Of a stretch of DNA of 32,000 nucleotides, positions 1 to 32,000 are shown piece after piece (the stretch's first letter is position 1; the number at the start of each line of letters is the position of its first letter). Both the position numbers and the translations under genes were made by a program. The notes under the pieces were generated by a model. It worked only from the letters and a program-made list of their open reading frames with translations, did not search any database and was not told where the DNA came from. Source of the stretch: Blochmannia endosymbiont of Camponotus modoc (GTDB lineage Bacteria; Pseudomonadota; Gammaproteobacteria; Enterobacterales; Enterobacteriaceae); assembly GCF_023585785.1 (NCBI RefSeq), contig NZ_CP097765.1, positions 150,001 to 182,000 on the forward strand, given 5' to 3'.

Positions 1-2203
1 CGTTAGCAATTTTTTTACATTCAATAATAACAGATTCTGAAGTCACCTTGTTTGGTACTATTATAGAAATATCACGGAAATTTTTAGGAAATTTAGAAAT
101 GGTAGTAATTTTAGATAGTATAAATTGAGAAATCATATTCCACGACAATTCGAAGACTAGTGCCTGTGAACGTAAATTTAATTTCATTTGTATAGTAGGA
201 TGAATCATGCCAATATATCCAATACATATATTTTTCAAATAAATTGCTGCGCTTTGACCGGAATGCAATGCGGGATGTGTATATTTTTTAAATCTAATAC
301 AATGTAGCTTATTAGTTATGTTTAACAAAGCTTCTACATCTCCTTTTATATCGTAAAAATCTACTGGACATACTTTTTTCAGATCCCAGTGTTCATTAAA
401 TCTGAGTCCGGATCGTATACCAGCTATCATCAAATCTTGATTTACTTGATTTTCAGCATTTGTCTGTGGTGTAAAACATATACCGCTTTCAAATAATTTC
501 ATTTGTTTTTGTTGCCTATTTTGATTATATATTACCGTTTTGATTAATCCAGACCATAAAGATAGCCTCATAGTAGACATGTCTAACGTAATTGGATTTT
601 TTAAAATTAATGGAATTTTTTGTGGGTGTAATAATTTTTGAATATCATAACTTACGAAACTATATGTCATGATTTCTTGATAACCACGATCTATTAATAA
701 ATTTTTTATTCTTGATAACGGTATGATTGATGCATGGGACTGATCTGTTATTAAGTTTGTGCAAAGAGAAACACAAGGGATATTGTTATATCCATGAATA
801 CGTGTTATTTCTGCTATTACATTTTCTTCTATAGAGATATCAAAACGCCAAGTTGGTGGAAGTATTTTCCAGGTGTTGTTTGAAAATTCTGTTTGAAAAC
901 CAAGCCGTTTTAAAATATGTGTAATTTCTGAATCTAATATACGAAATCCAATAATTTTGTCTAATTTAGTTCGATTTAATATAATATTGGTAGGTTTTGG
1001 CAACATACTTTTGTTAGTTATGTTTATTATCGGACCAGGATAACCACCGCAGCTTTTCATTAATAATGAGGTGACACGATCTAAAGCTAATTTAGATATA
1101 CTTGGGTCTACTCCTCGTATATAACGAAAGGCATAAAGATCATGCATATGATATAATGTGGATTGACTCGCGATAACAGACGGAGTAAAAAAAGCAGATT
1201 GTAATATTATATGACGAGTTTCAGAACAAATAGAATATTTATTTGGAGTGATTGTTCCAGCAATTGATAATGGTTTTTTATAATCAGAGATGACTATTGT
1301 ATTTGGCAATAGTTTTAAACTATTATTATTAGATAATGTCAGAATTTCTCCGATTTCTGAAAAACGTATACGTATTATGTTGCCGTCAATTTTTTTATAA
1401 TCAAAAACATGAATTGGATGTCCTAGTTCTAGTAATACATAGTTAACAATATCTATAACTATGTTAACTAAACAAATTCCGCAGCGACGTAATTTCTCTG
1501 CTATCCATAAGGGCGTGGGGGAGGTAATATGAATGTTTTTTAAAATTCTTCCAAAGTATTGCGGGCATGCATTCGGAACTTCAACAGAAATAGGGATAGT
1601 ATCATTAATTGTTGGAATAATTGATTCTATTTTTATTTTTTTTAATTTTAAATGATTTATAGCTGCTATTTCTCTAGAAATTCCGATTACACTAAGACAA
1701 TCTCCTCTATTAGGAGTAATGTTGATTTCAATAATATTATCATTAAGACGTAAATAGTTATAAAAGTTCTCTCCAATAGGCGCATTTATAGGTAATTCTA
1801 TTATACCTACTGTGTGACTAATAATTCCTAATGTTGAAAAAGCACATAATATTCCTTCTGATTGTTTACCTCGTATTGTTTTTAGTTTAATTTTACGTCC
1901 ATTTGGTAGCATTGCTCCTACTTTGGCAACAACTACTCGAATATTTTTACGACAATTAGAAGCATCACAAACAATATTTAATAATTTATTATCCCCGTTA
2001 TTAATTTTTGTTATCCACACATTATGTAAATTAGGATGCATTTTGCATTCTACAATTTCACCAATAACTACTCCATAGAAAATATTAGTAACAGGTTTTA
2101 ATTCATTAACTTTAAATCCAGCCATTGTTAATTGATCAGCTAATTCAATGCTACTAATAGGTGGATTTATCCATTCTCGTATCCACATTTCACTAAATTT
2201 CAT
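1..2203 (-). CDS. pheT: Phenylalanine--tRNA ligase beta subunit; 3' end lies outside the window
   Basis: Minus-strand reading frame runs off the left edge, so it is absent from the ORF track. ATG at 2203-2201 has AAGGA about 8 nt upstream. My translation [34 protein letters not shown] matches the E. coli PheT N-terminus (MKFSELWLREWVNPAIDS...). Codons at the window edge (...[20 protein letters not shown]) match PheT near ...AENVPAADILSECKKVGVN. I did not check every internal codon for stops by hand. Confidence 0.9.
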
Positions 2204-2218
2204 TTAAGTATCCTTATA

Positions 2219-3211
2219 TTACTTAAATTGATCAAGAAATTGTAAATCATTTTTGAAAAAAACTCGTATATCGTCAATATTGTACTGTAGCATTGTTAAT
2301 CGTTCTATTCCTATTCCAAAGGCAAATCCTAAAAATTTTTCTGTATCAATATCAACATGGTGTAATATTTTGGGATGTACCATACCGCATCCTAAAAGTT
2401 CTAACCAATTTCCAGTTTCTTGTTTCATTACATCTATTTCCGCCGATGGTTCTGTAAATGGAAAATAAGATGGTCTAAAACGTAAAGTAATATCTTTTTC
2501 AAAAAAATTATATAAAAAATCATACAATATTTTTTTTAGATAACTGAAATTAACATTAGAATCTACTACTAATCCTTCCATTTGATGAAACATAGGTGTA
2601 TGATTTTGATCATAGTCTTTGCGATATACTCGTCCAAAAGAAATGATACGAATTGGGGGAGTTTTATTAGTCATAGCACGTATTTGAACACCGGAAGTGT
2701 GTGTGCGAAGTAAACGTTTTTCGTCAAGCCAAAAGGTGTCATGTTCATCTCGAGAAGGATGATACTTAGAAATATTTAAGGCGTCGAAATTAAAATAATC
2801 ATCTTCAATTTCTGGACCATGTATTATGGAGAAACCTAAAGTGTCAAAAAAAATCTTCATACGTTTTATAGTATTTGTTATTGGATGATGTGTCCCTACA
2901 TCCGATAACCGTCCTGGTAAAGTAACATCTAATGCATCGGTGATTAAGGTATTTTTTATATTTTTTGATTGTAAAATATTTTTTCGTTCAATAAGTAATG
3001 TGTATATGTCTTTTTTAGCTTGATTAATAGCTGCGCCTAATTTAGGTTTAATATCTAATGGAGTATCATTAAGATTTTTAATATATTGGTTTAGGTATCC
3101 TTTTTTACCTAAAAATTTAATACGTATTGCTTCTAATGCATCTATATTATTAGATTGCATTATATTTGATTTTGCTAGTATAACTAATTTTTTTACCAAA
3201 TCTAATGACAT
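2219..3211 (-). CDS. pheS: Phenylalanine--tRNA ligase alpha subunit
   Basis: Track ORF 2219..3229 begins at a GTG. By alignment with E. coli PheS the likely start is the ATG at 3211 (MSLDLVKKL...), with GAGGG upstream. Strong class II core similarity ([42 protein letters not shown]). Confidence 0.95.
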
Positions 3212-3396
3212 AAATACCCTCGTGGTCACTATTTTTACATAGTGCTGTCTTTATTAATCTAATATGTATAATTGATAATTGTGTGATATTTTAATTTGAT
3301 TAACTGTGTTAATCATTAAATCTTATTAATACCATTTTTTTGTATTATCATTATGAATTTAATATTTCATGAACATGTATTTTTTATTGAGTAGAT

Positions 3397-3759
3397 TTAT
3401 GTATGTTCAAAATTAATCTTTGCTTTATCGATTAAAGCAGAGAAAGTCTTTCTATCAAAAATAGCTATATCAGCAAGCATTTTTCTGTTAATACACACAT
3501 CAGATTTTTTTAATCCATTTATTAAGTAATTATAAGACATACCGTATTTACGTGATGCGGCGTTGATGCGGCTAATCCACAATCGACGAAATAAACGTTT
3601 CTTCTGACGACGATCGCGATAAGAATATTGTCCAGATTTTATAACTGATTGATAGGCAACACGATAAGTACGTGATCTTGCTCCATAGTAACCTGCTGCT
3701 TGTTTTAAAATTTTTTTATGGCGAGCACGGGCTACTACACTATTTTTTACGCGTGTCAT
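3397..3759 (-). CDS. rplT: 50S ribosomal protein L20
   Basis: [30 protein letters not shown]... is near-identical to the E. coli L20 N-terminus. The track ORF (to 3828) has a non-homologous 23-aa leader. The ATG at 3759 is preceded by AGGAGA. Confidence 0.95.
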
Positions 3760-3832
3760 ATGTACTGCTCTCCTAATAATGTAAGCGATGGCATATATTG
3801 AAATTTGCACTAACCATGAAAACAGCATTAAT

Positions 3833-4030
3833 CTATATATATGGTAAATATTTCATAATTGTAGTTGAATAAATTTTAGGAAGTATATTTTTTTGACGTA
3901 AATGACGTTTATGTTTTGTAGATTTTTTTGTTAAAATATGGCGCATATAAGCATGCTTATGCTTATATTTCCCTAAAGCTGTTATTTTAAATCGTTTGTT
4001 AGCTGCTTGAAGTGTTTTAATTTTAGGCAT
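3833..4030 (-). CDS. rpmI: 50S ribosomal protein L35
   Basis: [17 protein letters not shown]...[15 protein letters not shown] matches E. coli L35 (MPKIKTVRGAAKRFKKT...HILTKKATKRKRHLR). Sits in the canonical infC-rpmI-rplT order. Confidence 0.95.
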
Positions 4031-4096
4031 AAACCAATCCCTATAATTTTTTTCATTATATGCATTAATGCTGATATATAGAAATGTAAATTATTA

Positions 4097-4639
4097 TTAT
4101 TTCTTTTTTGGTGCTAAAATCATAGTCATTTGGCGCCCTTCAATTTTATTAGAAAAAAATTCTACTGTTGTTAACTCATGCAATTCATGACGTATTCGGT
4201 ATAATATTTTTGCTCCAAGGTGGTGGTGCACCAATTCTCCTCCTCTAAAACGTAAGGTGATTTTGACTTTATCTCCTTCATTAAGGAATTTAATTAAATT
4301 ACGCAATTTGACTTGATAGTCTCCTTCATCAGTGCTTGGTCTGAATTTTATTTCTTTGACATGAATCACCTTTTGTTTTTTCTTTTGTTCTTTTGTAGAT
4401 TTATTCTTTTCGTATAGAAATTTACCGTAGTTCATAATTCTACACACAGGTGGATCGGAATTAGGGCTAACTTCAACTAAATCAAGACCGATGTCTTCGG
4501 ATTGCTTCAGCGCTTCATATAAACTAACCACACCAATTTGTTTTCCGTCTACTCCGGTTAGACGGACTTTTTCAGCACTAATTTCTCTGTTAATACGATT
4601 TAATCGTATTGATTGTATTTTTTTTGCGAATTTAATAAT
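4097..4639 (-). CDS. infC: Translation initiation factor IF-3, with a non-canonical ATT start
   Basis: The track ORF starts at GTG 4531, but IF-3 homology continues upstream in frame: (I)[43 protein letters not shown] versus E. coli [43 protein letters not shown]. There is no ATG, GTG or TTG in frame between the thrS stop (4643) and 4531. Tandem ATT codons lie at 4639-4637 and 4636-4634. GGAGG at 4652-4648 is 8 nt upstream of the first. The start is uncertain by 3 nt. Confidence 0.88.
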
Positions 4640-4642
4640 ATG

Positions 4643-5887
4643 TTATTCCTCCATTTGATGAAGACTGTAACTGTTAATTTCACGTAGTAATTTTTTTATA
4701 AATATATCAATATTACAGTTTTTTAATGTTTGACCTCGATATGTACGTATAGCTACTGTATTTTGATTCATTTCTTTATTTCCGCAAATTAACATATAAG
4801 GTATGCGTTGTAAGGTGTAATAACGAATTTTAAATCCTATTTTCTCATTTCTCAAGTCTACTTTTGTTCTTATTTTTTTATTTATTAGCTTTTTTTCTAT
4901 AATAGAAACATATTCAGATTGTTGATCAGTGACATTCATGAGCACAACCTGTGTTGGGGCTAACCACGTTGGGAAAAATCCTGCGTATTCTTCTGTTATT
5001 AAACCAATAAATCGTTCCATGGAACCAAGGATTGCTCTATGAATCATTACGGGGACTACACGATTATTATGATGATCGATATAACGTGCGTTTAATAGAT
5101 TTGGCAAAGAAAAATCTAATTGTATTGTACCACATTGCCAAGTTCTATCTACAGAATCAAGTAAAGCAAATTCTATTTTAGGACCGTAAAATGCACCATC
5201 ATTAGGTTGATATTGAAATGAAATATTATTGTGTTGAAGTACAGTAGATAAATGTTGTTCTGCCGTATCCCATATCGAATCTGTACCAATTCGCTTTGTA
5301 GGACGAGTAGATAATTTTACTAAAATTGTTTTAAAACCGAATGTATTATATATATCGTACATCATTTTAATACAGTGGTTTAATTCGTCGAATATTTGTG
5401 TTTTTGTACAAAAAATATGACCATCATCTTGGGTAAATTCGCGTGTTCTCATGAGTCCATGTAAAGACCCAGATGGTTCGTTTCTATGACAATTTCCAAA
5501 TTCAGCTATACGATAAGGCAAATCTTTATAAGACTTAATACCTTGATTAAAAATTTGAATATGTCCTGGACAATTCATCGGTTTAATACAATATTCATGA
5601 CTTTCTGAAGAAGTAGTAAATATATGCTCATGATAATTATCCCAGTGGCCTGTTTTTTTCCATAATGTATGATTAATCATGGCAGGACTTTTCACTTCTT
5701 GATATTTATATACTTTAAGTTGCGTTCGTATAATTTTTTTTAACTCTTGTAATAAAATCCATCCATTTTGATGCCAAAATACCATACCGGGAGCATCTTT
5801 TTGTGTATGGTATAAGTGTAGTTGTTTCGCAAGGTTGCGATGATCATTTTTTTTAGGTGTTTGTGACATATTTTGTGAGTTATACAT
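4643..5887 (-). CDS. thrS: Threonine--tRNA ligase, catalytic core plus anticodon-binding domain only; TGS and editing domains absent
   Basis: The 414-aa ORF aligns from [26 protein letters not shown] (E. coli [26 protein letters not shown], about residue 242 of 642, from memory) to the C-terminus (...SLHQMEE versus ...SLKQLEE). An in-frame TAA at 5899-5897 blocks any N-terminal extension. Confidence 0.9.
4648..4652 (-). promoter_or_regulatory. Shine-Dalgarno (GGAGG) for infC, embedded in the last codons of thrS
   Basis: Minus strand reads ...ATG GAG GAA TAA CAT ATT ATT AAA.... GGAGG spans the thrS codons Glu-Glu and lies 8 nt before ATT 4639. Confidence 0.55.
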
Positions 5888-6310
5888 TATTATTTTTTAG
5901 TTCTATAAAGACCACAAATACGTGTAATTTTTAATTTTACTGTTTTCGATCTAATAAAATTCAGAAATTTTAGATAATTTAAAATTCTGATAAAAATTGA
6001 TGTTGAGTATGTAGTCCATGATATATATTTATATATTTTTCATGATAATATAACCTGGCATGTTCAATAGGGTAAATATTTTTTCATTTATAACTGATAT
6101 TTTATATATTTTCAGAAAATGATAGATACAGTTTATTTGGTTTTCTTGCAGATAACGTCGGTTATAATATTTGTATTCTTATTAGCAATCATTAGTCATT
6201 AGCTATGATTCTTGTAATTACTAGGTTACCTTGAGCAAGGTACAAGATCTATATCATAATAAAATCCTATGTTTGTTATTGGACTGAATACTATCTGGTT
6301 GCGTTATTAT
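5888..6310 (-). pseudogene. Decayed 5' part of thrS: TGS domain and remnant of the N2 editing domain, in several frames with stops and an internal deletion
   Basis: These minus-strand fragments are co-linear with E. coli ThrRS residues about 3-226. 6310->6257 IITQPDSIQSNNKHRILL* versus VITLPDGSQRHYDH. 6239->6192 LAQGNLVITRIIAND* versus AGRVNGELVDACDLIEND. 6192->6133 MIANKNTNIITDVICKKTK* versus ..AQLSIITAKDEEG. 6083->5979 KNIYPIEHARLYYHEKYINIYHGLHTQHQF.. versus [31 protein letters not shown]. 5928->5890 [12 protein letters not shown] versus LQRIYGTAWADKK. The fragments use three different frames. Confidence 0.7.
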
Positions 6311-6964
6311 AATAATAAACTAATTTTTTTTCACTGCGTGTCCCATTAAATATGCGCAAGAAAGTAATCACATGTTATCTTACATCATAGTCTGTATAAT
6401 AAACCCAATGTTTAAATTATGATGTATTAAAGCGACAATATCAATCAGATTAACCATTGTTTGCTTAAATAAATAATTTTTTACTTAAATTTAAATGCGT
6501 ATCCCGATAAACTTATAAAAGAGATACAATATAATTATATTGATTTTTCGTTTCATAAGGTTACAGCAAGATCATGATTCACTTATACTATAGATATTTC
6601 ATATAGTCATTTGTTATAATAGGATTGAATGTTTTCAACCTATTTTCAATTTTTCATTGGGTTCTATACCCACCCATCATGTAGAATCATTAAATATTAA
6701 ATATATCATTTATATATTTACTTATTATCCCTATGATGTAATTTAAGGATAATAATTTATTTTGAAGAAATAATAGAGTACCTGTAAAGATTTTAATTTA
6801 TTGGATGTTTATAAAATATTTTCCTCACATAGTAACATCTATTTCATTTTATCATAATATTATTGTGTGTGAAGAATATAAAACACTAAAAATTATGTTT
6901 AATTTAACTGATTTTTTTTAAATTATTAATAATAATATTAATTTTTAATTAATACATATATATT

Positions 6965-7153
6965 TTATAAGGAAGTGTACGAAGGTTCATTTTTAGAAAT
7001 TAATTCTTTTCTATGTTCTACCAAATGCTGGAACTTATGATTAGTAGTTCCTGTCATCTTTGGGTTTAATCAGTCTATTTGTAACAAATTGCTAACTTTT
7101 TCTATCTTGAGTTTATAAAGATTATGATTTTTTAAAATAAATAATAATTTTTT
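6965..7153 (-). pseudogene. Possible relic of a DNABII (IHF-beta/HU-like) gene, interrupted by an in-frame TGA
   Basis: This patch is less A+T-rich than its surroundings. Minus-strand frame reads KKLLFILKNHNLYKLKIEKVSNLLQID*LNPKMTGTTNHKFQHLVEHRKELISKNEPSYTSL*. It loosely resembles E. coli IhfB ...[56 protein letters not shown]. The similarity is weak and hand-aligned only. Confidence 0.25.
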
Positions 7154-8062
7154 TAATCAATTATTAAATACATTTAATAATTAAAAATCAGGTTAATTTT
7201 GTATTAAAATTTTTTATTAATATGTATTAAAAAATCTAATGAAATATAAGTTAATTTAAGTTTATTTAAAATAAAACACCCCAGAATTCTTTAAAAAAAT
7301 GAATATTTATAGGTCACTATATATATCTATTTTTTGATTTACTATATAAAGACACAAGGCACCATTTTTATAGTATTTTATATACTTTATCGCATTGTAT
7401 TTTTTATTTAAATAATCATATTTTATTATTATAATTTTTGATATATTGCAATGATGTAATTTTATCAATAATATTGATATGGGTTTTTTGTAAAAGTAAA
7501 CATACTAATCATAATAAGTTATAATATACATGATATAGATATAATCTGTCAACAATTGTCATTAATGTAATAATATTGATGAATATTAACAAAAATTCAA
7601 AATCTATATAATAATAACATTTATAAATGATAACAAAATGATAGATATCCAACAAAGTTTAGAAAATCAATAAATATCATTTTTTATGATTTTTGAGTTA
7701 ATGTTATATTGTAAGTCGTTCAGGATCATATTCTCATTTATTATTGATGCTGAGCTCAGTAAAACTTAATTGTTAAAACATTAAATGTTTGATTTATTCA
7801 TACTGAATTTATGATAATTTTTTACTATAATTAATATATATTGTGTTATTGAATTTATATATTTATACTTTGATTAAAAATTTTTTAAACAGATATCATC
7901 ATGATTATAGTAATTTTAAAAAGTTGTAAACATTCCTAATTGCATAACAAATAAAATGAATCAAGATATTTGTATGAAATATAAAAATTTAGGTATTTTT
8001 TTTAAAAAATGATTTTCAATTAGAAAATTTTTATTATTAATTCAAGATTTTAGTGTGGGATT

Positions 8063-8896
8063 TCAAAAAGATTTGACTAGTTCATCAATAGCTTTCATTT
8101 GTGTTAAGAAATTTTCTAATTGATTTAAGGGCAATGCAGAAGATCCATCACATTTAGCACGACGGGGATTGGGGTGTGCCTCAAGAAATAATCCGGCTAT
8201 GCCTACTGCTGTGCTAGCTTTAGCTATATCATAAATTTGTCTGTTTCTTCCTCCAGAAATAGGACTTAATGGATTACGTCTTTGTAAAGCATGCGTAACA
8301 TCTACTATTATCGGGCAGCCTTTGGAAACGTGATTCATTACGTTGAATCCTAGCATATCCACTATCAAGTTATCATAACCAAATAAAGTTCCTCGTTCAC
8401 ATAAAATAATGTTTTTATTGCTAAATGAATGACATTTCTTAACAATATGTACGATTTGTGTAGGACTCATATATTGTGGTTTTTTTATATTAATTGGCAT
8501 ACCAGTCTGTGCAATAGATGCAATTAAATCAGTTTGACGAGCTAAAAACGCAGGAATCTGTAGTACGTCTACTACTTCTGATGCAGTTTTTACTTGATAA
8601 ATTTCATGTACATCAGTCATAAGTTTAACTCCAAATATTTCCTGTAATTCTTGAAATAAGCGCAACCCTTCTTCTAATCCTGGTCCACGATATGAGTCAA
8701 TTGATGAACGATTTGCTTTGTCGAAAGATGCTTTGAATATATGAGGTATATTGAGTTTATGAGTTATGTTCACATAATGCTCGCAAATTTTTATGGTTGT
8801 GTCTCGTGACTCCAAAACATTCATTCCTCCAAATAATACAAACGGTAAATTGTTGGATACTTTTATGTCAGAGATATTGACTATTAATTGTTGCAT
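8063..8896 (-). CDS. kdsA: 3-deoxy-8-phosphooctulonate (KDO-8-P) synthase
   Basis: The 277-aa ORF has strong identity to E. coli KdsA ([75 protein letters not shown]). Confidence 0.95.
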
Positions 8897-9232
8897 GTAT
8901 GTATTTCCAATATTTTTTTAATTTTAATATTATAAAACTGTAAATTTATTAAGTAATAGCACTAATATTTATTAAAGACAACCACAGTATATCAGCTACA
9001 TAATGATCATTAATGATCTATAATTTATTCAATTAGATCCATTAATATATATAAAATATTAGTTAAATTTAATACTTACACAGCAAAAATATGATTTTTT
9101 TAGATATAAATATCTTGTTTTTACGGTCATTTAAGTTGTGATTTTTTTATTGGTTTTAATGTATTTATTTAACTCGCATTATTCTGTCAATTAAATATTG
9201 TACTATTTATTTGTGTTTATTAATATAGTATT

Positions 9233-10069
9233 TTAATGGGATTTCCATTTTCCGTATGTTACGCGTTCATAATGATGATAATCACGTATTGTATGGATAT
9301 GAGTAAATCCAAATTTAAAAAATAACGCACGCATATAATTTCCTTGATTCCATCCATGTTCCAATACCAGCCATCCATTCTGACGCAAATGTTGAGTGGA
9401 ATATTTGCAAATTACTGTTAAATCTTCTAAACCTTTTTGTTCTGATATTAATGCATTTTTAGGTTCAAAAATCATATCTCTAGATTGTAAACATGAATCA
9501 TTTTTATCGATATATGGTGGATTACTAACAATGAGATTAAATTTTTTCTTCCTTAAATATTTAAACCAATTTCCATATATAAATTTTACATTTTTAAAAT
9601 TAAGTAAAAGCTTATTTTTATGGGCAAGAAATAATGCCTTTTTTTGACAGTCTATTCCTGTAATATTCCAGTTTGGTCGTTCTGATGCGAGAGCTAAAGC
9701 TATTGTACCTACTCCAGTTCCTAAGTCTAAAACATTTAAGTGAGATACCTTTAGTAAATCGAATACATGTTTTACTAAGCATTCAGTATCTGGTCTAGGA
9801 ATGAATGTACCTGGAGAAACTTTAAGTTCTAAGGACCAAAATTCCTTTGAACCAACGAGATAGGCTATAGGTTCTCCTTTTTTTCTTCGATAAATTAAAG
9901 ATTTTAATTGAATAATAGTGTCATATTCTAATAATGATTCTCCAAATGCTAACAATTGAGTACGAGATTTTTTAGTAACTTGGCCTAAAATAATCTCTGC
10001 ATCTCTTTTTGGGCTGATGGATTTTTTTAGTTTTAAATTGGCCCAATGTAACCATTGATCCCATGTCAT
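9233..10069 (-). CDS. prmC: Release factor glutamine N5-methyltransferase (HemK/PrmC)
   Basis: The 278-aa ORF directly follows prfA. It has the NPPY motif (SNPPYID), the SAM-binding LDLGTGVGTIALA, and GEPIAYLVG..EFW. Its ATG (10069-10067) overlaps the prfA TAA by 1 nt (TAATG). Confidence 0.92.
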   Translation of the reverse strand: MTWDQWLHWANLKLKKSISPKRDAEIILGQVTKKSRTQLLAFGESLLEYDTIIQLKSLIYRRKKGEPIAYLVGSKEFWSLELKVSPGTFIPRPDTECLVKHVFDLLKVSHLNVLDLGTGVGTIALALASERPNWNITGIDCQKKALFLAHKNKLLLNFKNVKFIYGNWFKYLRKKKFNLIVSNPPYIDKNDSCLQSRDMIFEPKNALISEQKGLEDLTVICKYSTQHLRQNGWLVLEHGWNQGNYMRALFFKFGFTHIHTIRDYHHYERVTYGKWKSH

Positions 10070-11151
10070 TATTCTAACTCTAATAATTTATTAAGTTGAT
10101 CAGATTGATGTTGATTAATGATAGGTTGTATCAAGATATCTAATTCTCCGTTCATTATTTCATTTAATTTATATGATGTAAAAGAAATACGATGATCAGT
10201 AATTCGGCCTTGTTGAAAATTATATGTACGAATTCGATCAGACCGATCTCCAGTACCTAGTAAGTTACGCCGGGTGTAGGATACTTCTTGTTGTCGACGT
10301 TTCGTTTCAATAGCATGCAATCGCGAACCCAGTACTGATAATGCTTTGGCTTTATTTTTATGTTGTGAGCGTTCGTCTTGGCATTCCACAACCAATCCAC
10401 TTGGTACATGGGTAATACGAATTGCTGAATCGGTAGTATTTACATGTTGTCCTCCTGCACCTGATGATCGAAAGGTATCGATTCTTAAATCATGAGGATC
10501 AATACTAGGTAATTCGATATCTGGTATCTCTGGAATTACAGCGATTGTGCAAGTGGAAGTATGAATGCGACCTTGAGATTCAGTATGTGGTATTCTTTGA
10601 ACACGATGTCCTCCAGATTCAAATTTTAAGAGACTATATGCACCTTTATAAGGAATTTTAGTAATAATTTCTTTATAACCACCGCATTCTCCATAAGTAG
10701 CATTGATAATTTCCATTTTCCATCGACGAACCTCTGAATAACGAGCATACATTCGAAATAATTCTCCTGTAAAAATTGCTGCTTCTTTTCCGCCAGTTCC
10801 AGCTCGTAGTTCAATAAAACAACCTAGCTTATCATTGGAATCAGTAGGTAATAGTAGTATTTTTAAGTTCTTTTCAATATCATTCCGATTTAAGTAGAAT
10901 TTTTTTAGCTCATCTTGCGCGATATCATGCATATCTATATCTGTAAGCAATTTTTTTGTATCAATTATTTCTTGTTTTATATCTAACCAACGTTCAAAAC
11001 AAACAACTATTTCAGATAGTCGAGCGTGTTCCTTAGCTAATATACAAAAACGTTTTTTGTCATCAACAGCATTGGGTTTACTGAGTAATTTTTCTAATAC
11101 ATTAAAACGTTCCTGTAAAGCTATTAGTTTATTGACAATGATAGGATTCAT
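10069..11151 (-). CDS. prfA: Peptide chain release factor 1
   Basis: The 360-aa ORF has the GGQ motif ([21 protein letters not shown]), a PxT tripeptide ([10 protein letters not shown]), and near-identity to E. coli RF1 through the C-terminal half. Confidence 0.96.
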
Positions 11152-11832
11152 ATATCTTTATCTTAAGGAGAGCTGGATTTTTGTTTAGATAAAAATTGAT
11201 AACATCAATAATTACCAATATAATTTAAGTATATATTGCGTTTTTGAAGATATTATTGATTTTTTTTATATGCCATAAATTATATTTAGACTATATTTGC
11301 ATGTGAATACTAATATAACTATACACGTTTGTTTATAAATAATATTAAAGTATCAACATACCAGAATGGTATCATATATTTTTTATTTATAAAATAATTT
11401 AATTTTTATTTTTTAAAACATATGTACCTTGTGAGTAATAAATATTTATTATTAAATAGATTTTCAATAATCATTAAGGATTGTATTTGTATATATAATT
11501 AATATTATCAAAAAAGTGTTTAAATTTTTTATTAATTTAAATGATCCTTGATCATTATGATTATTTACTTAATAAAGTAATATGTATACACATAAATATC
11601 TGAATAAATAGTGAAAGTTAAAATATTGGAATTTAAAGAATTAAATAGAAAAAAATTGTGTGTTTTTTAAAAATGTTAAATAAAAAAAAATTTAATAAAT
11701 ATTTAGATAATTCAAAACATTATTTTTCTTGATTAGTAGATAGATGATTACATTTAAGATATGAATTTTAACGTGAATGAAATAAATAAAATTTATGTTT
11801 TCGCAAATAGTTTTTTAAATTTTAATATTTAA

Positions 11833-12450
11833 ATGTATCAGCATAGGTGTTTTAGAGTGTTTGGTATAGTGATGTTGATCTGTGTTTCCTGTGTTTATCA
11901 TCATAATTTTGGTTTGTATGAAGATAAATTGGTATGTATGTGGAATAATCATAAGAAATCAATATCCCGGATATTTTATTATCAAACACAAGGTACTATT
12001 ATTTATTCAGTTAATCACCAAAAGAAGATGCATTTTAGGTTTATTTGGATTCATAATAATGATAATAATTATTGCATGAAATTATTTAATATTTTTGGGT
12101 TAACTATCATTTCTATATCTGTAGAAAATGGAGTTGTTTGTATTTTAAATGGTATAATTTATAAAAATAATGATTTTAAAAATGAAATACAAAAATGGAT
12201 TGTGGATTTCAACTATTTTTTGAAACAATTACAACAATGGATAATTGGATTACCTGGTAGTAATGTAGAATATAATCTGAATACTATCGGCTGCTTATCT
12301 CATGTAAATTGTTGTTATGGCAATAAAAATATATCCATATATTATCGTCATTATTATACTAATAGTATACCAATTTTACCTAAAGTCTTGGATGCGTATT
12401 ATGATCAACATCATATTAAGCTAGTAATTAATAATTGGAATGTACGATGA
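11833..12450 (+). CDS. lolB: Outer-membrane lipoprotein LolB (lipoprotein localisation receptor)
   Basis: The 205-aa ORF is divergent from prfA and upstream of ispE, as in E. coli. Motifs LQQWIIGLPG (E. coli LRQWILGLPG), YQTQGTIIY (YQTRGAFAY) and the C-terminal IKLVINNWNV (IKLKMDNWIV) match. The N-terminus is hydrophobic with Cys residues (MLICVSC), and the lipobox is atypical. Confidence 0.85.
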   Translation: MYQHRCFRVFGIVMLICVSCVYHHNFGLYEDKLVCMWNNHKKSISRIFYYQTQGTIIYSVNHQKKMHFRFIWIHNNDNNYCMKLFNIFGLTIISISVENGVVCILNGIIYKNNDFKNEIQKWIVDFNYFLKQLQQWIIGLPGSNVEYNLNTIGCLSHVNCCYGNKNISIYYRHYYTNSIPILPKVLDAYYDQHHIKLVINNWNVR

Positions 12451-13334
12451 ATTATCAATGGCCCTCTCCAGGAAAACTCAATTTATTTTTATACGTAACT
12501 GGACGTCGTTCAGACGGTTACCATTACTTACAGACATTGTTTCAATTGATTGAGTATGGTGATACGATCAAAATATTTGTCACAAATAATGGTAGAATTA
12601 GATTATTTACTATTATGAATGATTTGGTATGTCGTGATAATTTAATTATACGAGCAGCAAAATTATTACAATATTATTGTTGGCCAAATAAAAAGCCGGT
12701 ATTCGGTGCAGATATTTTTCTTGATAAAGTATTGCCTATCGGCTCTGGTTTAGGAGGCGCTTCTTCTAATGCGGCAACTGTATTAATGGTACTTAATCAA
12801 CAATGGCGATGCTATTTGAACAAACATGTTTTAATGTATTTAGGTTTGATGCTAGGAGCTGATGTGCCAGTTTTTCTGTACGGGCGTTCAGCATTTGCTG
12901 AAGGTATTGGAAATATATTAACACCGGTTTTTGTTCCTAACAAATGGTACCTCATTCTTGTTCCGCCGATTCGAATTAGTACTTCGTGGGGTTTTCAAAT
13001 GTATGAATTAGAGAGTCATTGTTATTCTCCGTTTCGTTCGATGAGAGAGTTATTGTCTGTTTCATTTCATAATGATTTCGAAGAAGTTATAAAAAAAATA
13101 TCTCCTGAAATAAAGATGTTTTTTGCGTGTTTGTCGCAATTCGCATTAGCACGACTGACAGGAACAGGGTCTTGTATTTTTTCTGAATTTAAGACTGAAC
13201 ATCTTGCTTATCAAGTTCAAAGTTATTTACCATCATGGATCAACAGTATTATAACACGAGGAATAAATCTATCTCCATTACATCAAAAATTATTAAAATA
13301 TACTACATATAGTAGTATAATTTTTTTATGTTAA
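12447..13334 (+). CDS. ispE: 4-diphosphocytidyl-2-C-methyl-D-erythritol kinase
   Basis: MNYQWPSPGKLNLFLYVTGRRSDGYHYLQTLFQ matches E. coli [33 protein letters not shown]. The GHMP kinase motif PIGSGLGGASSNAA is present. The ATG at 12447 forms an ATGA overlap with the lolB TGA. The track's TTG at 12435 is less likely. Confidence 0.93.
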   Translation: MNYQWPSPGKLNLFLYVTGRRSDGYHYLQTLFQLIEYGDTIKIFVTNNGRIRLFTIMNDLVCRDNLIIRAAKLLQYYCWPNKKPVFGADIFLDKVLPIGSGLGGASSNAATVLMVLNQQWRCYLNKHVLMYLGLMLGADVPVFLYGRSAFAEGIGNILTPVFVPNKWYLILVPPIRISTSWGFQMYELESHCYSPFRSMRELLSVSFHNDFEEVIKKISPEIKMFFACLSQFALARLTGTGSCIFSEFKTEHLAYQVQSYLPSWINSIITRGINLSPLHQKLLKYTTYSSIIFLC

Positions 13335-13419
13335 TAAATGCCTTACTATCATCGTCATTATTAATGATATAAATACTTAATAGTATTAGCAAATATAAAA
13401 TTATGAGATGTTTCTAAAT

Positions 13420-14358
13420 ATGAAACTGTTTACTGGAAATGCTATTCCAGAATTAGCCCAGCGTATTGCTAATAGATTATATATTAATCTCGGTAAGGCT
13501 TCTGTTGGTCGTTTTAGTGATGGAGAAGTAAGTGTTCAAATTAATGAAAATGTGCGTGGTGGAGATGTGTTTATTATTCAATCGACTTGTGCTCCAACGA
13601 ATGATAATTTAATGGAATTAATTGTTATGGTTGATGCATTAAAACGTGCGTCAGCCGCTAGAATTACTGCTGTAATTCCTTATTTTGGATACGCTCGTCA
13701 AGATCGAAGAGTGCGATCTGCTAGAGTACCTATTACCTCTAGAGTTGTAGCAAATTTTTTATCTAATGTAGGAGTGGATCGTATTTTAACGGTAGATTTA
13801 CATGCCGAACAAATACAAGGATTTTTTGATGTGCCAGTAGATAATGTTTTCGGGAGTCCAATTTTATTGGAAGATATGACGAAACAGAATTTTAATAATC
13901 CTATTGTAGTATCCCCAGATATTGGAGGAGTAATACGTGCTCGTGCTATTGCAAAATTACTTAACGATACTGATATGGCAATTATAGACAAACGAAGGTC
14001 TCGCGCTAATATTTCTCAAGTTATGCATATTATTGGAGATATATGTAATCGTGACTGTATATTGGTAGATGATATGATTGATACCGGAGGAACATTGTGT
14101 AAAGCTGCAGATGTTTTGAAAGAAAGAGGAGCTCGCCGAGTATTTGCGTACACTACCCACCCAATTTTTTCTGGAGATGCTTATGAGAATATTCAAAATT
14201 CTATGATAGATGAAATTATTGTTTGTGACACTATTCCATTAAAACCAAAAATAAAATCTTTATCTAATGTGCGTGTATTAACTTTATCTGGTATGCTTGC
14301 TGAAACAATTCGACGTATTAGCAATGAGGAATCAATTTCTGCTATGTTTGATCATTAA
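13420..14358 (+). CDS. prs: Ribose-phosphate pyrophosphokinase (PRPP synthetase)
   Basis: Near-identical to E. coli Prs from [21 protein letters not shown] to [11 protein letters not shown]. The in-frame ATG at 13408 is an alternative start. Confidence 0.96.
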
Positions 14359-14371
14359 TAAGATTATGTTG

Positions 14372-14399
14372 TGTATATAAAAATATTAATTTATATACA
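14372..14399 (+). terminator. Candidate intrinsic terminator hairpin downstream of prs
   Basis: A 10-bp stem (14372-14381 pairs with 14390-14399) with an 8-nt loop begins 13 nt after the prs stop and is followed by the T-rich ATTGTATTTTCTTC. The stem is almost all A/T, so it could arise by chance in this composition. Confidence 0.3.
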
Positions 14400-14598
14400 T
14401 ATTGTATTTTCTTCATGTTAATCGTTTTACTATCATTTTAATGATAGAGGATTTAATATAATACTAAAGTATATATGATGAAAATATCAAATGATTTTTA
14501 ATGTATGTATGTGTGTTCAAGTAAAAATATATTTATAACGTAAATATTGGGGTTAATTACATTTAAATTTATAAAATTGCGTAGTGGTGTATATAATA

Positions 14599-15201
14599 AT
14601 GACTATTAAGCTCATTGCTGGATTAGGAAATTCTGAAACGAGTTATTTTAATACCAGGCATAATTTTGGTTCCAGATATGTTAAATCTTTGGCAACAAGA
14701 TACAAAGTAATACTAAGTAAAAATACTATATTGTGTGGATATGTTGGGCGATTAAAATTAGAAACCAATATTGTGCATTTATTAATACCAGATTCGCATA
14801 TGAACAATAATGGCCTTTCAATATCTAAATGTGTTGATTTTTATCAATTATGTCCACAGGAAATATTGGTTGCACATGATGATCTTGATTTACCACCTGG
14901 TGCAATGCGAATTAAATTAGGTAAAAACGTTAATAACAGTCATCGTGGCGTAAAGGATGTTATTGTTAAACTTCATAATAAATATGATTTTTATCGTTTA
15001 CGTATTGGGATAGGTCATCCTGGTAACAAAAGTAAAGTCATTGATTTTGTGTTAAATAAACCAACTATTTATGAAAAATATAGGATTAACCATGTAATTA
15101 ATGAAGCAATACTACATACTGAAAGTATAGTTAATAAAAAATTTATTAAAGTTATGAATCAACTACATTCCTATAAGCCTGATGTTTTATGGAAATGTTA
15201 A
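14599..15201 (+). CDS. pth: Peptidyl-tRNA hydrolase
   Basis: MTIKLIAGLGN....TRHNFG, ILVAHDDLDLPPG and FYRLRIGIGHPG.K.KV..FVL.KP match E. coli Pth. The ATG at 14599 aligns with the E. coli start. The track ORF begins at an upstream GTG (14584). Confidence 0.93.
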   Translation: MTIKLIAGLGNSETSYFNTRHNFGSRYVKSLATRYKVILSKNTILCGYVGRLKLETNIVHLLIPDSHMNNNGLSISKCVDFYQLCPQEILVAHDDLDLPPGAMRIKLGKNVNNSHRGVKDVIVKLHNKYDFYRLRIGIGHPGNKSKVIDFVLNKPTIYEKYRINHVINEAILHTESIVNKKFIKVMNQLHSYKPDVLWKC

Positions 15202-15286
15202 TTTAAAAATGTTTAATTTTAATTATAAAATATTGGTTGCGACAGTAAATTTTAATATATATTTTTGTTGATTGTTAAAAAATTTT

Positions 15287-16363
15287 ATGCAAATTGATTG
15301 TGGTATTATCGGATTACCGAATGTGGGTAAATCTACTGTATTTAGCGTATTGACTAATACACCTGTTAAAATAGCTAATTTCCCATTTTGTACTATTCAT
15401 CCCAATATATCTGTGGTTCAGATACCTGATCTGCGTGTATATCAATTAACAGATATTGTTTCATCACATGAAACAGTACATGGTAAGATTAAATTTGTAG
15501 ATATTGCTGGTTTAATAAAAGGGGCTGCTCAAGGTATTGGTCTAGGCAGTAAAATTTTAAATCATATTCGAACAACAAAAGTATTATGTCATGTGGTACG
15601 TTGTTTTGATGATAACCAAACTGTTCATGTTTTTAATGATATAAATCCTTGTAGAGATGTGGACATTGTTAATACCGAACTTATATTATTTGATATTTCT
15701 CAGTGCGAACAAAGTATTTGCACTTTACAAAAAAAATATAAACTTATTAATGAAAATATTGAACAGCAGCTATTCGTATTAAAAAAATGTTTGGATTATT
15801 TATATGAAGGAATTCTTTTGAGGAGGGTACATTTTTCTAAGACAGAAAGAACGAATATTGAAAAATTTAATTTTTTAACTAACAAACCAATTGTTTATTT
15901 TGCTAATATTGATGAAAAATCTGTTACGAATAATATCTATTTAAATAAATTGCGCGCATTGGCATCTAATGATAACATACCATTAATCTCATGTTGTGCA
16001 ATGTTATCTTTATTAAAAAATAGAGACGATTGTGTTAAAGTAGCTATGAAACAGCAAAAAGACATATTGTATGATATAGTTAGTGTCATTTTTTCTGTGT
16101 TGGATTTACGTACTTTTTTTACCATTAATTCACATATGACACGTGCTTGGATATATGTAGCTGGAATGACTGCATTAGAAGCAGCTAAAAAAGTACATAG
16201 TGATTTTAAAAAGGGTTTTATTCGTGTTCAAATTATTAAGTTCGATGATTTTATTTTTTATTGTGGGGAATTAGGTGTAAAGAAAGTTGGTAGAATATGT
16301 TATGCAGGTAAAGATTATTGTGTGAAGGATGGGGATATATTGAAGTTTTTATTTCAAATTTAG
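15287..16363 (+). CDS. ychF: Ribosome-binding ATPase YchF (Obg-like)
   Basis: CGIIGLPNVGKST.F..LT, ANFPFCTI.PN, FVDIAGL.KGA and the C-terminal GKDY.VKDGD...FLF match E. coli YchF. The gene is adjacent to pth, as in E. coli. The ATG at 15287 is preferred over the TTG at 15272. Confidence 0.93.
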   Translation: MQIDCGIIGLPNVGKSTVFSVLTNTPVKIANFPFCTIHPNISVVQIPDLRVYQLTDIVSSHETVHGKIKFVDIAGLIKGAAQGIGLGSKILNHIRTTKVLCHVVRCFDDNQTVHVFNDINPCRDVDIVNTELILFDISQCEQSICTLQKKYKLINENIEQQLFVLKKCLDYLYEGILLRRVHFSKTERTNIEKFNFLTNKPIVYFANIDEKSVTNNIYLNKLRALASNDNIPLISCCAMLSLLKNRDDCVKVAMKQQKDILYDIVSVIFSVLDLRTFFTINSHMTRAWIYVAGMTALEAAKKVHSDFKKGFIRVQIIKFDDFIFYCGELGVKKVGRICYAGKDYCVKDGDILKFLFQI

Positions 16364-16393
16364 TGTGTTATCTTAAAAAATTTTGGGGGTAGT

Positions 16394-16453
16394 TAACAAC
16401 AATAGCTCGGACTATTGTTTTTATAAAAACAATAGTCCGAGCTATTGTTGTTA
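16394..16453. terminator. Perfect 60-nt palindrome between convergent ychF and ybhL; putative bidirectional terminator or RNA-processing hairpin
   Basis: Every position i pairs with 32847-i from 16394 to 16453, checked base by base. Each 30-nt arm is also self-complementary: AACAATAG-CTCGGA-CTATTGTT at 16398-16419 and AACAATAG-TCCGAG-CTATTGTT at 16428-16449. There is no flanking U-tract outside the stem. Confidence 0.5.
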
Positions 16454-16470
16454 TATGCAGCTATTTATTG

Positions 16471-17181
16471 TTAACGGCGATTTCCAAAAATACGAACTAT
16501 CATTAAAAATAAGTTAATAAAATCTAAATATAAAGTTAACGCTCCTATAATCGAGTATTTACGAAATTGATCATGATTATCTATAGATAAAGATGCTCCT
16601 ATAGATTTGAGTTTTTGAGTATCATACGCAGTTAAACCGACGAATATAATAACGCCAACATATGTAATGAGCCACATTAAAGCTGTATTTTTCAACCATA
16701 AATTAACCATTGAGGCTAGTACTATACCAATTAGTGCCATAAATAATAAATTACCAAAACTGCTTAAATCTCGTTTAGTAGTATATCCATATAATGTCAT
16801 TGCTCCGAACATACCGGACGTCACGACAAACGCGCTAGATATGGACGACGTAGTATACAGTATAAATACACTGGATAAGGTTAAACCTGTTAACATTGAA
16901 TACAACATAAATAAGGTAGTTGCTAAAGAACCACTTAATCGTGTTACCATACCAGACAGAACAAATACTAATGCTAGTTGACCAATAATTAGACTAAAAA
17001 ATATTATTTGGTTAGAAAATAATAATTGAAGTATTGCCGGAGTTCGAGAAGCGTACCAAGCAACAAAAGCTGTCAACAATAATCCGCAAGACATCCACCC
17101 AAATACTTGCAAGATATACGGCTGTATTGCGTTATTGACTTGTTCTGACGCTGTGTTTTGAAAACGGGGAAATTGATCCAT
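16471..17181 (-). CDS. ybhL: BAX inhibitor-1/YbhL family inner-membrane protein
   Basis: From MDQFPRFQ... the protein is highly similar to E. coli YbhL (MDRFPRS..., VYGWM..GLLLTAFVAWYA, LYGYTTKRDLS.FGN.LFMALIGIVLAS, GLTAYDTQKLK, LTLYLDFINLFLM..RIFGNRR). The ATG at 17181 is preceded by AAGGTGA. The track ORF has a 15-aa non-homologous extension. Confidence 0.9.
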   Translation of the reverse strand: MDQFPRFQNTASEQVNNAIQPYILQVFGWMSCGLLLTAFVAWYASRTPAILQLLFSNQIIFFSLIIGQLALVFVLSGMVTRLSGSLATTLFMLYSMLTGLTLSSVFILYTTSSISSAFVVTSGMFGAMTLYGYTTKRDLSSFGNLLFMALIGIVLASMVNLWLKNTALMWLITYVGVIIFVGLTAYDTQKLKSIGASLSIDNHDQFRKYSIIGALTLYLDFINLFLMIVRIFGNRR

Positions 17182-17369
17182 ACTTATCACCTTCAAAAAT
17201 AATTGAAATAAAAAATTTACGTACATTATATCGTAAGCAAATCATGTGATCAACAAAATGTTTTATAACATCATTTTAAAAATGAATGTGAAGTTTAAAT
17301 GAACATTAAATAATTGTATATCTTACTTTATCAAAAATAATAACCGAAAATAAATTATTGTTTAAATAA

Positions 17370-18065
17370 TTATTTTAAATAATAATGTTGAATGGGATCT
17401 GCGTTCTTGTCAAATTCATATATTAATGGAACACCTGTTGGCACATTAATGTGAAATATTTCTGATTCATTTAAGCGATTAAGAAACTTTATTATAGCAC
17501 GTATGGAGTTGCCATGGGCAACGATAATAATTGTTTGATCTTTTTTAATATGAGGTATTATGGATCGGTTCCAACAAGGGAGTACTCTTTTTAAGGTTAG
17601 TTCTAAACTTTCACTACTAGGTAATTCATCACTACTGATGTTAGCATAACGATTGTCATTTGTTGCAATAAATTGGTTATTTCCACAAACGTTTGGAGGA
17701 ATAACATTGAAACTGCGGCGCCATTTTTGAATTGTTTTGTAGCCATATTCTTTTATGGCTTCATCTTTATTTAGTCCTTGCAGTGCCCCATAATGACGTT
17801 CATTTAGTCGCCAAGATTTTTCTATCGGTAGCCATGCCTGATCTAACTGATCTAATATGATCCATAAAGTATGAATTGCTCGTTTTAATACTGAAGTATA
17901 TCCATAATTAAAAAGAAATCCATTTTTTTTTAATATTTTACCAGCGCATTGCGCTTCAGAACGTCCTTTTTCTGATAAGTCTACATCAACCCATCCAGTG
18001 AATCGATTTTCTTTGTTCCATTGACTTTCTCCGTGTCTTATTAAAACTAATTTAGTTACATGCAT
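17370..18065 (-). CDS. gpmA: 2,3-bisphosphoglycerate-dependent phosphoglycerate mutase
   Basis: [46 protein letters not shown] and [12 protein letters not shown] are near-identical to E. coli GpmA. The protein ends at ...YYLK, so it lacks the roughly 19-aa C-terminal tail of E. coli GpmA. Confidence 0.95.
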
Positions 18066-18350
18066 AATTTGTTCTCTTATTTTTTTGTTTACGAATATAC
18101 GAAGTATATTATATACTGCTTGTTTTCGATTAGCTATTTAATTGTGTGATGCGTAATATCGAAATAAACTTAAACTGTTAATATGTGCATATACAAATAA
18201 TATTTTTATTTTAATGTAGTTGAAAAGTGACAATTTTTATGAATTATATAAAAAATTAAAATAGGTTTGTAGTCCCATACTGAAATACGGTCACATATAA
18301 TATTGTTTTTTATTTATATTTTGATTTATTGTCGTAAAATGAATAAATAT

Positions 18351-19364
18351 ATGATACAAATTGTTTATGTAGTGAGCCCGGAAAGTCAGCAAATTCATGT
18401 TTGGAAATTAGATAGTATTCATGGGCTACTAGAATTAATGCAGGTGATATATACTCACGGACATGCACAACCTATGGCTGTGCATCCTAATAAACGATTT
18501 TTATATGTTGGAATACGTCCCAATTTCGGAATTACTACTTATTGTATCAATCAGATGGGGTTATTAACGGATAATGGGACAATTGAGATCCTTAGTAGTC
18601 CCACTCATTTGATTAGCGACAAAAAGGGTACATTTTTGTATTGCACATCTTATAGGAATCACACGGTAAGTGTGATTCCTATAAGTATGTCAGGAATGCT
18701 TCTTAGTAGTCCTATACAAATTATAGAAGGTCTGTTAGGGTGTCATTCTGCAAATATAGATAAATTCAAAACATTACTTTGGGTTCCTTGTCTGCAGGAG
18801 AATGCTATTAGGTTATTTAACATAAATTCGTTTGGAATGTTGACACCATACGATCCATCTATTATTAAAATTAATATTGGTTCTGGTCCACGTCATATGA
18901 CTTTCTATGATTTCGATTGTTACGCATATGTCATTAATGAATTAACGAGTACTGTTGATGTTATAAAATATGATAATTTTCAAAAAAATCCAAGTATCGT
19001 TCAAACAGTAAGTATAATTCCAAAAAATATCAGCATTAACCGATGTTGGGCAGCTGATATACATATTACTCCTAATGGGCGTTGGTTATATTGTTCTGAT
19101 AGATCTAGTAATATTATTAGTTGTTTGGAGATTTCTAAAAAAACAAAAAAATTGAAATTTGTTGGTTATCAACTCACTGAGGAACAGCCGCGTGGTTTTG
19201 CAATTGACTATCAGGGAAAGTTTTTAGTGGCCGCAGGTCAAAAATCAAATTATATCTCTTTATATAAGATTAATTCAGATAATGGAAAATTAACTATGTT
19301 GTCTCGTTATTCATCGGGAAAGGGTCCTATGTGGGTTAGTATTATGGCGTTGAATTGCAAATGA
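18351..19364 (+). CDS. pgl: 6-phosphogluconolactonase (YbhE type)
   Basis: [20 protein letters not shown] matches E. coli [58 protein letters not shown] and GQKS..IS.Y are also conserved. Alternative starts are at 18339 (ATG) and 18303. Confidence 0.9.
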   Translation: [337 protein letters not shown]

Positions 19365-19942
19365 GTATACAATAAGATTATTCATTCTTATATGATGATG
19401 ATCGGGTAAAACATAATTTTTTATAAATATAATTTATATGTACTTATAGATTAATAGTAAATTTATATAAATATATCTGTGTTTTATATATTCGTGTTAA
19501 GAATATAGAAATTATAATCGGATAAAACTACCCGTTTAGGTATGTTGTTGGTAAGTATAAAACAAGGTTTATCATTATAAAATAATACGATTTTAGATTC
19601 TGTCTTATTATAAGTATAATAAAAACACAAAAACTTTTTTATTTTGTTATTTTCCGATGTTTGTTTTATCAGATTGTTAACTGATAATCTTAAAAATTTA
19701 TAATATACTTTTTTAAGTAAAGTGTATAATGGGGAACGTTAAAGACAGATAACGTGAGATAGGATCTTTTTTTAAATTTGTTATGATTGTTTGTGATTAT
19801 TTTTGAATTATATGATTATTTATCATGAATATTCATCTTGAGTAATGAAATCTACAGATTTTAGAAAGATTTTAGATATATTAAATATTTTTTAAACAAA
19901 AAACATTTACTTATTCTAAACATTTTTTAATTTTTTGTGAGT

Positions 19943-19979
19943 AAAACACATACTCATATATCATATGAGTATGTGTTTT
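19943..19979. terminator. Perfect 17-bp hairpin with a 3-nt loop in the pgl/cpoB convergent spacer; terminator-like on both strands
   Basis: AAAACACATACTCATAT-atc-ATATGAGTATGTGTTTT. Positions 19943-19959 pair with 19963-19979 without mismatch. A-run and T-run ends give a U-tract on either strand. It lies about 580 nt past the pgl stop and about 425 nt past the cpoB stop. Confidence 0.4.
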
Positions 19980-20404
19980 TGTTTAGTATATAAATTAATT
20001 GGTTTGTTTAATATTAAATATGACATTTAATATAATGAGTTAGATTGATTCATTGTATATATGGCAATACACATATTAAATTGTGATATCTATATACATA
20101 GAATTATATTTAGATTGTATTGTTTCTATTAAAAATATCTGTTATCTCCAAATATTTCAATTTTTGTATAGATACTATAAAAGTATTAGTCAAGAATAAA
20201 TAAAATAACATCATTACAATTATAATAGTTGATTGAATTGCTGCAACTTGATAAATAATTGGGATTGCAGTGTATAAGGTTGTTGTTTTTATTATTTTGG
20301 AAGAAAAACTTTGTGTCAACTAGAATTAAAAAATTAAAATAGATTTTATTTGTTTTGTATTTTCCACGAAAGATAAAAAATTTATTTTAAACAATAATTT
20401 ATTA

Positions 20405-21193
20405 CTATGATAGGTGTATTAGACGTTTTTGAGCTTGTTTTGCTGCGTTGCTGTTAGGATATAATTTGCCTACTTGTTTATATATTGTTTTGGCTTTGTC
20501 TTTTTGTTCTGTTTCTTGCATGATAATACCGATTTTTAATAATGCATCTGATGCTTTTAATGATTTAGGATAATTCTTTACGACTAACGCAAAATGCCGA
20601 GCAGCGTCATGTTTGTTGCCTTTATTGTAATAAAGCTGTCCTAGCCAATAATGCGAATTCGATTGGTAGATTGATTCTGGATGATTTTTTATAAAATTCT
20701 GGAAAGCCTCTATTGCTTGATTATATTGTTTTTTTTCTAATACTAATGATACTGCTTGTTTATACGCAGTATCTACATCTATTATCATTTCATTATTCAT
20801 TTTTTTTGGTTTTTGAATGTTTGAGTGACTGGATAATTTATCAGGAATATTGCTAGAATAATGTATATTGTTACGTTTATTTGGAATACTATTGGTATGT
20901 TGAGGTGATGCTGATTGATTATTTACAATTTCTGATATGTGATGTTGCATATCTTGAATATATCCACGTAAAATATCAATATCTCGTTGATTTTCAGATA
21001 ATTGTTGCTGCATTTGAATTAAGCATTGACTATGTGCGTCATATATCTGATGTAATTGATTAATACGCTGATTGCTATCTATCTTATGATTTACATCTTT
21101 AGCATATGCAATATTATTATTTGTAATATTAAAATATATCATCATTACGATGATTATATCTAATTTACATAGAAATAGTATATATTTAATCAT
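20405..21193 (-). CDS. cpoB: Cell division coordinator CpoB (YbgF), TPR protein of the Tol-Pal cluster
   Basis: The C-terminal half matches E. coli CpoB: FQNFIKNHPES.Y..N..YWLGQL.YNKG.K.DAA..FA.VVKNYPKS.KA.DA..K.G.IMQ and the tail AKQAQKRL. A signal-peptide-like N-terminus is present. The gene sits directly after pal. Confidence 0.9.
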   Translation of the reverse strand: MIKYILFLCKLDIIIVMMIYFNITNNNIAYAKDVNHKIDSNQRINQLHQIYDAHSQCLIQMQQQLSENQRDIDILRGYIQDMQHHISEIVNNQSASPQHTNSIPNKRNNIHYSSNIPDKLSSHSNIQKPKKMNNEMIIDVDTAYKQAVSLVLEKKQYNQAIEAFQNFIKNHPESIYQSNSHYWLGQLYYNKGNKHDAARHFALVVKNYPKSLKASDALLKIGIIMQETEQKDKAKTIYKQVGKLYPNSNAAKQAQKRLIHLS

Positions 21194-21200
21194 ATGGATA

Positions 21201-21728
21201 TTATTTATATATTAATACAACACGTCTATTTTTAGAGTAAGCTTCTTCGTTTTGTCCTAATACAGCTGGTTTTTCCTTACCATAAGATATAGTTAACATT
21301 TGTTCAGATAATGCACCTTTACTTTGGAGGTACGATTTTACAGAGTTAGCTCGACGTTCACCCAATGCAATATTGTATTCCGGAGTACCACGTTCATCAG
21401 CATGACCTTCAATTTTAATATGTTGCAATGGATTATTATATAAAAAATTGGCATGGATGTTTAATGAGTAAAAAAAATTAGAAGGAATGTCATATTGATC
21501 TAAAGGAAAATAAATAACATTGTTGGATTTTAATTCTTGTGTTTTTAATTGTACTTGTTCATCGACTACTCTATTATTTTTTGTACTAGTATGTTTAAAA
21601 TGATTTAATTCAACATTTTTTTGATTAGGAGTAGTATTATCGTACTGAGATAATGAAGAACATGCAGTTATTACCACGCTCACACTTATCGCGAATATTA
21701 ATTGTTCAAAAAAATTGTTTGGTTTCAT
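21201..21728 (-). CDS. pal: Peptidoglycan-associated lipoprotein Pal
   Basis: Has a lipobox (VVITAC|SS) and the OmpA-like C-terminal domain ([24 protein letters not shown]...G, SYGKEKP, NRR.VL.Y). Confidence 0.95.
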
Positions 21729-21787
21729 TTATATATCCATTGTTCATTATTTTTAAAATGTTAATTGTAATGAAAATAGCTATTATC

Positions 21788-23149
21788 TTATTCTAAATGT
21801 AATGGAGACCAAGTTGGAAATCTTACATCTCCTTGATTTCCTTGTATATGAGCTTTAAAATGGCCATCAATAGAGATTAATTCTAAATTGGATGTTGTTG
21901 TTAAATCCTTATTAATACTACTGTATAGTACCATAGTATTATTGGGAGCTATACTAGGAGTATCAGCTAACAGTGTATCTGTTAATATTTCTTCTTGTCC
22001 AGTTAATAAATTTAATTTAGCAATATTTTGTTTTCCTTGATGTCTATTAACCATGATTATAAATGTCCCATCTGAACTAACATTTGGATTTTGATTACTA
22101 GTATGTAGCCAAGATAATCTTTGAATTTCAGTAGTTTTAATATTAATTTTATATATTTGTGGACTGCCTCCTTGGTCTGAAGTATAGGCTATATTTTGAT
22201 TATCCGGAAACCAACTAGGTTCGGTATTATTGTTTCTATTTTTAGTTAATTGTTTAATTTCTCCAGATTCTAAATCCATAATATATAAATTTAAACTACC
22301 TGTTTTGGATAAAGAAAAGGCTAGTTTTTTGCAGTCGGGAGAAAAAGCAGGGGCACCATTATGGCGCGGGAAACTAACAATATTATTAACTAATCCAGTG
22401 TTCAATGCTTGAATAACAAGTTCTGAATGGCCGGAGGCAAAGGTAACATAAGCAATTTTTTTTCCGTCTGGAGACCAAGCTGGAGACATTAACGGTTCTG
22501 TCGATCGGCAAATTGAAATTTGATTATGACCATCGTAATCAGAAATATATAACTCATAAGGATATTGATCATTATGAATGCGCAAAACATAAGCAATACG
22601 TGTACAAAATGCACCTTTTATACCGGTTAACTTTTCAAAAATTTCATTGCTTATAGAATGGGCTACATAACGTAGCCATTTTTTTTCCACTGAATATTGA
22701 TTTTCTGATATTATTAACGGAGGGTTGCTAGAAGTATCTATTAAATGATATGAAATAATATAACTTTCATCGTAGTTTATATGTATTGTTCCTAACACAA
22801 TAATGTTAATACCCAGTTTCTCCCAAAAAGTTGGGATGACATCGGATACTTTAGTAGGTTTATGTGGTAAATATTCTACGGGAATAGTATTGAATTTGCT
22901 GCTATTCCGTAAGTCAGCAGCTATTATTGATGCTATATCTTCAATTGATATTGATTTGTTATACTGATTACTAATACATGTAAAAGGTATTACAGCAATG
23001 GGGTGTGCAGCATTTACTCCGCATGTAATTTCGATATGCATATCTGCAAGTAGCGCAGGTTTCCATAAAAATATAATTAACACTATTGACAAAGATATTT
23101 TTTGCAACCAATGTGGTAGTTTATGAGTTTTTCTAATTATTAAATACAT
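21788..23149 (-). CDS. tolB: Tol-Pal system periplasmic beta-propeller protein TolB
   Basis: The 453-aa ORF starts at ATG 23149. Strong identity to E. coli TolB ([95 protein letters not shown]). Confidence 0.96.
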
Positions 23150-23226
23150 GCGAATTTTATAATGAAAGTAGATTATTTAATGGACCAATATATTATTATT
23201 ATTTTTTAAATGTGTAAATATTTTGT

Positions 23227-23982
23227 TTATTGAGGAGAAAAATTTAATATTGTGTTTTTAAATATTTCGTAAACATCTGAATTTGGTGGTTTAGGAATTT
23301 TTGCTAATTTAGCGGCGATAATTGCTGCTTGGCATAGATCGTAATCTCCAGATATAGCGGTTACTGATAATAACGTGCCGTCAGGTGCTAATTTGATGCG
23401 TAGATTGCATTGTTTACCAACATAATGCGAAAAATTATAAAATTTTTGTTGTATTGATTCACTGATCATACGCTTATATATATTAATTTCGTTATTTTTA
23501 ATAATTTCATTTGAAATATTATTTTCATTATCATTTTTTTTTGTTGTCAAGTTTAATTTAAATTCTTTGTTATTTTCTATAGATTTTTTTTTATTAATTA
23601 ATGTATTCAGTAAATTACTGAGTTCATTAGAGTCATGAGATTGATAATTTAATGTATCATGTATTAGTATATTTTTTTCTACAGTATTCTGATTTTTCTT
23701 TTTAAGGGTGTTAGGTAACGTTGGTCCTGCCAATGGATGTTGTGTTTCTGTTATTTTGAATCGATTTGATTGATCTTGTGTGTTGTTGTTTTTTTCTGTT
23801 TCCGGGTTAGAGTTATGAATAAAGGTATTAATTGAATTTTTGTTATTAGCTATTTTAGTAGTGTATTGTTGTTGTTTTTTTATTATGTGTTTATATAGCA
23901 ACAAAGCAACGATCACATGTACAATGATTGATATCATAACAGCAGATCTAAATTTTTTGTAATATCTACTAAATAAATTCAA
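23227..23982 (-). CDS. tolA: Tol-Pal system protein TolA, shortened; the central helical domain is replaced by Asn/Lys-rich low-complexity sequence
   Basis: The N-terminal anchor KFRSAVMISIIVHVIVALLL matches E. coli KLKRAIIISAVLHVILFAALI. The C-terminal domain YVGKQCNLRIKLAPDGTLL...LCQAAIIAAKLAKIPKPPNSDVYEIFKN..L.F matches E. coli TolA domain III. The only start upstream of the anchor is the TTG at 23982, so the start codon is uncertain. Confidence 0.85.
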   Translation of the reverse strand: MNLFSRYYKKFRSAVMISIIVHVIVALLLYKHIIKKQQQYTTKIANNKNSINTFIHNSNPETEKNNNTQDQSNRFKITETQHPLAGPTLPNTLKKKNQNTVEKNILIHDTLNYQSHDSNELSNLLNTLINKKKSIENNKEFKLNLTTKKNDNENNISNEIIKNNEINIYKRMISESIQQKFYNFSHYVGKQCNLRIKLAPDGTLLSVTAISGDYDLCQAAIIAAKLAKIPKPPNSDVYEIFKNTILNFSPQ

Positions 23983-24021
23983 TAATTATCATCCAAGTTA
24001 TGCAAGAATATCGTTCTGTAT

Positions 24022-24447
24022 TCAAACAGAAGGATTTGTTATCATTCCAATTGAATGTATACCGATGCGATTTAATAAATTCAATACTTTAATTATTTCG
24101 TCGTATTCTACAGTTTTTGAAGCTGCGATCAGACACATTATATTAGGAGCGATGTGTGTTTGATGACTTATTTCTGATGAAATTTGGTCTAAACGCACTT
24201 TTTCTACATGTTTATTATTAATAATGAGATTATAAAATCCCATTCCTAAAATTTCAATAGTAATTATAAGTTTTTCATTGTTAATAATATTTGGTGTTGC
24301 TGGACTATTTGGAAGATTTACTTCAAAGCTTTGTATCCATTTAGATGGCATCAACATAAAGATCATTAAAAGAACTAATAATATATCTAAAAACGGTATG
24401 ATATTAATATCAGACTTAATCGTGTTTCTGATACGCTTTCTCTTCAT
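24022..24447 (-). CDS. tolR: Tol-Pal system protein TolR
   Basis: MKRKRIRNTIKSDINIIPFLDILLVLLMIFM matches E. coli ...RRDLKSEINIVPLLDVLLVLLLIFM. The C-terminal YDEIIKVLNLL...G..S.G..T.P is conserved. The ATG at 24447 lies 32 nt inside the tolQ 3' end. Confidence 0.93.
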   Translation of the reverse strand: MKRKRIRNTIKSDINIIPFLDILLVLLMIFMLMPSKWIQSFEVNLPNSPATPNIINNEKLIITIEILGMGFYNLIINNKHVEKVRLDQISSEISHQTHIAPNIMCLIAASKTVEYDEIIKVLNLLNRIGIHSIGMITNPSV

Positions 24448-25162
24448 ATTGATTTTCCTTATTTAACGCAGAATCAATATTAAAAAAAATCTGATGATAT
24501 AGAATCGTAATAAATTCTTCTATAAAGTTGTTATAATCTTGATCCATATTGTTTATTTGTGCAGTTAAGTAATTAAATGCTATAACCGCTGGAATCGCTA
24601 CAAATAAGCCAATTGCTGTAGAAATTAATGATTCAGCAATACCTGGTGCAATAATTTGTATATGAATCATCTGATTGGCAACATTGTTAGTCGTTGTTTT
24701 ACCTAGTTCTATAAAAACGTGTATAATCCCTAATACAGTTCCAAATAAGCCAAGATATGGACTAATGGATCCAATTGTACCTATTAGTGGAATATAATCT
24801 TCTAACGATTTTAACTCTATATTTATTGCAGTATGCATATTATCCAGTGTTCTAGACATCATTGTTTCAGGTGAACAATGTTTTGTTTGATATAACTTAG
24901 AAAATTCTTTAAATCCTACATAAAAAATTTGTTCAGCCCCATTTAATTTATTACGACGAGCTGCAGCTTTTTGATATAAACTAGATAAATCTATTCCAGA
25001 CCAAAATTCGTTTTCAAATACTTTTAATTTTCGCTGTGCTGCACTTAGCACGAAGATACGATGAAAGATAATACTCCAAGATAAAACGGAAAATCCAATT
25101 AATACAAATATACTAATTTGTACTAAAATATTAATTTCTAAAAATAAGTCAAAAATATTCAT
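24416..25162 (-). CDS. tolQ: Tol-Pal system protein TolQ
   Basis: MNIFDLFL......LIGFS..SW.II, FWSGI.LS.LYQ, G.EQIFY.GFKEF, GSISPY.GLFGTV.GI.H.F and APGIAE.LI.TAIGLF.AIPAV.A.N match E. coli TolQ. The C-terminus is about 10 aa longer than in E. coli. Confidence 0.95.
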   Translation of the reverse strand: MNIFDLFLEINILVQISIFVLIGFSVLSWSIIFHRIFVLSAAQRKLKVFENEFWSGIDLSSLYQKAAARRNKLNGAEQIFYVGFKEFSKLYQTKHCSPETMMSRTLDNMHTAINIELKSLEDYIPLIGTIGSISPYLGLFGTVLGIIHVFIELGKTTTNNVANQMIHIQIIAPGIAESLISTAIGLFVAIPAVIAFNYLTAQINNMDQDYNNFIEEFITILYHQIFFNIDSALNKENQYEEKAYQKHD

Positions 25163-25511
25163 ACCAATTAATTTAAATTTAAATATTGTATAAGGGGAAT
25201 AACAATATGATTGTCATAGATAATCTTTATTATTACGAAAGTAATTTAATTCCTAAGATAACATAATCGTACACACATAACAGTTAATAAAAGATAATTC
25301 TTATAAAATAATCTGTTAAATAACATGTAGTTTTTAAAAAATATATTATAGTAAAATATGACTCAATTTTATCTAAAAAGTGAAATAAGATAAAATAAAA
25401 AGCGATTATATTATCCATCTGGATATAATAAAAACAACACTAATCATGTCTCACTTACTATTAATATTAATGTTAATGTGCAGGTATATGCGTATATGTT
25501 GTTTATATATA

Positions 25512-26396
25512 TTATGTGTATTGTTGTTTATCAATGGATTTAATAAATTGACCAATGTTAACAAAGTTATCTACGATATGTACTCCTGATTTGGATAAAA
25601 TCTCGTATTTTTCATGAGCGGTACTACCAATTCCAGAAATAATAGCGCCTGCGTGTCCCATACGTTTCCCTTTAGGAGCAGTAGTTCCAGCAATATATGC
25701 AATCACTGGTTTCTTAATATATTTATTAATATATGTTGCTGCTTTTTCTTCAGATCTACCTCCTATTTCACCAATCATTACCATTAATGATGTTTGAGGG
25801 TCTTGTTCAAATAATGATAATATATCAATAAAATCAGAACCAAGTATCGGGTCACCTCCAATGCCGACGCATGTGGACTGACCTAATCCCAGGTCAGTTG
25901 TTTGTTTTACTACTTCATATGTTAAGGTACCTGATCTGGATATAATTCCTACGCAACCTGGGTTATAGATATCACTTGGCATGATTCCAAGTTTACACTG
26001 GCTTGGAGTCATGATTCCTGGACAATTTGGTCCAATCATCATACATGTGTTATGTTTTTTTAATTGTTGTTTTATTAATAACATGTCCAATATTGGAATC
26101 CCCTCGGTAATACAAACAATTAATTTAATACCGGCATGAATTGATTCTAAAATTGCATCCTTACAGAAAGGAGCGGGTACATAAACAATAGAAGTCGTCG
26201 CATTAGTGCTATTTATTGCCTCACCAACAGTGTTAAATATTGGCAATCCAAGATGGGTGCTTCCCCCTTTTCCAGGGGTAACTCCGCCTACTATTTTAGT
26301 ACCATAGTTTAATGCTTGTTGAGAATGAAAACTGGCGTGCTTACCAGTCAGTCCTTGACAAATTATTTTTGTATCTTTGTTAACTAAAATTGACAT
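25512..26396 (-). CDS. sucD: Succinate--CoA ligase [ADP-forming] alpha subunit
   Basis: [53 protein letters not shown] and the phosphohistidine loop [13 protein letters not shown] are all close to E. coli SucD. Confidence 0.96.
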
Positions 26397-27555
26397 TTTT
26401 TAATTTCACCGCAGTTACAATTTGTTGAATTGCATAAATTAAATTATCGGTAACAATAATATTGAGTTTGCTATTAATTAATCGATTAGAACCTAATGTA
26501 GAATTATTTCCTTCTAACCGAGCCACGATAGGAATATGTTTTGTGGTATATCTGGACAATGCAGTTATGATGCATTCAGCAACTAAATCACAGCATACAA
26601 TTCCTCCAAAAATATTTACAAGTATCGCTTGCACTTTAGCATCTTTTAAAATCATATTAAAAGATGATATTATGCATTCTTTATTAGCGCCCCCCCCGAT
26701 GTCTAAAAAATTAGCAGGAATCCCTCCCAATGATTTAATTACATCCATAGTAGCCATCGCTAATCCAGCGCCATTGACCATACAGCCAATATTTCCCTCT
26801 AAGGGAATGTAATTGATACAATTCAGTATATCGATTGGTTTATTTATCGAGCATATATTTAATAATTCTGATTGTCTAAATATAGCATTATGATCTACAA
26901 TCATTTTGGCATCTAAACAACAAAAACGATCATCATCAGTAATAGCTAATGGATTAATTTCAATTAACGTTAGGTCATTTTCCAGCAGCATGCGTGTTAT
27001 GCTGACAACAATTCTGGAAAATTGATTTATTTTACCTCCAGATAAACCTAATTTACATGCTAATACCCGTCCTTGATAAGGATATATTCCGACTGAAGGA
27101 TTTATGACAATTTTATGGATAAAATTAGATGTTTTTTGTTCTGTAATTTCAATGTTCATACCACCTTGCGTAGAAGCCATACATATTATTTGGGATTCAT
27201 CTCTATCAATTGATATGCTTAAATAAAATTCTTGAACAATTTTCACAGCTGGTTCTATTAAAATAGAAGTCACTAATTCCCCGGTATCGGTAGTTTGATA
27301 TGTTATCAATCTATTACCAAGCCATTTATTAGCAAAAGATAATATATTTTTCGTGGAGTGTACAATACACACTCCTCCTGATTTCCCGCGTCCTCCTGCT
27401 TGCACTTGACATTTTACTACCCATGGGCCATGACCTATGCTATTCGATACAATATAATGCTCTATATCATTTAAAGTAACACACACACAACCTGTCAAAA
27501 CAGGTAAATTGTATTTTGCCATTAATTTTTTTGCTTGATATTCATATAAGTTCAT
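26380..27555 (-). CDS. sucC: Succinate--CoA ligase [ADP-forming] beta subunit
   Basis: [61 protein letters not shown] and [10 protein letters not shown] match E. coli SucC. The 3' end overlaps sucD by 17 nt. Confidence 0.96.
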
Positions 27556-27670
27556 AATATGTGATCGTACGTATTGTGATTGCTTAAGATTAAGATAATA
27601 ATTTAGTTAATATAACGTATTAATTTATTAAAATATAAGAATATAAAAAGTATTTATATAGGTTGTATTA

Positions 27671-28915
27671 TTATATTTCTAAAAACAAGCGTGTTGGATC
27701 TTCTAACAACTCTTTAATGTATACTAGAAATCTTACCGAATCTTTTCCATCTATTAATCTATGATCATATGATAATGCTAAATACATCATAGGTAATATT
27801 GCTATCTGTCCATCTTGAGCTATGGGTCGGTCCTTTATTGCATGCATACCAAGAATTGCGCTTTGTGGAGGATTAATAATAGGAGTAGACATTAATGATC
27901 CAAAAACTCCACCGTTAGTAATGGTAAAATTACCTCCGCTTAATTCTTCAATCGTTAGTTTTCCGTCTCTCCCTTTTTCAGCTAAATATTTTATATTTTT
28001 TTCTATATCGGACATGCTTAATGTATCGACATCTCGTAATACTGGGGTAATTAAACCACGTACTGTAGATACTGCAATACTTATATCAAAATAATGATAA
28101 TATACAATTTCTTCTCCATCAATGGATGCATTAATTTCAGGAAAATGTCTCAAACCTTCTAAAACTGCTTTTACATAAAAAGACATGATTCCTAATGTAA
28201 TTCCATAACGTTTTTCAAATAATTCTCCATATTTTTTTCGCAGTTTTATGATGGGTTGCATGTTTACTTCATTAAAAGTAGTTAACATAGCTGTAGTATT
28301 AGTAACAGCTAATAGGCGTTCTGAGATTTTTTTTCGTAATCGATTCATTATAATACGTGTTTCTTTGCGATCGTTTTTCGTATTTTTTATGTGACGATGC
28401 GCTATATTTTCATTATTTTGTTGATCAGTATCATGTAATTTTTTTTCGGAATGAATATGTGACTCTATATCTTGACGAGTTAGACGTCCTTTTATCCCAC
28501 TTCCTTGAATATTTTTTAGCTGTAAATTATGCTCTGTTATTAATTTGCGAATAGACGGAGTTAAAATGTTATGATTTTCGTTATCTCGAGTGAGAATATG
28601 TTCTTGAGATGCTATTGATGTAATAGATTTTTGATCTTGAAATATTTTTTTTGTATCTTTTTGAGAAACGATATGATCAATATTTAGACGTCCTAAAATT
28701 TGTCCGGATACTACTGTTGATCCCTCTTGTTCTGAAATTGATTCTAAAATTCCTGTGCTTGGCGCAGGAACTTCTAACATAATTTTGTCTGTTTCTATTT
28801 CCAGTAAAATATCATCTTGTTTAACCGTATCTCCTGATTTTTTATGCCAAACAGCAACAGTAGCGTCTGCAACTGACTCGGGTAAATTCGGAACCACAAT
28901 GTCAATACTACTCAT
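27671..28915 (-). CDS. sucB: 2-oxoglutarate dehydrogenase E2, dihydrolipoyllysine-residue succinyltransferase
   Basis: Has an N-terminal lipoyl domain with the ETDK motif ([15 protein letters not shown]), a peripheral subunit-binding segment ([12 protein letters not shown]), and a C-terminal catalytic domain with [15 protein letters not shown] lies upstream of ATG 28915. Confidence 0.96.
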
Positions 28916-28938
28916 TTTCTATCCTTTTTAAAAAAAAA

Positions 28939-31803
28939 TTAACTTAGATTTAATGCATCGTCAATTAATTTTTTTTGTTGTTGTTGATGTACTGAAAAAT
29001 ATCCTACTGCAGGTGCAGCAGCATCAGGACGTCCTATATAATTTAATGTAACATTTTCAGATATTATGTTATGAAAACAATGTTGTATGTAATACCAAGC
29101 ACCTTGATTTTTAGGTTCTTCTTGACACCAAGTAAAATCTTGTACATTTGAATAAGAAGCTAAAATAGCTTGTATATTTTTATAAGGAAAAGGATATAGT
29201 TGTTCAATGCGAATAATAGCTATGTTATATTGTTCGTTTTTACGTCGTTGAATTAATAAATCATAATATACCTTTCCAGAGCATATTATCACACGTTTGA
29301 TTTTATTTGAAAGGATATTATCATCTATTTCATTAAAGACCGTTTTAAATGATCCATATGCTAAATCTTCTAATGAAGTAGTTACCATGGGATGTCTTAA
29401 TAGAGATTTTGGTGATATAATAATTAGTGGTTTTTTACAATTAATATCACATGTTGCTTGTTGGCGTAATATATGGTACATTTGGTCTGGGGTGGAAGGC
29501 ACACAAACGTATATATTATGTTCAGCGCACAATTGTAAATATCGTTCCATACGAGAAGAAGAATGTTCCGGGCCTTGTCCTTCATATCCGTGAGGTAAAA
29601 GCATTACTAAACCGCATAATTGGCCCCATTTTTGCTCACTGGAACTAATGAATTGATCGATGACAATTTGCGCTCCATTAGAAAAATCTCCAAATTGCGC
29701 TTCCCAAATAATTAGCATATTATTTGCCAAACTGGCGTAACCATACTCAAATGCTAAAGCTGCCTCTTCGGATAACACTGAATCCCAAATAAAAAGAGAC
29801 CCTTTTTTATTTTCTTTTTTATTATTAATAAGGTGTATTAAAGGGATATATTTTGTACCATTATTTTGATCATGTATCACAGCATGTCTATGAAAAAAAG
29901 TTCCTCGAGCAGCGTCTTCTCCAGATAAACGAATAGAAATTCCTTGATCTAATAAAGTAGCGTATGCTAGCACTTCTGCTGCTCCCCAATCAAACAATCT
30001 ATTACCTAAAGCCATCTCTATTCTTTCATGATAAATTTTTTTTACTCTAGAGTGCATAGCGACACTCGATGGAATATCATTGATACGATAGGCTAAATTT
30101 TTTAAGTATTGGGTGTTTATTTTGTTAGAATGCAGAATGTTTTTATTTTTGTTTAAGCTATTTGTATGTAAAGAAGCGCGAATATGCACCGGTTTCCATT
30201 TATTCAGAACACAACATTTTTTTTCTAATTTTTCACGATATGTATTAATCATTTGAGAAATTTCATTTTTCTTTATAATTCCATTTTTATTTAAAAAATC
30301 AGAATAAATATTAAGTAATGTTGGATGATTACGAATTTTTTTATACATCAGAGGTTGAGTAACACTTGGTTCGTCAGCTTCATTGTGTCCGTGTCTACGA
30401 TAACATACTAGATCAATTATTACATCACGTTTAAACACACTGCGAAAATTTAATGCGGAGCGAGTAACATAAACAACTGCATCTACATTATCTGCGTTAA
30501 CATGGAATATAGGGGCTTGTATCATTTTTGCGATATCTGTACAATGTTGAGTAGAACGAATGTCGTGGATATTTGATGTTGTAAATCCTACTTGATTATT
30601 AATAATAATATGTACTGTGCCTCCTACATCATAAGCACGAGTTTTAGACATGTTAAAAGTTTCTTGAACGATGCCTTGAGCACTAATTGCTGCGTCTCCA
30701 TGTATTGTAATTGGGAGCACGATATTGCATTTTTTTTCGTCATGATGAATCGATTCTTTAAGCAACTGATCAATCCGCGCTCGAGTACATCCCATGACTA
30801 CTGGGCTAACAATTTCTAGATGAGAAGGGTTACATAATAGAGATAAATGTATGATCTCTCCATTAACTGTAACATCTGAATAAAATCCTTGATGATATTT
30901 CACGTCGCCACTACTGCAAGTAGCATGGTGTTTATTGGAAAATTCATCAAATAAATCTTGAGGATTTTTACCTAAAATATTAATCAATACATTTAGACGA
31001 CCACGGTGAGCCATACCTAAAAATATTTCTTTAATATTATGATGACAAGCAGAGTAACGTATAATTTCTTTTAGCATAGGGATTAAAACATCACCCCCTT
31101 CTAATGAAAATCTTTTAACTCCTGGAAATTTTATTCCTAAATAACGCTCTATTCCTTCTGCCGAAACAATTTCTTGCAGAAATTGTTTTTTCTCTTCACC
31201 ATGAAAGTTCAGCATTCCTACTGTGGATTCAAAATGATTTTGAATCCACAGTATTATATTTATATCAAGAATATGCATATACTCAATGCCTATAGGACCA
31301 CAATAAGTTTTTTTAAGAAATTCATATATTTCTAACAAGGTCATTGATTCTTTGTTGATTCCAAAATGGGTTATATCAAATTTTCTTTGAAGATTTTTTA
31401 AAACGAAATTATAACTCTCTAAGTCTAAAAGATAATTTTTGTATTCACTGTTCCGTAATTGTAAAGGATCCAATGCGGCGCATTGGTGTCCATATATTCT
31501 GAAAGAATTTATTAATTGTAATATTTGTATATAAGTAATATTGCTACAATTATTAGCTTGTGCATGTGAATCATGAGATGCAATGTTGTATTGTAATTTA
31601 GAACACGTGTTATTTTTTAAATTATCAGAATATTGATCGTTATAATTGTTTTCAACAGATAATTGTTTAAACACTTCAATCCAACTAGAATCGATGGAAT
31701 TGGGATTTTTTAAAAAATCCTTATAAATTTGTTCTATATAAGATTGATTATTTTTTGATAAATAAGAAGAATTTAACCAATTTTTCAGTGTGTCACTATA
31801 CAT
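28939..31803 (-). CDS. sucA: 2-oxoglutarate dehydrogenase E1 component
   Basis: The 954-aa ORF has an N-terminus LKNWLNSSYLSKNNQSYIEQIYKDFL matching E. coli LKAWLDSSYLSGANQSWIEQLYEDFL. The thiamine-diphosphate region (GMAHRGRLNVL, HGDAA..QG.V.E, CYRR.GHNE.DEP) is conserved. AAGGA lies upstream of ATG 31803. Confidence 0.96.
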   Translation of the reverse strand: MYSDTLKNWLNSSYLSKNNQSYIEQIYKDFLKNPNSIDSSWIEVFKQLSVENNYNDQYSDNLKNNTCSKLQYNIASHDSHAQANNCSNITYIQILQLINSFRIYGHQCAALDPLQLRNSEYKNYLLDLESYNFVLKNLQRKFDITHFGINKESMTLLEIYEFLKKTYCGPIGIEYMHILDINIILWIQNHFESTVGMLNFHGEEKKQFLQEIVSAEGIERYLGIKFPGVKRFSLEGGDVLIPMLKEIIRYSACHHNIKEIFLGMAHRGRLNVLINILGKNPQDLFDEFSNKHHATCSSGDVKYHQGFYSDVTVNGEIIHLSLLCNPSHLEIVSPVVMGCTRARIDQLLKESIHHDEKKCNIVLPITIHGDAAISAQGIVQETFNMSKTRAYDVGGTVHIIINNQVGFTTSNIHDIRSTQHCTDIAKMIQAPIFHVNADNVDAVVYVTRSALNFRSVFKRDVIIDLVCYRRHGHNEADEPSVTQPLMYKKIRNHPTLLNIYSDFLNKNGIIKKNEISQMINTYREKLEKKCCVLNKWKPVHIRASLHTNSLNKNKNILHSNKINTQYLKNLAYRINDIPSSVAMHSRVKKIYHERIEMALGNRLFDWGAAEVLAYATLLDQGISIRLSGEDAARGTFFHRHAVIHDQNNGTKYIPLIHLINNKKENKKGSLFIWDSVLSEEAALAFEYGYASLANNMLIIWEAQFGDFSNGAQIVIDQFISSSEQKWGQLCGLVMLLPHGYEGQGPEHSSSRMERYLQLCAEHNIYVCVPSTPDQMYHILRQQATCDINCKKPLIIISPKSLLRHPMVTTSLEDLAYGSFKTVFNEIDDNILSNKIKRVIICSGKVYYDLLIQRRKNEQYNIAIIRIEQLYPFPYKNIQAILASYSNVQDFTWCQEEPKNQGAWYYIQHCFHNIISENVTLNYIGRPDAAAPAVGYFSVHQQQQKKLIDDALNLS

Positions 31804-32000
31804 TCTAAAATCCTTGTATTTTATTACATTTATTTTTTAAAATACTCGACATTAAGTAATTAGTTTAATAAAGTATTTGCTATATTATAAGTAATTGGTT
31901 TTCAATGTTATTAGCTACTGTAATCATGCATAGATATATATTTCATTTTATTTGGATTGTTATTTGTACATTATGTTAAATTGTGCTTTATAATTATTGT

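Follow-up and report, generated by a model that had tools for sequence, protein, structure and literature searches.

The minus strand of the window, a 32,000-nucleotide stretch of the genome of Camponotus modoc's Blochmannia endosymbiont, carries a thrS gene that lacks the 5' third of the coding sequence of a full-length threonyl-tRNA synthetase (ThrRS). The locus raises the question of what became of the two N-terminal domains, N1 (TGS-like) and N2 (editing), and of what their absence would mean for translation in the symbiont. Very probably, the locus as a whole is best explained by a natural N-terminal truncation of thrS that left a neutral relic, entailed the loss of editing and recurred across the genus. 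A sequence-only reading had proposed that thrS is reduced to an editing-less core and that N1 and N2 persist upstream as a frameshifted relic. Pfam searches and alignments bear this out, and its picture of the extent, integrity and age of the relic is revised below.

The thrS core and its start codon

The maximal thrS ORF, 4643..5887 on the minus strand, encodes 414 amino acids, as the sequence-only reading had it, with catalytic and anticodon-binding domains only. Its product matches tRNA-synt_2b (1.2e-56) and HGTP_anticodon (7.2e-18), both of which pass the Pfam gathering cut-offs, and no other family. The core aligns with residues 240-642 of E. coli ThrRS and with the deltaN constructs 1evk/1evl (E ~1e-193), and it is identical at 400 of 400 residues to P0124, the threonine--tRNA ligase of the C. 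modoc Blochmannia endosymbiont. The gene is an editing-less catalytic and anticodon-binding core devoid of N1 and N2. A single thrS copy had been supposed, and indeed only one ThrRS is found among the annotated proteins of the Blochmannia genomes in question.

The start of the gene had been set at 5887, but the ATG conserved in the clade is that at 5869, which is kept as the start in the pennsylvanicus/modoc/herculeanus clade and yields the 408-amino acid form of the GenBank annotation. That this shorter gene was already annotated is a point absent from the earlier reading. The ATG at 5887 is unlikely to be the true start: in B. pennsylvanicus a 1-nt indel between both ATGs takes it out of the reading frame. 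The in-frame TAA reported upstream can be read directly from the sequence. Inspection of the sequence ahead of the 5869 and 5887 ATGs reveals no evident Shine-Dalgarno motif, and the 5869 start codon, as well as the promoter of the truncated gene, should be regarded as putative. For annotation purposes, the 408-amino acid start is to be preferred over the 414-amino acid ORF, and the segment 6571-5888 should be entered as a pseudogene fragment.

Table 1. Features of the thrS locus, in window coordinates
Feature	Position	Strand	Remarks and basis
Ancestral 5' flank of thrS (former promoter/leader region)	6572..6936	-	Alignable with the flank of intact genes
N1 (TGS-like) domain relic	6390..6571	-	About codons 1-62; alignments
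N2 (editing, tRNA_SAD) domain and linker relic	5888..6389	-	About codons 63-235; MAFFT, indels/stops, tblastn with E. coli ThrRS
HxxxH editing-motif remnant	6323..6367	-	LLSCAYLMGHAVKKN, E. coli RHSCAHLLGHAIKQL; tblastn
Candidate internal sigma-70-like promoter	6047..6076	-	TTTACC-N18-TATATT; promoter scan; speculative
CxxxH editing-motif remnant	6009..6053	-	Reads LYYHEKYINIYHGLH
In-frame TAA closing the core frame upstream	5897..5899	-	Read from the sequence
Optional 6-codon extension	5870..5887	-	MYNSQN; yields the 414-aa ORF
thrS core CDS	4643..5869	-	408 aa, N-terminus MSQTPKK; stop 4645-4643; class II catalytic and anticodon-binding domains
infC, next operon gene	4097..4636	-	ATT start 6 nt past the thrS stop; IKFAKKIQ...; gene calls in sister locus L013

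Predicted charging and proofreading by the shortened enzyme

In domain content and boundary the C. modoc product equals deltaN-ThrRS, an engineered E. coli construct (residues 242-642; PDB 1EVK, 1EVL, 1FYF, 1KOG); residues 9-408 of the product align with residues 2-401 of the construct (E 1.4e-193). The likeness is to a dimeric catalytic and anticodon-binding core without N1 and N2, and on the C. modoc side it is one of sequence. Unlike the engineered construct, the C. modoc form is natural, has long been kept by selection, carries a few extra N-terminal residues and belongs to an AT-rich symbiont genome. Dock-Bregeon et al. reportedly found in 2000 that E. coli ThrRS without its N-terminal domains fails to clear Ser-tRNAThr. 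According to PMC4267643, which cites the original work, the deltaN construct activates Thr normally, charges tRNA more weakly and cannot clear Ser-tRNAThr. Deletion of bacterial ThrRS's editing domain is described there as leaving activation intact and making charging less efficient (PMC4267643).

A natural minimalist ThrRS without an editing domain exists in yeast mitochondria (MST1, ScmtThrRS). This eukaryotic, nuclear-encoded enzyme has evolved together with a tRNAThr1 that is unusual, and its sequence is but a distant relative of the C. modoc core (E 2e-79, as against 1e-193 for E. coli). We know of no relic of its lost editing domain. In C. modoc, unlike in the case of MST1, the loss is recent enough for a full-length relic to persist, and intact sister genes exist. 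The catalytic polypeptide of the crenarchaeal ThrRS-cat/ThrRS-ed pair likewise lacks an editing domain; there, however, editing is kept on a separate protein, whereas the N-terminal sequence of C. modoc is a dead relic.

With the N2 site for post-transfer editing lost, the C. modoc core would no longer be able to hydrolyse in cis the Ser-tRNAThr that it makes. By analogy with the enzymes above, the truncated ThrRS is expected to form Ser-tRNAThr without post-transfer deacylation, as the sequence-only reading had anticipated from the missing domain. The symbiont would presumably tolerate some Thr-to-Ser mistranslation, the biochemistry of the E. coli and yeast mitochondrial enzymes being the guide here. 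A C182A change in ThrRS impairs growth little, and replacement of Thr by Ser is tolerated well (PMC10057733).

It is also conceivable that the truncated enzyme works without an appreciable rise in mistranslation, fidelity being ensured by pre-transfer hydrolysis of Ser-AMP, by EF-Tu or the ribosome, by low bacteriocyte Ser/Thr, or by a trans-editing factor. The yeast mitochondrial ThrRS, which naturally lacks an editing domain, has tRNA-dependent pre-transfer editing (PMC4267643), and the catalytic site is fully conserved in the C. modoc enzyme. However, pre-transfer editing alone is insufficient, as both EcThrRS and ScmtThrRS still accumulate Ser-tRNAThr despite it (PMC4267643). Nor did the cores of truncated lineages reveal convergent compensatory substitutions; the three weak columns that came up (Q343Y/H, A437T/S, V590I) were rejected. 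As for a trans-editing factor, the ORFs of the 32-kb window include no stand-alone editing protein and the annotated proteins of Blochmannia no stand-alone N-domain or N2-like protein, the latter being a weak negative since the search seems length-biased and missed the parent of its own query. We therefore consider preserved fidelity unlikely, while granting it a chance that is worth keeping in mind. The same N-domain search returned nothing but short fragments from other taxa; one case is a split thrS (P0190 + P0022) from a JGI contig that is Sodalis-like.

Whatever its accuracy, the core is held by strong purifying selection. Its dN/dS (NG86) is 0.076 relative to BPEN and 0.081 relative to vicinus, within an overall range of 0.076-0.14 at dS of up to 0.52, and stops are found in 0 of 16 truncated thrS orthologues. 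Among 31 Blochmannia ThrRS, the window protein included, there is invariance of the active-site zinc ligands C334, H385 and H511 and of the class II motif 2/3 residues, the full list of invariant positions also comprising R363, E365, D383, Y462, K465, Q484 and R520 (E. coli numbering). Because of this selection and of the intact active-site residues, the 408-amino acid core probably still charges tRNA-Thr. The opposite proposal, that the entire locus is a pseudogene and Thr-tRNAThr comes from the host or from another enzyme, is highly improbable. An essential gene may be severely truncated before it disappears altogether, and thrS is missing from some tiny symbiont genomes, e.g. those of Carsonella and Portiera (PMC2175510, PMC5322561). 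However, genomes of ~790 kb normally retain all aaRS genes (PMC11020763), and a dN/dS of 0.08-0.14 over such divergence, the lack of stops and the invariant catalytic residues speak against a pseudogene.

The upstream relic, its decay and its age

When aligned by MAFFT with thrS of B. vicinus and of the C. nipponensis symbiont, the relic upstream of the core (6571-5888, ~684 nt) runs co-linearly along the entire 5' ~690 nt of the intact vicinus gene. In a blastn comparison with the 5' 702 nt of that gene it yields one HSP, which spans relic positions 24-682 at 66% identity (659 nt, 134 bits, E 1e-35), while the highest score among 100 shuffles was 33.7 bits. Along with tblastn and the alignments, this upholds the earlier claim of ThrRS N-terminal homology dispersed over several frames and interrupted by stops. 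The relic had been thought to end at 6310 and to have suffered a large deletion, but it extends to ~6571 and differs from the intact gene by small indels only, 17 of them (1-13 nt), including 14 that shift the frame, with 10 projected stops. The ancestral ATG was lost through a 2-nt deletion at ~6571-6569. Even the flank beyond it is alignable: the blastn HSP of window positions 6936-5700 in two sister loci (L007 2645-3872, L008 2608-3872) takes in ~360-390 nt upstream of where the intact ATG stands.

Recognizable pieces of both domains survive. Those of N1 are QYNYIVSLL (6542-6516) and LIDIVALIHHNLNIGFI (6448-6398). In N2, residues 70-160, including the HxxxH motif, had been described as cut down to ~50 nt, but the stretch for this motif is in fact there (Table 1), with H73 replaced by L and H77 by Y. 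Similarly, the fragment IITQPDSIQSNNKHRI at 6310-6263, previously assigned to residues 3-18, results from reading out of frame a piece of DNA that matches residues 88-104 (QIVFSPITNIGFYYDIDL, 6297-6244). The reported YINIYHG at the Cys182 position was found at 6035-6015; in this CxxxH remnant, D180 has become N and C182 has become Y (6023-6021), while H186 is kept. In the intact gene of B. vicinus, H73, H77, C182 and H186 are all present. A Pfam scan for TGS (PF02824) and tRNA_SAD (PF07973), put forward earlier as a check, detects neither in the relic, the frame-corrected translation of which matches no family at E <= 10. By comparison, tRNA_SAD is matched by the vicinus N-terminus at 2.5e-12, whereas its TGS match (1.1e-3) falls below threshold. 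The empty result reflects decay, not missing homology, which is visible against close relatives only. The relic is thus an essentially full-length pseudogene of the N1/N2 coding sequence that was never deleted.

Codon-position structure is erased in the relic, identity to vicinus being 0.63/0.69/0.66 at the three positions, as against 0.79/0.85/0.70 in the intact vicinus-nipponensis pair. Within the clade, identity amounts to 0.898 in the relic, 0.902 in the spacer and 0.936 at core third positions, and the divergence of the relic from vicinus is about dS. With no codon-position structure and a rate matching that of spacer and synonymous sites, the relic is evolving neutrally. B. pennsylvanicus and B. 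herculeanus share most of its frameshifts, such as the loss of 5 nt at codon 10 and of 2 nt at each of codons 72 and 186. Alignment with sister genomes, which had been suggested as a check, places the truncation by these shared indels on the stem of the pennsylvanicus/herculeanus clade, and it would be several-fold older than the crown. The impression of a truncation caught in progress does not stand, given the frameshifts shared by the clade, the vanished codon structure and the divergence near dS.

Because the lesions are shared and the relic changes at the neutral rate, the truncation appears to be old and clade-ancestral, and no assembly error. The ancestor of the pennsylvanicus/chromaiodes/modoc/herculeanus clade would have lost the frame of N1 and N2, and the new ATG at 5869 would lie in the interdomain linker, ~7 residues ahead of the E. 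coli deltaN-ThrRS start. The former 5' third of thrS would since have decayed as non-coding DNA, probably serving as leader or spacer only. No Rfam family matches anywhere in the window at gathering thresholds, and therefore no known leader or riboswitch is present.

Two further explanations are effectively refuted. Errors arise easily in DNA rich in AT and homopolymers, and a lone indel is at times an artefact, but sequencing or assembly errors in a normal 642-amino acid thrS would account neither for so many frameshifts (up to 13 nt), stops and a destroyed start codon, nor for the recurrence of most indels in independent genomes (BPEN CP000016, two herculeanus assemblies and the second modoc assembly, CP097758.1, which is 99.3-99.5% identical over the locus), nor for the erased codon-position signal. 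A split gene such as that of Sulfolobus (cited in PMC4267643), with the N-terminal region acting as a separate trans-editing protein, or a frame restored by programmed frameshifting, is contradicted by a longest relic ORF of <=27 amino acids within 5888-6571, a conceptual translation without Pfam match, editing residues that now read L73, Y77, N180 and Y182, and neutral evolution.

Recurrent truncation in Blochmannia

The ancient truncation in the C. modoc lineage is one of several, which the sequence-only reading had not mentioned. Sister loci were fetched through exact-protein matches; a scan of the genome collection with the core protein gave distant proteobacteria and no Blochmannia. Among annotated proteins, ThrRS is short in the ocreatus, floridanus, vafer, Colobopsis and Polyrhachis symbionts and full-length in those of vicinus and nipponensis. 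In a six-gene tree the full-length vicinus and nipponensis are nested next to the penn clade and ocreatus lies outside, with 100% bootstrap. Such nested 642-amino acid genes imply that at least five independent truncations would have occurred in Blochmannia, always at the same domain boundary. Independent relics are found in ocreatus and in two Logan contigs. In addition, H73/H77/C182/H186 are mutated in 8 full-length Blochmannia ThrRS and invariant in free-living relatives, so ThrRS editing appears to be under relaxed constraint in the genus.

In the multiple alignment a few indels seem common to the ocreatus and penn-clade relics. A single truncation event was considered on these grounds and rejected, since the tree excludes shared ancestry with 100% bootstrap; the coincidence is attributed to alignment bias or indel hot spots.

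Relaxed constraint does not preclude that, once the editing site had decayed, truncation was repeatedly favoured rather than being pure drift, and that the relic was co-opted as a leader or internal promoter. We regard this as improbable. A crippled N2 that wastes Thr-tRNAThr or slows charging, or relief of ThrRS translational autorepression upon removal of the N-domain, would be possible reasons. Co-option would explain why the relic sub-region 6135-5959, which holds the candidate promoter TTTACC-N18-TATATT, has a variable-site fraction of 0.08-0.12, as against ~0.2 in the remaining relic and spacer. However, the promoter scan is uninformative in AT-rich DNA (14 sites versus 9.8 +/- 3.5 in shuffles). 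If favoured truncation did occur, the series of intact, point-mutated, truncated with relic, and truncated with relic erased genes would be a replicated natural measure of what proofreading is worth in vivo.

Editing-defective LeuRS, PheRS and ThrRS of Mycoplasma were reportedly described by Melnikov et al. in 2018. Blochmannia has its evolutionary setting in common with host-restricted bacteria whose aaRSs are editing-defective: genomes are reduced, selection for translational quality control is relaxed, and editing domains are mutated or deleted (PMC10057733, PMC7373986, PMC4014445). Those cases come from Mollicutes and pathogens; Blochmannia adds a dated relic and at least five truncations in one genus. 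No description of Blochmannia thrS truncation was found in the literature searched, although Melnikov et al. 2018 may list it. The C. modoc thrS is a new, well-staged case of a known phenomenon, the loss of editing in host-restricted bacteria.

Most known cases represent single end-states, whereas Blochmannia presents all stages of editing loss side by side: an intact editing domain (vicinus), full-length genes with mutated catalytic His/Cys, a truncated gene with its complete relic (the C. modoc window), truncated genes with partly eroded relics (ocreatus and two uncharacterised lineages) and truncated genes without any remaining relic (floridanus, vafer, Colobopsis, Polyrhachis). At least five truncations ending at one linker would tightly define the functional boundary of the ThrRS core and suggest that Thr-to-Ser errors cost these symbionts little, and the symbionts of C. 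vicinus and C. modoc provide a species pair in which mistranslation caused by the loss may be tested directly by proteomics.

The truncated thrS gene

The window is AT-rich (G+C ~29%) and its thrS lies in a row of minus-strand genes (see table). Two Pfam domains are found in the thrS ORF, tRNA-synt_2b (the class II core; 1.2e-56) and HGTP_anticodon (7.2e-18), and nothing else; both TGS and tRNA_SAD are absent from its product in this search. The nearest relatives of the protein are Blochmannia ThrRS proteins, the DNA of the locus is 99.3-99.5% identical to that of the second modoc assembly (CP097758.1), and the shortened gene is already annotated in GenBank. By this match, the window derives from a further isolate of the C. 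modoc symbiont.

The 414-aa ORF described from the sequence alone is present, as is the in-frame TAA (5899-5897) held to rule out a longer N-terminus. Only the modoc and herculeanus symbionts have the ATG at 5887 in frame. Because one additional base between the two ATGs puts it out of frame in B. pennsylvanicus, the conserved start is, by this comparison, the ATG at 5869, predicting a 408-aa product that matches the annotation. Inspection of the sequence reveals no evident Shine-Dalgarno element ahead of either ATG. Downstream, infC begins with ATT, 6 nt past the thrS stop, and a mechanical ORF list contains only a shorter 144-aa GTG ORF for it. ATT is the unusual start codon of IF3 known in E. 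coli.

Sequence comparison indicates that the core is a working gene. Its dN/dS is 0.076 against B. pennsylvanicus and 0.081 against B. vicinus, with dS up to 0.52, and all 31 Blochmannia ThrRS compared share unchanged zinc ligands and motif 2/3 residues. Product residues 9-408 match residues 2-401 of the engineered E. coli deltaN-ThrRS (E ~1e-193; 1EVK, 1EVL, 1FYF, 1KOG), so that the natural protein nearly coincides in extent with this construct (E. coli 242-642).

Features of the thrS locus (window positions)
Feature	Position	Strand	Remark
kdsA	8896-8063	minus	
Stretch of 2.2 kb without called gene		minus-strand gene row	between kdsA and thrS; spacer plus thrS relic
Spacer	6572-8062		1.5 kb, between kdsA and relic
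thrS relic	6571-5888		decayed N1 (TGS-like) and N2 (editing) coding sequence
Low-variability sub-region	6135-5959	minus	inside relic
Sigma-70-like TTTACC-N18-TATATT	6076-6047	minus	conserved; inside 6135-5959
thrS	5869/5887-4643	minus	
infC	start 4636	minus	followed by rpmI, rplT, pheS (minus)

Anatomy and age of the relic

In B. vicinus and the C. nipponensis symbiont, thrS is intact and encodes 642 aa; the relic is co-linear with the whole of its first ~690 nt. In blastn it gives a single HSP (659 nt, 66% identity, 134 bits, E 1e-35), the top score of 100 shuffled controls being 33.7 bits. Compared with vicinus, its start codon is destroyed and 17 small indels are present, 14 of them frame-shifting; projected on the vicinus frame it carries 10 in-frame stops and retains 38% amino-acid identity. 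The sequence-only reading had recognised ThrRS N-terminal homology in several frames interrupted by stops, which tblastn with E. coli ThrRS recovers, and the sequence YINIYHG at the Cys182 position (6035-6015). Its account of a deletion removing the HxxxH region does not hold: the region lies at 6361-6326 (SCAYLMGHAVKK), residues 91-108 follow at 6297-6244, and the alignment with the two intact genes contains no large deletion. The relic reaches ~260 nt past the end coordinate given there. The fragment 6310-6263, which that reading took for residues 3-18, comes from translating the DNA of residues 88-104 in the wrong frame. The Pfam check proposed earlier gave no family for the frame-corrected peptide; in the same search, the vicinus N-terminus matches tRNA_SAD (2.5e-12), with TGS under threshold.

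By its substitution pattern, the relic is dead DNA. Its identity to vicinus at codon positions 1/2/3 is 0.63/0.69/0.66, against 0.79/0.85/0.70 between the intact vicinus and nipponensis genes, and no codon-position structure is left. Window and B. pennsylvanicus are 89.8% identical in the relic and 90.2% in the adjoining spacer, while the core shows 93.6% identity at third and 98-99% at first and second positions. Several lesions (a 5-nt deletion at codon 10, 2-nt deletions at codons 72 and 186, several 1-nt insertions) also occur in B. pennsylvanicus and B. herculeanus, and B. chromaiodes ThrRS is the same 408-aa protein. With lesions shared in this way, assembly error is ruled out and the truncation must predate the radiation of the clade formed by the pennsylvanicus, chromaiodes, modoc and herculeanus symbionts (penn clade). 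Relic and vicinus differ by p ~0.34 (Jukes-Cantor ~0.45), near the core dS of 0.52, while divergence within the penn clade is only ~0.10-0.12. On this rough reckoning, the region would have been non-coding for nearly all of the stem lineage, several times the crown age. The locus is an old relic kept by a low deletion rate and not a truncation under way.

Across five penn-clade genomes, the variable-site fraction is 0.08-0.12 in the low-variability sub-region versus ~0.2 in the remaining relic and spacer. Speculatively, this island and its sigma-70-like site might act as internal promoter or leader of the truncated thrS. The intact vicinus gene nearly has the site (TTAACC...TATATT). Of the spacer (G+C 18-23%, longest ORF <=53 aa), only the proximal ~360 nt (6936-6572) can be aligned with the sequence 5' of thrS in the vicinus and nipponensis symbionts; the rest may contain older, unrecognisable gene relics.

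Recurrent truncation and apparently relaxed constraint on editing

Among complete Blochmannia genomes, short ThrRS (402-423 aa) also occur in floridanus, vafer, ocreatus, two Colobopsis symbionts and one Polyrhachis symbiont, and full-length proteins (642-644 aa) in vicinus and relatives and in the C. nipponensis symbiont. A neighbour-joining tree of six genes (ThrRS core, IF3, L35, L20, PheS, KdsA; 1350 columns, 200 bootstraps) has the topology (obliquus,(turneri,((vafer,floridanus),(ocreatus,(vicinus,(nipponensis,penn clade)))))), with 100% bootstrap support for a group that joins vicinus and nipponensis to the penn clade and leaves out ocreatus. Since a decayed domain is not regainable, all ancestors leading to vicinus and nipponensis had an intact thrS, and the tree implies at least five independent truncation events (Colobopsis, Polyrhachis, vafer/floridanus, ocreatus, penn clade). 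Five more short forms from Logan contigs are interleaved among full-length ones in the ThrRS-core tree, suggesting further truncations. All new N-termini precede the conserved DHR(K/N)L motif by at most ~25 residues, and most map to E. coli positions 229-239.

The B. ocreatus relic is weaker and has lesions of its own; in it (L009:2360-3000) the ancestral ATG is still intact and the first 9 codons (MLVIILHNE) are retained, then a stop follows. In the multiple alignment, several indels of the ocreatus relic fall at the same places as penn-clade indels, although by the tree the two relics arose independently; hot spots for indels or a bias of the alignment may be responsible. Two Logan lineages (L018, L019) have relics of their own. 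In L019 (1712-2501; SRR32934495, an uncharacterised Blochmannia-like lineage) just 788 nt separate prmC from thrS. Part of this interval is a relic of the thrS N-terminal region, and it has no called kdsA, a gene that has apparently been lost or relocated. No relic was found in floridanus, vafer, obliquus or turneri, where kdsA-thrS spacers are shorter (886, 792, 408 and 525 bp). On one 30,458-nt JGI contig, Sodalis-like (near Sodalis ligni), thrS is split into a 225-aa N-terminal ORF and a 429-aa C-terminal ORF (together P0022 and P0190), which reflects a sequencing frameshift or else a gene split or pseudogenisation of very recent date.

It appears that ThrRS editing is under relaxed constraint genus-wide and that point-mutational decay runs ahead of truncation, because editing residues are substituted and N-terminal dN/dS exceeds that of the core in intact genes (0.23 versus 0.10). 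H73, H77, C182 and H186 are unchanged in E. coli, Pantoea, Proteus, Sodalis, Biostraticola, Gullanella and vicinus; in eight full-length Blochmannia proteins editing residues are replaced (e.g. C182L/Y/S, H186Q/N). Half of the independently truncated lineages (5 of 10) have Y or H in place of Q at core position 343 (E. coli numbering), a change that is rare in full-length proteins; this association is weak and uncorrected for phylogeny, and the window protein retains Q343 (in NQG).

Predicted consequences for translational fidelity

From published biochemistry, a core devoid of N2 could not hydrolyse Ser-tRNAThr. Bacterial ThrRS from which the editing domain has been deleted retains its activation step and charges with lower efficiency, and pre-transfer editing by itself fails to prevent Ser-tRNAThr formation (PMC4267643). 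A serious alternative is that fidelity might be partly maintained by pre-transfer editing or other filters. This alternative bears on the consequence and not on the anatomy. The comparisons made here show directly which domains the product has, that selection conserves it, that the relic is a pseudogene and how old it is, and that truncation recurred. Assembly error, a split gene with trans-editing, programmed frameshifting and pseudogenisation of the whole gene are contradicted by the number and sharing of the lesions, the lack of ORFs, the neutral relic and the strongly constrained core. No second ThrRS or stand-alone N-domain protein is present among the annotated proteins of these genomes; direct reading covered 32 kb.

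E. coli tolerates Thr-to-Ser errors well, C182A causing little growth defect (PMC10057733). Host-restricted bacteria have commonly lost aaRS editing (PMC10057733; PMC7373986; both cite Li et al. 2011 and Melnikov et al. 2018). Annotations of the truncated thrS are not recent, and editing loss is already a familiar subject in work on reduced genomes. In the literature searched we found no description of the full-length relic, its dating, at least five independent truncations at one boundary or mutated editing sites in full-length Blochmannia genes, though Melnikov et al. 2018 may already list Blochmannia. Blochmannia thrS is of interest as an experiment, repeated by nature, on what proofreading is worth.
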